DNA of 57,442 nucleotides, the filler included, from Candidatus Woesearchaeota archaeon (GTDB lineage: Archaea > Nanobdellota > Nanobdellia > Woesearchaeales > GCA-2685855), in assembly GCA_002685855.1 (NCBI GenBank). It is 4 parts of 4 records of this genome, joined end to end, with 100 filler letters (N's around TTAATTAATTAA, not from the genome) between each part and the next. Parts side by side here need not be neighbours in the genome. Positions count along the whole stretch, not along the records: positions 18,300 to 28,910 come from NYYS01000055.1; 3 more parts are not named here. One strand, written 5' to 3'. A model generated the notes under the pieces. That model searched no databases. It saw only the letters and a list, made by a program, of their open reading frames with translations, and had not been told where the DNA came from. Positions 1 to 57,442 of this stretch are shown here, in pieces; within the stretch, counting starts at the first letter, position 1, and each line of letters opens with the position of its first letter. A program made the position numbers and the translations under genes.

Positions 1-1053
1 GTTGGAGCAGATCTTGCTTCACTTACCAAGGAAGCAGCGATGACCTTGTTGAGAAGGGTGTATCCTGATTTAAAATTGAATGAAGAAGAAGCTGTTCCTC
101 CTGAGATGCTGGAACGATTAAGGATCTGTCTTTCTGACTTTAAGGAGGCGCTTAAAGTTGTGAGTCCAAGTGCTATGCGAGAGGTCATGGTTGAAATTCC
201 TGATGTGAAATGGACTGATGTGGGCGGTGTTGAGGATGTAAAACAGGAATTAATTGAAGCGGTTGAATGGCCTTTGAAGTATCCTGATGCGTTTGGTAGG
301 CTTGGTGTCCGTCCTCCTCGCGGAGTGTTACTTTATGGAGCACCGGGAACAGGCAAAACATTATTGGCAAAGGCGGTTGCGAATGAAAGCAGTGCGAATT
401 TTATTTATGTAAAAGGTCCTGAGCTTTTATCGAAGTGGGTCGGAGAATCTGAGAAGGCTGTTAGAAAAGTTTTTGAAAAGGCTCGCCAGACAGCACCTAC
501 TGTTATCTTTTTTGATGAGATTGACTCTATTGCCCCGAGAAGAGGATCGTTCGATGGTGGAAGTCATGTTACAGAGACTGTTGTGAATCAGTTGCTTACC
601 GAGATGGATGGACTGGAAAGTATGCAGGATGTTGTTATTATTGCTGCCACTAACAGGCCGGATATTCTGGATACAGCTTTGTTGCGTCCAGGACGTTTTG
701 ATAGAGTCATCCTTGTTCCTATTCCTGATAAGACAGCACGTGAGGAGATCTTTAAAGTCCATACGCGAGGGATGCCTCTTGCAAAAGATGTCAACTTAAA
801 GAAACTGATTGAAAAGTCAGAAGGGTATGTTGGAGCAGATGTTGAGGCTATTGTTCGGGAAGCAGCAATTCTTGCGTTGCGCGATGATATTAATGCAAAG
901 GAGATCAATCATGACAATTTTATGAATGCTCTTGATAAGGTGTTTGCATCGGTAACCAAGGATGTAGAAAAAGAGTATGAAGAGCTGAAAAAAGAGTTTA
1001 GTTCTGCAAAGGGAAAAGAGATTCTTCTTGAAAAGCCTAATTATATGGGTTAG
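1..1053 (+). CDS. cdc48: CDC48/VCP family AAA ATPase, C-terminal part (5' truncated by window)
   Basis: Frame open from base 1 ([14 protein letters not shown]); Walker A GAPGTGKT, Walker [24 protein letters not shown]-terminal HbYX-like tail YMG. Confidence 0.95.
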
Positions 1054-1772
1054 GGTTTTAGAGCAATGTATAGTCCTCTATCCTTTGATAAACCCTTTTT
1101 TAGGAAAATGGGCTGAAGACCTGCTTCTTTAAAGTTTTTTAGAATGGTTTTTTTGTTAAAGAGAGCAAGTTCGTGCTGTTCTTCATAATGTTTTACTTTT
1201 TTCCCTTTTTCTGCCATAAGATAATGCATATCCACCAAGGAGATTATGCCCTTTACGGTAGATGTGGTAACCCGTACAATTTTGATTTCGTTCTCGTCGA
1301 AGAGAGTAAGATGGGGTTTTCCTGGTCCAAAGGACTTTGGTGTAAGCCAGGGTTCTATTATGATGAGACCCCCTTTTTTTAGATGTCTGTTCAGAGAGTT
1401 TAGTGTCTTTTTCAGGTTTTTTTCGGACTTGACATAGCCTATTGAACTGAAGAGACAGAGTATGATGTCAAATTTTTTATTGAGGTTGAAAGAGATCATA
1501 TCTGCTTTTTTAAAAGGTATTTTTTTCAGCTTTTTCCGGGCAATAGCTAACATCTCTTTGTTGATGTCTATTCCAACACAGCGAAATTGTTTTTGAAGGT
1601 AGAGGAGATGGCTTCCTGTTCCGCAGGCAACCTCCAGAAGGTCTTTTCCTCGTGACTGCTTATATTTCTGGATAAGTTTCCTAACATATTCTGTTTCTTT
1701 TTTATAGTCTTTCATTACATACAACCGATCATAGTACTTTGCAAGGTCTTTGTAGAGTCTTTCTTTTTTCAT
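1050..1772 (-). CDS. Class I SAM-dependent methyltransferase
   Basis: LLEVACGTG motif [28 protein letters not shown]. Confidence 0.9.
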
Positions 1773-1780
1773 ATTCAGAA

Positions 1781-2776
1781 TTAAATGGTATGTATCTCTT
1801 TTCGTTGGATGAATCCGAGAATGTTTTCTATGGTTGTTTGTTTGATGCGGTCTATTGCTTCTTTGCTGTTGAAGGCGTTGTGAGGTGTGAAGATGACGTT
1901 CTCCATTTCAAGGATTTGCTTGTCTTCAAGGAGTTGCCGCATTGTTTGTGTAGATTCGAGGGATTGGACGTCCATATCTTTTTTTAGGAGGATGTTTTCT
2001 GCTTCGATGACGTCAAGTCCTGCTCCTCCAATTTTTCCTGAACGAAGTCCTCGATAAAGGGCGTTGACATCTATTACAGGGCCCCGGGAGGTGTTGATAA
2101 GGATAACTCCTTGTTTCATCTTTTTTATTGCTTTGTCACCTATGAGATGTGTTGTTTGAGGAAGGAGGGGAACATGAAGTGTTATGATGTCTGCCTTAGC
2201 AAGAATTTCTTCCATTGATACATAGTTGAAGTGAAGAACTTCTGCAAGGAAAGTGTTTGGATGGTTGTCAAAGGCTAATACGTGCATTCCAAATCCTTTG
2301 GCTATTCTGATTACATGAAGTCCGATGTGACCTGCACCTATGACTCCAAGAGTTTTACCTTTGAGATCAAATCCTGTGAGTCCTTCCCTTGAATAGTCTT
2401 CTCTCAATGTTCGTATATAGCTTTTATGAACATGTCTTGAGAGGTTGAGAATGAGTGCAAAGGTGTGTTCGGCAACGGTATTTTCTCCGTAAAAAGGGAC
2501 ATTACAAACAGTGATTTTTCTCTTTTTTGCCTCTTTGAGATTGATGTGATCGTAGCCCGTGCTTTGGGTTGTGATAAGTTTCAGTTTGGGAAGCTGGTTC
2601 AGGACAGGTTTGGTAACTTGGGATGAGATGAAGATGGCTACTGCATCTACTGTTTTGTATTTGTATGCGTTTTTTGGAGTGAGGGGTTCTTCAGAAAAGA
2701 GAAGGGTGTGTTTCTTTAGGTTTTTTCTGAAAATGACCCGATCAATTTTTTTAGTTTCGAAAAAAGCGATTTTCAT
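1781..2776 (-). CDS. D-isomer-specific 2-hydroxyacid dehydrogenase (D-lactate dehydrogenase-like)
   Basis: STGYDHI, VAEH, GVIGAGHIG Rossmann motif, ITLHVP, INTSRG, FTPHNAF. Confidence 0.9.
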   Translation of the reverse strand: MKIAFFETKKIDRVIFRKNLKKHTLLFSEEPLTPKNAYKYKTVDAVAIFISSQVTKPVLNQLPKLKLITTQSTGYDHINLKEAKKRKITVCNVPFYGENTVAEHTFALILNLSRHVHKSYIRTLREDYSREGLTGFDLKGKTLGVIGAGHIGLHVIRIAKGFGMHVLAFDNHPNTFLAEVLHFNYVSMEEILAKADIITLHVPLLPQTTHLIGDKAIKKMKQGVILINTSRGPVIDVNALYRGLRSGKIGGAGLDVIEAENILLKKDMDVQSLESTQTMRQLLEDKQILEMENVIFTPHNAFNSKEAIDRIKQTTIENILGFIQRKEIHTI

Positions 2777-2914
2777 ATGAGTTCATAGGAGGATGTATTT
2801 AAAAGTTTTTTCTCTTGGCAGAGGAGGCGAAAAAATGAAAGATTTATAAACTCTGAATTCATTTTTATATGACATTATTGTATATGATGCTTGTTTGAGA
2901 GGTGAGGTGCAAAA

Positions 2915-3481
2915 ATGTTTTTCCGAAAAAAGAGAAGAAAGGTAAGTAAGACAAAGGTTGCTGCAAGTGTGGCTGCGGGTGCTGCAGTTGCAACAGGAGC
3001 TGTGCTGGCGGTGAGGAAGTTTATCAAATCACCAAGAGGAAAGGCTCTTGTGAAAAAGACAAAGAAGACAGTCAAGAAGGATGTAGCTAAGGTGAAGAAG
3101 GTTATCAGGAGGAAAAGTCCTGCAGCTGCAAAGAAAGCAAGAAGGGTTCTTAAGAGTGCTTCAAAGGTTGCTACAGGGATGGTTATAAAGTCTGCGCGTG
3201 TTGTAACAAAGGCTGCAAGTAAGGGAAGAAAAAAGGTCAAGAGAACTGTCAAAAAGGCACGAGCTCCTGTCCGAAAGGCTTCAAAACGCGTTGTGAAAAG
3301 GGCTAAAAAACCGGTTCGACGAGTTAAGAAGGCAGTCAAAAAGCCTGTACGAAGAGTCAAAAAGGCAGCAAAGAAGCCGATCAGAAGAGCTAAAAAAGTT
3401 GCTAAGAGATCTGTACGAAAGGTTAAACGGGTTGTCAAGAAAGCAAGAAAGGCTGTGAGAAGAGCCAAAAAGAAAAGATAG
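2915..3481 (+). CDS. Lys/Arg/Ala/Val-rich histone H1-like basic protein with N-terminal hydrophobic helix
   Basis: SD-like GAGGTGAG upstream; VAASVAAGAAVATGAVLAV followed by repeated VKKAxKKPVRR-type units. Confidence 0.7.
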   Translation: MFFRKKRRKVSKTKVAASVAAGAAVATGAVLAVRKFIKSPRGKALVKKTKKTVKKDVAKVKKVIRRKSPAAAKKARRVLKSASKVATGMVIKSARVVTKAASKGRKKVKRTVKKARAPVRKASKRVVKRAKKPVRRVKKAVKKPVRRVKKAAKKPIRRAKKVAKRSVRKVKRVVKKARKAVRRAKKKR

Positions 3482-3490
3482 TGATGCGAT

Positions 3491-4783
3491 GTGAAGTATG
3501 GAATCGGAGACGAAGTACGCGTTGTCCACAAGAACAAAACAGATACTGGAATCCTGATTAAGGATTCCCCTCTTCTTATTTTAAAACTTTCTTCAGGGTA
3601 TAATATTGGAATAGATAAAAAGAATATAAAAAAGATTGAACGGGTAAAAAAGGCTCGGGAGATTAAGGAAACACCAATTTCTGTTAAACAGAATAAGAAG
3701 CTTCCTATGGTTAGTATTCTTCATACCGGCGGTACTGTTGCATCTAAAGTTGATTATCGAACAGGGGGTGTTGTATCTCGGTTTGAAGCTGAGGAACTGA
3801 TCGGCTTGTTTCCTGAACTGGGGGGTATTGCTCAGATCTCTTCTCAGATGCTGGGTAATATGTGGAGTGATGACATTCGGTTTAGCCACTTTAATCGTAT
3901 TGGCAAGGCTGTGAAGAAGGAGGTGGATAGTGGTGCAAGTGGGATTATTGTGAGCATGGGAACGGATAATCTGCATTATGCTGCTGCTGCTCTGAGTTTT
4001 ATCCTGGATCCCTGTCCGGTGCCTGTGCTTTTTGTTGGAGCTCAAAGAAGTAGTGATCGTGGAAGTAGTGATGCTGCGTATAATTTGCTGAGTGCGGCTA
4101 CGTTTATTGCAAAGAGTGATTTTGCAGGAGTTGGGCTTTGTATGCATGAGAATATGAGTGATGATTATTGCTGGATTCTTCCAGGTTGTAAGGTGAGGAA
4201 GATGCATAGCAGCAGAAGAGATGCGTTCCGGCCGATTGGGACGAGTAGTATTGCTCGTGTGGGATGGAAAGAGAAGAAGATTGAATTTATGAAAAAGGAG
4301 TATTCCAAGAGGTCATCTGAGAAGATCGGGCTTCATCTGTTTGCAGAGAATTTAAAGGTGGGATTGGTTAAGGTTCATCCTCAATTTTTTAGTGCTGAAT
4401 TGGTTGCGTATACAGGATTTGACGGGCTTCTTCTTGAGGGGACCGGGCTGGGCCATATTCCCCTTGATGTTGTGGATGAATCAACAAAGGAGCATGAAAA
4501 GGTTAAGAAGGTGCTGGCAGGATTGTGTAAGAAGATGCCTGTGGTGATGAGTTCACAAACCATCTATGGAAGGATTCAGATGAATGTGTATAGTAAAGGG
4601 AGGGATCTCCAGGAATTGGGGGTACGAGGGAATTTATGTAATATGACTCCTGAGACCGCATTTGTGAAGCTTGCCTGGCTTTTGAGCCAGAAGAAGAAAA
4701 AGGAAGATGTTCTTACCCTGTATGAGGAGAATTTGCGCGGAGAGATTAGTGAACGAACAGAACAGGATTGGTTTTTAGAGTAG
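3491..4783 (+). CDS. gatD: Glu-tRNA(Gln) amidotransferase subunit D
   Basis: LKLSSGYNIG N-domain, TGGTVASKVDYRTGGV, GAQRSSDRGSSD, RKMHSSRRDAF, GTGLGH. Confidence 0.95.
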   Translation: MKYGIGDEVRVVHKNKTDTGILIKDSPLLILKLSSGYNIGIDKKNIKKIERVKKAREIKETPISVKQNKKLPMVSILHTGGTVASKVDYRTGGVVSRFEAEELIGLFPELGGIAQISSQMLGNMWSDDIRFSHFNRIGKAVKKEVDSGASGIIVSMGTDNLHYAAAALSFILDPCPVPVLFVGAQRSSDRGSSDAAYNLLSAATFIAKSDFAGVGLCMHENMSDDYCWILPGCKVRKMHSSRRDAFRPIGTSSIARVGWKEKKIEFMKKEYSKRSSEKIGLHLFAENLKVGLVKVHPQFFSAELVAYTGFDGLLLEGTGLGHIPLDVVDESTKEHEKVKKVLAGLCKKMPVVMSSQTIYGRIQMNVYSKGRDLQELGVRGNLCNMTPETAFVKLAWLLSQKKKKEDVLTLYEENLRGEISERTEQDWFLE

Positions 4784-4825
4784 AGTAATCGATACTTATT
4801 TATGTATCCTGTTTATTAAAATAGG

Positions 4826-5779
4826 GTGAATCCCCTTCCTCTAAGATGGAATAGAAGCATGTTTTATATGTTTACACTTATTTTATTGGTGTTTACTGTT
4901 TCTGGCTGTGCTGAAAAGAACATAGCTGGAAAGGCCACAGAAATTTTTTATCAGATTTCCTATCCCACTCTGCAATTAAGGACGCCCTTGGGTGCTTTTG
5001 AGTTTTCAGCAGGGCAGAATGTTGTTCCAAAGGTGGTTAGTTATTCTAAAATGGATGAGGGGTATATGGAAGCTATTATTGTCTATCCTGAGGATATTGA
5101 TCCTGATATAGCCTATCCTGCTGTTATTGTGATGCATGGAGGCCTTGAGAGGATTTGGGATGATCCTCCGCGACTTGTTGATAGTGTTCCCTGGCTGATC
5201 AGTTTGGCTGAAGAAGGATATGTTGCCATCTATCCAGATGCACGGCATCTCCAGTACAAAACAAAGGGCCCTGAAGATCTTCTTGCCACGATCAGGTATT
5301 TGAAAACAGAACAGACCGTGGCACAGATAGGAAATATTGGATGCCAAGGACAAAGTGCAGGCAATATGGCGGTCTGGGGTTTAGTGACTGCGTATCCTAA
5401 TAAATGCAAGGCCTATTTTGGATTATATCCTGCACAAGATCCTAAGAATAAAGATTTTTTCACAAGTGACGAACAGATGGGGATGCTTGAGGCTAAAACG
5501 CTCTTTTCGGTTGGTAATGATGATGAACCCTATACAGGCTATGTAGAGGAGTATGAAACAGCTCTTCCTGTAGTTAATCCAGATCTTGATTTAAAAGCAA
5601 CCTATTTTGAAGGAAGCAAACACGGATTCTTTTATCGAACAGGAGAAACTGTTCGCTTTCGTGGGAAAGACATACAAATTCCGTACGATGAAAACTCTGC
5701 TAACGCACAGAGAATGGCATTTGATTTTTTTAGTTATAGTTTGAAGGAAGAACAGGCGCCTCCCTGGTGGGCAGAATAA
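4826..5779 (+). CDS. Secreted/lipoprotein alpha/beta hydrolase (dienelactone hydrolase/peptidase S9-like); real start may be the Met of MFYMF
   Basis: Hydrophobic leader + VSGC lipobox; VMHGG oxyanion motif, GQSAG nucleophile elbow, GNDD, HGF. Confidence 0.8.
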   Translation: MNPLPLRWNRSMFYMFTLILLVFTVSGCAEKNIAGKATEIFYQISYPTLQLRTPLGAFEFSAGQNVVPKVVSYSKMDEGYMEAIIVYPEDIDPDIAYPAVIVMHGGLERIWDDPPRLVDSVPWLISLAEEGYVAIYPDARHLQYKTKGPEDLLATIRYLKTEQTVAQIGNIGCQGQSAGNMAVWGLVTAYPNKCKAYFGLYPAQDPKNKDFFTSDEQMGMLEAKTLFSVGNDDEPYTGYVEEYETALPVVNPDLDLKATYFEGSKHGFFYRTGETVRFRGKDIQIPYDENSANAQRMAFDFFSYSLKEEQAPPWWAE

Positions 5780-5821
5780 GGATTTCGAAAAGCATATAAA
5801 GTTAGGGGATAGAAGAACAAT

Positions 5822-6748
5822 ATGAAGTTGAAATTCGGTGTGTTTATTTTGTCGGTTATTTTAGTACTAGTTCTCTCTGGTTGTAGTGGACGGACTATTT
5901 CTGGAAAGGCGCACACGCTGCCTGAGCAGAAACTCGAGCTGAAGGCAAATGGAGAACAGGTTTTTAGTATTACCTTAGAACCGAGTCAGATCGGAATTAC
6001 CTATGACTTTGCCCAATATGAAAATACACGATTTGATCATGACATTGATGCATTCATCTTCTACCCAAAAGATGTTTCGCCGGAAAAAAGCTATCCTGTA
6101 ATTCATCTTGTGCATGGTGGGACTGAAGATATATATGATGATAAAAACATGGCTTTTTTTATACCTTTTGCTCTTCGGGCTGCTGAGAGGGGATTTGTTG
6201 CTGTCTATCCTAATGTGCGTCATCTCTCTTATAAGGATAAAGGGAGAACCGATCTCCTGGCAGGAATACAGTTTGTTAAAGAAAGCGATAAATTCATTGC
6301 TGATAAGCAGGGCTGCTTTGGGTCAAGTTTGGGCAACAGACCTGTTTGGTCTGTTGTGACAACTAATCCTGGTCAATGTGATGCTTATGTTGGTGTGTAT
6401 CCTGCGTGGGATCCTAAAAATAGAGATTTTTTTAGTGGTGATGAGCAGATGGCAAAGGTTGAAGCAAAAACCTTTTTTACGATAGGAACAGAGGATATGT
6501 TTTTGAAAAATGTTGTCTTTTATGAAAATAATCTCAAAGTAGCGAATCCTGAACTTGACTACTATCAAACGTATCATGAAGATAGTGATCACGGATTTTA
6601 TTTTGCTACAGGAAAAACACATAAAGTGAAGGGAGTTGAATTTACACTTCCTCTTGATCCTAATTGGGAAGAAGCACAGATACAAACTCTTGAATTTGCT
6701 GAATATGCTCTTAAAGGAAAAAGAGCTCCTAGTTGGTGGGGAAAATAA
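5822..6748 (+). CDS. Secreted/lipoprotein alpha/beta hydrolase, tandem paralog of 4826-5779
   Basis: LSGC lipobox; VHGG, GSSLG, GTED, HGF; shares DPKNxDFF, VxNPxLD and APxWW with its neighbour. Confidence 0.8.
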   Translation: MKLKFGVFILSVILVLVLSGCSGRTISGKAHTLPEQKLELKANGEQVFSITLEPSQIGITYDFAQYENTRFDHDIDAFIFYPKDVSPEKSYPVIHLVHGGTEDIYDDKNMAFFIPFALRAAERGFVAVYPNVRHLSYKDKGRTDLLAGIQFVKESDKFIADKQGCFGSSLGNRPVWSVVTTNPGQCDAYVGVYPAWDPKNRDFFSGDEQMAKVEAKTFFTIGTEDMFLKNVVFYENNLKVANPELDYYQTYHEDSDHGFYFATGKTHKVKGVEFTLPLDPNWEEAQIQTLEFAEYALKGKRAPSWWGK

Positions 6749-6792
6749 GGTTCTGAGGAAAACCTTATAAATGTATTAATTCTCTGATCTGT

Positions 6793-8211
6793 ATGGCTGA
6801 CTATTATGCTGCTTTGGGCTTTAAATGCGGAATAGAGATTCATCAGCAGCTTGAGGGCAAGAAACTTTTCTGTGCCTGTCCTACACGGATAAGGAAGGAT
6901 GATCCTGATTTTGTTTTTGTGCGGGAGTTAAGAGCGAGTGCTGGGGAGTCGGGAAAGGTGGATAAGGCTGCACGTCATGAACAAAGTAAGGAGAAGAGTT
7001 TTGTTTATTATGGGTATTATGATACAACCTGTTCTGTTGAGTTTGATGATGAACCTCCTCATGAGATAGATCAAGAGGCGCTCCAGGCCTGCTTGCAGAT
7101 CTGCAAGGCACTTCATTGTGATGTTGTTGATCAGATTCAGGTTATGCGTAAGACTGTTGTTGATGGGAGTAATGTTTCTGGATTTCAACGAACTGCTCTT
7201 GTTGGGAGAGATGGTTTTGTTGAGGTTGATGGGAAGAAGATTGGAATTGAGAGTGTCTGTTTAGAGGAAGAAGCGTGCCAAATTTTAAAGCGGAGCGATA
7301 CTGAAGATATTTATAATCTTTCCCGGCTGGGAATTCCTTTGCTTGAGATTGCTACTGAACCGTCTATTCGTTCTCCTGAGGAATGCAAGGCAGTAGCTGA
7401 GAAGCTCGGGAGTGTATTGCGGAGCATTCCGCAATGTAAACGGGGTATTGGAACGATTCGGCAGGATGTGAATGTTAGTATTAAAGGAGGGACCCGAGTG
7501 GAGATTAAGGGATTTCAGGACCTGAAGAGTATTCCGAAGGTTGTTGCTTTTGAGGTTGAACGACACCGGAAGGAGATAAAAAAAGGGAAGATGGAACCCC
7601 ATGTGCGGAAAGCAGAGGCAGATGGGACAACTTCGTATCAGCGACCGATGCCCGGGGCGGCGCGCATGTATCCTGAAACTGATGTTGAAGTGATCACGCC
7701 AAGGTTGATCGATGTGAAGAAGCTCGATCTTCTTGAGGATAGGGTTGATCGTCTTGTGAAGTTGGGGATTTCTAAAGATTTAGCAAAGAAGGTGGTGTCA
7801 AAAGGGTTTGATGTTGAAGGGTATGTGAAGAAGTATCCCACGGTTAAACCTCTGACGATTGCTGAAACCTTATTTTCGGTTCCAAAAGAGGTTCGAAAGA
7901 AGACAGGAAAGGAAATTGTTATTGCAGAGGTAGCGGATTTACTTTTTTCAGCAGTCCAGAAGGGGAAGATGCCTGTGGGAGCGATTAGTGATGCACTTGT
8001 GGAGTATGCAAAGAGCGGAAAGCTTGATCTTTCCCGGTTTTCGATGGCAGATATGAAGGAGGTGGAGGAGGAGATAAAACGAATTTTGAAAAAGGAAGGT
8101 GATGCTCCAATTGGAGCGATTATGGGAAAGATTATGGCCATTTATAGAGGAAAGGTTGATGGTCAGGAAGTTATGAAACGTATTAAGAAACACTACAAGG
8201 GAAGGAGATAG
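6793..8211 (+). CDS. gatE: Glu-tRNA(Gln) amidotransferase subunit E (short form)
   Basis: GFKCGIEIHQQL, MRKTVVDGSNVSGFQRT, RLGIPLLEIAT, RGIGTIRQDVNVSI, RPMPGAARMYPETD. Confidence 0.95.
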   Translation: MADYYAALGFKCGIEIHQQLEGKKLFCACPTRIRKDDPDFVFVRELRASAGESGKVDKAARHEQSKEKSFVYYGYYDTTCSVEFDDEPPHEIDQEALQACLQICKALHCDVVDQIQVMRKTVVDGSNVSGFQRTALVGRDGFVEVDGKKIGIESVCLEEEACQILKRSDTEDIYNLSRLGIPLLEIATEPSIRSPEECKAVAEKLGSVLRSIPQCKRGIGTIRQDVNVSIKGGTRVEIKGFQDLKSIPKVVAFEVERHRKEIKKGKMEPHVRKAEADGTTSYQRPMPGAARMYPETDVEVITPRLIDVKKLDLLEDRVDRLVKLGISKDLAKKVVSKGFDVEGYVKKYPTVKPLTIAETLFSVPKEVRKKTGKEIVIAEVADLLFSAVQKGKMPVGAISDALVEYAKSGKLDLSRFSMADMKEVEEEIKRILKKEGDAPIGAIMGKIMAIYRGKVDGQEVMKRIKKHYKGRR

Positions 8212-8214
8212 TAT

Positions 8215-8826
8215 ATGATCTTACTTGTTTTTTCTGTTTGTATGACGGTTGCTTTTCTTAGTGTGTTGTTCCTTCTCAATTTTAATAGGGATCCTAATAG
8301 AAGGATTCCTGAAGGTAAAAATATTGTCTCTCCTGCAGATGGAAAGGTTTTTTCAATACTTGACACAGAGGATAAAAAGACTATTGTTAAGAAGCGGTTT
8401 TTTGGGAAAATAAGAACATTGCTTCAAAAAAACAGGGAAACCTATCTTATCTCAATTTTTATGAATCCGTTTAATGTGCATGTTCAACGTACTCCGCTTG
8501 AAGGGAAGGTTGAACGTGTTCGATATGCAAAGGGGTTGTTCCATAATGCAGGAACGCTCCTGGCGACGGGGGAGAATGAGAAATGTGAGACTGTGCTCAG
8601 TACAAAAATAGGCAGGGTGAAGGTTATTCAGATTGCGGGTTTTTTAACAAATCGAATAAGTAATTATTTAAAGGAAGGATACTGTTATCCTAAAGGGATG
8701 CGAATGGGTAAAATTCATTTTGGATCTCAGGTTACACTTATTATTCCCAAGAAAAAAGTAAAGAGTTTGAAAATCAAGGTTGGAGACCGGGTTAAAGCAG
8801 GGGAAAGCATCCTGGCAACCTATTAA
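8215..8826 (+). CDS. psd: Phosphatidylserine/archaetidylserine decarboxylase proenzyme
   Basis: RDPNR, SPADGKV, SIFMNPFNVHVQR, QIAG, FGS self-cleavage motif. Confidence 0.9.
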   Translation: MILLVFSVCMTVAFLSVLFLLNFNRDPNRRIPEGKNIVSPADGKVFSILDTEDKKTIVKKRFFGKIRTLLQKNRETYLISIFMNPFNVHVQRTPLEGKVERVRYAKGLFHNAGTLLATGENEKCETVLSTKIGRVKVIQIAGFLTNRISNYLKEGYCYPKGMRMGKIHFGSQVTLIIPKKKVKSLKIKVGDRVKAGESILATY

Positions 8827-8834
8827 GTGGGCAG

Positions 8835-9506
8835 ATGAAGCTTCAAAATGCACGTTGGAAGGCGAAAGAACGGATGAGAACACTGAAAGATGTTCCTAAA
8901 AAGAGCATTAGCGCTGTGGGAAGAAAAGCAAAGAGCACTGTTAAAAATATTAACAACAAAGGAAAAGAAAAGGTCCGCGTGATCAAAGTCAAGATAAAAT
9001 CGATAAAAATTGCAGATATTTTTTCCTTTTTGAATGCGGTATTTGGCCTGCTGAGTATTCTTCAGGCTATTCAAGGGAATTTGTTGAATGCTGCAATTTT
9101 TTTACTTCTGGGCGTAGTTATGGATTATGCGGATGGAAAGATTGCACGCCTTACAGGTACTGCAAGTGTATATGGGATTGAGATAGACTCTCTTTGTGAT
9201 TTAGTGACGTTTGGTGTTGCCCCGGGAGTGTTTGTGTTTCAGCTTACGAATCTTACAGGAGCCGAGTATATGACCACTTTGTTGACCTTTTCTATGGGTT
9301 TGCTTCTTGTTACTGGGATTATCCGGCTTGCAAAGTTCAATGTTCAGGAGATTAAGAGCCATTATGTTGGTATGCCTATAACGATGATAGGCATTATTAT
9401 TCCTCTTTGCTTCTTTTTTGGATTGCCTCTTGCGTTCTATCCTTATGTTCTCATGGCTTCAGGGCTTTTAATGATTACTCCTGTGAAGGTTAGGAAGTTC
9501 TTCTAG
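8835..9506 (+). CDS. pssA: CDP-alcohol phosphatidyltransferase, PssA/archaetidylserine synthase-like
   Basis: DYADGKIAR..G..IDSLCDLVTFGVAP, RLAKFN, GMP; adjacent to psd. Confidence 0.85.
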   Translation: MKLQNARWKAKERMRTLKDVPKKSISAVGRKAKSTVKNINNKGKEKVRVIKVKIKSIKIADIFSFLNAVFGLLSILQAIQGNLLNAAIFLLLGVVMDYADGKIARLTGTASVYGIEIDSLCDLVTFGVAPGVFVFQLTNLTGAEYMTTLLTFSMGLLLVTGIIRLAKFNVQEIKSHYVGMPITMIGIIIPLCFFFGLPLAFYPYVLMASGLLMITPVKVRKFF

Positions 9507-9534
9507 GAACAGAAATGTTTTTAAAGATGATTCG

Positions 9535-9999
9535 GTGAATAAATGTATGGATCTCTATAAGAGCTTTGTTCGGGATATGACTTCGTTTGGGAGCAGCTAC
9601 TTTCTTGCTGGATTGATCATCTTTTGCTTGTATATTGATAGGAATTTGGCGGTTTTGTTGCTTGTTGCCTTTTTAATAAGCTTGGGCATTGTCTATCTGT
9701 TGAAAAAACTTTTTTTTGTTCCCCGACCCGTCCCTGACAAGCCAAAAAATTTTATTGAGAGGATTGATGCTTCTAGTTTTCCGAGTGCCCATAGCTCGAG
9801 AGCAGCAATTTTTGGGTTGCAGCTTGCATTATGGTTTCAGGATCTTATTTTTACTGTTCTGATTGTGATCTTTTCTTTATTGATCTGCTGGAGCAGAATT
9901 GAATTAAAGCGACATCGCCTGATCGATGTTGTTGTTGGAGGAGGTATTGGTTTGGGAAGTGTGGGTCTGGCTCATCTTCTTATTCCCTATCTTTTGTGA
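9535..9999 (+). CDS. PAP2 family lipid phosphatase
   Basis: Kx5PRP, SFPSAH, SRIELKRHxxxD motifs. Confidence 0.85.
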   Translation: MNKCMDLYKSFVRDMTSFGSSYFLAGLIIFCLYIDRNLAVLLLVAFLISLGIVYLLKKLFFVPRPVPDKPKNFIERIDASSFPSAHSSRAAIFGLQLALWFQDLIFTVLIVIFSLLICWSRIELKRHRLIDVVVGGGIGLGSVGLAHLLIPYLL

Positions 10000-10541
10000 A
10001 AATGATGCAAAAAGAGGGTATTGAGTGGGTGCGGAAAAGGATGTATCCTTTGTATAAACCCTTTATTGAATATTTTCACCGTCGCAAGGTTCATCCACAT
10101 CAGCTTACTGCTTTTTCACTTCTTTTTGGCATTCTTGCATTTGTAATGCTGTTTGAAAATATGGTTTTATTTGTTTTTTTTGGTTTGATTCATCTTTTTT
10201 TTGATGGTCTTGATGGAGCTTATGCCCGAAAGACAGGAAAGGTTACGGTTGAGGGCGAACTTTTTGATAAGGGAACGGATTTTTTTATTACTATTCTTCT
10301 TGTTTCAAAAACAATTTTTTTCTATTCTTCACCGATTTATTTAATTGGGTTTGGTATTTATATCCTTGAAAACATCATCTTTTTTGGATCTATGCTTGAA
10401 TCTCCTGTTCTCTCGTTTAGAACAATGACCATTTTTCTATTAGCTCTTCATATGTATAGTTTTTTACTTCTGCTTTTAGGTATTGTGGGAACTTTTGGAC
10501 TTGTCTATCAGATTCAATATTATTTGGGGGGTAAAAAATGA
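9996..10541 (+). CDS. CDP-alcohol phosphatidyltransferase (PgsA/PI synthase-like)
   Basis: PHQLT, DGLDGAYAR...GELFDKGTD motif. Confidence 0.85.
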   Translation: MKMMQKEGIEWVRKRMYPLYKPFIEYFHRRKVHPHQLTAFSLLFGILAFVMLFENMVLFVFFGLIHLFFDGLDGAYARKTGKVTVEGELFDKGTDFFITILLVSKTIFFYSSPIYLIGFGIYILENIIFFGSMLESPVLSFRTMTIFLLALHMYSFLLLLLGIVGTFGLVYQIQYYLGGKK

Positions 10542-11089
10542 ATATGTTGATGTGGATTCTTGTGAGTTTCTATTTTTTTCTTCCTGGCGGCATTGCAAAT
10601 ATGGCACCTGTTTTGACAAGGAAGCTTACGTTTCTTGACTGGATGAAAAAACCCATTGATGGCGGGAGAATGTGGAGAGGAAAACCTTTGCTTGGAGCCA
10701 ATAAGACCTGGAAAGGTGTGGTAATGGGTGCAGTGTTTGGGATGATTGTTGGGATTATTCAGTTTTTCTTGCAGAATAGTGTAGGTTGGATGCAGCTTTT
10801 TCCTTATACACTTGGTGAGGCAATGCTTATTGGCTTTCTTCTGGGTTTAGGTGCGCTTGTTGGAGACTTTGTAGAAAGCTTCTTTAAACGACGAACAAGT
10901 AGGAAACCTGGGGCGCCCTGGTTTCCGTTTGATCAGTTAGACCTTGTGATTGGGGGAATGGTCTTTGTTTCTATATATCTTGTTCCGCCTTGGCAGGTTT
11001 GGGTGAGTTTACTCGTTTGTATGCCTATTGTTCATTTTCTGTTTAATGTGTTGGGTTTTGGATTGGGGTTACAAAAGGAGTGGTGGTAG
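10538..11089 (+). CDS. carS: CDP-archaeol synthase
   Basis: ANMAPV, PIDGG, LGANKTWKG, GDFVESFFKRR, PGAPWFPFDQLD. Confidence 0.9.
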   Translation: MNMLMWILVSFYFFLPGGIANMAPVLTRKLTFLDWMKKPIDGGRMWRGKPLLGANKTWKGVVMGAVFGMIVGIIQFFLQNSVGWMQLFPYTLGEAMLIGFLLGLGALVGDFVESFFKRRTSRKPGAPWFPFDQLDLVIGGMVFVSIYLVPPWQVWVSLLVCMPIVHFLFNVLGFGLGLQKEWW

Positions 11090-11093
11090 AGAT

Positions 11094-11498
11094 ATGCATG
11101 GTGTTTTTCATTTCTTTATTGGTTTGATTGTGGGTTTAATCTTGTATGGGCTTGGGGTGTTGAATTTAGGGTTGTTTCTTATATTTGTGATGTATAGTTT
11201 TCTGATCGATATAGATCATCTCTTCTTTTTTGTTTGGAAGAAGGGGCTTAATTTTCAGGAGTGGATTTGGCTGCATAAGAGCTTATATCGAAGAAAGGAG
11301 GCGCAGCCATATCTTTTTCATACTATTGAATGGCAGGTTGTATTGATTGTTTTAAGTTTCTTAGGGGAGGTATTTTTTGTGTTGTTTTTGAGTGGTCTTC
11401 TTCATGTTTTTCTGGATGCTCTTGTGCATTATCTGTACCACAGAAATTTTCATTGGCTGAGAAGGTGGAGTTGGATTTGTGTTATAATGGATAAATGA
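11094..11498 (+). CDS. Membrane-bound metal-dependent hydrolase (YdjM-like)
   Basis: ATG at 11094 right after the carS stop; HxxFH, DIDH, FHT, LHVFLD. Confidence 0.7.
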   Translation: MHGVFHFFIGLIVGLILYGLGVLNLGLFLIFVMYSFLIDIDHLFFFVWKKGLNFQEWIWLHKSLYRRKEAQPYLFHTIEWQVVLIVLSFLGEVFFVLFLSGLLHVFLDALVHYLYHRNFHWLRRWSWICVIMDK

Positions 11499-11525
11499 AT
11501 CTTTTTTCTAAAAGGGATTAGAATT

Positions 11526-12689
11526 CTATTTGACTATTGATTTATAGGCCTGTATGTATGTTGCAGCACTCCAGGAGAAGTCGGGTTCTGATGTGTAGAA
11601 GAGCTTGTGTAGGGGTTTTCCTTGCGGTGTGTATACTTCGTGGGTGGTTTGGTGTTGAGTGATTATTTTAGCGACGTTGTTCAAGAGTGTTTTGGCTTCT
11701 ATTGTTTTTTTGTGTTTTGCGAGTACTTCAATGGAGAGGTTTGTGTGCCAGAGCCAACACATCCCGTTATGATAGGATTGCATGTTGATAAAGTAGAAGG
11801 GCAGGAAGATCTGTTTCCATGTATAGGGGGGGATGATGTTTTTGAGGAGGTTTGATGTTATGGGAATCCCTTTTTTTTTATTTTTTGTTGTTTGGTGTTG
11901 AATTTTATTAAGGATTTTTTGTGTTTGTTCTTTGTTTGCTAGGTGAGTGAGGATTGCCAGGAGGTTGGATTCCAGACAGAAGTTTGTATGAAGGGTTTTT
12001 TTGTATTTCCAGTCGTTAAAGTGGCCTTTTGTGTTCCAGAGTTGGTTGTTGATGTTTTTTTTTAGGTCTTCTGCTTTTTTCTTGAGGGTGATAGATTGTT
12101 CTTTGTGTGTTATTTGGGCGTAGAGGGTTATTGCCTGATAGTAGAGGGTGTTTGAATAGAGTGTTGTGCCTTTCTTCTTTATGCTGTCGGCCCAGTCCGT
12201 ATAATTGTTTTGATAGAGGAGGTTATTTGTTTCGTGATTTTCGAGGAAGGAGAGTGTGGCATCGAGTTTTTTTTTGTGGATTCTGAAAAAGGAGTTGTTT
12301 TTTGTCTTTAGAATGTATGTGGAGAAAATTGTGAGGAAGAGTATTGTGCTATCTAAGGCAGGATGGGATCCTTTGTCGTTGGTGTATACTGCGTTTAGTT
12401 TTCCTCTTGATGGGATGTTGAGAAATTTTAGTAGTTGGTTTCCTCTTCCTATTCGCAGGGGGATTTGGCCGTCTTTTTTTTGAAATCGAATAAAGAGGAG
12501 AAGGAGGCTTTTTATTTCATTGTATTGTTTGAGTTTGAAAAGTGCAAAACAGGAAAAGAATGTGTCTCTTGCCCAGGAGTCTGTGAAATGTCTAGATCCT
12601 GCAAAGAGGCCTTCCCTGGTTAGGTTTTTGTTAAGGACGTGTGTGCAGATTTTAAATGCTTGGTGTTCAATCTTCATCTCTTTTTTCAT
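11526..12689 (-). CDS. Six-hairpin glycosidase (amylo-alpha-1,6-glucosidase/GH15-like)
   Basis: AGSRHFTDSWARD, FQKKDGQIP, DWADS, YHNGMCWLW, FSWSAA. Confidence 0.75.
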   Translation of the reverse strand: MKKEMKIEHQAFKICTHVLNKNLTREGLFAGSRHFTDSWARDTFFSCFALFKLKQYNEIKSLLLLFIRFQKKDGQIPLRIGRGNQLLKFLNIPSRGKLNAVYTNDKGSHPALDSTILFLTIFSTYILKTKNNSFFRIHKKKLDATLSFLENHETNNLLYQNNYTDWADSIKKKGTTLYSNTLYYQAITLYAQITHKEQSITLKKKAEDLKKNINNQLWNTKGHFNDWKYKKTLHTNFCLESNLLAILTHLANKEQTQKILNKIQHQTTKNKKKGIPITSNLLKNIIPPYTWKQIFLPFYFINMQSYHNGMCWLWHTNLSIEVLAKHKKTIEAKTLLNNVAKIITQHQTTHEVYTPQGKPLHKLFYTSEPDFSWSAATYIQAYKSIVK

Positions 12690-13677
12690 GGTGTGTTGAA
12701 ATCTCTTTTTTTGTTATACCGAGGAGGAGGAAGATGCCAAAGCCAATTGCTGACCAGATAAGATCACGGGTTCGAACAAGGAAGCTTAGTGCTATTCCGA
12801 CTGAGGCAGGAATTTTAAGGAGTGCAAATGCTCCAATCTGGCTTGCTTCCAATGATCCGAGTGCCATGGGCAGGGGCAGGATATAGGCTATTCCTATAAA
12901 TGAAAAGACGAGAAAAACCCATAGAAGGGGGATGTTATATCCAAGCATGAGAATGGCTACTTTGTATTCGAGAAACATGAATAGCCAGCTTAGAAAGCTG
13001 AAGAGGATTGCAAAGAGGAAGTGTTTTTTGTCTTCTTTATAGAATTTTATAATGAGGTTTTCGAATTCTATGAGGTTTTCTTCGAAGGATTGGAGTTGTT
13101 TAATTTTTTGCAAATGGAAGATGCGAAAGATACGATAAAAAAAGTGTTTTCCTCTAAGCATGCGGCTAAAAAAGAAGAAAATTGTGAATGCTATCAGAGA
13201 GGAAGTGATAATTGCAAGGATTTTCATGTTTTCGGGAAGGGCAACGTTCACTACAAGCACACCTATTCCTGTAATGAAGAATATACCATTAGTTGTGAGT
13301 TCTACTGTTTTGTCAATAACTACTCCTGAGAATGCCTGGTGAAAGGAAAGGCCTTTTCTTTTTAGGAGAGCGGCTCGCACGGGTTCTCCGCCGAGTTTAG
13401 CTGCAGGGGTAACATAGCTGATTGCGTAACCAACAAGGCGGTATTGGAAGAGTGAAAGGAAATCAATATAGTGTTTCTGACTTCTTAGTATTATCTGCCA
13501 TCGGGCTGTGAGTAAGACCATGATGCTGATTGAGACGAGAATATAGGTGATGAGAAGTCCGGAGGAAACGTGACTAAAGCGAAGGATTATTTCATTTAAT
13601 GAGATTTTTGAAAGGATGTAGGTAAGGATGAGTGCACCTAAGAGGAGTGTTGCGAGTGTAAGATAGTTTTTTTTCAT
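12667..13677 (-). CDS. Lysylphosphatidylglycerol synthase TM domain/flippase-like membrane protein (UPF0104)
   Basis: RWQIIL, YVTPAAKLGGEPVRA, LPMALGSLE, multiple TM segments. Confidence 0.85.
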   Translation of the reverse strand: MKKNYLTLATLLLGALILTYILSKISLNEIILRFSHVSSGLLITYILVSISIMVLLTARWQIILRSQKHYIDFLSLFQYRLVGYAISYVTPAAKLGGEPVRAALLKRKGLSFHQAFSGVVIDKTVELTTNGIFFITGIGVLVVNVALPENMKILAIITSSLIAFTIFFFFSRMLRGKHFFYRIFRIFHLQKIKQLQSFEENLIEFENLIIKFYKEDKKHFLFAILFSFLSWLFMFLEYKVAILMLGYNIPLLWVFLVFSFIGIAYILPLPMALGSLEASQIGAFALLKIPASVGIALSFLVRTRDLIWSAIGFGIFLLLGITKKEISTHHEKRDED

Positions 13678-13735
13678 CTCGTCTTCATGTGAGGAGTTTA
13701 TTTATAACTATTTTGGATTTACAGAATGGAAAATA

Positions 13736-13990
13736 CGAGCCTGGGGGGACTTTCACACAACTTTTTCATTAAAATGCGACTCGGCGGGTTCGAGCTTGTC
13801 TCGTACCCTCCATTTTTGCCGCGACTTTTTGAAAAAGTCGCTTTTGAACCCCCGACCTACAGCTTAGGAGGCTGTTGCCCTATCTATCCAAACCAAAACC
13901 TCTCAGGGGGACTAAGCGACATAGTCACGCATGTCGCCCACTTTTCCCGAGGCTTTTTTGAAAAAGGCTCCCAGACTAGGCTACAGGCTC
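13736..13990 (-). tRNA. tRNA-Arg(CCT) with two introns: exons 13990-13971, 13883-13843, 13749-13736; introns 13970-13884 (87 nt, 19/20) and 13842-13750 (93 nt, 59/60)
   Basis: Spliced 75-nt product GAGCCTGTAGCCTAGTCTGG|ATAGGGCAACAGCCTCCTAAGCTGTAGGTCGGGGGTTCAAA|TCCCCCCAGGCTCG folds as a full cloverleaf; both junctions form relaxed BHB motifs. Confidence 0.9.
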
Positions 13991-14011
13991 GTAGAAGTGA
14001 AAATCCATTAA

Positions 14012-14019
14012 TATTTAAA
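14012..14019 (-). promoter_or_regulatory. Archaeal TATA box for tRNA-Arg (region shared with divergent truD)
   Basis: TTTAAATA on the minus strand 22-29 nt upstream of tRNA G1. Confidence 0.65.
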
Positions 14020-14041
14020 TGGTTTACTGCTTTCTAACAGA

Positions 14042-15070
14042 ATGGTTGTAATTAAAGCAAAGCCCGAAGACTTTTTGGTGAGAGAGGTTGCTGAGCTCGA
14101 TCTCTCTGGCGGAAGTCATAGTGTGTATGAACTGAAAAAGAAGGGTATGACTACAGATCAGGCTCTTTTTGGTGTGAGAAAGGCGTGGCGGGTTAAGAGG
14201 ATAGGGTATGCCGGGCTGAAAGACCGGCAGGCAGTCACCTGGCAGCATATTTCTATTTTGAATGGCAGGAAGGCTGATTTGAAGGGGGATGGTTTTTCTC
14301 TTCGCTATCTTGGAAAATCTCCACAGGGGATTGTACTTGGTGGTCTTATAGGGAATGGGTTTGAGATTGTTGTTCGTGATATTGATCCGAGCAGGGTTGA
14401 TCAAGTTGAGGATGTGGAACAGATTCCCAATTATTTTGATGAGCAACGATTTTCTGAAAGGAATGTAGAGGTTGGGAGATTGTTGGTTGCAAAAGAGTTT
14501 GCTAAGGCTGCTGCTTTGCTTGCAGAGGGGACAGGAAGAGAGGAGTTAGGGGTACTACGGTTTTTGGAGGCTGAGCCGGGCAATGCTATTGGAGCGTTGC
14601 GTACTTTGGATCAGAAGTTGTTATTATTGTTTGTTCATTCTTTTCAGAGTTTGTTGTTTAATGAATGTCTGGGGCGACTGATTCGTTCAAAGAGTTCGCG
14701 GTTTTTTCTTGTTCCTTATTCAGAAGGAGAGTTTGTATTTCCTGAGGATTCTCTTTCGATAGGAGATATTCCTCTCCCGGGTTTTTCGGTGTCGTATTCT
14801 GGAGAGGAAGGAGATATGATGAAGAGGGTGATGTCTGAACAGGGTGTTCAGGAAAGGGATTTTATTTTGAAATCTCTTGCAGGATTGAGTTGTGAGGGAA
14901 GTTTCCGTTCGGGATTTGTTGATGTGAAGGATCTTTCGTTTGGTTGGGATGAGGATGAGATGAATAATGGAAGAAAGAAGTGTTTGATAAGGTTCAATTT
15001 AGGGTCGGGGAGTTATGGGACGATCGTGGTAAAGGCGTTGTTCAGGAAAGTGCTTCAAGACAGGCAGTGA
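14042..15070 (+). CDS. truD: tRNA pseudouridine(13) synthase TruD/Pus7
   Basis: PEDFLVRE, GYAGLKDRQAVTWQ, GNGFEIVVR, PNYFDEQRF, FNLGSGSYGT. Confidence 0.92.
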   Translation: MVVIKAKPEDFLVREVAELDLSGGSHSVYELKKKGMTTDQALFGVRKAWRVKRIGYAGLKDRQAVTWQHISILNGRKADLKGDGFSLRYLGKSPQGIVLGGLIGNGFEIVVRDIDPSRVDQVEDVEQIPNYFDEQRFSERNVEVGRLLVAKEFAKAAALLAEGTGREELGVLRFLEAEPGNAIGALRTLDQKLLLLFVHSFQSLLFNECLGRLIRSKSSRFFLVPYSEGEFVFPEDSLSIGDIPLPGFSVSYSGEEGDMMKRVMSEQGVQERDFILKSLAGLSCEGSFRSGFVDVKDLSFGWDEDEMNNGRKKCLIRFNLGSGSYGTIVVKALFRKVLQDRQ

Positions 15071-15668
15071 AGACTTCTTCGACTGATTTTGATCCGTCTA
15101 TTTTTTTCAGAATTCCTTTTTCTTTATAGAAGGTGAGGAGGGGTTCTGTTTGTTCATGATAAATGTTGAGTCGTTTTTTTACTGCTTCTTCTTTGTCGTC
15201 ATCTCTTTGTATAAGTTGTCCGTTGCAGGCATCACAGATTCCTTCTTTTTTTGGAATGAGTGTGAGAGTATTGAATATTGTGCCACAGGCGCTGCATGTG
15301 CGCCGGCTGCTTATTCTTTTTATTGATACTTCTTCGGGCACATCTAAGAGTAATGCTGTATCAAGCTGAACGTTTGAGTCGAGGTATTCTGCCTGGGCCA
15401 TGTTACGCGGATATCCATCAAGAATGTAGCCGTTTGCGCAATCATCTCTTGAGAGGCGGTCTTTCATAAGTTCATTTGTGATGTGGTCAGGGATGAGATT
15501 CCCCTGGTTGATAATGGATTCTGCTTTTTTTCCGAGTTCTGTCTGGTTTTTGATGTTTTCGCGGAAGATGTCTCCTGTTGAAATATGAATTATGTTGAAT
15601 TTTTTTGCTAACCTTGATGCCATTGTTCCTTTTCCGCTTGCTTGTGGTCCAAAAATTAAGAGTTTCAT
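15042..15668 (-). CDS. adk: Adenylate kinase, bacterial-type with zinc lid
   Basis: Start MKLLIFGPQASGKGT at 15668 (ATGA overlap with upstream stop); HISTGDIFR, LDGYPR, CxxC..CxxC lid, QRDDD. Confidence 0.93.
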   Translation of the reverse strand: MKLLIFGPQASGKGTMASRLAKKFNIIHISTGDIFRENIKNQTELGKKAESIINQGNLIPDHITNELMKDRLSRDDCANGYILDGYPRNMAQAEYLDSNVQLDTALLLDVPEEVSIKRISSRRTCSACGTIFNTLTLIPKKEGICDACNGQLIQRDDDKEEAVKKRLNIYHEQTEPLLTFYKEKGILKKIDGSKSVEEVFTACLEALS

Positions 15669-16120
15669 CCTAAATACCCTAACACTTCTTCTGGTCGTGC
15701 AATTTGCTTCCAGTATTCTTTTTGTTTTATGATGATTTTGAGCAGTTGTTCTTTGAGAGGGATCCATTCTTCAAGAATCTTCTGCAAAAACTGTTCTTGC
15801 GCATTCAGACTATTGGTAAGAAGGAGCTGTTCAGTATGTCGAATGAGAAACATAAGTTGTTTATAATTTGTATATGTTTGTTTTTTCTCTTCTTCTGAGA
15901 AGTTTTCGATTTCGAACATGGTTGAGAGGTTTGAGTCTGGGTGAAGGAGATCTTCCAGATGTTTTGCATGGCTGTCCAGGCAGTCATGGATGGTCTTGAT
16001 AATTGATTTGAGAGGGTTTGATCCTTCTTCAATTAGCACAATATCAAATTCCTGATCTAGTGCCTCGTACTCAGGGAGTTTATGGGCTTTTAATAGTGTT
16101 TCATATGCTGATTTTTCCAT
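15665..16120 (-). CDS. Hypothetical protein, translationally coupled to adk
   Basis: 151-aa helical ORF with TATA-like TTTTTAAA upstream; ATGA overlap with adk. Confidence 0.75.
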   Translation of the reverse strand: MEKSAYETLLKAHKLPEYEALDQEFDIVLIEEGSNPLKSIIKTIHDCLDSHAKHLEDLLHPDSNLSTMFEIENFSEEEKKQTYTNYKQLMFLIRHTEQLLLTNSLNAQEQFLQKILEEWIPLKEQLLKIIIKQKEYWKQIARPEEVLGYLG

Positions 16121-16222
16121 TTAGGCTGAAGTTCTGTTCTTTTTAAAAAGGTTGTGATGGCGCCTTCACAAGGATATGGCGATGACAGTAATGCTTAAAT
16201 ATCTCCGAATCCTCCTTCTGTT

Positions 16223-17443
16223 ATGGGACTGATCTATTCATTTTCAAGGATACTCAATGGAGTGGATGTTGGGGATGTAGGTCAACGGGCCAAGGATCTT
16301 GCTTTTCTATCTGCTAAGGGCTTTCGTATCCCGTTAAGCTTTGTGCTTGGAAAAGACGCCTATGAGCGGTTTATGAAAAAGAATAAACTACAAGAGAAGA
16401 TCGACCAGGTTCTATCAAAACAGGCTACGTTTGACAAGGAACGAGCAGAAGAGGTTTCTCGGAAGATCGGGCGCCTTTTCTTGGAAGCTCAATTTGATCA
16501 GAAATTTGAAGAGGAACTTGAAGATGCCTATGAATCTCTCGGGTTTGAGCTGGAACAGCTTTCAATCGGGGATAATGAGCCAAAGGTAAATCTGTTAGCG
16601 AGTCCTATCTATTGTATGCACAGGATTTGCTGTAGAGAAGTTGTGTTTGATGTTGGGGGTTTTCGTTATTTGCTTGAATCATTAAAAGAGGTTTGGGCAT
16701 CTCTCTATTCACGAGATGCTATTCTTTATCGACAAAAGAGAAGTTTGAATGTGCCTCCTTCGATTGCTGTTATTGTTCAGACAAGTCTTCCTTTTGAGAA
16801 TTCAGGAGTCATTATGTCCAGCAAAGATCCTTCGCGAATTGAAGGAGAGATCTCTGAAGGAATGTGGAAAGAAGGTAAGGGAAAGGCGTTTAAGGTTGAA
16901 GAGAGCGGAATTGTTGTTGAACAGGGCGAGGTTGATACGAGCAAGATTGGATATAACCATTCTTTATTAGAGGTGTCAAAACTTACGAGACGGACGCGTA
17001 AAGTTTTGAATCAGGATATTCGTCTTCTTTTCTCGACCAGCAAGAAGGGTGCTACGCTTCTTTGTGTTGAACGAAAAGAGATCCCTAAAAAGGCTGTGGA
17101 GGCTCCTAAAGCTAAGGAAGAAGTCGTGAAGGAGTTCATTTCAATGCAAAGTGGGAAGGAAGAACCTCCAACCGCTGCTGTTACCCAGCTTCATCAGTCG
17201 TTAGCAGTGAGTATTGTCCAATCATGGGCTCTGATTGCAGAGGTTTTGCAAAAGAAATATAAATACCAAAGATTTGAAGAGCATATGAAGGCATTAGAAA
17301 ACGGAAAACACCCCTATTCTCAGGAAGCACGCCGTATTGCCCTTCTTGCAAAAAGAATAACCGAAGGAAGTGGCGCAGGGGTGGATGAAGCCTTTTTTGC
17401 AGTGCGGAACTCTTTACGGTTTTATGAGGCTAATAAAAGATGA
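16223..17443 (+). CDS. PEP synthase/PPDK N-terminal nucleotide-binding domain protein (divergent, stand-alone)
   Basis: VGQRAKDLA, GFRIPLSFV, LKEVWASLYSRDAILYR, IAVIVQ; no phospho-His swivel or PEP-binding domain. Confidence 0.7.
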   Translation: MGLIYSFSRILNGVDVGDVGQRAKDLAFLSAKGFRIPLSFVLGKDAYERFMKKNKLQEKIDQVLSKQATFDKERAEEVSRKIGRLFLEAQFDQKFEEELEDAYESLGFELEQLSIGDNEPKVNLLASPIYCMHRICCREVVFDVGGFRYLLESLKEVWASLYSRDAILYRQKRSLNVPPSIAVIVQTSLPFENSGVIMSSKDPSRIEGEISEGMWKEGKGKAFKVEESGIVVEQGEVDTSKIGYNHSLLEVSKLTRRTRKVLNQDIRLLFSTSKKGATLLCVERKEIPKKAVEAPKAKEEVVKEFISMQSGKEEPPTAAVTQLHQSLAVSIVQSWALIAEVLQKKYKYQRFEEHMKALENGKHPYSQEARRIALLAKRITEGSGAGVDEAFFAVRNSLRFYEANKR

Positions 17444-17940
17444 ATTTGTTCAAAAAGGATCCCAAAATTCTTACGATTGAGGTGAATGACCAGAAGATTA
17501 ATGAGGATTTGTGTCATCTTATTGTGAAGCTGGAGAAAAATATTTCTGAGTTACAGAATCTTTTTGGTGGAAGTGATGTAGCATCAAAAAATGAAAAATT
17601 GAGTGAAATTCTGAATATGATCCTTCAGTTGAAGCAGGATGTTACTGTTTTGAAAGGAGATGTGAACAACATTATTGATATTGAGCTTCAGGAAAAGGAG
17701 TATATTCTTATCAAGGATGATACCTTTCTCAAAGATAAGGTGGGCCAGCTTGAAATTGTCGAGGGACTTATTCAGAAGATTCAGGGAGTACTTTCTGACC
17801 ATCCTTCGATGGATGCTCTTAAGGCGGGGCTGTTAGAAGAGATAGTTGAACTTTTAAATCAGGTTATTGATTCTCTGAATAAGATTAGAGGGGATGATAC
17901 CTCCCTCCAAAAGATTTATACGTCTCTGAGGAATGTGTGA
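17440..17940 (+). CDS. Hypothetical coiled-coil protein
   Basis: ATGA overlap with upstream gene; heptad-rich sequence. Confidence 0.7.
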   Translation: MNLFKKDPKILTIEVNDQKINEDLCHLIVKLEKNISELQNLFGGSDVASKNEKLSEILNMILQLKQDVTVLKGDVNNIIDIELQEKEYILIKDDTFLKDKVGQLEIVEGLIQKIQGVLSDHPSMDALKAGLLEEIVELLNQVIDSLNKIRGDDTSLQKIYTSLRNV

Positions 17941-18049
17941 GTTTTTCCTGTAAATTCTTCTTTTCTTCGTGACGAATACTCCTTTTTTTCTCCAATACAT
18001 TTAAAAATAAACAGGGATTTTTGCCATAATACCGTGATGGGGTGATAGT

Positions 18050-18199
18050 ATGTTAGAATATGTATTTGGAGCAGGAATTTTAGGACTACTTTTTGCACTG
18101 TTTACTGGATTCTGGGTTGTAAAACAGTCTACAGGAAATGATCGGATGAGAGAGATTGCACAGCACATTCGTGAAGGTGCAATGGCATATCTCAAAAGA
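18050..18199 (+). CDS. hppA: Membrane-bound Na+/H+-translocating pyrophosphatase, N-terminal fragment (cut by gap)
   Basis: TM helix then [31 protein letters not shown] upstream. Confidence 0.85.
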
Positions 18200-18299
18200 N
18201 NNNNNNNNNNNNNNNNNNNNNNNNNNNNNNNNNNNNNNNNNNNTTAATTAATTAANNNNNNNNNNNNNNNNNNNNNNNNNNNNNNNNNNNNNNNNNNNN
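18200..18299. other. Assembly spacer with artificial linker
   Basis: N-run containing TTAATTAATTAA (18244-18255), stops in all frames. Confidence 0.97.
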
Positions 18300-18928
18300 A
18301 TACGATGATCGCACATTATATTTTAAACCCAAGTGGACGTAACCATAGTTTAGATGATATGGCTAAAGCATACTTTAATTATACTATGGTTCCTATTTCA
18401 GATTTAATTGGTAAAGGTAAAAATCAGATTACAATGGATTTAGTTGATATAGAAAAAGCATCATTTTATCCAGGAACCTTTCCTAAAACACTCCATGGGT
18501 CTACCAGCCAAAAAAATGTGCTCTTTATAGGAACAAAAAACAACCTCGGATATGACATCACATTTGATAAACTCTATGGAAAAAACTTTCCTTTTCCCTC
18601 TTCAGAACATGAAAACGATTGTGGAATCAAGGGAGGAGCCGATGTAAAAGCTTGGTTTGTTGGTGACGGAATAATCGGACTAAGAACGAAGGACAACAAA
18701 ATAGATTATAATGATGAAGATTTTGATGTTGAAAAAATTGCCTGGGGGGACACAGGTCAAGAAGAAGTCATGATTGAAAATGGACAAATATTCCTTATAG
18801 GTGTTCATTGTATGGAAATGGAGTCCTTCTCGGGATCTCGAATAAAACAAGATATTCCAATGAAATTCACTTCAGAAAACGGTCTTGAACAAAACGTAAT
18901 CTTCAGCCTACGCGGTAAAGTAACCTAA
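18300..18928 (+). other. Chimeric ORF: bacterial DNA polymerase I 3'-5' exonuclease fragment (~18300-18460) fused to the C-terminal part of a pilin paralog
   Basis: TMIAHYILNPSGRNHSLDDMA..LIGKGKNQITMD resembles PolA; remainder aligns with 18961-19527 (KNNLG, KQDI, SENGL). Confidence 0.75.
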
Positions 18929-18931
18929 ATA

Positions 18932-18939
18932 TTTATAAA
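18932..18939 (+). promoter_or_regulatory. TATA box, leaderless pilin gene
   Basis: TTTATAAA 22-29 nt upstream of ATG 18961. Confidence 0.65.
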
Positions 18940-18960
18940 TAGAATTGATTAAATAAACCT

Positions 18961-19527
18961 ATGAAACGAGCCCAAGCAGCAATGGAGTTCCTTATGACCT
19001 ATGGCTGGGCTATATTAGTTGTATTAGCTGCAATAGGGGCATTAGCATATTTTGGTGTATTGAGCCCAGATAGTCTACTTCCGGAAAGATGTACGGGGCC
19101 TGCTGGTCTTGACTGTTTAGAAAGAGCATCCATCATTCCGGATGGGCTAAAATTAAATGGTGTTTTAGATGTCGAAAACATTTTAATCGTAGCGTCAAAA
19201 AATAACCTTGGCCAAGAGATTGAAATAACAGAAATTCCCGATCCAACTGGGAACGATCATTGTTCTGAATATGAAGGATACGGAATAGCATGGGATTTTG
19301 ATGGAGTAGATGGCATAGATCCAGAAGACCCAGATGATATGATCGTTCTTCATCCCGTACCAGAAGGACCTGCAACAATAAGTGACGGCGTTATCTTTTG
19401 GATTGTAACAGCTTGCAAAACTCCTTTTGAACCCGGACGCTTCAAACAAGACATCACGGTTATCTACAAATCAGAAAATGGTCTTGATAATAGAGCCGCA
19501 TATTCCATAGCAACAGCTGCTCCCTAG
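18961..19527 (+). CDS. Archaeal type IV pilin-like protein (class III signal peptide)
   Basis: MKRA/QAAMEFLMTYGWAILVVLAAIGALAYFGVL: basic leader, Q+1, E+5, hydrophobic helix. Confidence 0.9.
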   Translation: MKRAQAAMEFLMTYGWAILVVLAAIGALAYFGVLSPDSLLPERCTGPAGLDCLERASIIPDGLKLNGVLDVENILIVASKNNLGQEIEITEIPDPTGNDHCSEYEGYGIAWDFDGVDGIDPEDPDDMIVLHPVPEGPATISDGVIFWIVTACKTPFEPGRFKQDITVIYKSENGLDNRAAYSIATAAP

Positions 19528-19679
19528 CGAAATAACCCCTTAACCCTTCCAACCAACCCCTTCTCCGGCAACACACAATGAGCCACATTCTCCATCAACG
19601 TAGGATGACACTTCGGAATAGAAAATTCTACTAATGAACCATCCACAACCTTTAAAAACACCCAAACCTAAATCCTAGA

Positions 19680-20888
19680 ATGCCAACCTTCAAAGCCAGA
19701 GAAATTCTCGACTCAAGAGGAAACCCCACCTTAGAAGTAGAAGCCAAATACAAACAGCAAACAGCAAGAGAAGAGGTCCCCTCAGGCGCATCCACAGGAA
19801 TCCACGAAGCTTTAGAATTAAGAGACAAAACAGCAAGATACAACGGAAAAGGCGTCCAGAAAGCTGTCAACAACGTAAAAAAACTCAACAAACTCCTCCC
19901 AAGAACACTCAACCCAAGAATAATAGACAAAACACTCATCCAACACGACAACGAACAAAAATCACGCTACGGAGCAAACACCCTCCTAGGAATCAGCCTC
20001 GCAGCATGGAAACTCAAAGCAAACAAACAACCCCTCTGGAAACAGTTCGGAAAAAAACCCCTCCTACCCATCCCATTCATGAACATCATCAACGGAGGAA
20101 AACACGCCACAAACTCCCTAAGCATCCAGGAATTCATGATCGTCCCCAAAGCAAGAACATTCAAACAAACACTCCAAATCGGAGCAGAGGTCTACCACGA
20201 ACTCAAACAGGACATAAACAAAAAATACAAAGGACAAACAGCAGTCGGAGACGAAGGAGGATTCGCACCCAACCTCAACACAGAACAGGACGCTCTCGAC
20301 CTCATAGAAGCATCCATCCACGATCTAGGCTACACCAAACAAGTAAAAATAGCCCTCGACGCAGCAGCATCAGAATTCTACAAAAAAGGAAAATACATCC
20401 TCCACAAAAAAAAGAAAACCCCCCAGGAAATGATCGACTACTACCAAGCCCTAATCAAATCCTACCCAATAATCAGCCTAGAAGACCCCTTTGAACAGGA
20501 CCACTTCAAAGAATGGCAAGAACTCACCAAACACACAAAAATACAAATCGTAGGAGACGACCTCCTAGTAACCAACCCAAAACGAATACGCTTAGCCATC
20601 CAACACCACCTCTGTAACGCCCTCTTACTAAAAGTAAACCAGATCGGCACCGTTACAGAAGCAATAGAAGCACACACACTAGCAAAAAAAGCCGGCTGGA
20701 ACACCATGGTAAGCCACCGCTCAGGAGAAACCATAAGCACCTTCATCGCAGACCTCGCCGTGGGACTCCAAACCGGCCAACTCAAAGCAGGAGCACCCTG
20801 CAGAGGAGAACGCCTTGCAAAATACAACCAACTCCTCAGAATAGAAGAAAACACAAAAGCAAAGATGGCAGACTACCCCTCCCAATAA
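19680..20888 (+). CDS. eno: Enolase
   Basis: REILDSRGNPT, PSGASTG, GDEGG, LLLKVNQIG, SHRSGET. Confidence 0.97.
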   Translation: MPTFKAREILDSRGNPTLEVEAKYKQQTAREEVPSGASTGIHEALELRDKTARYNGKGVQKAVNNVKKLNKLLPRTLNPRIIDKTLIQHDNEQKSRYGANTLLGISLAAWKLKANKQPLWKQFGKKPLLPIPFMNIINGGKHATNSLSIQEFMIVPKARTFKQTLQIGAEVYHELKQDINKKYKGQTAVGDEGGFAPNLNTEQDALDLIEASIHDLGYTKQVKIALDAAASEFYKKGKYILHKKKKTPQEMIDYYQALIKSYPIISLEDPFEQDHFKEWQELTKHTKIQIVGDDLLVTNPKRIRLAIQHHLCNALLLKVNQIGTVTEAIEAHTLAKKAGWNTMVSHRSGETISTFIADLAVGLQTGQLKAGAPCRGERLAKYNQLLRIEENTKAKMADYPSQ

Positions 20889-20986
20889 ACAACCACCCCT
20901 CCTAACAGAATTATTCCAACTTCTTCGAAAATATTACGAAAAAAACTCCAATACACATATATCTACCCCCCCCACTTCATCAACGT

Positions 20987-21706
20987 ATGGAACTAACAAA
21001 AGAAGAATTAGATGCTTTCAATTCAATTAAAGAACTCGACATCTTTATGATGGAGAATCCAAACTCCCCCATTCCCCCCGAGCTCCTCTTAAGACAACCC
21101 TACAGACCAATTAATTTTAACCTAAAGTATGACTACAAAGAACCCCTCCCGGCCGAAATCGCCAAAACAATCTTTATCCCAACAAGTCCCACCTATCCCT
21201 GCGACCAATTTTTTATAGAAATCTACAACCAAAGAGAGATCCTTCGCCAAAAAGATTCCCCCTTATTCACAAGCCTCGCCCTAACCAAAACCTTCGACAC
21301 ACTTCTCCCAACAAAACCTCATTCGATAGACCCCTCACTCGCAAAATACTGCAAAGAAACACCCCACCTCACCATAAAAGAGGAAATACTAAACCTCTTT
21401 GCCCATTTTTGGGGCTATGAACAGCCAGCTCCTCCACTCAAAACAACAACCCCTCCCAATCCAACAAAAGAAAGAAAACCCTCTCTGAAAGAGTTCAAAA
21501 ATCACATAGAAGAACACTACCTATCACAACTCAACACTACCTCCTTTGAATACGAATGCTGCCAAAGAGGCTCCCCCTCACCAAACAACCCAAGAGCAAC
21601 CCTCGATACAAGAATAGCAGACCTTCAACCCGGAATCATACAAGAAAGCACCCTTAACCTCCCAGAGGGATCAAGGGCATATAGACGCCTTGTATTCAGA
21701 ATGTAA
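20987..21706 (+). CDS. Hypothetical protein
   Basis: 239-aa ORF with TATA-like element upstream; no recognised motif. Confidence 0.6.
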   Translation: MELTKEELDAFNSIKELDIFMMENPNSPIPPELLLRQPYRPINFNLKYDYKEPLPAEIAKTIFIPTSPTYPCDQFFIEIYNQREILRQKDSPLFTSLALTKTFDTLLPTKPHSIDPSLAKYCKETPHLTIKEEILNLFAHFWGYEQPAPPLKTTTPPNPTKERKPSLKEFKNHIEEHYLSQLNTTSFEYECCQRGSPSPNNPRATLDTRIADLQPGIIQESTLNLPEGSRAYRRLVFRM

Positions 21707-21789
21707 TTCCAAAAGTAATATTAAAAAACCATTCTATCTGTTAGCAAAATCAGAAAAAAATTTAAATATGTTAATCAATTAACTTTTTT

Positions 21790-22701
21790 ATGACTTTTTC
21801 AGACTTGGAAAAAACCCTTGATAAAATAATACACTTTCAAACAAGATTTATCAGAGGAAGAACATACCGCTGCTACGTCTTTACAGATACCCCTTCCCCC
21901 AACTTTGACACAGATCAGGTAGTCCAGCATCTATCTGAATTTTACGGACCGAATTTCCAATTTGTGAATTCAGGAAACATCTTTGAACAAATGATCCAAA
22001 GAGAAGGAGAACAATTCAAAAAAACTATATTGGAAACAATCAGCAATGGAACGAATAATTTTTCTGAGTTTGCTATAAGGGAACCTTCAACATATACTGT
22101 TTACGAAGGATTGCATTTTAACAGAGGAATACAATCTCTAATAGGCAAAATTAGAAAACAAGGAAACTCCCTCTTTACAGACATTGAACCAGGTGAACGC
22201 CGAGAATATCTTCTAATAACAGGAAGGTGCCTCCAAACAGTAGACACGGATAGAAGAATGCATTCACGAAGCTCTGTAAATAATTTTGTATCGACCTCAG
22301 GAATGTCCTACGGGCCACGATGGAAGCATCCGAACGACCCTTCAATAACAGAATTTGGTAAGATAATCTGCGCGCACGCTTTCCTCACCACACTCCATTT
22401 TATCCCCCGACATAAACCAAAATGTCTTACGACAGGAAGACCTTTTCCAGTAGAAGAAGCAAAAATGAACCTTCCTCATCCAGATCATCTCCGGGAAGTT
22501 TATAAAATTGGAGAATCTAAAGAAGTCTCCTATGCATCTCTATTAGAAAAGCCTGTCCCAGGATATTTTGAGCGCACAGGAGAAAGAAGATGTATCTTCT
22601 ATGATGCACACAGCAGCGAAGCAGTTGAATTTCATAACCTTTCAGGAAAACTATGCAGATACCATACTAAAGTTATGGACGTTCTTCGAGATCAAACATA
22701 A
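21790..22701 (+). CDS. Hypothetical protein, possibly divergent DUF6775 putative metallopeptidase
   Basis: VYEG, ITGRCLQTVDTDRRMHSR, VSTSG, DPSITE, CIFYDAH..LCRYH resemble my recollection of DUF6775; not verified. Confidence 0.55.
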   Translation: MTFSDLEKTLDKIIHFQTRFIRGRTYRCYVFTDTPSPNFDTDQVVQHLSEFYGPNFQFVNSGNIFEQMIQREGEQFKKTILETISNGTNNFSEFAIREPSTYTVYEGLHFNRGIQSLIGKIRKQGNSLFTDIEPGERREYLLITGRCLQTVDTDRRMHSRSSVNNFVSTSGMSYGPRWKHPNDPSITEFGKIICAHAFLTTLHFIPRHKPKCLTTGRPFPVEEAKMNLPHPDHLREVYKIGESKEVSYASLLEKPVPGYFERTGERRCIFYDAHSSEAVEFHNLSGKLCRYHTKVMDVLRDQT

Positions 22702-22857
22702 AAAAGAAATTTAATCTAAGAAAGGGCAAAACCTATCTATTTACTAGCATATACTCACCTCTACATAATCGATCTTAACCCTCATACCGCCCAATATTCT
22801 CCAACACCCCCTTCAACCTTCCGAAAACCATATAAAAACAACACAATAGTAGAGCAT

Positions 22858-24336
22858 ATGCACACAACACTCCTTATAATCATCGACGGATTCGGCATCA
22901 GAAAAGAAAAAAAAGGCAACGCCATAAAAAACGCCCACACCCCCAATCTCGACTATGCTTTCAAGCATAATCCCTACACAGAACTCTACGCCTACGGAAA
23001 ACACGTCGGACTCCCAAAAGGATTCCAAGGCAGCTCAGAAGTCGGCCACCTCAACATCGGAGCCGGAAGAATCGTCCCACAAGAAGAAGTACGCATCGAT
23101 ACAGCCATAAAAAACAAAACATTCTACAAAAATCGAACGCTTCTCAACGCAATCAATAATGCAAAAAAACACAACACCAGAATCCACATCATGGGCCTCC
23201 TCCAGGACCAGGGAGTCCACGCCCATCAAAATCATCTGTTCGCACTCCTCAAACTCTGCAAAAAAGAAAAAATAACCCCCCTCCTCCACATCTTCACAGA
23301 CGGAAGAGACACCCCACCCATCTCTGCAAGAACCTACCTCAACCAACTCCACAAAACCAAACTCCCCTTTGATATAGCCACCATAACAGGAAGATACTAT
23401 GCAATGGACCGCGACAACCGCTGGAACAGAACAAAAAAAGCCTACAACGCCATCACAAAAGCAAAAGGAACACCCGCAAAAAGCTGGAAACAGGCACTCA
23501 TACAAGCCTACACAAAACATGAAACAGACGAATTCATCACCCCAAAAATCCTCAACAACTACACAGGCACCCAAAAAAACGACCTCATAATAACGTTCAA
23601 CTACCGATCAGACCGAGCAAGACAGATCACAAAAGCACTCCTCAACCAAGCCCCCTTCAAAACCCCCCACAAAAAGATCAACTACCTCGGCATGGTAGAA
23701 TACTACAAAGCCATGCCCTCCCCCTACATATTCGACAAACCCCACCCCAAAAACAACTACGGAGAATACCTCGCAAAAAAAGGAAAAAAACAACTCCGCA
23801 TAGCCGAAACCGAAAAATACGCCCACGTCACCTACTTCTTCTCAGGAGAACGAGAAAAACCCTTCAAAAAAGAAAAACGCATCCTCATCCCCAGCCCAAA
23901 AGTAGCCACCTACGACACAAAACCCGAAATGTCGGCAAAAAAAATCACCCAGGCAGCCCTCAAAAACATAAACAAACACAACACCATCATCATCAACTAT
24001 GCCAACTGCGACATGGTCGGCCACACCGGCAACTACCCCGCAACCCTCAAAGCAGTACAAACCGTAGACACCTGCATCGGAAAACTCATCAAAGCCAACA
24101 AACAATCAACAACCATTATCACCGCAGATCATGGAAACGCAGAAACCATGAAAACAAAGGACAACAAAACCGTCACCAGCCACACCGCCACAAAAGTACC
24201 TTTCTGCATCATCACCAACAAAAAAATCAGACTCAAACCCCAAGGAAAACTCGGAGATATCATCCCAACCCTTCTCGCCCTTCAAAAACTCAAAAAACCC
24301 AAAGAGATGACAGGAAAAAACCTCCTTCTCACCTAA
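22858..24336 (+). CDS. gpmI: 2,3-bisphosphoglycerate-independent phosphoglycerate mutase (bacterial type)
   Basis: IIDGFG, SEVGHLNIGAGR, GRYYAMDRD, AETEKYAHVTYF, DMVGHTG, TADHGN. Confidence 0.95.
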   Translation: MHTTLLIIIDGFGIRKEKKGNAIKNAHTPNLDYAFKHNPYTELYAYGKHVGLPKGFQGSSEVGHLNIGAGRIVPQEEVRIDTAIKNKTFYKNRTLLNAINNAKKHNTRIHIMGLLQDQGVHAHQNHLFALLKLCKKEKITPLLHIFTDGRDTPPISARTYLNQLHKTKLPFDIATITGRYYAMDRDNRWNRTKKAYNAITKAKGTPAKSWKQALIQAYTKHETDEFITPKILNNYTGTQKNDLIITFNYRSDRARQITKALLNQAPFKTPHKKINYLGMVEYYKAMPSPYIFDKPHPKNNYGEYLAKKGKKQLRIAETEKYAHVTYFFSGEREKPFKKEKRILIPSPKVATYDTKPEMSAKKITQAALKNINKHNTIIINYANCDMVGHTGNYPATLKAVQTVDTCIGKLIKANKQSTTIITADHGNAETMKTKDNKTVTSHTATKVPFCIITNKKIRLKPQGKLGDIIPTLLALQKLKKPKEMTGKNLLLT

Positions 24337-24486
24337 TCTCTCAATATTCTTTCCCTTGAGTCTTTTTTTGACGACATAAACAAAAAAATATATAAAGGAG
24401 AAGATAGGAAAAGAAGGAAAAGGTTAGTGGGAGGAACCTAGAAGAAATATGGTTGCCATCAATCATAGATTCAACTAGACAATAGT

Positions 24487-25436
24487 ATGCAAAAAAGAGG
24501 TAACAGAGTCAGAACTATTCAGAATACCTTACTTATTCTAACAGTCTTCTCACACTAGCTCTCTTCTTAGGCGAACCCACCCTTACAGGACTTGTCATAC
24601 AGGATTCTACCCTTATCTATGAAGATTCACGTTTAATGTTGTTCCGCGAGCCTGGAGAGTACCTCCTCCCACAAATCGAAGCTAACAGCCTCGAAATTTC
24701 TGGTACTCTTCAGGGCAGTGGATCAGCAAAGGTCTATCTTCAACAACGAGGAAAAGACATCCTCGTCTACCAAGGGAGCGTAGGCAGCCAGGAAACAGTA
24801 GACCGCCTTCCAGAAGAAGTTCTCCCACAAACCGCAACAGACTTCTACACTAACACAACAAACACCTCAATCATCCTGGTTCTAGCATACGACACCCAGG
24901 ACGGATTCGATCCAGACAATGACGGAGTAGAAACAAAACAGGGAATTATCGACCTCACAGTAAAAAACAGCCAGCTCTCTCCCAACCTCAACCATGAGAA
25001 TCTTTGTATCATCTGGGAAGTCGACAACGAAAAAGTAGAATGTAATGGAAATACTGAGTGTTGCGCCCTTTCCGGCCTCACCCCCCGATTGGAATCCTGG
25101 AACCAACCCTTCTATGCCTACTACGAAGAAAATAAACCTGACAAACGCATAATTACTGCCCAGATCAACTATCTTGATCTGGGAACACCCGAACAACCAC
25201 TCTTCGAAAGCGTTGTATCAGGAAAAGCCAGCCACACAATAGAATTCGTAGATAACCCTGGAAAAGTGTCCTTTGAAGACATCTGCCAGGAAAGTTGCTC
25301 CTTTGAAACAACAGAAGCCTCCACCCTCAAAATAAAGCTCTACGGAGACACCACTCTTGAAATAGAGCTCTCACAACAACCCTTTATAAAGAACGAAAAG
25401 AAAAACCTTTTTAAACACTCCCCTCTTCCTCACCCT
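24487..25436 (+). pseudogene. Secreted/surface protein gene with a 1-nt frameshift near 24547 and no stop before rps17e
   Basis: MQKRGNRVRTIQNTLLILTVF (frame 1) continues as LTLALFLGEPTLTGLVIQ (frame 3) into ORF 24636, which reads through in frame into S17e. Confidence 0.6.
25408..25415 (+). promoter_or_regulatory. TATA box for rps17e-alba
   Basis: TTTTTAAA preceded by A-rich BRE-like run, 22-29 nt upstream of ATG 25437. Confidence 0.65.
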
Positions 25437-25625
25437 ATGGGGAGAATAAAAACACAACTCATCAAACGAACAACAAACGAACTCTTAGCTAAACATAGAG
25501 ATAAATTCTCCACCGACTTTTCTGAAAACAAGGCAAAAGTACAAGAGCTCACAGACATGCAAAGCAAGAAACTCAGAAACACGGTTGCCGGCTATGTAAC
25601 CCGGCAAATGAAAGTAGAGAGGTGA
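25437..25625 (+). CDS. rps17e: 30S ribosomal protein S17e
   Basis: MGRIKTQLIKR..FSTDFSENK..SKKLRNTVAGYVT. Confidence 0.95.
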   Translation: MGRIKTQLIKRTTNELLAKHRDKFSTDFSENKAKVQELTDMQSKKLRNTVAGYVTRQMKVER

Positions 25626-25630
25626 ATGCC

Positions 25631-25912
25631 ATGACCGAAGACAACATTGTCTTTGTAGGAAACAAGCCCTTTATGAACTATGTAACAAGCGTAGTAATGC
25701 AGTTCACAACAAAAAGCGCACCAGAAGTTATAGTAAAAGCACGAGGAAAATTTATCAGCAGAGCAGTAGACATCGCAGAAGTCGCAGTAAAACGCTTTCT
25801 CAAAGACCAAATAAAGGTAAAAAACATAGCAATAGACTCAGAAGGCTTCCAGAACAAAGAAGGAAAAGACGTCCGTGTCAGCATACTCGAGATAACCCTT
25901 CAGAAGATCTAA
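25631..25912 (+). CDS. albA: DNA/RNA-binding protein Alba
   Basis: VFVGNKPFMNYV, IVKARGKFISRAVDIAE, VSILEITL; SD GAGGTGA. Confidence 0.95.
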   Translation: MTEDNIVFVGNKPFMNYVTSVVMQFTTKSAPEVIVKARGKFISRAVDIAEVAVKRFLKDQIKVKNIAIDSEGFQNKEGKDVRVSILEITLQKI

Positions 25913-26894
25913 CTTTTCGCTCACTTCTATATTTAGCTTCCTCAACACTACGTAGATATCTGACTGAACTCTTAAAAAAATTCCTCGTATAAATATGCAC
26001 GCCAGAACAACACCGCTCATACACCTGATACAACCTTGTCTGAAAATCAGCAAACGAATCACAACCCTCACCAACAGGATTAGTCCGAAGATACCCTGCA
26101 ACATCATCCGGCGCCTTAAAACCACACACAGGACTTAGTTTTTCGATCTTCTTCGCACTCGAAACAGGAATCAACGAAGGAATCATTGTAACAGGAAACA
26201 TCCCATTCCGATTCCTCAACCGATTCACCTTCAAAAAAAGATCCCCAAAATTATTCGGATACAATGTAAACTGCGACACAAAATGATCCGCACCCATAAA
26301 CTTATGAAAAGAATACCTAAAATCATCATTCCTAGAAACCGCCTCAGGATGTCCATCAGGATGCGCAGCCCCTGCAACAACAAACCGAGAATCATACCCA
26401 TGAACAAACTCAATAAGATCAGAAGCGTGCTGAAAACCTTCCTCAGGAATATACAACCGAGACTCACCCTCACTCTTATCTCCCCGAATCACAAGCAGAT
26501 GAGAAATACCCTCTGATAACAACGAATCAAGATACTCAGCAATCTCCTCACGACCTTTATACTTACACGTCACATGAACAACAGGAGTAAATCCCTTCTC
26601 CTGAAGACCAACCGCAGTATTCAACGTACCCTCCTCCCCCTTCCCCAACGCACCACAGGTCACAAATACATACGGAATAGGCAAATCAGTCAAAGAAAGC
26701 ACACGATCATTCAAGGCAGAAACCCCCTCCAAAATATCATCCAACCCTGTCTTATACTCATCACAAGGCGGACACACCTCTAAAGAAATCTGAAATCCCT
26801 TAGCATACTGCTCAACAAAACTACTCCGCGCAGAAGGAAGACCTCCATTCCTTCTCACAGGAATACTAAATTCGTAACGACCTGAATCATCCAT
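25878..26894 (-). CDS. metF: Methylenetetrahydrofolate reductase family protein (divergent)
   Basis: SLEVCPP, VTCGA, HVTC, LLVIRGD, AHPDGHPEA, GADHFVSQF, GVHIYTRN. Confidence 0.8.
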   Translation of the reverse strand: MDDSGRYEFSIPVRRNGGLPSARSSFVEQYAKGFQISLEVCPPCDEYKTGLDDILEGVSALNDRVLSLTDLPIPYVFVTCGALGKGEEGTLNTAVGLQEKGFTPVVHVTCKYKGREEIAEYLDSLLSEGISHLLVIRGDKSEGESRLYIPEEGFQHASDLIEFVHGYDSRFVVAGAAHPDGHPEAVSRNDDFRYSFHKFMGADHFVSQFTLYPNNFGDLFLKVNRLRNRNGMFPVTMIPSLIPVSSAKKIEKLSPVCGFKAPDDVAGYLRTNPVGEGCDSFADFQTRLYQVYERCCSGVHIYTRNFFKSSVRYLRSVEEAKYRSERKVRSSEGLSRVC

Positions 26895-26961
26895 CCAGCT
26901 ATCGAATCCAACATCTTTATAATATTTTCTGAAAAAAATATTCTAATAAGAATAAAGAAGA

Positions 26962-27048
26962 TAGCCCCGCACGGATTCGAACCGTGGTCGCCAGGTCCAG
27001 AGCCTGACATGACTGGCCTCAAAGATTTGGCCACTACACTACGGGGCT
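26962..27048 (-). tRNA. tRNA-Gln(CTG) with 14-nt intron at 21/22 (27026-27013)
   Basis: AGCCCCGTAGTGTAGTGGCCAA[ATCTTTGAGGCCAG]TCATGTCAGGCTCTGGACCTGGCGACCACGGTTCGAATCCGTGCGGGGCTA; A1:U72 pair; GGCC/GGCC central helix. Confidence 0.93.
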
Positions 27049-27127
27049 GTATTGTTCGAGAAGAAAGAATCCCTTTAAAAAGTTTTATCCCATAACATTT
27101 AAAAGCATGAAGAACCGCCCAATATCC

Positions 27128-27925
27128 ATGGAACGAATAACCCTCGCCAAACATATAGCTAAAGAAGTAGGAACAGAACTTCTCTCCAACTACTGGAGAA
27201 AACAAAAAGGAAACACAACAGGAAAAAAAGGCATCTCACACGGCTGGGTTACCCAGGGAGACCTCAAATCAGACGCAATGATCGTAAAGGCCATAAAACA
27301 GGCCTTTCCCAGAGACGGCATCATCTCAGAAGAATCAGACTCCACAAAAACCGAATCAGGCATCATCTGGATCATCGACCCTATTGACGGAACAACAAAC
27401 TTCTCAAGAGGCGGATACAACTGGAGCATCGCCATCGCCTACATCACCAAAGATGACGTACAAGGATGCGTCATCTACGCCCCCGCCCTCAACCTCTTCT
27501 ACTATGCAGAAAAAGGAAAAGGCGCATACGAAGAATCCATGCATGGAACAACCAAACTCGATGTATCAACAAAAGACACAATTGAAAACGCAATCGCACA
27601 CTTTAACGCAGGATTTGAAGACAAACCCAACCACGAAATCCTCAAAAATAACATGGACAAACTCTGGCAATTCCGCTACCGCATGGAAGAATCAGCACAA
27701 CTCGAATTCGCAAAGATCGCAGCAGGAGTCTCAGACTACTATCTAAGCCACGCCGAGCTCCCCTGGGACCACGCAGCAGGAGCCCTTCTCATCCAGGAAG
27801 CAGGAGGAAAAGTCACAACCTGGGGAAAAGACATCTACATCCCAACAGAAAACGGAATCCTCGCAACCAACAAACACCTTCACCAAAAAATCATCAAAAC
27901 ACTCGGAGACCTCTATGCTCGTTAA
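27128..27925 (+). CDS. Inositol monophosphatase family protein
   Basis: SEE, WIIDPIDGTTNF, PWDHAAG..EAGG; start placed by TATA TTTAAA at ~27098. Confidence 0.9.
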   Translation: MERITLAKHIAKEVGTELLSNYWRKQKGNTTGKKGISHGWVTQGDLKSDAMIVKAIKQAFPRDGIISEESDSTKTESGIIWIIDPIDGTTNFSRGGYNWSIAIAYITKDDVQGCVIYAPALNLFYYAEKGKGAYEESMHGTTKLDVSTKDTIENAIAHFNAGFEDKPNHEILKNNMDKLWQFRYRMEESAQLEFAKIAAGVSDYYLSHAELPWDHAAGALLIQEAGGKVTTWGKDIYIPTENGILATNKHLHQKIIKTLGDLYAR

Positions 27926-28703
27926 TTACAGACTCATCTCAAAACAAAACCTAAAACAAGGAGAACTCAAAGCCCAACCAGGTAATGGAACAGCAAACAC
28001 TGCCCAACTCCCAACATTCAAACAAACACAACTTCTCATCAAAGAAAAAATCCATCAAAAAGAGATAGAACAACGTGACATCAAATACCGCTTTACCGCC
28101 TATGACGAGTCAACAAAAACAATAACACTCGGACTCACCTGGTACCAAAAAGTAGATGAAGACATCAAACAAACCGTCTTCAACCCCGACGCAATGAAAG
28201 AACGCGTAGAACAAGGAATAAAACAGTTCAAAAACTCCTCAGCTCTCATCTCCAACAGCCTCGGCATCCACGCACTCCTTGAAACCAACGACGGCTTCAT
28301 CATACTCACAAAAAAAGCCCTCCACGGAAACATCGCAGCCATCGGCGGCTATGTAGACTGCCCAGAAAACATCCTCGAAACAGACACCCTCGAAATAGAC
28401 CCCTTCCAAGACCTCGTAAGAGAACTCGCAGAACCCGAAGAAGGCCTTCTCCTCCAACCCGAAGACTATACTCCAGAACTCATAGGCATAGCAGAACAAG
28501 AATACCACCTCGGAACAAACATCCTCTTCCATGTAAAAGTAAACAAACCCTCAACAGCCTTCCAAAACAAAACAGCAAAAGAACACTTGGAAATATACCT
28601 CATCAAACCAGACGAAGTAGCAGAATTCCTCAAAAAAACAAACACCCAACTCTGGTACCACACGGCTGCACTCCTTGACATCCTTGACATAACAAGATTC
28701 TAG
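27915..28703 (+). CDS. Hypothetical protein with degenerate Nudix-like fold
   Basis: LGIHALLETNDG, GGYVD..LVRELAE; overlaps IMPase stop. Confidence 0.6.
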   Translation: MLVNYRLISKQNLKQGELKAQPGNGTANTAQLPTFKQTQLLIKEKIHQKEIEQRDIKYRFTAYDESTKTITLGLTWYQKVDEDIKQTVFNPDAMKERVEQGIKQFKNSSALISNSLGIHALLETNDGFIILTKKALHGNIAAIGGYVDCPENILETDTLEIDPFQDLVRELAEPEEGLLLQPEDYTPELIGIAEQEYHLGTNILFHVKVNKPSTAFQNKTAKEHLEIYLIKPDEVAEFLKKTNTQLWYHTAALLDILDITRF

Positions 28704-28749
28704 CCTGAATAACTCTTCTCCTCCTTCCATCCCTTCTTTTCTTTCAATA

Positions 28750-28910
28750 CTTTCTCGTAGAGAAAGTTAGGAATGACTTAATGAGTATAGTTAGCCATAG
28801 GCTAACTTAGAAACTTTAGTTTCTATACTGAAAATAAAGAGTACTACGTCCTTTAGGGCGTAGGGTTTGAGTTCTTGGTTGTTGTAGAAAAGTTTTTCAG
28901 GGGCAGAGCC
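28750..28910. repeat. Structured non-coding repeat, copy 1 (runs into gap)
   Basis: Near-identical to 45903-46096; several hairpins with compensatory changes. Confidence 0.85.
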
Positions 28911-29010
28911 NNNNNNNNNNNNNNNNNNNNNNNNNNNNNNNNNNNNNNNNNNNNTTAATTAATTAANNNNNNNNNNNNNNNNNNNNNNNNNNNNNNNNNN
29001 NNNNNNNNNN
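28911..29010. other. Assembly spacer with artificial linker
   Basis: N-run containing TTAATTAATTAA (28955-28966). Confidence 0.97.
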
Positions 29011-30155
29011 AATCCAATAAACATACAAATCAAAAACAAACTTACAGAACCCCACAAAGGATCCATGCTCGTCTTGATAGGTCCAATCTTAAAATCAACC
29101 TTCTTAAACTTTTTAAGATGCTTACTCTCAGAAATATCTGTTTCCCCATACCCTGTAGGCCGTGTTGCCAAAATATTCTTCCCCATATAAAAAACACCCG
29201 CAGGAAGCAGAATATTATACAACGTAAACAGATGATACCACTTCACACCTTCCATAAAACTCACAACCAACGGCAAAATAACCAAACCAAGAATAGGAAG
29301 AATAATACCCAGCATGTGCAGCATCGTAATCGGGCTCTTCAAGTTATGCGCATAATGCAACATCTTCTCATAGGTCTCATCCAGCATAACCTCTAAACCC
29401 TTATCCAGACTATTCAGCCTCCGGGACTCATCCCCTTCATACAAACTACCAATAATAAGATTCATGCTCTCAATAAACTCAGAATTCCACTTCCTCCAAC
29501 TATTCAGATAATCTTCAACAGACTCCCGCACATTTTCAAACTTCTCTGTTTCAACATTCCACACAACCTTCTTCAGATCAAGCGACAACGGCGGAGAAAG
29601 ATGCTCTGCAGCAAAATCAATAGCCAACTCAAGATTAGCAGTATGCCTGATATAGGTTACAACATAAAAAACACACAACACCATCTGGTTGCTTGCCTTC
29701 AGTCTCCATTGATTTGCTAAAAAGAAAGGCATCTTCTGCAACGAGATCATCAACACAACACCAACAAGAAGAGAGGACATAATAAAGAACATGCTTGGCG
29801 CCCCAGTAAGCACCATAAACACACCACCGCCCAGAAAAATCCCGAACAAAATCATCAGCATCGGAGCAAGAAAGGACAAACTTGTCGCACCCGTTGGAGT
29901 AACATTCAGATGACAGATATCAATAGCTTCCTGCAAAGGAGGAATCTTCTTCTTGTCCGGCTTAATATTCAGAATCTTCTCACTCAGATTGCATGCCTTC
30001 TCATACCACGAAAGATGCTTGGGCAGATACTCCTTCTTAAATTCCTCATACGCACGGGTTCGTATAGGTTGATCCTCTTCCAGAGGTTCCCCACGAAGCT
30101 GCTTCTTTAGCTTGGAAGCATACTTCTCCTTAAGCATATCATACCCTTCTGCCAT
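29011..30155 (-). CDS. Type IV pilus/secretion membrane platform protein (TadC/ArlJ/GspF-like), 3' truncated
   Basis: SD AAGGAGTGA before MAEGYD; TM pairs, ANLELAIDFAAEHL..LSLDL, LHMLGIILPILGLVILP; downstream of secretion ATPase. Confidence 0.75.
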
Positions 30156-30365
30156 TCTCACTCCTTTTTTAAACAATTTTTAATTCCTGCCTATTTAAAG
30201 CTTGTTGTACATCACGCCCATTCCCTCTATTTTATTACCTAAAAATCGCTGGGTTCAAAGCCCCGCTCTTCAGAGCGAGTTTTATGGTTCAAAAATCCGC
30301 CGATCAAGCGGATTTTGTTACTTCAGAATAGAAATCTTTAAAAAACACCAACTGTTCCCCTGTAA

Positions 30366-31034
30366 ATGACGGCTTTTCAGGACTTTTTAGATACACAGGA
30401 AGAGATCTACGACCGCTTCAGAGATACCTCTGCAGTTCAGGAAAACGGATTAACACCTTCAAAACCAGTCATTGAAGGACAGGGCGGCTACCTGATCGCT
30501 TTACGACACAACGATTCAGTTGTCGAACCTATGGCACGATTCGCCGAACGATTAACAGACATTGTCCCAGTAATCACCTACGATGCTTCTAACGTTCATA
30601 CTGCTCTCTCTGCACCTCATGTTTCTCCTCGATTCGCTCCTGATGACCAAATATTAGAAGAACTTGCAGTGGGAGTATTTCAAATGGTTCATGCATTAGA
30701 AAAACCCTCAATATCCTATATTGAATGGCTCTACAATCAAGACACCGTCATCCTGGCAGGAAATCCTGATCAAAGATTTTACACTAATTTGTTGAAGATG
30801 GAACGATTCTTCAGAGATCAAGGACAATCCCTTCCCCTTCCTGCTATGGCACACATGACTGCTGCTCGGTTTACAGAACCTGTTCCACCCTGCCACCTCC
30901 ATGATTTTTATGAACTTATGCAGGACGCACCCGATATTGGAACAAGCAAGCCAGAAGAAATTCTTGTTGGATATTTTACCATGGACGCAAAAAACGGCTT
31001 TAAAGTCCACGAATATGAGTCATTAATATTGTAA
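30366..31034 (+). CDS. Hypothetical protein, possible 2H phosphoesterase fold
   Basis: Two His motifs (VHTAL, AHMTAA) about 85 aa apart. Confidence 0.55.
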   Translation: MTAFQDFLDTQEEIYDRFRDTSAVQENGLTPSKPVIEGQGGYLIALRHNDSVVEPMARFAERLTDIVPVITYDASNVHTALSAPHVSPRFAPDDQILEELAVGVFQMVHALEKPSISYIEWLYNQDTVILAGNPDQRFYTNLLKMERFFRDQGQSLPLPAMAHMTAARFTEPVPPCHLHDFYELMQDAPDIGTSKPEEILVGYFTMDAKNGFKVHEYESLIL

Positions 31035-31036
31035 TC

Positions 31037-33358
31037 TTACTGTGCAAACGCCTCAAGCTCCTTCTGCTTCAACTTTTCACGAATAACTGCCTTCTCAAGC
31101 CACTCCTTCCACTCAAAAAAGATCTCCTTGCTATCCAGATGCCCCATCTTTGAAAGAACCTTCTCAGAAACATTATGAAACGCATCATTACACCGAATAA
31201 CAAACTCCGCCTCCAACAGATCATCATTCTTCTCCCGTTCAGCCACCTTGAAAATCTCCTCCTTAACCTTTGCACGCAACTGAATATTATCCCAGATCGC
31301 ATCCCAGTTCCCTGCCCACTCCTTCACATTCCCTGCAATCGCCTTCAACACATCGATATCCCCGTTAATAAAATCATCTGTTGGCTCCAGCTGGTCCGTC
31401 TTACTATTATACTTCATAATATCAACAAATCCATGCTCAGTAAGAGGATCATCCTCCCACGTCTTCCTCACCTCAGTAATCTGAGTAACCCTTCTCCACC
31501 GATGCAATCCATCCGGACTCCGGATAGGATTCGCAACAATAACAATATCCGTCGCCTTAAAACTCGTCTTAGGAACATCCAAATCATTCACAACACGATC
31601 ATACACACCATACGGACTATCCCCGTGAATCGTTCCCGCAACAACGTTCGCCAATGCACCAACACGCATCGCTTCGTAAAGCGCCCTCGCCTCCGTACTT
31701 CTCACCTCTCCCACAATCAACGCACTATCTCCCAACCGTAACGTCGTACGAATACCCTCATCAGCAGGAACCTCAGAACCCCCCTTTGACAATGCAGACG
31801 CAACCTTCATCGGCTGCACATTATATCCCAGCTTCCGCATACTCGTAGTCGGAAGCTCTAACGTATCCTCAACAGTAATAACCCTATACTTCCTCATAAT
31901 CTCCATCAAGACAGCACCCAACAACGAAGTCTTACCCGCACTCCTTGTTCCTGCAACAAGCATCGTACGATTTCCATCTACAAGAAAACTAATCAACCCT
32001 GCAGCCAACGGCGAAATCATCCGCGTCTTCAAAAACAACGGCAACGTCCAAGGCTTATCACGATGTCTGCGAAACGCATACCCCAACCCATACGGATTCA
32101 ACGGCGGTCCAATAACACCAATTCTCGCATTCGCAACATTCGGAATCGAAATCTCTGTATCCAGAATAGGATTCGCCTCATCCAACGGCCGTCCAGAGAT
32201 CATCCTCAACTTTGAAGCCCAGCTCTCTGCATCAGCAACACTCGGAATAATATTCGTCCGACACTCATCATAATCACCATGAACAAGATTAATCGGCTGC
32301 TGCCCCATCGGAGCATTCAACGTAATATCCTGTACCTTCGGATCCTCCATCAGCACCTCAATAAACCCAAACCCAACAGTATACCGAACAAGAATCTTTG
32401 TCAGCTCCTCCACCTCCTCTTTAGTCATCTTAAAATTCTTATAATTCGCCAACTCCTCAATAAGGTCTGCCCCCACATTAAAAAAAACCTCCCGCATCCG
32501 TTCAGGATCCACAAACTCCTGCTTTTCCGGCTTATGCTCCGCCATAATATTGCGCGCAAGATCCAAAAGCTCATACTTCTCCTCTGTCAACTTAAACTCC
32601 GGAGGCATCACATGATACACCGTCTGAATACTATCCTTCAACCTAAAAATAACAACCTCTATCCCTCCAAGATTATAATTATCAATTTCCTCACCTCCCT
32701 TAGGATAGGAAGCCATCAGCTTTGTAAACATAAAATCCGGCTTTATCGTCGGAGCAAAGAACTTCCGATAGATCTCCCGATTCCCTATCTTGTAACCCGC
32801 AAGAAAGGTATGTGCCTTCTGGATAAATTTTGTGTTGTGTAAAATCCCCCCTATATATTTTATAACAGAAATATATTTTTTGGTGAGCGCCTCCTCCTGA
32901 GGCGTGACTGCATGTTGTAACTTAATCTCTTCGCGTCTTCGTAATCTGTCAAGCTCAACATACGCTCCTATCGGATCCTTCTTCAACAAATTAAACAAGA
33001 TCTGATGCAATTCATTAAAATGCTGATTCAACAACGGCTCAGGAGCGCCCGCAGTTTTCAAGGCATCATAGCTATACACATCTTTCTGCTTAATCAACTG
33101 ATTATAGATCTGAGCCATCTCAGCCAGCATTCGCGTCTGGGTATAATCATACTCATAATCACGCTTCTGCAGAAACTGTATCTTCGTAACATTCGGATTC
33201 TTAATCAGATTCTCAAACGTCTTTGCCATACATACTTCACTATCTTCAATACTAGGAACAAACCCCACCTTTTCAGCATCAATCCTCAGAACAGTATCCT
33301 CGCCCTCCTTTACAACCTCACTCCTCCACATATCCTCTTCAGCCATACCTTCCTGCAT
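31037..33358 (-). CDS. Type II/IV secretion system ATPase (ArlI/TadA/VirB11-like) with long N-terminal extension
   Basis: AGTRSAGKTSLL, ITVEDTLEL, LRLGDSALIVGEVRS, GTIHG. Confidence 0.92.
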   Translation of the reverse strand: MQEGMAEEDMWRSEVVKEGEDTVLRIDAEKVGFVPSIEDSEVCMAKTFENLIKNPNVTKIQFLQKRDYEYDYTQTRMLAEMAQIYNQLIKQKDVYSYDALKTAGAPEPLLNQHFNELHQILFNLLKKDPIGAYVELDRLRRREEIKLQHAVTPQEEALTKKYISVIKYIGGILHNTKFIQKAHTFLAGYKIGNREIYRKFFAPTIKPDFMFTKLMASYPKGGEEIDNYNLGGIEVVIFRLKDSIQTVYHVMPPEFKLTEEKYELLDLARNIMAEHKPEKQEFVDPERMREVFFNVGADLIEELANYKNFKMTKEEVEELTKILVRYTVGFGFIEVLMEDPKVQDITLNAPMGQQPINLVHGDYDECRTNIIPSVADAESWASKLRMISGRPLDEANPILDTEISIPNVANARIGVIGPPLNPYGLGYAFRRHRDKPWTLPLFLKTRMISPLAAGLISFLVDGNRTMLVAGTRSAGKTSLLGAVLMEIMRKYRVITVEDTLELPTTSMRKLGYNVQPMKVASALSKGGSEVPADEGIRTTLRLGDSALIVGEVRSTEARALYEAMRVGALANVVAGTIHGDSPYGVYDRVVNDLDVPKTSFKATDIVIVANPIRSPDGLHRWRRVTQITEVRKTWEDDPLTEHGFVDIMKYNSKTDQLEPTDDFINGDIDVLKAIAGNVKEWAGNWDAIWDNIQLRAKVKEEIFKVAEREKNDDLLEAEFVIRCNDAFHNVSEKVLSKMGHLDSKEIFFEWKEWLEKAVIREKLKQKELEAFAQ

Positions 33359-33560
33359 TCCTGAACCTATTTAAACTTTATGGAATCCTTGGACGAAGAT
33401 GAAATTCTTTTTTTAGATGTTATTTTTTTGGGGGGTTTTCTTTTTGTAGGAGTAAGCAGAACAAATAGTGAATAAATCCTTTAAAATCGTATATACTTGA
33501 GTATAGAAATATTTTTAAATGGTTATGTGTGTATTAGTATTATTATAATGGTTTGACAAG

Positions 33561-33902
33561 GTGGGTGGTATGGAAACTCAGAACTTGGTTATTGTTGGAG
33601 TAGTAGCGTTTGTTGCTGTAGTTGGGATCGCTTTCCTTTTTTTGAATAACGGTTCAGAGAATCCTTCAGCTGATTCGCAAAACATAGCAGGTGAGGCCTA
33701 TCTTTTTGGCGGGGGAGCTGATCCAAAGAGTAGATTCTATTCAAACTATGAATATTCATGCTCGTGTATATCTAAAAGGACATGTAACGATCCTCCTTGT
33801 ATTGACACATGCTCATCTACTCAGAATAGGGATCGGGTTTGGTGCCGACCTTCCCCAGGATCTATTTGCTCTGCGTGTAAGCTAGGGGTGACACCCAATT
33901 AG
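33561..33902 (+). CDS. Small Cys-rich membrane-anchored/secreted protein
   Basis: N-terminal TM helix, NIAGEA motif, 8 Cys in C-terminal half. Confidence 0.7.
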   Translation: MGGMETQNLVIVGVVAFVAVVGIAFLFLNNGSENPSADSQNIAGEAYLFGGGADPKSRFYSNYEYSCSCISKRTCNDPPCIDTCSSTQNRDRVWCRPSPGSICSACKLGVTPN

Positions 33903-33911
33903 AGGTAAAAA

Positions 33912-34190
33912 ATGAATATGAAAAAATCACTGTTGTTGACGTTGTTCACAGTTCTGACGCTGATGCTGGTGTCCTGTTCTCAATCAAATGTTTCAGGGAA
34001 AGCTTCAGGACTTTTTGGTTCTAAGGATACGTTAGAGCTGGATAAGGGTGAAACCCTTGACTTTTTTTGTTCATGCACGGGAGAATATGGGTATTGCGAT
34101 ATTATTGGTGAAGGAGATGATTTGGAGTGTAAGGATAGCTTGACTGATCCGTGTGGGGGAAGTTGTGTTTCAGATGCGGCTATAAACTAA
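33912..34190 (+). CDS. Small Cys-rich lipoprotein
   Basis: SD GAGGT; MKKSLLL..LVSC lipobox, NVSGKA, 6-Cys domain. Confidence 0.75.
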   Translation: MNMKKSLLLTLFTVLTLMLVSCSQSNVSGKASGLFGSKDTLELDKGETLDFFCSCTGEYGYCDIIGEGDDLECKDSLTDPCGGSCVSDAAIN

Positions 34191-34255
34191 TTCTTACTTT
34201 CTTCACCCTCTCTTTTTTCGATAACCTTTTAAACATCTCAAACCCAAATAAACAT

Positions 34256-34684
34256 ATGGAACCGCAACCCCCTCCCCAGGATATTCCCCCCTTCTTATCA
34301 GAACAGAAACCTGGATCGGAAACAAAGAAAAAAGATGATCCTGCAGGGAACTTCCAGGCACTTGCATCAAAGGTCAACGACACAGAAGCCCGCCTTCGAG
34401 TCCTCGAAGAACGCTACGGCAATATCAGAAAGAAAACACAGCTTACAGACCAGAATATGCTAGATTTTGAAAAAGAGTTCTCACGAGAGATGAAAATGGT
34501 GCTGGAAAGCCTCACAGACCTCAAGAGAACAATGTCCACAACAGAGGAAAAACTCCAGCAGATCCAGTCAGAACTCTCACGAACCGCCACTAAATATGAA
34601 GTTCAGACCCTTGAACGCTATCTCGATCTCTGGCAGCCCATGCAATTTGTCCAAAAACAGCAAACCCCCCAAACAAAAGAGTAA
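34256..34684 (+). CDS. Hypothetical coiled-coil protein
   Basis: TATA TTTTAAA at ~34227 then ATG 34256; long heptad helix. Confidence 0.75.
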   Translation: MEPQPPPQDIPPFLSEQKPGSETKKKDDPAGNFQALASKVNDTEARLRVLEERYGNIRKKTQLTDQNMLDFEKEFSREMKMVLESLTDLKRTMSTTEEKLQQIQSELSRTATKYEVQTLERYLDLWQPMQFVQKQQTPQTKE

Positions 34685-34729
34685 CATTTAAATAGGCTCT
34701 TTTCACATATACTAAAAAAGAGGTGCCGA

Positions 34730-35440
34730 ATGCCCTTATTTGCAAAATCTCCAAAGCAGCCAAACGGCATCCCCATCGACCAGGTGAGAACAATGAAAGA
34801 TCAGGGATTAGATGACAACCAGATCGTACAAACCCTTCAGGGAGACGGCTATAACTCTAATCAGATCTTTGATGCATTAAACCAGATCAAAGTTAATCCC
34901 GCAGGTCTGCCCCAGCAAGCAGGAGCCGATCCAACACTTTCTCAACAAGATCCGGGAATCTTTCAGCAAGATCAGGGAATGCCTCCGCCAGGAGGGATGC
35001 CGCCCCCAGGCGCAATGCCGCCCCCAGGAGGGATGCCACCACCCGGAGGACTGCCACAACAAGATCCTGTTTCTGTCCAGCCACCCCCAGGACAACCCGA
35101 TGCAGGTGGAGAAACCACAGAAGAGCTCATAGAGGCAATTATCGATGAGAAATGGAACGATCTCCTAAAAGATATCACAAAGATCATAGAATGGAAAAAC
35201 AAGACCGAAACAGATATTGTGGCCATGAAACAGCAGTTTGAAGACCTAAAACAACAATTCGACAGACTCCATCAGGCAGTCGTGGGAAAAATAGGTGAGT
35301 ATGACCGTAACATCCTCAGTGTGGGAGCAGAAGTCAAAGCCATGGAAAAAGTATTCTCTAAAGTCCTGCCTGTCTTCACAGAAAACGTTTCAGAACTCTC
35401 TAAGATCACAACTTCTCTGAAGAAGAGCCCTAAGAAATAG
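34730..35440 (+). CDS. Hypothetical protein with Pro-rich linker and C-terminal coiled coil
   Basis: SD GAGGTG; EELIEAIIDEKW followed by coiled coil. Confidence 0.8.
   Translation: MPLFAKSPKQPNGIPIDQVRTMKDQGLDDNQIVQTLQGDGYNSNQIFDALNQIKVNPAGLPQQAGADPTLSQQDPGIFQQDQGMPPPGGMPPPGAMPPPGGMPPPGGLPQQDPVSVQPPPGQPDAGGETTEELIEAIIDEKWNDLLKDITKIIEWKNKTETDIVAMKQQFEDLKQQFDRLHQAVVGKIGEYDRNILSVGAEVKAMEKVFSKVLPVFTENVSELSKITTSLKKSPKK
34979..35050 (+). repeat. Four 18-nt coding repeats (MPPPG[GA])
   Basis: ATGCCNCCNCCNGGNGSN x4. Confidence 0.85.
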
Positions 35441-35444
35441 ATTC

Positions 35445-36041
35445 TTATCGCGTTCCTAAGGTCATAGTAAACGTCGCTATCAACAGAATAAACAACAATC
35501 CCAACACCTTGGGATGAAAGATCGTATTTACAAGATTAGATTGATAATCGCCAGTATCAGTATCACTGCTCACCTCGATCCCCCCTGGTACAACATCCTC
35601 GCCAATAATTTCTGTGTTTCCTCCTACACTTCCTGTTCCATCCTGTTCTTCAAGAAGTCCCTGTCCCATAGCATTTCCCAATGCAAACAAGACAATAATA
35701 ATGCCCACAATAATGATCGTCCATTTAACTTCATTCACCTTTGCTGCATTCAAGATATCAGTCTCACTCACACCCATCATGCGAAAGCTAATCAGAATAA
35801 GAAAGATGACGAGCGCTAACAAGATAAACCAGGGCGTTACAAAACCAAGCGTCAAGACTGCAACATCAGACATCACAAACAAGGCAGCCAGTGCCAGCGC
35901 AATCCATGCGTGTAACCCTTTATTATCCTTTCCTAACACGTTTAGATAAGAAAGTATGCCGTAAAATAAAAAGAAAATAAGAAGGAACATGAACACTATC
36001 CCGAAGTGTTGAAATAATCCTATATCGAGCAGTGTTGCCAT
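35445..36041 (-). CDS. Hypothetical multi-pass membrane protein (paralog 3)
   Basis: FMFLLIFFLFYGIL motif, several TM helices. Confidence 0.75.
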   Translation of the reverse strand: MATLLDIGLFQHFGIVFMFLLIFFLFYGILSYLNVLGKDNKGLHAWIALALAALFVMSDVAVLTLGFVTPWFILLALVIFLILISFRMMGVSETDILNAAKVNEVKWTIIIVGIIIVLFALGNAMGQGLLEEQDGTGSVGGNTEIIGEDVVPGGIEVSSDTDTGDYQSNLVNTIFHPKVLGLLFILLIATFTMTLGTR

Positions 36042-36050
36042 ATTCTCTCT

Positions 36051-36641
36051 CTATTTCTTGAGTGTTTTACCCAACTCTTTCCAAAATCCATCTTCCTTTT
36101 TGGAATCATCAGGTTCGTGCGTGATGAAGTAGATGATGATACCAAACACAAGGATGACTGTTACTAACGCCTGTGTATCCGGATCTCGTAAAAAGTTCAT
36201 TCCCCAAGGGAATCCGGTACCAAACCACCCCGCTGCTCCTCCAAAAATAACCACAACCGCAAGTAAGGATATAAGCACAGCCCAGCTTGCAAGGCTTCCG
36301 CCTGCAATATTGACTTCATCTCCAAGTAGTCCGAGGATAATCAAGAGACATAAGATCGCAACTAAAAAGAGCGAAATATTCGGCAAAGCCGAATTCATAA
36401 TCTCAACCACATCTTTACCTGGCGGATACCTGCCCGTAATATGTGGAATCACTACTGCTAGCGCCAACACCAATGCTATTGTAACACTATATGGCTTATT
36501 CTTATCTTTTTCAGTCCCAAATATTTTCACCTTTTGCAAGACCGCATACACTACCACAAAGATCAATAAAAATGGTAGCAATACATCACTAAGCCCCATA
36601 TTTTCTAACCTGATAAACATCTCCTCAAATCCCATCGTCAA
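36051..36641 (-). CDS. Hypothetical multi-pass membrane protein (paralog 2)
   Basis: DVLLPFLLIFVVVYAVLQKVKIFG. Confidence 0.8.
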   Translation of the reverse strand: MTMGFEEMFIRLENMGLSDVLLPFLLIFVVVYAVLQKVKIFGTEKDKNKPYSVTIALVLALAVVIPHITGRYPPGKDVVEIMNSALPNISLFLVAILCLLIILGLLGDEVNIAGGSLASWAVLISLLAVVVIFGGAAGWFGTGFPWGMNFLRDPDTQALVTVILVFGIIIYFITHEPDDSKKEDGFWKELGKTLKK

Positions 36642-37216
36642 TCACCTTCCGACTTCTTTTCAGTGGAACTGCGAGCAATATCACTAAATCCACCTGTAAT
36701 ATAAAATATAAACACAACAATAATCATTAACAACGCAAACGATGCAAAAGTTGTACTATCCCAGCTCGAAAGAGTATATGCCCAGAGCCATTCAAGCCAG
36801 CCAAGCGCATCCAGGAATACAAGTACAATGCCAACAAACATAATCACTAAAAAGAGCGTCTTCCATCCTCCTTCCAAAAAAAACCCTTCTTTTTTTTCCT
36901 CATGAAAACTCCCTGCCAACATCAAAAAGCATACAGATAGTAATAGCAACAACACCATATTTGCCAATGCCTGATTAATCACTGCCACAAGCTGCGAACT
37001 AGCCACAACCAAAAAAGCAATCACAAACGCAGTCATGCTGTTCAGGTTTTTCCGGGTTGAAGTTTTACCATCCACCTCCTCCTGGCCAAACACCTTGCTC
37101 TTCTCCATTATGGCGTATACAATCGTGAACACTAGGAGAAATGGCAACACCACATCATAGACTCCTAACTTATCAAAAAACTCTATTGTTCCCCGAAACG
37201 TACTTGGCTCTACCAT
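36638..37216 (-). CDS. Hypothetical multi-pass membrane protein (paralog 1)
   Basis: DVVLPFLLVFTIVYAIMEKSKVFG. Confidence 0.8.
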   Translation of the reverse strand: MVEPSTFRGTIEFFDKLGVYDVVLPFLLVFTIVYAIMEKSKVFGQEEVDGKTSTRKNLNSMTAFVIAFLVVASSQLVAVINQALANMVLLLLLSVCFLMLAGSFHEEKKEGFFLEGGWKTLFLVIMFVGIVLVFLDALGWLEWLWAYTLSSWDSTTFASFALLMIIVVFIFYITGGFSDIARSSTEKKSEGD

Positions 37217-37371
37217 CGCTTTTAAATTAGGGTGTGAAGCCTATTTAAAGCTTTCGAAAACAATCTCTCTTGAAAAAACACTTTCAGACCCCCTTATTCT
37301 CCCTGTATACCCTCCTAATCCTTAAAGAAAAGAAGGAAAGATATTTAAAATCTTCAAAGATCTTACCAGAA

Positions 37372-39093
37372 ATGACACAAACTCACTACAGAACCCATAC
37401 CTGCGGTCAACTCAGAGAAGCCCATCTAGACAAAGAAGTAATCCTCTGCGGCTGGCTCCACAGAACCCGAGAGCACGGAAACGTCACCTTTCTCGATATA
37501 CGTGATAGGTACGGCATCACCCAAGTTGTAGCTGATGAATCCCTCAAAAAAGAACTCAACCTAAAAAAGGAATCAGTCATCCAGATAACAGGAACTGTCA
37601 AAAAAAGACCCGAAGCCAATAAAAACATGCCCACAGGTGCCATAGAACTACACGCAACCAAAATCACCCTTCTCAACCCCTCGGAAACCCTTCCCCTGGA
37701 TCTGGAAGGCCACTCCGACATGACAGAGGAAACCCGCCTTAAATACCGCTACCTCGACCTCAGAAGACACAAAATGCAGGAAAATCTTATCACACGCCAT
37801 AAAGCAATGATCTCTGCAAGAAACTTCTTTGATAAAGAAGGATTTGTCGAAATCGAGACCCCTATGCTCGCAAAATCCACCCCAGAAGGAGCCCGCGACT
37901 TCCTCGTACCCAGCAGACTCCACAAAGGAAAGATGTACGCCCTCCCCCAATCACCCCAAATATTCAAACAACTCCTTATGCTCTCGGGATTTGACCGCTA
38001 CATCCAGTTCGCCCGCTGCTTCCGCGACGAAGACCTCAGAGCCGACCGCCAAACCGACTTCACCCAGATCGACCTTGAAATGAGCTTTGTTCAGGAACAG
38101 GACATCTACACAATCATGGAAAAATTCGTCAAACAACTCTGGAAAGACATCTTCAACCAGGAACTCCCAACCCCCTTTCCCCGCCTCACCTACGAAGAAG
38201 CCATGAACACCTATGGAAAAGACTCCCCTGACCGAAGATTCGAACTCCACCTCCACAACCTCACAACCATCCTAAAAAAATCAGACTTCACCATCTTCAA
38301 AGATGCAGAATACATCTCCTGCATCATTCTCGACAAAGAACAATCAAGAAAAGAGATAGACAAAGCCACAGAGCAAGTAAAAATCCACGGAGCAAAAGGT
38401 CTCGCCTGGGTAAAAATCACAGATACCTTTGAAGGAGGAATCTCAAAATTTCTCTCGTCTGAAATACAGCAGCAACTCAGAAAAGAACTCAAACTAAACA
38501 AAGGAAAAACAATCTTCTTTGTCGCAGACCAAAAAAAGATAGTCCTCCCTGCATTGGGAAACCTCAGACTCTATTTCGGAAAAAAATATGAATTCATCAA
38601 AGAAGAATGGAACTTCACCTGGATCACAGACTTTCCACTTCTCGACTGGAACCAGGAAGAAGAACGCTATGTCTCAATGCACCATCCCTTCACCGCACCA
38701 AAAGAAGAAGACATCTCCCTTCTAGAAACAACCCCTGAAAAAGCAAAAAGCAATGCCTACGATCTCGTCCTCAACGGAGTAGAAATCGCAGGAGGTTCTA
38801 TCAGAATACACAAATCCGATCTCCAAAAAAAGATGTTCCATGCATTAAACATCCCCGAAAAAGAAGCAGAAGAAAAATTCGGCTTCCTTATCAACGCATT
38901 CAAATACGGAGCTCCTCCCCATGGAGGCATCGCATTCGGCTTTGATAGATTAATCGCACTCATAACAAAAAACGAATCAATCCGCGAAGTCATCGCATTC
39001 CCCAAAACAAAAAGTGCAGAAGACCTCATGATGGAATCACCATCAGATGTTTCCCCACAACAGCTCAAAGAGCTCGGCCTAAAAAAAGATTAA
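37372..39093 (+). CDS. aspS: Aspartate--tRNA ligase, bacterial type (GAD insertion)
   Basis: YRTHTCGQL, RLKYRYLDLRR, STPEGARDF, ALPQSPQIFKQLLM, GAKGLAW, GAPPHGGIAFG; TATA at ~37344. Confidence 0.95.
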   Translation: MTQTHYRTHTCGQLREAHLDKEVILCGWLHRTREHGNVTFLDIRDRYGITQVVADESLKKELNLKKESVIQITGTVKKRPEANKNMPTGAIELHATKITLLNPSETLPLDLEGHSDMTEETRLKYRYLDLRRHKMQENLITRHKAMISARNFFDKEGFVEIETPMLAKSTPEGARDFLVPSRLHKGKMYALPQSPQIFKQLLMLSGFDRYIQFARCFRDEDLRADRQTDFTQIDLEMSFVQEQDIYTIMEKFVKQLWKDIFNQELPTPFPRLTYEEAMNTYGKDSPDRRFELHLHNLTTILKKSDFTIFKDAEYISCIILDKEQSRKEIDKATEQVKIHGAKGLAWVKITDTFEGGISKFLSSEIQQQLRKELKLNKGKTIFFVADQKKIVLPALGNLRLYFGKKYEFIKEEWNFTWITDFPLLDWNQEEERYVSMHHPFTAPKEEDISLLETTPEKAKSNAYDLVLNGVEIAGGSIRIHKSDLQKKMFHALNIPEKEAEEKFGFLINAFKYGAPPHGGIAFGFDRLIALITKNESIREVIAFPKTKSAEDLMMESPSDVSPQQLKELGLKKD

Positions 39094-39094
39094 A

Positions 39095-39562
39095 ATGGAC
39101 GTCTTCTCAGAAATCGAAAAACTCCTCAAAGAAAAAGAGCTTCCCTACGAAGTCATGCATCACCAACCCTGCCACACATCCGAAGAAGCAGCAAAAATTC
39201 GAGGAACACGCATAGAACAAGGAGCAAAAGCACTCATCTTCCGATCAAAAGGAAAATATCTCATGGCAGTCATCGCAGGTGACAGAAAAGTAGACATGAA
39301 AAAACTAAAACAGATCATCAACTCAAAAAAACTCAGCCTTGCAACACCCGAACAAGTTCTCGAAATAACACACTGCAAGATCGGTTCAGTCCCCCCCTTT
39401 GGCAACCTCTTCAACATTCCCACCTATGCAGACACATCTGTTCTTCAAAACAAAAAGGTCTGGTTCAACGCAGGCCGCCACGAAACCTCTATTGGAATGC
39501 CATCAAAATCCTGGAACAAAGCAGTCCAGCCATTTATCGAAGAATTTCACTCAGATGAATAA
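39095..39562 (+). CDS. YbaK/prolyl-tRNA editing domain protein
   Basis: TSEEAA, GAKALI, LATPEQV, GSVPPFG, FNAG. Confidence 0.88.
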   Translation: MDVFSEIEKLLKEKELPYEVMHHQPCHTSEEAAKIRGTRIEQGAKALIFRSKGKYLMAVIAGDRKVDMKKLKQIINSKKLSLATPEQVLEITHCKIGSVPPFGNLFNIPTYADTSVLQNKKVWFNAGRHETSIGMPSKSWNKAVQPFIEEFHSDE

Positions 39563-39577
39563 CCCATTCGCTTTTTT

Positions 39578-40495
39578 CTACTCAAAATATCTTCCATCAT
39601 GCGTCACAACATAATCCCTATCCCTCAACTCGATCACCAGTCGTGGATGTTGATGAACATGCTCTGCATTCTCAGTGAAAAAAGCGATCTCTCCCTCATA
39701 CAACTCAGGATCCCTATACACATCTCTTCCTGAAACAAGATCATGTCTGCTTCGAATCATAAAAGAGATATCCTCTCCCTCCTTCACCCTGTCGCGAAGA
39801 TACTCTCTATCAAGCGGAAAGCGAAACACCGTCTCCCCAGGAGCATATTCTGCAATCCCAACAACCGGCTGCTCCTCCAACCGATTTCCTCCAAGAAAAT
39901 CTTCCCAACTCTCAAAACCACTACGCACACAGGCCTGATTCCAGTTAGCCCCTCCTCCATTCCAGCGAAGAGAGTGTCCACCTGATTTAAAATAGACTGC
40001 CTCTCCATCAGGATTCTCAAGTAAGGTAGAAAAATGTGAATGATGGGTATCAGGATTATTATCTGTCTCATTTGATTCACCCGAACCATAATCCCACCCT
40101 GAAGGAAGAGAATGAAGAGTAAACTCGGGCTGCTCCATACTCCCCAACTTACCTACACTTCCAACCTCAAAATAACCACCCCAAATACTATCAGGAACAA
40201 CCTCAAATGGCCCAACTACCTCCACAAAATGCCGGGATCGATTAACAACATACCTGCCCACTTCCTGATGCGGCTGTTTTACCATCCCAACCTTCCCTAA
40301 ATAAGAAGCCCCATTATCCTCATACTTCACAACATCCCCAAAATAATTACGACCCGCCGCCTTAGGATCGTTCTCATCAGGACCAAAAATATCCTTCACA
40401 ACATCACAACCTGTAGAACTCAAACCAATCAAAGAACCCAACCCAACAGATAACAATCCTTTAAAACCGTGCCGTCTCATAACAACAGAAATCAA
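39578..40495 (-). CDS. Hypothetical secreted/lipoprotein
   Basis: RR-containing leader, hydrophobic stretch, TGC; C-terminal PRLVI. Confidence 0.6.
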   Translation of the reverse strand: MISVVMRRHGFKGLLSVGLGSLIGLSSTGCDVVKDIFGPDENDPKAAGRNYFGDVVKYEDNGASYLGKVGMVKQPHQEVGRYVVNRSRHFVEVVGPFEVVPDSIWGGYFEVGSVGKLGSMEQPEFTLHSLPSGWDYGSGESNETDNNPDTHHSHFSTLLENPDGEAVYFKSGGHSLRWNGGGANWNQACVRSGFESWEDFLGGNRLEEQPVVGIAEYAPGETVFRFPLDREYLRDRVKEGEDISFMIRSRHDLVSGRDVYRDPELYEGEIAFFTENAEHVHQHPRLVIELRDRDYVVTHDGRYFE

Positions 40496-40500
40496 AAAGA

Positions 40501-41613
40501 TTATTTAAGCCTTCCTTTCCCGTCTCCAAACCGCTTCACAATCTCCTTCTTAAATGCAGAAAGCCTCCCCTCCCTAATAGCCTTCCGAATCCCATCCATA
40601 AGTTCCCTCATAAAGAACAAATTGTGTATACTCTTCAACCGCTTTGCCATCGGCTCCTTAATCTTGATCAGATGATGAATATACGCCCGACTATAATTCT
40701 TGCACGCATGACACCCACAAGAAGAATCAATAGGCCCAAGATCATCCCTGTACACAGCCCCATCGATATACAACTTTCCCTTTGAAGTATAGAGAGTATT
40801 ATGCCTGCCCGACTGCGTCGGGTAAACAGAATCAAAAAAGTCGATTCCCCGACTCACACACTCCACAACATCAACCGGGCTGCCAACTCCCATCAAGTAC
40901 CTTGGTTTATCCTCATCAAGATGCGGCAGCGCCCACTTGATTGCATGATACATATCCTCACGAGGCTCCCCAATAGCAATCCCTCCAATCGCATTCCCAT
41001 CAAACCCCATTGAATTAATAACTTTGGCCGACTCCTCCCGCGTCTCCTGAAAAAATCCCCCCTGACAGATCCCAAAAAGAAGCTGTCCCTCCCTCTTATG
41101 GGCCTTCTTACTCTCCGCCATCCAGCGATGAGTGTTCTCCATACTCTTCTGCACCTCTTCAAGCGAAGCCCCATACAACGGCATATCATCCAAACCCATA
41201 ACAATATCTGCACCAATCGTGTTCTGAATCTCCATAATATGTCCAGGAGTAATAAAATCGTTCTTGCAAAAAAAAGGATCCTTAAAGTGAATACCTCTTC
41301 GTGTTGTCTGTTGATGAAACTTACGACTCACCTGAAACCCCCCGCAATCAGTAGTAATAACCCCAGAATAGTTCATAAAACCATGAATTCCTCCAGCCTT
41401 CTCAATTATCTCGATCCCCGGCCGGCAGCTCAGAAGGTAACTATTACAGATAATCGCAGGAGATTCTATCTCTTTGTAATCATTAGGAGTCAGATACTTC
41501 CCTGTTCCTCGAGTTGCTACAGGCATAAAAAAAGGCGTTTCAATCCAGCCATGAGCAGTCTTCAACCTCCCCACACGAGCAGATCCATCTTTTGCAGTTA
41601 TCTCAAAGCTCAT
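40501..41613 (-). CDS. tgt: tRNA-guanine(34) transglycosylase, bacterial/queuine type
   Basis: ARVGRL, ETPFFMPVAT, TDCGGFQV, GICQGG, PRYLMGVG, CxCxxC..HN zinc site; ~370 aa, no PUA domain. Confidence 0.92.
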   Translation of the reverse strand: MSFEITAKDGSARVGRLKTAHGWIETPFFMPVATRGTGKYLTPNDYKEIESPAIICNSYLLSCRPGIEIIEKAGGIHGFMNYSGVITTDCGGFQVSRKFHQQTTRRGIHFKDPFFCKNDFITPGHIMEIQNTIGADIVMGLDDMPLYGASLEEVQKSMENTHRWMAESKKAHKREGQLLFGICQGGFFQETREESAKVINSMGFDGNAIGGIAIGEPREDMYHAIKWALPHLDEDKPRYLMGVGSPVDVVECVSRGIDFFDSVYPTQSGRHNTLYTSKGKLYIDGAVYRDDLGPIDSSCGCHACKNYSRAYIHHLIKIKEPMAKRLKSIHNLFFMRELMDGIRKAIREGRLSAFKKEIVKRFGDGKGRLK

Positions 41614-41799
41614 ACTCTCCAGGGAATCCCTTCCTCCTTTATAAACCTGTCCGACAAAGGTTCCTAGATCCAAAACACAAACCATTCTAACCCCTTTAAA
41701 AAGAAAAGATCCAAGAGCATTTAAAAACAAAACAATATATACAATATATTCTGAACAATTATATAGTTCAACCTCTTTCTTAATAACAAGGAGGTGCTA

Positions 41800-41943
41800 A
41801 TGGATTTAGATAAGCTCTACTTGGAAATACATAGGGCAAATTGTAAAGGAAAACAACATCTGCATATAACAGAAGAAGACGGTACAGAGGTTGATGTGGA
41901 AATTCCCTACATCGATCCCGCACTCTGTGATCAAGCATTATAA
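41800..41943 (+). CDS. Small 47-aa protein absent from the ORF track
   Basis: Strong SD AAGGAGGTG before ATG; MDLDKLYLEIHRANCKGKQHLHITEEDGTEVDVEIPYIDPALCDQAL. Confidence 0.6.
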   Translation: MDLDKLYLEIHRANCKGKQHLHITEEDGTEVDVEIPYIDPALCDQAL

Positions 41944-42017
41944 CCCTGCAAAACATAAACTACACAAAGCCCGCCAGAACCTATATCTTTTTATACTAGT
42001 TCTATCGTTGCTCTTAG

Positions 42018-43313
42018 ATGAGTTGGCTTTCTATTCAACAGGCAATAGAGAAAAAAACAGGAACCGTTTCCATTAGAGGATGGGTCTATCGCGAAAGAGG
42101 ATCAAACAAATTAAAATTTCTCGTACTCAGAGATGCAACAAATATCATTCAATGCATCTTTGAAAAAACAAACTTCGCCGAAGAAGAATGGAACGCCCTC
42201 GACAAGATTCAGATAGAAGCCTCAATCGAAATAAAAGGAACTATAAAAAAAGATGACCGTGCTCCAACAGGATTCGAAGTAAATGTTGAATCCTTCAACA
42301 TCATCGGCCTATCCGACACATTTCCTATCACAAAAGACCAATCAAAAGAATTTCTTGCAGATAACAGACACCTTTGGATACGAAGCAGAAAACAAACAGC
42401 CATTCTAAAAATAAGAAGCACAGTTTTTGGTGCAATACATGAATACTTTCGAACCAATGATTTCTATGAATACCAAAGTCCCATATTCCAGTCAACACAA
42501 TGCGAAGGAGGATCGTCCCTTTTTGAAGTAAACTACTTTGGAAAAAAACTTTTTCTTGCACAAACCTGGCAACTCTTTGCAGAAGCAGGCATCTTCAGCT
42601 TAGAAAAAATCTATACAATAGCCCCTTCCTTTCGTGCTGAAAAATCCAAAACATCTCGCCATCTCACAGAGTATTGGCATGCAGAAATGGAAGGAGCGTG
42701 GTTCTCATTCAAAGACATCCAAGATCATGGAGAAGCACTCATCAAATACGTTGTAAAAAACGTTCTAGACAAAAACAAACCCGAACTTGAACTCCTGGAA
42801 CGAGACACAAAAATATTAAAAACAACACTCGAAAAACCCTTTGCACGCATCACCTACACAGAGGCACTAGAACTTCTCGAAAAAAAATTCAATAAAAAAG
42901 TTTCTTGGGGGAAAGACCTTCGAACAATAGAAGAAAACAAACTTTCAGAACTCTACGACACACCCATCATCATCACAAACTATCCAAAGATTGTTAAAGC
43001 ATTCTACATGAAAGAAAACAAGGAAGATCCGAATGTTGTACATGGATTCGACTGTGTTGCACCCGAAGGATATGGAGAACTTATCGGAGGATCAGAACGC
43101 GAATCAGACATTGAAAAAATTGAAAAACGACTTCTTGACGAAGGTGAAAACCTTGCTGATTACAAATTCTACCTCGACACACGAAGATACGGAAGCATCC
43201 CCCACGCAGGATTCGGACTGGGCGCAGAACGACTCATAAGCTGGATATGCAAATTGGAAAATATTAAAGACGCAATTGCATTTCCGAGAACACCCTTGCG
43301 CTATGCACCATAA
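42018..43313 (+). CDS. asnS: Asparagine--tRNA ligase
   Basis: IRGWV, NRHLWIRS, EGGSSLF, FRAEKSKTSRHLTEYW, VKAFYM, GELIGGSERE, RRYGSIPHAGFGLG. Confidence 0.92.
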   Translation: MSWLSIQQAIEKKTGTVSIRGWVYRERGSNKLKFLVLRDATNIIQCIFEKTNFAEEEWNALDKIQIEASIEIKGTIKKDDRAPTGFEVNVESFNIIGLSDTFPITKDQSKEFLADNRHLWIRSRKQTAILKIRSTVFGAIHEYFRTNDFYEYQSPIFQSTQCEGGSSLFEVNYFGKKLFLAQTWQLFAEAGIFSLEKIYTIAPSFRAEKSKTSRHLTEYWHAEMEGAWFSFKDIQDHGEALIKYVVKNVLDKNKPELELLERDTKILKTTLEKPFARITYTEALELLEKKFNKKVSWGKDLRTIEENKLSELYDTPIIITNYPKIVKAFYMKENKEDPNVVHGFDCVAPEGYGELIGGSERESDIEKIEKRLLDEGENLADYKFYLDTRRYGSIPHAGFGLGAERLISWICKLENIKDAIAFPRTPLRYAP

Positions 43314-43378
43314 CTTTTTAAAAGAATAGAAAAACTTAAAAAACATCCCCGCATCTTTCCACTGTCAAACCAAACAAA

Positions 43379-43753
43379 ATGGAAAAAAGAACAATCGCAG
43401 GTTGTCTATTCATAGACTCAGATAAAATTCTCCTCATCAAACGCGCAAAAGAAAAAACATGGGAGCTTCCCGGCGGAACACAAGAAGAAGGAGAAGATCC
43501 TGAAGAAACCGCACTCAGAGAAACAAAAGAGGAAATTGGCGTAGATGCAGAAATCATCCAGCAATTCGGAACCTACGAATTTCTTAAAGACTCAATCAGA
43601 TACGAGAACTTCGTATTCGAGGCAACCATAAAAACCGGAAAACCACTTCCTAAAGTAATTGAAGGAATTGAAGAAGTAGAATGGATCCCCATAAAAAAAA
43701 TAAACAACTATCCTCTTTCTCCAAATATACCTCTTATCCTGGAAGACCTATAA
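43379..43753 (+). CDS. Nudix hydrolase (MutT-like)
   Basis: WELPGGTQEEGEDPEETALRETKEEIG Nudix box. Confidence 0.92.
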   Translation: MEKRTIAGCLFIDSDKILLIKRAKEKTWELPGGTQEEGEDPEETALRETKEEIGVDAEIIQQFGTYEFLKDSIRYENFVFEATIKTGKPLPKVIEGIEEVEWIPIKKINNYPLSPNIPLILEDL

Positions 43754-43779
43754 CATAGCACTCCAACAAATGCGGTCTC

Positions 43780-45021
43780 TTAATCTTTTAGATCTTCTTC
43801 TTTCAGATCCTCTATCAATTCTGAAAAAAGTGTCTCTGCATCTTTCTTAATAGAACTCTCATATTCATACACCTTCTGACCCTCTTCTTTCTCAACAGAA
43901 AAAACATCCATAAGTTTCCTAATAAGATCCTCTTCGCGAGAAGAAAAAGAAATCTTAATCTGACCAAGATGCTCCTGAATCAACTCCTGTTCCAGCTCCT
44001 CTGCTGTCGACTGACTAACCTTTATCTCTTCAAACTCCTCACTTTTCAACTTTGAAATACTTTTCAAAACACAATATGCTCCATTATCAATAAAAGTTTC
44101 ATTAATCTTTCTAAACGCAATATCAGAACTCTTTCCTCTCTGCATCCTTCCTGCAATACGCAGAAGAATAATCTTATCCGAAACATTTTCTCTCGATGCA
44201 ATCGAAAAAACCTCCTGACTTACCTCTTCAGGTAAACGATGATCCGCATTCACCTCTACAAGTTCAACCTCTTTCAGAACAAGAGGATGATACACAACAT
44301 TTCCCTCATCATAAATATAAAATCCGCCCTGTTTCAACTTCTCAAGTTCAGAAAAATTATTCGGAAACAAAGGACCAGGAAAAACAACATTCTTTCTGTT
44401 CTCAAAATTTCCTCTCTCAACAATATGAACATGACCCCCTGCATAATAATCAAACCCTGCAGGAAGAAGACTCACACCACTAGACTCCATCTTCTCCAGC
44501 TCCTTCGGCTTCATCTCTGTAATAGCTGTATGAAACATAAAAATCTTAAACCCCTCTTCCTGCTCTAAACTCTTCCTATCCAGAAACTCATAATACTTCC
44601 GATCAAGCATCCCCCTCTTTCCTACCATTCCAGCTATCTTTGCACCTGTTTTCTCATCGATCGTAAAACGCAAAAACAATTTTCCCTCCCGAACATCTCC
44701 CTGCACAACATTCTTTCCTAGATCTGCCTCCTCTAACACATCCAGCATCGTCTTCCCTGTCGGACTAAAATCATGACTTCCTGCAATAAAATAAATAGGA
44801 ATCCCCTTCAAACGAATCTCCCGCAACTTCCTCACAACCTGTTTCAGATTATCAATACGCGGCATAGATGTATGAAACAAATCACCAGAAATAAGAATGA
44901 AATCAACCTTTAACTCCACACAACGATCCATCGCCATCAAAAAAGCATCCGTGCTCATATCACGAAGCAAAGGATCTCTCCAACTTCCAATATGTACATC
45001 AGCGAGGTGAGCAAACTTCAT
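43780..45021 (-). CDS. mre11: Mre11/SbcD family DNA repair nuclease
   Basis: HLADVHIG, SGDLFH, AGSHD, YYAGGHVH. Confidence 0.88.
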   Translation of the reverse strand: MKFAHLADVHIGSWRDPLLRDMSTDAFLMAMDRCVELKVDFILISGDLFHTSMPRIDNLKQVVRKLREIRLKGIPIYFIAGSHDFSPTGKTMLDVLEEADLGKNVVQGDVREGKLFLRFTIDEKTGAKIAGMVGKRGMLDRKYYEFLDRKSLEQEEGFKIFMFHTAITEMKPKELEKMESSGVSLLPAGFDYYAGGHVHIVERGNFENRKNVVFPGPLFPNNFSELEKLKQGGFYIYDEGNVVYHPLVLKEVELVEVNADHRLPEEVSQEVFSIASRENVSDKIILLRIAGRMQRGKSSDIAFRKINETFIDNGAYCVLKSISKLKSEEFEEIKVSQSTAEELEQELIQEHLGQIKISFSSREEDLIRKLMDVFSVEKEEGQKVYEYESSIKKDAETLFSELIEDLKEEDLKD

Positions 45022-45070
45022 TCAGAAAAGAAAACCTTGTTTCTATATATGGCTTATGCTATTTTTTAAA

Positions 45071-45823
45071 TTACGGAGCTCCGCCCCGCCGTCGAATAGG
45101 AGGTCCATTTCCTTGCATTGCATCAATCCCATTACCCAACGTCTGCAATCCGACATAAAGAAGTCCTGCACCAACCGCAGCACACAAGCCAATATCTCCC
45201 AAACTTGTTGTTCCTGCAACAGTCACAACATGATCAGGACTTAGACGATCAATAAAAGGAACATGTTCTAATCCGGGAATATGGTCATAGACAATCTGAG
45301 CTGCCTTGCTCAAATGATGGGTAGAATAATGAATATTTCCACCAACAGTCCTATGCGCTGTAGATGATTCAGAGAGCTTATGAACGCCTCCAAGTACGGC
45401 TGAACTCCCCGCTACAACACCAACAAGGCTTTCCACACCACCAACAGCAACCTGAGAAACGCCATCACACAGCACCTCCTCAGTCCGTGTAGGATCTGTT
45501 CGATTCCCCCGTACATCATTCCATCCTCTTCGAATACTGCGAGCCCCAAAATAACCTAAAAGAGTTGCTCCACCTGCATAAAGAAGACCCTTTCCTAAAC
45601 CCATTGTTGTAACGCCATTTCCAAGAAATAATCCCTCCTTAAGATGCTCTGCAACGCTTCCCGTGCCGCCATATCCTGCTGCATAGAGGCTTCCTACACC
45701 CAATTTAAATGCAGTATGCACTCCAATTGCTGTCTCTACAGTTCCTACAACAAGATTAGAAAGTCCTTCTGAAACACGTTCTCTTAAATTCTGATTATCT
45801 CTCAAAGGGGTTGGGATTGCCAT
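45071..45823 (-). CDS. Gly-rich hydrophobic hypothetical protein with internal duplication
   Basis: Two related ~100-aa halves; TATA TTTTAAA upstream. Confidence 0.65.
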   Translation of the reverse strand: MAIPTPLRDNQNLRERVSEGLSNLVVGTVETAIGVHTAFKLGVGSLYAAGYGGTGSVAEHLKEGLFLGNGVTTMGLGKGLLYAGGATLLGYFGARSIRRGWNDVRGNRTDPTRTEEVLCDGVSQVAVGGVESLVGVVAGSSAVLGGVHKLSESSTAHRTVGGNIHYSTHHLSKAAQIVYDHIPGLEHVPFIDRLSPDHVVTVAGTTSLGDIGLCAAVGAGLLYVGLQTLGNGIDAMQGNGPPIRRRGGAP

Positions 45824-45902
45824 GCTGCAGTGAATCCTGTCGCCTTTTTAAAACTTTCTATTCGTCATCACTTAAAAGTGATTAACTTGATTGTTAGCTC
45901 TG

Positions 45903-46096
45903 CTTTCTCACAGAGAAAGTTAGGAATGACTTAATGAGTATAGTTACTCAAAGAGTAACTTAGGAACGCTAGTGACTCTACTTTATCGAAGATAAAGTTA
46001 AGAACGATACTGAAAATAAAGAGTACTACGTCCTTTAGGGCGTAGGGTTTGAGTTCTTTTAGAAAAATTTTTCAGGGGCGGTGCCCCTGAATTGAG
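45903..46096. repeat. Structured non-coding repeat, copy 2 (runs into gap)
   Basis: Matches 28750-28910, with a longer variable segment carrying hairpin ACTTTATC-GAA-GATAAAGT. Confidence 0.85.
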
Positions 46097-46196
46097 NNNN
46101 NNNNNNNNNNNNNNNNNNNNNNNNNNNNNNNNNNNNNNNNTTAATTAATTAANNNNNNNNNNNNNNNNNNNNNNNNNNNNNNNNNNNNNNNNNNNN
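46097..46196. other. Assembly spacer with artificial linker
   Basis: N-run containing TTAATTAATTAA (46141-46152). Confidence 0.97.
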
Positions 46197-47676
46197 AAGC
46201 AGCATATAAAATAGCTCCTTTCTCAGTCAGACACTGTGCAAAGCTATCTGTATCAGCAGATAGGCTCACCTCTGGCTCAGAAGGGCTCTCTTCCTTAAAA
46301 ACCACCTGTTTGCCCGTATCAGAACACTCACCCCAATTTTCCAGATAGTTACAGATAGTTGCCTTCTCTCTCAAACCCAGTATATACTCCTCATAGACCT
46401 CAGCACCTTTTGTAGCCTTAATAACGTCTGTAATCTGGTCAGAAACATCCTCAACCTCGGCAGATTCAGCACCTATCTTATCATACACAAGGATAATATG
46501 ATACCCAAAATCCGTCTCAACCGGATCTGAGATCTCATCTAAACCCGTAGCAAAGGCCGTTTCCTCAAACTCAGGAACCATCCTCCCCTTTCCAAAACTC
46601 CCTAAATCCCCTCCATTCACATTTGAGGGCCCATCCGAGTTCTCCATAGCCAGATCAGCAAAATTTTCTGGAGTGGCCTGGGATAAGAGATCAGAGATAA
46701 CTTCAAACGCCTCTTCCTTAGAACGATTCTGTTCACAATTTAATGCACCCTCATAACAGACAAGAATATGCCGTGCTCCAACCTGCTCTTCCTGCTCAAA
46801 CATTGCCTGATTCTCATCAAAATAGACTTGAATCTCCTCCTCACTCACTTCAACATCATTCAATACAATATCCTCCACCAACATATTAATAATCTCCTGC
46901 TTCTTAAAAACATCCAAAAAGAGCTCATAGCTAATACCCTGGAGTTCAAGATTTGCTTTAAAATCCTCTTCAGTCATTCCTGAGCTATCCAGATTTTCCT
47001 GCACCAGCTTCAACACCTCACCGTCAGAAACAGTAATACCTCTCTCTTCAGCATCCTGTAAAAGAAGCGTTTCATCGATCGTACGATTCAGAAGAGTCTC
47101 CTTTGTAATAAAAAGCTTATACTCAGAAGGCAGAATCTTATACTTCTCCTCAATAGTTGAAAGAAGAATAGGCTCTCCATTAACTTCAGCGGCAACCTCG
47201 CTGGTGCTCGGTTGAGAAAGAGGCTCTTTTAGTTTCATAAAAAAGAGAGCCAGACCAATAATAACCAACGCTGCAATAACAATTCCAGCAACCAGAACAC
47301 CTGTATCAGATGATTTTCGATGCTGCTTCTTCCTGGAATGGTGCTGTGGCTTTGCCAATACCTTGACTTTCTTAGGGTGAGAACTCGTTTCTTCACTTGG
47401 TTTTTTTTCGTTCATAGGCTCTCCTTTTTTTAGATGAGCTTCTTTAGGCTTGGAAGGATTTGCATCCACAACAAGAAACGGCTTGTCAGAAGCAGACTTT
47501 TTCTCCTCAGGTTTCCTCTTAGTTTCTTCTGTCTTTTTAGCTCCTGTTTCATTCTCTTTTTTCTCAGAAAATGCCTCATTCATAGCCTGAATACTCTCCT
47601 CAGGCGTCTCCTCCTTCACACCAATATCAAAGCTATACTTTACAGAATTCTGAGGAAAATCTTCTTCTTTAGCCAC
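46197..47676 (-). CDS. Membrane-anchored SurA/PrsA-like parvulin PPIase, 3' truncated
   Basis: Charged N-terminus, TM helix, [33 protein letters not shown]. Confidence 0.88.
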
Positions 47677-47793
47677 AAACTCACCTATTTAGTTCTTCAC
47701 CCCTTTTTGGTAACCTCAACGAATGCCGATTTTTATATAAAATTTTCGTTTGAAATCAGAACGTTTATATACCTCTTTTTTATAGGATACTCC

Positions 47794-48387
47794 ATGAAGA
47801 TAAAAGAGGCGATGGAAAAGGATGTAGCGACAGTAAGCCCAAATGCTTCAATATTCCATGCAACCCAACTTATGGCACGCTTCAAAACAGCCCTTCTCGT
47901 AGTAGCAGACCACCATCAACCAGTAGGGCTCCTCTCTGCAAAAGAGATCTGCACAAAGGTAATCGCAAAAGACAAAACAAACCTTTTACCCGTCAAAGAG
48001 GTCATGCTAAAAAAAGTACTCACAAAAACCCCTCAAGAAGACTCTGTAGGCCTTATCCAGATCATGAAAGAAGAAAAAGTACCCCTTGTAGTAGTGGTCA
48101 ACAAAAACAACAAGATCGTTGGCAGTATAACCTACGACAGCCTCATCCACCACCTTGTTGAAGAGGTGGAATTCTTAGACAAATCCCTCCACCATAAAAA
48201 CATCTCCCTTAAAGACTATCGAACAAAATCCGAACAGTTCATGCACGAAATAGAAGACACCTATGAAGCAGACGTTGCCTGGCACTGGATCTGCAAAGAT
48301 TGCAGACACACATTCTTAGTAAAAGAAGGAACCAAAAAAAAGAACTGTCCACTCTGCAAAAGCAAAAAAATAAAGGTGAAACGTTAG
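47794..48387 (+). CDS. CBS-pair protein with C-terminal zinc ribbon
   Basis: MKIKEAMEKDVATVSP, VKEVM, IVGSIT; WICKDC..CPLC; TATA TTTATATA at ~47764. Confidence 0.85.
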   Translation: MKIKEAMEKDVATVSPNASIFHATQLMARFKTALLVVADHHQPVGLLSAKEICTKVIAKDKTNLLPVKEVMLKKVLTKTPQEDSVGLIQIMKEEKVPLVVVVNKNNKIVGSITYDSLIHHLVEEVEFLDKSLHHKNISLKDYRTKSEQFMHEIEDTYEADVAWHWICKDCRHTFLVKEGTKKKNCPLCKSKKIKVKR

Positions 48388-49695
48388 ATGTATGACATTG
48401 TAATCGGCAGAAGTGAATCCGACAAAAAACTCTATGGACTAAGAGGAGCAGTACTCGTCGGAAAACACTTTGTAAAAATGGGAGCAACATCCTCCCTGGC
48501 AAACAAAGTCTACATGGACGTAACACGAAGTCACATCGTCTTTGTCTGTGGGAAGCGTGGAGGGGGAAAGAGCTACACCATGGGAGTGATCGCAGAAGGA
48601 ATGGCAAACCTCGAAAAAGACATTGCACAAAACCTCTCCATCATCATGCTCGACACCATGGGAATCTACTGGACCATGAAATACCCCAACAAAAAAGACA
48701 AAAAACTCTTAGACGACTGGGGACTCGACGTAAAAATCTACACACCAACAGGATTCTACAACGACTACAAAAAAAAAGGAATCCCCACAGACTTTCCTTT
48801 CTCAGTACAACCATCAGAACTCACAGGAAGCGACTGGGTTATGACCTTCGGTCTCGATTCAAGCGATTCCGTAGCAGTATTAATCGAAAGAATAATCTAC
48901 CAACTCAAAGAAGAAGCAAAACCGTTCGACCTTGAAATGATCATGAAACGAGTCATGAACGACCCCGACGCAGAAAAGGTCACAAAACTCTCAGCAAAAA
49001 ACTACTTCCAAGAATGCCTTGCATGGGGGCTCTTTGACAAAGAAGGAACACCCCTCAAAGACCTCGCAAAAGGAGGACAAGTATCTGTCCTCGACGTAAG
49101 CTGCTACGCAACAACAAGCGGAGGATGGAAAGTAAAAAACCTCGTTATCGGACTAGTCGCCCAAAAACTCTTCCTCCAACGAATGCTCGCACGAAAAGAC
49201 GAAGAATTCCTCCAACTCAAAGCAGAGATGAACTACTACTCAGAAGAAGGATTCAAAAAACAGGACTTTCCCCTTGTCTGGCTGGTAATAGATGAAGCAC
49301 ACGAATTCCTCCCAGTAAAAGGAAAAACACTCGCAACAGACCCTCTTGTAACCATCCTCAGAGAAGGAAGACAACCCGGCATCTCATTAATACTCGCAAC
49401 ACAACAACCCGGAAAGATCCACACAGACGTCATGACACAATCCGACACCGTCATCGCACACCGCATAACAGCAAAACCCGACGTTGAAGCATTAGGAATG
49501 CTCATGCAAAGCTACATGAGAGAAGGAATGGTAACCGCATTAGACAACCTCCCCCGTGTAAAAGGAGCAGGCATTGTATTCGACGACACAAACGAAAGAA
49601 TGTACCCTATGCGGGTCCGTCCGCGATTTACCTGGCACGGAGGAGAAGCACCAAGAGCAATCCACGAAAAAAAAGAGGAAGATCTCCTGTTCTAA
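48388..49695 (+). CDS. HerA/FtsK-like (DUF87) ATPase
   Basis: CGKRGGGKSY, LVIDEAHEF, LREGRQPG, LATQQPG. Confidence 0.85.
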   Translation: MYDIVIGRSESDKKLYGLRGAVLVGKHFVKMGATSSLANKVYMDVTRSHIVFVCGKRGGGKSYTMGVIAEGMANLEKDIAQNLSIIMLDTMGIYWTMKYPNKKDKKLLDDWGLDVKIYTPTGFYNDYKKKGIPTDFPFSVQPSELTGSDWVMTFGLDSSDSVAVLIERIIYQLKEEAKPFDLEMIMKRVMNDPDAEKVTKLSAKNYFQECLAWGLFDKEGTPLKDLAKGGQVSVLDVSCYATTSGGWKVKNLVIGLVAQKLFLQRMLARKDEEFLQLKAEMNYYSEEGFKKQDFPLVWLVIDEAHEFLPVKGKTLATDPLVTILREGRQPGISLILATQQPGKIHTDVMTQSDTVIAHRITAKPDVEALGMLMQSYMREGMVTALDNLPRVKGAGIVFDDTNERMYPMRVRPRFTWHGGEAPRAIHEKKEEDLLF

Positions 49696-50486
49696 AGTCT
49701 GATTACATCAAGATCGTGTGGTAATGAAACGTGCATCTGTGAGTCATACGCTTGGTGGACAAGCCCTTTAATTTCTTCTTTCTTCTTCCTCTCATGTCTA
49801 TTCATATGCACAATATAGACATCCTGAATTCCTACGTCAGCACAGAAGTTAACTACATCCTCCATTGACGCATGTACACTATCGGATTCACCCTTAACAG
49901 TAAATCCTTCATGAATCAGAAAGTTCACACCCTCAAATAACCTCTTGCTTTCCTCTGTTAATCCACCATCACCACTAATAGCAAAACTTTCGCCATCATC
50001 ATAATCAAAACGAAGCGCATAGTTTGTAACACTATGTTGTGTATGTGCAGTTCTCACAACCATATCACCGATCTGCTGCTCCTTCCCCCATGTATGGTGC
50101 CGTAACGGAATAGTCTGCTTCAATGTTTGTGCAAGATTAATATATTCCAACTTCATCAACTCATCAAGAACCTTCTCTCTATCTGGTGGCGAATACACAT
50201 GTAATAGCCGTGTTCGTCCATTCTCCCACATCGGAACAAGCAAACTATTGATTCCGCCAATATGATCCCCATGAAGATGCGTAATCAATAGATGTTCAGG
50301 AGCCGTATGCAAAGCCGCTTCCCCTTCCTGACGACTCTGAAGAACCTTCAACAACCCCATCGGAGCAGTATACCCACAATCCACCATAATAGATGTCTCC
50401 GGAGTCTCAATAAGATATGATGTGTTTCTCCTATTTGGATCAAATGCCTCTCCTGTTCCTAAAAAAGTAAGTTTTCTTTCTGTCAT
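49692..50486 (-). CDS. MBL-fold hydrolase, RNase Z-like
   Basis: FLGTG, VDCG, THLHGDHIGG, SGDG, IHE, VH. Confidence 0.85.
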   Translation of the reverse strand: MTERKLTFLGTGEAFDPNRRNTSYLIETPETSIMVDCGYTAPMGLLKVLQSRQEGEAALHTAPEHLLITHLHGDHIGGINSLLVPMWENGRTRLLHVYSPPDREKVLDELMKLEYINLAQTLKQTIPLRHHTWGKEQQIGDMVVRTAHTQHSVTNYALRFDYDDGESFAISGDGGLTEESKRLFEGVNFLIHEGFTVKGESDSVHASMEDVVNFCADVGIQDVYIVHMNRHERKKKEEIKGLVHQAYDSQMHVSLPHDLDVIRL

Positions 50487-50600
50487 ACAATCCGAATTTG
50501 CTTTGTCAATATAAACCTTTTCTCATTTAAAAACAAAAGAGCTCTGCTTATAAACATCAAAGAAAAAGAATTTAAAAACAACCTTTTTCTCTTCTCTAGT

Positions 50601-51572
50601 ATGCAAAAGATCTCAATAATCGTCCCCGGAGCACTCAACACCGACCTCGTCGCATCAGGAATCAAAGAGTTTGTCCAGCCAGGACAACAACAGTACGGAA
50701 CAGCATTCTCCATCTACCCCGGCGGAAAATCAAGAAACATCGCACAGATGATCGCCAGCCTCGTAGGCCCAAACAAGGTAGCAATGATCGGAAAAACCTG
50801 CAAAGATCCAAACAACCTCTGGAAACCACCCATAGACGGACTCCTCGATGCAGGCGTCAACACAAGCCATATAAAACTCCTCTCAGCAGAAGAAGCCCAA
50901 ACCCACCCCGGCATTGCCTTCATCCACGTAAACACAGAAGGAACCAACAGCATCTACGTCCTCCCTGGAATCAACGCAACATTCTCCCCCCAAGACATCG
51001 ATGATGCCCAATCTCTCTTCACAAACGCACAACACACAGGAATCCTCGTCCTCTCCCTCGAAATGCCCAAACAAACAGCATACCACGCCATCCAGAAAGC
51101 CCACCAGCACAATATTAAGGTCTTTCTCGACCCAGGCGCCTACAAAAAAGAGGAATCCTATGATGACATATATAACAACCTTTACCTCATCAAACCCAAC
51201 GAACACGAAGCAGAACACCTCACAGGCATCAAAGTCACAGACAAAGAAACAGCAAAACAGGCAGCAGCATACTTCCTCCAACGCAACGTACAAAACGTCC
51301 TCATCACACTCGGAGAACAAGGAGCCTACCTCTTTACAAAAGAAACAGAACAACACATCCCCACACCAAAACTCAGTATTCAAGGAGAAAAGAATGCAAC
51401 CGGCTGCGGAGACCAAACCATCGCAGCCCTCGCAGCAGCAATCTCACAAGGAAAACCTCTCGAACAGGCAGCCAAACAGGCCATCCTCGCAGGAACCCTC
51501 CAATTCTACAAAGCAGGCATTGTTCCCGTGACAAACAAAGAAATAGAAGAATATACACAACACATAGATTAA
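50601..51572 (+). CDS. PfkB/ribokinase family carbohydrate kinase
   Basis: PGGKSRN, KPNEHEA, ITLGEQG, NATGCGD. Confidence 0.9.
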   Translation: MQKISIIVPGALNTDLVASGIKEFVQPGQQQYGTAFSIYPGGKSRNIAQMIASLVGPNKVAMIGKTCKDPNNLWKPPIDGLLDAGVNTSHIKLLSAEEAQTHPGIAFIHVNTEGTNSIYVLPGINATFSPQDIDDAQSLFTNAQHTGILVLSLEMPKQTAYHAIQKAHQHNIKVFLDPGAYKKEESYDDIYNNLYLIKPNEHEAEHLTGIKVTDKETAKQAAAYFLQRNVQNVLITLGEQGAYLFTKETEQHIPTPKLSIQGEKNATGCGDQTIAALAAAISQGKPLEQAAKQAILAGTLQFYKAGIVPVTNKEIEEYTQHID

Positions 51573-51711
51573 TATACATTCCCTTAAAAAGAAAACAGGG
51601 CAGAGCTCCAGCACTACCTTACCCTCTCTCGCAAAACAAAACCTTTATTAACAGTTTTCGCTCCCCGATTTAAAGAGGTGAGCATTCAGCAACCCAGAGC
51701 TAAACCTAAGG

Positions 51712-52152
51712 ATGAACACAATAAAACAATATATAGAACACTATTTTCAGCAGTATCCCTGGCTGAAAGAGTTCATAAAGTTCTGTATGGTAGGCGCCGT
51801 AGGCGTAGCAATAAACTCAGCACTCTTTTTCACAGCCTTTCACATCCTCCACAAAAAAATATATGTATCCTTTGCAATCGGCTACCTCACTGCATTCATC
51901 TTTGCATTCTACTTCAACATGATCTTCACCTTCAAAATAAAAAACAAAAGTAGATTCTACCCCCTGATGTTCAAATACCTCGGAGTCAGTATCGTAACCT
52001 TGATCATCGGAGCACTCACACTCAAATCGATGGTAGAAGTAATCCTCATAAACGTAAACATCGCATTCTTCCTCAACCTTGGAATAACAACCGTACTTAA
52101 CTTCACAGGAAACAAGTTCTACACCTTTAAACCTGTGGGTGATGCCGAGTGA
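51712..52152 (+). CDS. GtrA family membrane protein
   Basis: FIKFCMVG, four TM helices, NFTGNKFYTF. Confidence 0.85.
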   Translation: MNTIKQYIEHYFQQYPWLKEFIKFCMVGAVGVAINSALFFTAFHILHKKIYVSFAIGYLTAFIFAFYFNMIFTFKIKNKSRFYPLMFKYLGVSIVTLIIGALTLKSMVEVILINVNIAFFLNLGITTVLNFTGNKFYTFKPVGDAE

Positions 52153-53870
52153 AGATATCGCCCTCACTCATGTGCGCAGACCAGATGGAGATGATGAGAC
52201 ATATCGTCTCCTTAATCAAACTCGGCGTAGACCAGTTCCACTTCGACATCATGGACGGAAACTTCGTAGGAAACCTTGCACTCAACCTCAACATAATAAA
52301 AAAAGCAAGAGAACTCACACGAACACCATTCGACGTCCACCTCATGGTCCAAAACCCCTCAACCTACTTCGACCAACTCATAGAATATGGAGCAGACTAC
52401 ATCATCTTCCACCTCGAAACAAAAGAGGACATCCAAAAAAATATCGACTACCTCAAATCAAAAAATGTCCATGTAGGACTCGCACTCCACCTCGATACAC
52501 CTGTCTCAGCCGTCGAAAAATACCTCAACCACATAGACAGAATTCTCTTCATGAACGTACAAACAGGATACTCCGGACTATCATTTGATCCAAAAGTCTA
52601 TGAAAAGATAAACACACTCTACAGCTACATCAAAAAGAAAAACCTAAACATAGAGATCATGTCCGACGGAGGAATCAAACTCGAACACGTCAAACCCCTC
52701 TACGAAAACGGAACCGACACCATAGTTGCAGGAACATCGATGCTGTTCAATGCCAACGGCTTCAGTAACAACCTCCAATCATTCAAAACAATAAGAGCAC
52801 AACTCCCCATCAGAAAAGAGTGTGATCTCCCACTCTACACACCCGAAACACTCTACAAAGCAGCAGTCCTCAAAGAGGTCAACAAGTTCGAAGTCCAACA
52901 AAAGCCCCTCCGCCCACTCCAGGACCACGAAGCACTCATTAAAGTAATGAGCTGTGGAGTCTGCGGATCCGACCTCGTAAGAGTCTACAAAAAAGGAATG
53001 TACTCCCCCAACCTTGTACCCGGACACGAATTCTCAGGAACCGTTGTAAAAACAAACGACGCAAACGGATCACTCCTTGACAAACGCGTAGCAGTCTTCC
53101 CTCTCATTCCTTGTAAGACATGTGAACACTGCAAATCACAAAAACAGAACCTCTGCGAAAACTACAACTACCTGGGAAGCAGAACCGACGGAGCATTCGC
53201 ACAATATGTAATCGCACCAAAAGAAAACCTCATCTTTTTGCCAGATACCGTAAGCTACGACGAAGCAGCACTCATCGAACCCATGGCAGTAGCACTACGA
53301 GGACTAAAAAAACTATCCGACCTCACCCATTCAAACGTCATCATCCTTGGACTCGGCCCCATCGGCCTCCTCGCAGGAATGCTCGCAAAAAAAATGGGCG
53401 CCCACACCGTAACAGGAATCGACAGATACGAATTCAAACAAAAGATCGCAAAAGAATCCGGCTTCACCACCACCTACGGCCCAACAGACACCCCTCCAGA
53501 AAAAAGCTTCAACGTCCTCATCGAATGCAGCGGATCCTCAAAATTGCTAGACAATTCCATCCAACTCCTTCAAAAAGAAAGTCGAATCCTCCTCCTAGGA
53601 AACCACGAACAGGACTTTGTCCTCTCACCAAAAACCATATCCACCCTCCTCAGAGGAGAAATCAGAATCTACACCTCATGGAACTCCCTCACCGTAGACC
53701 CTGGAAACAACGACTGGAAGATCTGCGCAGACTACATCGCAAAAAAAGAACTCAACATAGCACCCCTTATCACCCACAAATACCCCCTCAGCGACATAAA
53801 ACAGGTCTTCGACAAGATCATAAACAAGGATATTCGCTCCCTAAAGGTGGTGATTAATCCGAATAGTTAG
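52149..53870 (+). CDS. Fusion: ribulose-phosphate 3-epimerase-like domain + Zn-dependent polyol dehydrogenase
   Basis: ISPSLMCAD, HFDIMDGNFV, DVHLMV, DGGI, VAGT then CGVCGSD, GHEFSG, CxxCxxC, GLGPIG. Confidence 0.88.
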   Translation: MKISPSLMCADQMEMMRHIVSLIKLGVDQFHFDIMDGNFVGNLALNLNIIKKARELTRTPFDVHLMVQNPSTYFDQLIEYGADYIIFHLETKEDIQKNIDYLKSKNVHVGLALHLDTPVSAVEKYLNHIDRILFMNVQTGYSGLSFDPKVYEKINTLYSYIKKKNLNIEIMSDGGIKLEHVKPLYENGTDTIVAGTSMLFNANGFSNNLQSFKTIRAQLPIRKECDLPLYTPETLYKAAVLKEVNKFEVQQKPLRPLQDHEALIKVMSCGVCGSDLVRVYKKGMYSPNLVPGHEFSGTVVKTNDANGSLLDKRVAVFPLIPCKTCEHCKSQKQNLCENYNYLGSRTDGAFAQYVIAPKENLIFLPDTVSYDEAALIEPMAVALRGLKKLSDLTHSNVIILGLGPIGLLAGMLAKKMGAHTVTGIDRYEFKQKIAKESGFTTTYGPTDTPPEKSFNVLIECSGSSKLLDNSIQLLQKESRILLLGNHEQDFVLSPKTISTLLRGEIRIYTSWNSLTVDPGNNDWKICADYIAKKELNIAPLITHKYPLSDIKQVFDKIINKDIRSLKVVINPNS

Positions 53871-53886
53871 AGAAATTCTTACAATC

Positions 53887-54896
53887 TAGTTAACGACATA
53901 AATAAGTTATAAATTGTTGCTTAAAAATGTGTGTTGTCCAGAATTTTTCTAGTGCTTCTTGCATGTCGTCGAGGGCTATGAAATGCTGTGACTTTGTCAC
54001 GGCATTTCTTGTAACTTTCCAGTTGGTTTCAATGGGTTTGAGTTCTGGACTGTATGGTGGGATGAATTCTACTTTGATCCAGGATTTTTGTTCATCATAT
54101 AGTTTTTTGACTGCTTGTGTTTTGTGCCATCCTGCGTTGTCGAGGATAAAAACATATTTTTTGTTTTTGTCCAGATGAGCAAATAATCCTCTTAAGAATG
54201 CTCTGAATGTGAGGCTGTTTTGTGAATCATGAAATTCATAAAATAGTTTTTGGTTTTCGACTTGTGCTGCAAACACAATAAGTTTCTTGTTGCTCCAAAA
54301 GAACGCGCCTTTCGGACGTTCTCCTCGAGGAAACCAAACTCGTTTGTAATTAGTAGTGAGCTGAAAGCTCACTTCGTCGATGGCGACGAGTTCATAACCC
54401 ACATACTCTTTGACGAGTTTTTTTTAAACCGTTCACGAAAAGCATCAACTTTATCTTGATCATGACGAAGATGTTGTGATCGCGGCGTTATCAAACTAAA
54501 ACCCAACTTATGCATAATACGCTCAACATGACGCAACGAGTAAGTTTCACCAATTTCCTGACAAATAATCTCACTAACCTGTTTCGTACTAACAGAACAA
54601 AAAGCCTCATTCGCCAACTTCACACGTTCCAGAATTCGCTGCTTAAGCAGCGAAAGATTCTTCACAGTCAACTTAGTCGGCCTACCACTCCGAGGCAACG
54701 TCTCAAAAGTACGACCTTGCAAACCACACCGAACCCACTTATGCACAGTTGGCTGACTACAACCAATCAAATCAGCAATATACTCCTGCTTCTTCCCTTG
54801 TTGATATAACTTCAAAATAAACTCACGTTCTCTTATAGATATCATACACCCACAAAAGAAGAACTACTATATATAATTTACTTATGTCGAAGACTA
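53887..54896 (-). mobile_element. IS630 family insertion sequence, apparently complete
   Basis: Terminal inverted repeats 53887-53911 and 54872-54896 (20/25 identical, including the flanking TA); HTH ORF + DDE ORF. Confidence 0.92.
53890..54845 (-). CDS. IS630 transposase, expressed via -1 frameshift at A8C (54425-54417)
   Basis: ORF A: HTH, RSGRPTKL; ORF B: AIDE, ILDNAGWH, PPYSPELKPIE; TTT AAA AAA AAC slippery site. Confidence 0.88.
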
Positions 54897-54938
54897 ATCA
54901 AGAGGTAACTATTTAAACGGTTTGTTGTTCCTACTTTC

Positions 54939-56054
54939 ATGTCAGAGCTAAAAGGAGAATGTTCAACAATGGAACAACAAAATCAGATTCCACAAACAAT
55001 GAAAGCAGTAGTATTTAAAGGAATAGATCAGCTCCAACTCGAAGAGGTCCCCACACCACAAATATCAGAAGATGACATCCTTATCAGAATAGACAGCTGC
55101 TCTATCTGTGGAAGTGATGTTCGCATCATCAGCAACGGCTACCATAGAGTTCCGCCCGGAACGATCATGGGCCACGAGATTGCAGGAACTGTTGTCAAGA
55201 TAGGCGACAACCAAAAAAACAAATTCTCATTCGGACAACGCATCTGCCTCGGAGCAGACATTCCCTGCGGACACTGTACCTGGTGCCAAACAGGAAGCAG
55301 CAACAACTGCAAAAACACGATCGCCTACGGCCACGAATACCCTGGCGGAGGCTTTGCACAATACATGAAGCTCGACAAAAGAAGCATCGACTTCGGACCC
55401 CTTGTTCTCCTTCCCCACAACGACCTCTCTCAAGACGAATTCGCACTCACAGAACCACTTGCCTGTTGCGTCAACGGACTCGAATACTGTAACATGAGCA
55501 TCGGAAAAACCATCCTCATCTTCGGAGCAGGACCACTCGGAATCCTCATGGCAAAACTCGCACGCACCATGGGAGCATCCTTCATCACACTCTGCGACAT
55601 CGACCCAGACAGACTCAACGCAGCAACCATCTCAGAAGCAGACCAGATCGTTCCCTCAACAGATGAAGCACTAAAAAAAATCGTTGACAAACACACCCAA
55701 GGAGAAGGATTCGACGTCGTCATAACCGCTTGCCCAACAATGAAAGCACAAGAACAATCGATCCACTACACAAAAAACAGAGGCGTCATCAACTTCTTCG
55801 GCGGACTCCCACAAACCGCAGGAAACCTCTCCTTCCCATCAAACATCCTCCACTACAAAGAAATAACCCTCTTAGGAAGCCACGGATCCACCCCACGACA
55901 CAACCAGATAGCAGCAGAGATGATCCTCCACAAAAAAATCTATGTCAAAGACCTCCTCTCCCAAACCGTTCCCCTTGAACAACTCCCCAAAGCAATCCAA
56001 GACCTAAAAACAGACAAAACCAATCTTAAAATCACTGTTAGACCCTGGGGGTAA
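54939..56054 (+). CDS. Zn-dependent alcohol/polyol dehydrogenase (alternative start 54969)
   Basis: ICGSD, GHEIAG, CGHCTWC..C, GAGPLG. Confidence 0.9.
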   Translation: MSELKGECSTMEQQNQIPQTMKAVVFKGIDQLQLEEVPTPQISEDDILIRIDSCSICGSDVRIISNGYHRVPPGTIMGHEIAGTVVKIGDNQKNKFSFGQRICLGADIPCGHCTWCQTGSSNNCKNTIAYGHEYPGGGFAQYMKLDKRSIDFGPLVLLPHNDLSQDEFALTEPLACCVNGLEYCNMSIGKTILIFGAGPLGILMAKLARTMGASFITLCDIDPDRLNAATISEADQIVPSTDEALKKIVDKHTQGEGFDVVITACPTMKAQEQSIHYTKNRGVINFFGGLPQTAGNLSFPSNILHYKEITLLGSHGSTPRHNQIAAEMILHKKIYVKDLLSQTVPLEQLPKAIQDLKTDKTNLKITVRPWG

Positions 56055-56082
56055 ATAATAAAATAAATACAAAGGTGATATA

Positions 56083-56940
56083 ATGTCATTTGAAAGAGAA
56101 CTACAAACTGCAAAAAACGCTGCACTCGAAGCAGGAGCCCATCTAAGAGAGGGATTTAACCTCTTACAAGCAGGAAGAATCGACGCAGTAAAAATTAAAA
56201 GCTACAAACAAGGAGATCAATCCAACTTTGCTACCAATAGGGATCTAGGATCCGAAGGAATCATCCTTAAAACAATCGAAGACGCATTCAAAGGAGATGC
56301 AGTTCTTGCAGAGGAAACAAAAGAGCATGTCACAGAACATAACGGCAGACTCTGGATTGTCGATCCTCTCGATGGAACACGTCTCTACGCAAACGGTATA
56401 CCTGAATACAGCATCTCGATCGGGCTCTGGCAAGACGGAGTGGTAAAAGCAGGAGTCATCTACGCCCCTTCAATGGGAAAAGACGGGCATCTATTCCATG
56501 CAGTTCGAGGAGAAGGAGCTTTTCTAGACGGAAAACCTCTAGTAAAACTCCACCCAGATCATACCCTTGAACAGGCACTCATTGCAACAGGATTTCATTA
56601 TCTAAAGAACGAAGATAAACTCATGGAACAGGCAACACAATGGGTTGTTCCTATACTCCTAAACTGTGCAGACGTAGTTCGCTACGGTTCAGGCGCACAC
56701 GACCTAGTAAAAGTCGCAACAGGACAGTTCGGTGGATACCTAGAAGAGGAAGGACCAAAACCCTGGGACCTCGCTGCAGGTCTTCTTATTCAGGACGAGA
56801 TGGGATGCAAACATTCTATCTATGATGGAAAACCCATCGACATCTTTCACAAAAACGAATCAGGCGCATACGACGTCCAGTTCCTCACAGCAAAGAACGA
56901 AAGAATTCATAATCAACTATTAGAACTTGTAAACAAATAA
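56083..56940 (+). CDS. Inositol monophosphatase family protein
   Basis: AEE, WIVDPLDGT, RYGSGA, PWDLAAG; SD AGGTGA. Confidence 0.9.
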   Translation: MSFERELQTAKNAALEAGAHLREGFNLLQAGRIDAVKIKSYKQGDQSNFATNRDLGSEGIILKTIEDAFKGDAVLAEETKEHVTEHNGRLWIVDPLDGTRLYANGIPEYSISIGLWQDGVVKAGVIYAPSMGKDGHLFHAVRGEGAFLDGKPLVKLHPDHTLEQALIATGFHYLKNEDKLMEQATQWVVPILLNCADVVRYGSGAHDLVKVATGQFGGYLEEEGPKPWDLAAGLLIQDEMGCKHSIYDGKPIDIFHKNESGAYDVQFLTAKNERIHNQLLELVNK

Positions 56941-56954
56941 GCAAAGGTAACACA

Positions 56955-57442
56955 ATGAAACTCGGAATAAACACAGGATTTGCACTCAACAGATTTCCAC
57001 GACCCGAACAATGGCTCAAAATCGTAGGAAAAGACCTTGGACTCAAATATGTCCAACTCACAGCAGACCTATTAAACCCGTCCTGGGGAGAAGCCATTGT
57101 CAACGACTACATCGACAGAATCAACGCCCTAAAAATAACCTACAACGTAGAGATCGACAGCGTCATGACCGGCGCATTCACTAGAGTAAACCACTTCAGC
57201 CACCCCGACCCCCACGTCAGAAGATACTGGATCAACTGGTTCAAACAGCTAGCAGACATCACAAAAAGATTAGGAGCAACAAACCTCTCAAGCCACTTTG
57301 GCATCATGAGCCACGAAGACGTCAACGACCCAATAAAAAGAGAACAAGCAACCTCATTAACCGTAGCAGCATGGAAAGAGATCGCAGAATACGGAAAACA
57401 GATCGGCCTTCAATACCTCAGCTGGGAACCTATGAGCGTCAA
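56955..57442 (+). CDS. Sugar-phosphate isomerase/epimerase (TIM barrel, EryC-like), 3' truncated; not in the ORF track
   Basis: MKLGINTGFALNRFPRPE..QLTADLLNPSW..MTGAFTRVNHFSHPD..WFK..WEPMSV. Confidence 0.8.
   Translation, partial: MKLGINTGFALNRFPRPEQWLKIVGKDLGLKYVQLTADLLNPSWGEAIVNDYIDRINALKITYNVEIDSVMTGAFTRVNHFSHPDPHVRRYWINWFKQLADITKRLGATNLSSHFGIMSHEDVNDPIKREQATSLTVAAWKEIAEYGKQIGLQYLSWEPMSV

Follow-up and report, generated by a model that had tools for sequence, protein, structure and literature searches.

RESULTS AND DISCUSSION

Three exons on the minus strand assemble into a canonical tRNA-Arg(CCU)

The window that we analyzed (57,442 nucleotides, filler included) consists of contigs C54 to C57, with N spacers between them, of a 953-kb metagenomic bin from Candidatus Woesearchaeota archaeon (66 contigs, 94% complete, 0.9% contamination). 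On the minus strand, at 13990..13736, it holds a tRNA-Arg(CCU) gene that measures 255 nt before splicing and has the following parts.

14012..14019, minus strand: TATA-like box TTTAAATA, at −29..−22 relative to the tRNA start
13971..13990, minus strand: exon 1 (20 nt), with the acceptor 5′ strand, U8, the D-stem 5′ strand and the D-loop up to G19
13884..13970, minus strand: intron 1 (87 nt), in the D-loop between positions 19 and 20; the sole D-loop copy of the element family described below
13843..13883, minus strand: exon 2 (41 nt), from A20 to A59, with the D-stem 3′ strand, the anticodon arm, the variable loop, the T-stem 5′ strand and UUCAAA
13866..13868, minus strand: anticodon CCT, within the loop CUCCUAA
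13750..13842, minus strand: intron 2 (93 nt), in the T-loop between positions 59 and 60; a T-loop copy of the same element family as intron 1
13736..13749, minus strand: exon 3 (14 nt), with U60, the T-stem 3′ strand, the acceptor 3′ strand and the discriminator G73
13729..13735, minus strand: T-rich trailer TATTTTC, immediately 3′ of G73; the likely terminator of the gene

When joined by a script, the exons form a 75-nt molecule that ARAGORN calls as tRNA-Arg(cct) (77 nt are drawn, as arbitrary 8-nt flanks were added for this test). All stems of the spliced tRNA are fully paired (acceptor 7/7, D 4/4, anticodon 5/5, T 5/5), and its 21 stem pairs comprise 20 Watson-Crick pairs and one G-U pair, in the D-stem. 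The D-loop reads AGUCUGGAUA and the T-loop UUCAAAU; U8, G18G19 and U33 are present, and exon 2 starts with A20, which we take to be an arginine identity element. CCA is not encoded at the end of exon 3.

The unspliced locus receives no ARAGORN call and no Rfam match at the gathering score, and it is absent from the results of a search of the whole genome with the Rfam tRNA model (E ≤ 10). An open reading frame that runs over the locus on the plus strand (13726-14037, 103 aa) matches no Pfam family. An alternative intron 1 (88 nt, cut after nt 14) is also accepted by ARAGORN, but it removes G18G19 and contradicts the orthologues, and we rejected it. A sequence-only reading of this DNA had claimed that a tRNA-Arg(CCU) gene is hidden here by two noncanonical introns and that removal of 87 and 93 nt restores a canonical 75-nt cloverleaf. 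Both claims agree with our results: ARAGORN accepts the spliced form, and the hidden gene is supported by its anatomy, its orthologues and its promoter and by the fact that the genome encodes the required enzymes.

Both introns are bounded by relaxed bulge-helix-bulge motifs

At the exon-intron junctions, helix h is CCUA/UAGG and helix H is GUCU/GGAU in intron 1, and the corresponding helices of intron 2 are GGGGG/CCCCC and UUCA/UGAA. The 3′ bulges are 3 nt long in both introns (AG|A in intron 1 and AG|U in intron 2), and each 5′ bulge faces a single base (U at 13890 in intron 1 and G at 13756 in intron 2). These are the helices, bulges and extra bases that the sequence-only reading had listed, and all of them are present. 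In each 3-nt bulge, the EndA cut follows the second base. Applied to the geometry found at both junctions (a 3-nt bulge, a 4-bp helix and a second 3-nt bulge), this rule yields exactly the canonical tRNA from both introns. Neither motif is a strict hBHBh′ motif, as one base is unpaired opposite each 5′ bulge. The motif of intron 2 is otherwise complete (h of 5 bp, H of 4 bp and h′ of 12 bp), and that of intron 1 has two G-U pairs in H and an h′ of 4 bp.

The minimum-energy fold of the 255-nt precursor has a predicted energy of −106.1 kcal/mol (z = −6.1), and none of 200 shuffled sequences is as stable. This fold includes the acceptor stem, the anticodon arm and the near-canonical motif of intron 2, in which the 5-bp T-stem, the 4-bp UUCA/UGAA helix and a 12-bp helix that joins the intron ends are all formed. 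Intron 1 is predicted to fold in another register, and a constrained fold that is splice-competent for this intron lies 6.5 kcal/mol above the minimum. Within the introns, two hairpins, P1 and P2, can be drawn.

13949..13970, minus strand: P1 hairpin of intron 1, GAGCC-U5-C-A6-GCCUC, with one C.C mismatch
13906..13940, minus strand: P2 central hairpin of intron 1, GGGCGAC...GUCCCCC, with the inner stem GCGACAU/AUGUCGC
13821..13841, minus strand: P1 hairpin of intron 2, GCGAC-U5-C-A5-GUCGC, with a perfect stem
13782..13812, minus strand: P2 central hairpin of intron 2

The 5′ strand of P1 has two possible partners in each intron. In intron 1, it also forms the splice helix h′ with 13891-13894, and in intron 2, it alternatively forms the 12-bp h′ with 13757-13768. 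If P1 of intron 2 is forced to form locally, the splice motif is lost at a cost of 8.8 kcal/mol, and P1 and the splice helix of this intron are thus mutually exclusive in the model. The earlier proposal that the 5′ hairpin of intron 2 competes with the splice helix stands insofar as the same bases are used by both; as a contest, it is one-sided, since the 8.8 kcal/mol lie on the side of the splice helix, and the predicted equilibrium favors splicing over P1. U5 runs are also present inside both introns, on the transcribed strand. Such runs could serve as archaeal terminators.

Relatives carry the same tRNA with and without introns

To find orthologues, we searched the 255 nt against the genomes of 40 relatives, which represent 40 different families of the order. 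Exon 1 is 94 to 100% identical to its matches, and exon 2 is 86 to 93% identical to tRNA-Arg exons in at least 15 relatives. The matches to exons 1 and 2 are contiguous in three relatives (G010, G022 and G032); the G010 sequence that spans the predicted junction is AGTCTGGATAGGG. Six loci (L007, L013, L014, L015, L016 and L018) contain an uninterrupted 75-nt tRNA-Arg(CCU) that is collinear with the spliced product.

Other relatives have introns at the same sites, with lengths and sequences unrelated to those of the Arg introns studied here. Locus L017 has a D-loop intron only (45 nt), L010 has D-loop and T-loop introns of 25 and 44 nt, and L019 combines a 62-nt D-loop intron with a canonical intron of 71 nt. 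Introns in both the D- and T-loops were also read by eye in L003 and L005, and three introns in L020, where the intron starts resemble those of the Arg introns. A box of the TTTAAA/TATAAA type precedes about 14 of the 22 listed tRNA starts at a similar distance (counted by eye), in front of interrupted and uninterrupted genes. A scan for sigma-70 promoters and intrinsic terminators, which is not designed for archaea, found nothing.

ARAGORN, the Rfam tRNA model and a scan for split tRNAs revealed no second tRNA-Arg(CCU) in the 94%-complete genome; an intact, uninterrupted copy elsewhere, together with missing junction reads, was what the sequence-only reading had named as the sign of a disrupted relic at this locus. 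The genome contains 51 anticodon hairpins of the CCU type, and a T-arm follows at the Arg(CCU) locus alone. The codon AGG occurs 6.96 times per 1,000 codons in 329 long open reading frames and makes up 15% of arginine codons. The genome encodes both EndA (E = 1.5e−29) and RtcB (E = 1.3e−169).

The sequence itself recurs in sequencing runs. A 1,921-nt contig of run X1, which is possibly the source of the assembly, spans all 255 nt with 0 differences, and an identical piece (186 nt, or 185 nt in X3) that covers exon 1 and most of intron 1 is found in X2 and X3, two runs that come from other studies. A look-up of runs that contain 13600-14100 listed no RNA run. No intron-less or joined form occurs in the DNA contigs of X1 to X3, and contigs of other organisms match exon 2 only, diverging at the exon 2 borders. 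Taken together, these observations make it very probable that the stretch is a working tRNA-Arg(CCU) gene of a Woesearchaeota-type DPANN archaeon, and we infer that its introns are removed by splicing.

Much of the tRNA set of this genome is interrupted

Only 11 tRNAs pass the Rfam cutoff in the genome, and ARAGORN lists 16 when introns are allowed. With so few detectable tRNAs in a 94%-complete genome, the interrupted genes must be the working set. The split-tRNA scan yields more than chance: ARAGORN confirms 29 of 627 candidate assemblies, at 18 loci that include the Arg(CCU) gene, and the reversed genome gives 0 of 369. The interrupted genes that it recovered encode tRNAs for Pro, Ile, Ser, Cys, Leu, Gln (two), Ala, Met, Glu and Lys. 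At least three of the 18 loci (C51:15940; C54:14459-14774, inside truD; and C18:55392) appear to be false or duplicate. The scan also missed real genes, namely, those at L003, L005 and L020, the Leu genes on contigs C14 and C61 and a tRNA-Arg(UCU) gene on contig C35, and its census is therefore a lower bound. In the last of these genes, which ARAGORN miscalls, an intron of about 35 nt sits at the edge of the D-loop.

A loose scan for T-loop introns proved too noisy (229 matches versus 104 on the reversed genome) and was replaced by a strict one, which required G53, UUCR, a 4-bp helix with the intron 3′ end, C61, a T-stem, and an upstream acceptor partner with U8 after it. The strict scan found 14 T-loop introns at position 59/60 and, on the reversed genome, 1. 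Each of the 14 has YGRARG at its 3′ end (GAAAG in 12 cases), with U60 and C61 next; since the scan demanded the pairings of the intron ends, these pairings are not independent evidence.

The two introns belong to a family of nine structured elements

The motif CTTTTTCAAAAA lies 4 to 5 nt past the 5′ cut in both Arg introns, which bears out the earlier observation that both start with a shared hairpin. This 12-mer occurs eight times in the 953-kb genome (both strands), twice at the Arg(CCU) locus, and a search for the hairpin in other tRNA introns, which the sequence-only reading had suggested, turned up a third such intron, that of the tRNA-Gln(UUG) T-loop on contig C51. With a profile search, the family was then widened to nine copies of a structured element of about 90 nt, which reside in eight tRNA genes at two positions (alignment A1). 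Eight copies are at 59/60, in the genes for Arg (intron 2), Gln, Ser, Ala, Lys and Leu (two, on C14 and C61) and in a tRNA gene on C18 that we read by eye as Asn(GUU); the ninth is Arg intron 1. The introns of the family are 87 to 134 nt long.

The plan of the element consists of the P1 hairpin, a purine-rich linker that starts with CGG, and the P2 hairpin, which is closed by GAC...GUC. In the T-loop copies, these are followed by a 3′ adapter, which is made up of a run of A, a degenerate copy of the P1 3′ strand and YGAA-AG. Covariation supports P2, as 8 of its 10 pairs in A1 show compensatory changes. In alignment A2, which adds the relatives to A1, 91.4% of the cells are paired in P2, versus 72.1 ± 2.0% after shuffling (none of 500 shuffles reaches the observed value), and pairing falls to 18 to 49% when the partners are slid; A2 is biased toward the P2 structure, because it was fitted to the model and includes weak matches. 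By eye, P1 also keeps its pairing via compensatory changes. MAFFT and the model alignment assign the 5′ strand of P1 to different columns.

The model R1 scores the nine copies at 50 to 85 bits (50.6 bits for Arg intron 1), with all nine, intron 1 included, being its training set. R1 finds no further copy in the genome below E = 0.1, and all nine copies are thus intronic. A six-member profile in nhmmer finds three of the nine. The family falls into two subfamilies: the two Arg introns and the Gln intron, with a U5/A5 hairpin, and the other six copies, with a UCUUUCAAAGA hairpin. Leave-out profiles give E = 0.46 for Arg intron 1 and E = 0.056 for the Gln intron and do not find intron 2; because they do not bridge the subfamilies, the link to the TCTTTCAAAGA subfamily rests on the shared architecture and on R1, which was trained on all nine.

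Within the first subfamily, local alignment scores are 64 for Arg intron 1 and the Gln intron, 44 for Arg intron 2 and the Gln intron, and 35 for the two Arg introns. Shuffled sequences score about 15 ± 3, and 0 of 1,000 reach the observed score in each comparison, a significance that is inflated by the A and T runs, as the shuffles keep base composition only. The two Arg introns align at 25 of 29 positions at an equal offset from the 5′ cut, intron 1 and the Gln intron share GACATGCG and GCTTAGTC, and intron 2 resembles the Gln intron at both ends. These scores and shared segments indicate that the two Arg introns are related and that the closest relative of intron 1 is the Gln T-loop intron. 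The shared origin that had been proposed for the two introns is thereby supported and extends to a family of nine, in which related introns occur in different tRNA genes and at different positions of one genome, the pattern by which intron transposition is recognized.

Rfam returns no group I or group II core for the two Arg introns, at the gathering score or at E ≤ 1, and at both thresholds only tRNA is returned in place of a curated small RNA (box C/D or other); no C/D or H/ACA boxes were seen in the element. At 87 and 93 nt, with no intron open reading frame that has a Pfam family, they do not resemble homing-endonuclease introns.

The genome encodes a single, loop-less EndA

The genome has a single EndA gene, which encodes an alpha-type protein of 211 aa with the N-terminal and catalytic domains (PF02778 and PF01974). 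A search for a second subunit in the 94%-complete genome produced one PF01974 match at E ≤ 1, and tblastn with the EndA sequence gave none below E = 0.99; neither a three-unit EndA (about 390 aa) nor a beta subunit was found in it. A single strong EndA match is the rule in the order (40 of 41 genomes), where the open frames are mostly 175 to 246 aa long. The nearest named homologues are from "Candidatus Woesearchaeota archaeon" and "Nanoarchaeota archaeon," and the best solved relative is the alpha subunit of N. equitans (E = 1.2e−37).

The N. equitans alpha subunit carries a lysine-rich insertion of 6 residues between its catalytic Tyr and His, and the ARMAN-2 enzyme one of 5; the present EndA has none there. 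In the alignment with M. jannaschii EndA, its residues 66-211 (146 residues) are matched by 145, leaving no room for a loop as the L1, L2 and L3 loops are defined in the available excerpts of PMC5829648 and PMC3239211. The sole extra segment is a lysine-rich N-terminal tail, which is present in all seven homologues that we read; we speculate that this tail helps to bind relaxed substrates. The sequence-only reading had held that multi-intron tRNAs need endonucleases of broad specificity and had asked for the subunit type of this one. The type is now assigned (one alpha-type protein, with no paralogue found), and it goes against the expectation, since neither the two-subunit nor the three-unit type was found and the 211-aa enzyme lacks the insertion.

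A proposed pathway for splicing and spread

In the pathway that we propose, the TATA box of the gene probably drives transcription of a precursor of about 255 nt, which EndA would cut at two motifs of the bulge-helix-bulge kind. In the D-loop motif, a register-shifted D-stem (CCUA/UAGG) would stack on GUCU/GGAU, with the bulges cut at GG|G and AG|A. In the T-loop motif, the T-stem would stack on UUCA/UGAA, with cuts at AA|A and AG|U, and the 12-bp helix from the two ends of intron 2 would close the motif. RtcB would then ligate the three exons into the 75-nt tRNA, to which CCA would be added later.

Both introns are copies of one structured element, which probably spread through the tRNA genes of this genome. 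Its preference for the T-loop would follow from the fact that half of the cutting motif (the T-stem and UUCR) is present there in any tRNA, and the intron would bring the other half with its 3′ end (YGAA-AG) and the 3′ copy of the P1 strand. We suggest this universal half motif as the reason for the 59/60 hot spot: a complementary element could settle in any tRNA. The D-loop copy would be a transposed relative of the T-loop element, whose 3′ end reads GGAU-AG and thus pairs with the D-loop. Transcription, cutting and ligation, like the direction and mechanism of spread, are here deduced from sequence and predicted structure.

Relatives of the element outside tRNA genes and the case for a small RNA

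In the 40 relatives, R1 gives weaker matches in six genomes (E = 2e−5 to 8e−3), several of which are outside tRNAs. Two are intergenic copies (L033 in G013 and L035 in G023), of which L033 aligns to Arg intron 1 across GCGACATGCG...CGCTTAGTC, and a third (L034 in G037) directly follows an uninterrupted tRNA. Three other named bins, of Woesearchaeota or Nanoarchaeota, contain six occurrences of a 26-nt motif made of P1 and the linker. The contexts are a tandem pair ahead of a gene (L044), a site next to the 3′ end of a tRNA-Glu with a 12-nt direct repeat on its flanks (L045), a 101-nt intron close to a tRNA anticodon (L046), free-standing copies (L047 and L049), and a tandem array that has a 17-nt repeat (L048). 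TATA-like boxes are located upstream of some outside copies (L035/L049, L047 and L048). By eye, the 3′ adapter of the intronic copies is absent from the outside copies, and cutting motifs at the ends of nine of them are no more frequent than by chance (0 to 2 loose matches per copy versus an estimated expectation of about 0.75).

These copies raise the question of whether the introns mainly carry a useful small RNA (P1-linker-P2), released by splicing, probably as a circle, with the copies being kept for this product rather than spreading selfishly, and the tRNA gene being real. The compensatory changes in P2, and by eye in P1, are what such an RNA would leave, and an element that is found outside tRNA genes without its adapter, in places behind a TATA-like box, right after a tRNA (L034) or paired in front of a gene (L044), fits the same idea. 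Young copies would show conserved pairing even in the absence of selection, however, and the number of copies, their hopping between contexts and the direct repeats at L045 and L048 resemble mobile DNA; the element also matches no Rfam family and shows no C/D or H/ACA boxes. On balance, we regard a main role as a small-RNA carrier as unlikely.

A wider conjecture, which we put forward only tentatively and think doubtful, is that tRNA genes double as hosts for a conserved structured small RNA: all nine copies detected here are intronic and have a 3′ adapter that completes the cutting motif, so that splicing would release a probably stable circle; other Woesearchaeota encode the core outside tRNA genes; the element would switch between P1 and the splice helix; and the loop-less EndA would cope with these near-canonical substrates, perhaps via its lysine-rich tail.

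Is the gene a relic or an artifact?

The reading that we prefer, a working tRNA gene with two spliced introns, must also be weighed against the possibility that tRNA-Arg(CCU) was inactivated by two insertions of a mobile element and is no longer spliced, AGG being read by tRNA-Arg(UCU) instead. A tRNA-Arg with the UCU anticodon, such as the one encoded on C35, could wobble-read AGG, so that the tRNA-Arg(CCU) gene need not be essential. The U5 runs within both introns, the relaxed motifs facing a plain alpha-type EndA, and the 6.5 kcal/mol that separate the splice-competent fold of intron 1 from the minimum would all be at home in a dead gene. Yet a relic would hardly retain all 21 stem pairs, the conserved loop bases and the promoter box, nor would one expect its cuts to match the helix and bulge geometry so exactly. 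In other families of the order, orthologues have retained introns at these sites along with conserved exons, and counting interrupted genes as dead would leave about 11 tRNAs in a genome that is 94% complete. Inactivation of the gene is very improbable in light of these observations. That three unrelated fragments form a cloverleaf by chance, or that the contig is chimeric, as a bin of 66 metagenomic contigs might suggest, is effectively refuted by the reversed-genome control (0 of 369), the same architecture in relatives, and the identical sequence in X1 over the whole stretch (X1 may be its source) and in X2 and X3 over 186 and 185 nt.

Comparison with known systems

The tRNA-Arg(CCU) gene itself is ordinary for its lineage, and the novelty lies in the element family. 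A nearly complete DPANN genome that seems to lack most tRNAs turns out to have the genes in interrupted form, mostly in the T-loop, where they are invisible to standard gene finders. The copies outside tRNA genes in related genomes offer a handle on the origin and movement of protein-spliced introns, and a single EndA without the known specificity loops that processes motifs that are not strictly canonical poses a biochemical question.

A box C/D guide RNA resides inside the tRNA-Trp intron of Euryarchaeota. The family described here likewise consists of structured RNA in tRNA introns, from which EndA and a ligase would release a circle, but it has no C/D boxes and no Rfam match, and its nine copies are distributed over many tRNAs, in contrast to the one conserved host of the guide RNA.

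In our literature search, which had Fujishima 2010 and Sugahara 2008 outside its range, we found no paper that describes a tRNA intron family in Woesearchaeota and no report of the concentration of such a family at 59/60 with one D-loop offshoot, of relatives of the element outside tRNA genes or of its coexistence with a loop-less single EndA. Multi-intron tRNAs, the 59/60 site and relaxed motifs had already been described, as the accessible part of PMC3239211 documents. According to the excerpted text of Kaneta 2018 (PMC5829648), several lineages of DPANN combine single-unit EndAs with numerous disrupted tRNA genes, and incomplete DPANN tRNA sets, in a sample that includes one Woesearchaeota genome, indicate unidentified disrupted genes. 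The same excerpts attribute broad specificity to the "L3" loop and associate the loop-bearing alpha4 enzyme with tRNA disruption in DPANN; in contrast to that enzyme, residues 66-211 of the present EndA contain no insertion when compared with M. jannaschii.

As far as the consulted portions of the literature describe it, the tRNA-Cys intron of ARMAN-2 is similar to the T-loop introns in its site (59/60), its relaxed motif, its use of the T-stem as the outer helix and its DPANN host. That intron is 13 nt long and is cut by a three-unit epsilon2 enzyme with a lysine-bearing insertion, whereas the introns here are structured, 87 to 134 nt long, and accompanied by a 211-aa enzyme without the insertion.

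The closest parallel is found in Thermoproteales, whose multi-intron tRNA genes have been ascribed to "large-scale intron transposition" (Sugahara 2008; Fujishima 2010, via the available parts of PMC4090602 and bioRxiv 10.64898/2026.10.13.758758). In both cases, as far as those parts show, a tRNA can have several EndA-spliced introns (up to three in Thermoproteales) at noncanonical sites, and related introns recur across tRNA genes and positions, with their spread limited by the need to rebuild a bulge-helix-bulge. The differences are equally clear: our host is of the DPANN Woesearchaeota type rather than a member of Crenarchaeota; a single alpha-type EndA takes the place of the (alpha-beta)2 enzyme with the crenarchaeal loop; and the element is a two-hairpin unit of about 90 nt, with eight of nine copies at 59/60 and relatives outside tRNA genes. 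We suggest that the "intron transposition" of Thermoproteales extends to a marine archaeon of the Woesearchaeota type.

Interrupted tRNA genes in the source genome

Introns outside the anticodon loop recur in other tRNA genes of the genome from which the window is drawn (contigs are designated C plus a number):

C51:15538-15375, minus strand, tRNA-Gln(UUG) copy 1, with a 91-nt T-loop intron that is a family element
C63:6232-6348, plus strand, tRNA-Gln(UUG) copy 2, with a 44-nt T-loop intron unrelated to the family element
C35, about 2094-1983, minus strand, tRNA-Arg(UCU), interrupted where the D-loop meets the D-stem by an intron of about 35 nt
C18:57513-57102, minus strand, tRNA pair, with a long T-loop intron in each gene (94 and 134 nt)

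The 73-nt exons of the two tRNA-Gln(UUG) genes are identical, whereas their T-loop introns differ. This difference could be due to intron turnover or to the presence of two strains within one bin.

In the window, an 87-nt gene at 26962-27048 on the minus strand (C55:8663-8749) is reported as tRNA-Thr(agt) in a default ARAGORN run and, in a run that permits introns, as tRNA-Gln(ctg) carrying a 14-nt intron. Because its A1-U72 start, AGCCCCG, is the same as that of the Gln genes, we suggest that an intron-containing Gln(CUG) gene is the likelier assignment. For tRNA-Arg(UCU) on C35, ARAGORN returned an incorrect 74-nt gene from which the true 5′ part is missing. The genes of the C18 pair are separated by a 6-nt gap, with the first ending at 57328 and the second starting at 57321. 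Judged by eye, the first is an Asn(GUU) gene that carries a canonical intron in addition to its T-loop intron. The second is Ile(GAU).

Surroundings of the tRNA-Arg(CCU) gene

The neighbor of the tRNA-Arg(CCU) gene is the following:

Window 14042-15070, plus strand, TruD pseudouridine synthase gene (Pfam E 1.7e-58)

Only 51 nt (13991-14041) lie between the start of the tRNA gene, on the minus strand, and the truD ATG, and the TATA box of the tRNA gene is 23 nt away from that ATG. Spacers of N's at 18200-18299, 28911-29010, and 46097-46196 join the four contigs of the window. GC skew changes sign near 18 kb, and an origin or terminus there was rejected because the position is that of a contig join.

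Element copies in relatives

At locus L044 (JANQND010000019.1:41295-41720), two element cores lie in tandem directly upstream of an ORF, whose start we take to resemble that of a putative aspartate decarboxylase PanD. The copy at L045 (JAAOYF010000066.1) is flanked by a 12-nt direct repeat, which corresponds to the 3′ end of the adjoining tRNA-Glu plus trailer. At L048 (JAAOYF010000027.1), where the element occurs in a tandem array, the direct repeat is 17 nt long (ATGGTAAGTGTATGCTT); ATGGTAAGTGTATACTT, located upstream of the element at L042, has one difference from it.

The splicing endonuclease and its homologues

The genome encodes a single EndA:

C25:2953-3585 (L001:1474-2109), minus strand on C25, EndA gene

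Inspection of sequences by eye showed that the stretch from the catalytic Tyr to the catalytic His contains no insertion in any of seven EndA homologues. The N-terminal tail of the genome's EndA is lysine-rich and about 40 aa long, and N-terminal tails of 15 to 80 aa are present in all seven Woesearchaeota or Nanoarchaeota homologues examined. We propose this tail as a candidate RNA-binding determinant.

Follow-up and report, generated by a model that had tools for sequence, protein, structure and literature searches.

The window analysed here is a stretch of 57,442 nucleotides made of four contigs, joined by N-linkers, out of the 66 contigs of a 953-kb assembly (94% complete) of a Candidatus Woesearchaeota archaeon. 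This genome is labelled G000 and its contigs carry C-numbers; other G-numbers denote further genomes. Two related sequences in the window lie at contig ends, copy 1 at the end of C55 and copy 2 at the end of C56. As a first-pass annotation had stated, both adjoin assembly breaks, since the N-linkers there join separate contigs. That annotation had described one structured element in two copies. The shared blocks, both covarying stems and the loop-only change on which it relied were all found at their positions, but the element itself proved to be a composite: the 5' half of each copy is a head-to-tail stack of short units of 38–40 bp, two in copy 1 and three in copy 2, and the 3' half is the left end of an insertion sequence (IS) (Table 1). 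The supposed swap of one hairpin between the copies was not borne out, copy 2 instead carrying a third, truncated unit. The G-T-containing hairpin is present and belongs to the IS left end as its subterminal hairpin. The TTGAG said to follow two hairpins directly follows the second, and three extra bases intervene after the first. Both copies folded better than shuffles (z −4.8 for copy 1 and −2.3 for copy 2); the minus strand of copy 2 also reached z −5.1, so that folding energy picks no strand.

Table 1 Features of the two copies and of related repeats (positions count along the window unless a genome is named)
Feature	Location	Strand	Basis or remark
Left half of host target palindrome, ends CAAT plus one base	28738..28749	+	matches the half-site consensus that flanks solo units and IS ends
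Double-hairpin unit 1, copy 1; GTA loop in hairpin A, tandem G.A in hairpin B	28750..28789	+	model matches; register from boundary analysis
Double-hairpin unit 2, copy 1; hairpin B fully Watson-Crick paired	28790..28826	+	model matches, folding
IS200-like left end, subfamily A, cut by contig end	28827..28910	+	100% identical to start of tnpA-bearing C4 copy and to ends on C15, C21; guide rule
Guide AGTA of copy 1 left end	28840-28843	+	guide rule
Subterminal hairpin of copy 1 left end	28844-28863	+	guide rule
N-linker, not biological	28911..29010	.	joins contigs C55 and C56
Double-hairpin unit 1, copy 2	45903..45942	+	model matches
Double-hairpin unit 2, copy 2	45943..45980	+	model matches
Unit 3, copy 2, truncated in hairpin B loop at CGAT, the IS start	45981..46008	+	hairpin A identical to solo units on C16, C26
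IS200-like left end, hybrid of subfamilies A and B	46009..46096	+	begins as C4; final 35 bases identical to C50 element
Guide of copy 2 left end	46022-46025	+	
Subterminal hairpin of copy 2 left end	46026-46045	+	
Second hairpin of copy 2 left end	46071-46091	+	
N-linker, not biological	46097..46196	.	joins contigs C56 and C57
PATE-like repeats carrying units	L171, L173-L177, L180, L220-L223 (G101); L226-L233 (G020)		

IS200-like element in the 3' half

The further copies that had been expected were found in G000 for both the IS ends and the units. The IS left end recurs at the ends of C15, C21 and C49, and on C4 and C50 it runs on into tnpA, a gene of about 150 codons that starts 190 bp inside the end; right ends lie on C12, C33, C40 and C58. 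The element is about 700 bp long, forms two subfamilies (A and B) and has no tnpB, and a relative with 60% identity is present in G005. Both TnpAs scored above the cut-off of PF01797 (Y1_Tnp) and reached 90 and 106 bits with NF033573 (IS200/IS605 transposase; cut-off 55), but failed the RAYT model with scores of 30 and 43 against a cut-off of 80. When cut sites were predicted from the four bases 5' of the hairpins (CTNT on the left, CCNT on the right), guide and cut site formed 3 of 3 pairs at six of the seven IS ends, the seventh having one G-T; a register with the cut one base later gave only 0–1 of 3. The IS608 control passed this test, and the third of its guide/cut-site pairs agrees with the published IS608 tetranucleotides. 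The other two are given in the accessible part of PMC5934647.

The top strand was C-rich at 11/11 IS loci (binomial p 0.001, or 0.016 when counted as 7 copies), and a fixed orientation along composition skew is what replication-coupled single-strand transposition predicts, according to the available portion of PMC5027513. Very strong long-range GC skew, up to 0.5, was seen on C18, C36, C9 and C51, accompanied by a bimodal third-position bias in genes that can be used to orient contigs. The IS flanks were compatible with the absence of target duplication. IS contigs had a depth of 29–34 against 5–6 for single-copy flanks; depth is not equal to copy number, and the values fit several collapsed copies. 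In the C4 copy the right-end hairpin is 24 bases short; two sequencing runs contain these bases, so the gap reflects assembly collapse. No joint of right and left end was found among the contigs of four runs, a form of data that drops rare forms. A contig from another study covers 45921-46088 with one difference and so crosses the stack/IS junction of copy 2, and the hybrid A/B left end was present as well in a sequencing run from another study. Elsewhere in the window, at 30255-30320, two IS200/IS605-style hairpins stand between divergent genes; this sequence is single-copy in G000 and is probably an IS remnant.

These results indicate that both 3' halves are left ends of a multicopy IS200-like element with tnpA only, an otherwise ordinary member of a known group that has an unusually long target. 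The likeness to IS200/IS605 ends suspected earlier therefore holds for the 3' half, and to that extent the claim of novelty falls, a match to an IS end having been named beforehand as the outcome that would remove it.

Double-hairpin units and their distribution

Each unit of the 5' half consists of hairpin A (7–8 bp, variable, beginning STT) abutting hairpin B (3 bp, tandem G.A, 2 bp and a short loop), and the two hairpins assort as mosaics among units. A model built from 8 units gave 18 matches in G000, occurring as singles, as pairs and as one stack running off C51. The units reside on an archaeal chromosome and have a GC content of 0.24–0.53. In one run a 70-base contig closed head-to-tail at a depth of 55.6, compared with 3.6–5.1 for single-copy pieces. 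A CRISPR array was ruled out, as the variable part, unlike a unique non-palindromic spacer, forms a perfect hairpin and recurs at several loci.

Among genomes of the same order, the first unit model matched 5/151, and a second, built from 33 matches, 20/151 (19/150 without the unpublished G131). The second model also matched 13/151 genomes of a phylum sample, all 13 belonging to this order, and a strict unit pattern occurred in 7/87 order genomes versus 0/314 other genomes of the class. In 101 relatives, a BLAST-type search returned weak matches only, one of which (G005) is a unit, and a G000-style tail pattern gave four other matches in 401 order genomes, fewer than its control. The strict tail pattern had no match in species-representative genomes and five loci in metagenomes, all 99.9–100% identical to G000 contigs and hence not independent copies; a general tail pattern had no match in viral contigs. 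The three DNA runs searched were each represented by a small share only. A long stack with a 41-bp period was seen in G274 (L027:926-1183), broken by an assembly gap and located just upstream of an IS200-like left end of opposite orientation.

In alignments of 33 and 52 units, 93–94% of cells were paired, a level reached in 0/500 shuffles and compared with 21–47% in slid controls, and both-sided changes occurred at 9 and 12 of 13 pairs, respectively; these alignments were fitted to the model and are biased towards it. Of 48 matches from relatives, 45 could be parsed; the tandem motif was GA/GA in 42 of them, and its retention over about 20 genomes suggests recognition by a protein. Their hairpin-B loops were GNYA (22), GNA (10), GNRA (3), AAA (3) or other (7), closed by C-G in 34 units. 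GNA and GNNA loops closed by C-G are described, in the part of PMC13037366 at hand, as DNA mini-hairpins whose stability far exceeds that of the RNA equivalents, and by their loop sequences the units would suit DNA mini-hairpins rather than RNA GNRA loops. Of 8 units folded with nearest-neighbour DNA parameters, 7 did not form hairpin B, whereas 5 of these did so on the plus strand with RNA parameters; folding energies gave no separation of DNA from RNA, so the DNA reading stands on loop identity and not on energy.

Strong covariation and folding would also be expected of a single structured non-coding RNA or a stand-alone guide scaffold of the HEARO/omega kind, as the annotation had proposed. 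We regard this as highly improbable, given that the element is a composite of separable parts and that its loops avoid GNRA. Rfam at the gathering score found one tRNA in the window and nothing, HEARO included, on the element, and 11 loci searched at E up to 1 gave three sub-threshold, unrelated matches. Neither TnpB (PF07282; control matched in 8 genomes) nor IscB (NF040563; control matched weakly in 9) had a match in the 94% complete G000, and in a search of G000 with PF14239 the control was silent too. TnpB omega-RNAs arise from the right end of their element, and the segment here is the left end. In one RNA run, searched as contigs that represent a small share of it, no contig lay over the element.

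Target palindrome, unit boundaries and RNA-gene insertions

In G000 the IS and the units share one target, the centre of a 24-bp palindrome upstream of promoters. The right flank starts with ATNG, which has a genome frequency of 1.5%, at 7/8 non-IS unit loci and 6/6 IS right ends, and left flanks of both end in CNAT or CTCT. A matrix derived from 23 half-flanks found 33 sites of at least 20 bits in G000 versus 0 in five local shuffles. Some of these sites are IS or unit junctions; most are empty and intergenic, lying about 50–90 bp ahead of a start codon and often separating divergent genes. AT-rich palindromes of 22–24 bp lie, for example, at C52:18462, C33:11256 and C25:3627, and at C18:25066-25170 a palindrome has a right half that starts like the IS left end and is followed by unique, hairpin-rich sequence in single copy. 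A 22-base form of the pattern occurred in 84/151 order genomes versus 6 for a control (82/149 without the unpublished G111 and G131), and this order-wide conservation upstream of promoters suggests that the palindrome is likely a host operator. A literature search confined largely to the main text of openly accessible journals found no account of the units or the palindrome.

Half-site scores were obtained both for the IS ends and for the tail of the G000 unit, and their junctions thus rebuild part of the palindrome. The target is unlikely to be a cruciform specific to each locus: rebuilt empty sites were palindromic in 59 of 105 cases versus 63 for shuffled half-site pairs, and this permutation result indicates a choice of consensus half-sites and not of perfect cruciforms. 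In relatives the target differs, right flanks mostly beginning RNTT, and 12/22 hand-picked junctions lay within a predicted hairpin loop compared with 26% of nearby positions. None of the G000 sites yielded a pair of empty and filled alleles. The most economical sequence for the two copies is that the units arrived first and the IS then landed on the rebuilt target.

That the units are instead cargo of the IS, with TnpA cutting at an outer CNAT, carrying the stack and later excising at an inner site to leave solo units, would account for the flank consensus common to both and for the position of both window stacks beside a left end (stacks adjoin 2 of 6 left ends with known flank and 0 of 6 right ends); flexible boundary choice by TnpA is also reported in the consulted part of PMC10055086. 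This hitchhiking scheme failed the test of orientation, which leaves it a slim chance. Non-IS units lay 5 on the G-rich and 4 on the C-rich strand, in contrast to the fixed orientation of the IS (Fisher p 0.008; 0.03 if the IS is counted as 7 copies). This speaks against units as IS passengers, as does their occurrence in genomes where no such IS was found.

Searches for another mobiliser gave little. Units stand near only 1 of 53 other Y1 (tnpA) loci; a Y1 gene (PF01797) was present in 8/19 further unit-bearing genomes, with no match in 11/19, and in 3/5 of another set that has two genomes in common with the first. No mobility gene recurring beside units was found, and no GIY-YIG gene in five unit-rich genomes. 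A search of G000 for Y2 transposase had no match, its control being silent too, and a TnpA search of viral contigs returned two distant loci.

To place the unit boundary, we considered cases in which the first bases on the left and right differ. The right first base paired with the last base of hairpin A in 11/17 cases, the left in 5 and neither in 1, a test that is weak alone; at position 2 the left base paired in 38/39. From these pairings, position 2 is the likely start of a unit, which would then bring its own final purine, and the same register restores a canonical T-loop in the tRNA cases described below. The final purine could equally close hairpin B round a bulged T, and so is no proof of a circle. 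In several relatives 12–28 bases of the target are nearly duplicated. A pure Y1 reaction makes no such near-duplications, and they point to a copying step during repair. At L193 (G002), L215 (G147) and L201 (G055), which represent three families, a unit sits at the 3' end of an ABC permease gene whose last codons are duplicated and still code for the same residues. At L210 (G232) several repeats of the 3' end of a tRNA gene are present; each folds back into a hairpin whose loop holds a unit tail together with an inverted one.

A unit interrupts the T-loop of a tRNA in G058, G002 and G147 and the 16S rRNA in G147, always in antisense. All four insertions are precise, and their bulge-helix-bulge (BHB) central pairs numbered 4/4 at three of them, the 16S included, and 3/4 at one tRNA. 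ARAGORN recognised the tRNA only after removal of the insert at the two loci run, and the third tRNA was read by eye; the tRNA-Pyl label that it gave L235 was not trusted, and further introns are likely there. In G232 a fifth unit forms part of a longer 16S insert. A permissive BHB scan also returned 4-pair central helices on the plus strand in 8/48 matches; because such helices arise by chance too, the intron claim rests on the exact restoration of the gene. The four copies are predicted to be spliceable BHB introns, and since their tandem G.A motif is kept on the non-RNA strand, a DNA element first and an intron second is the favoured sequence.

The reverse course, in which the units would be escaped BHB introns that move through RNA as spliced circles re-ligated into transcripts and then copied back to DNA, seems to us improbable. 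It draws on the coincidence of splice sites with insert ends in the four predicted introns, on several non-tRNA units that start with the bases needed for T-loop pairing, and on the folding of hairpin B under RNA parameters; the conserved structure, however, lies opposite to the RNA strand in those genes, most matches are intergenic without a minus-strand BHB, and no reverse transcriptase was found in G000 by a search whose control gave a match.

Possible modes of spread and relation to known systems

With a probability of roughly 55%, each copy is an IS200-like left end behind a unit stack whose units are likely independently mobile single-stranded DNA elements, moved in trans by a Y1/HUH-type transposase. 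The earlier label of a non-autonomous mobile element suits these 5' units, and a Y1/HUH enzyme acting in trans is our best guess for the candidate mobiliser. Several results count against this reading: no mobility gene was found to recur next to units, many unit-bearing genomes gave no PF01797 match and only one further Y1 locus has units close by, units show neither the orientation bias nor the guide motif of the IS and are apparently cut one base later, DNA folding mostly leaves hairpin B unformed, and the near-duplications in relatives do not fit a pure Y1 reaction. In such a mechanism, the unit would fold into two abutting hairpins, a nicked dumbbell, and be cut one base inside the foot of hairpin A. 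The cut unit would then be joined into exposed single-stranded DNA, frequently in a hairpin loop or at R|NTT, with no fixed target duplication. As a unit junction would itself resemble a target, new units would stack onto old ones. The preferred site in G000 would be the centre of the promoter-upstream palindrome, which the IS also uses, and since the IS ends and the unit tail rebuild half-sites, the IS would settle against the right-hand side of stacks already present. A copy within a tRNA or rRNA gene would persist only if the antisense insert formed a BHB and was spliced out.

Host replication and repair might spread units with no dedicated enzyme, hairpin-driven template switching and folded-flap ligation expanding the stacks and copying the conserved tail to sites of short homology. 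The resemblance of the unit start to the right flank (4.3 of 8 versus 3.2 for permuted pairs), the near-duplications at gene ends and starts in relatives, the hairpin A/B mosaics, the head-to-tail contig at about tenfold depth and the lack of a mobiliser in our searches all suit this account, which we hold to be unlikely, although less so than the cargo and RNA routes. It does not explain why G000 units without homology to their flanks are yet centred in one palindrome, and the tandem G.A kept in some 20 genomes again suggests a protein.

Returning to units moved in trans, a wider proposal is that a nicked-dumbbell DNA of about 40 bases is a complete minimal mobile element of DPANN archaea, which an HUH enzyme would read through the tandem G.A hairpin and aim at a host operator palindrome that is partly rebuilt, growing polar stacks and seeding BHB introns in tRNA and rRNA genes. 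We offer this as tentative and are inclined to doubt it in full. The units would rank among the shortest prokaryotic mobile elements, and the IS subfamily appears to land on an order-wide promoter palindrome that it partly rebuilds.

Comparison with known systems separates the two halves. The 3' half alone resembles the IS200 group and IS608, which have a Y1 TnpA, subterminal hairpins, a four-base guide 5' of each hairpin, a target kept on the left and an orientation fixed along composition skew (PMC5934647 and PMC5027513, both in part). IS608 needs only a tetranucleotide, according to these excerpts, whereas the G000 IS targets the middle of a 24-bp host palindrome and bears half-site look-alikes at both ends.

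The units resemble REP, REPIN and BIME sequences or mitochondrial double-hairpin elements, but fall outside the definitions of both, and they differ from PATEs too. Like REPs, as the accessible text of PMC3733652 and PMC6006769 describes them, they are extragenic hairpins of 20–40 bp that cluster, conserve stem mismatches and insert into other repeats. Unlike REPs, in our alignments they have no GTAG or CGTC tag at the hairpin foot, they consist of two abutting hairpins in head-to-tail stacks only, they number tens and not hundreds of copies, and no RAYT stands beside them; in archaea only IS200-type TnpA has been found, within what we could consult of PMC6006769. The double-hairpin elements of fungal mitochondria are likewise short, composed of two adjacent hairpins, presumed mobile, mostly intergenic, occasionally located in rRNA genes and without a known enzyme (PMC10085805, available portion). 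They are organellar with more than 75% GC, whereas the units are archaeal with 25–50% GC, tandem G.A and polar stacks, a distinction drawn by description and not by sequence. PATEs, the non-autonomous IS200/IS605 derivatives of PMC10055086 (seen in part), are also ORF-less and palindromic, and are mobilised in trans, as is proposed for the units, but they retain left and right IS ends with guides, of which the units have neither. In G101 and G020 units occur inside larger, ORF-less palindromic repeats of this kind, 250–350 bp long with IS200/IS605-like ends and one unit mid-repeat; the unit is far shorter than these hosts. In the G020 repeats it is found in both orientations relative to the outer arms. 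The variable duplications at units recall those of Replitrons, as far as the portion of the source at hand describes them.

The copies in RNA genes are akin to archaeal BHB introns of tRNA and rRNA (10.64898/2026.10.13.758758, in part): four copies in relatives have BHB-compatible ends and lie in a T-loop or a 16S loop. The accessible text of the same work reports that no general route of arrival was found for such introns in Asgard archaea. Here, in contrast to those introns, the intron sequence belongs to a dispersed repeat family that is mostly outside RNA genes, and because one family is both dispersed between genes and BHB-ended within RNA genes, the question of how short archaeal tRNA and rRNA introns arrive becomes testable; if the predicted introns are real, the units are a testable source, which if true would give archaeal introns a direct origin in mobile DNA.
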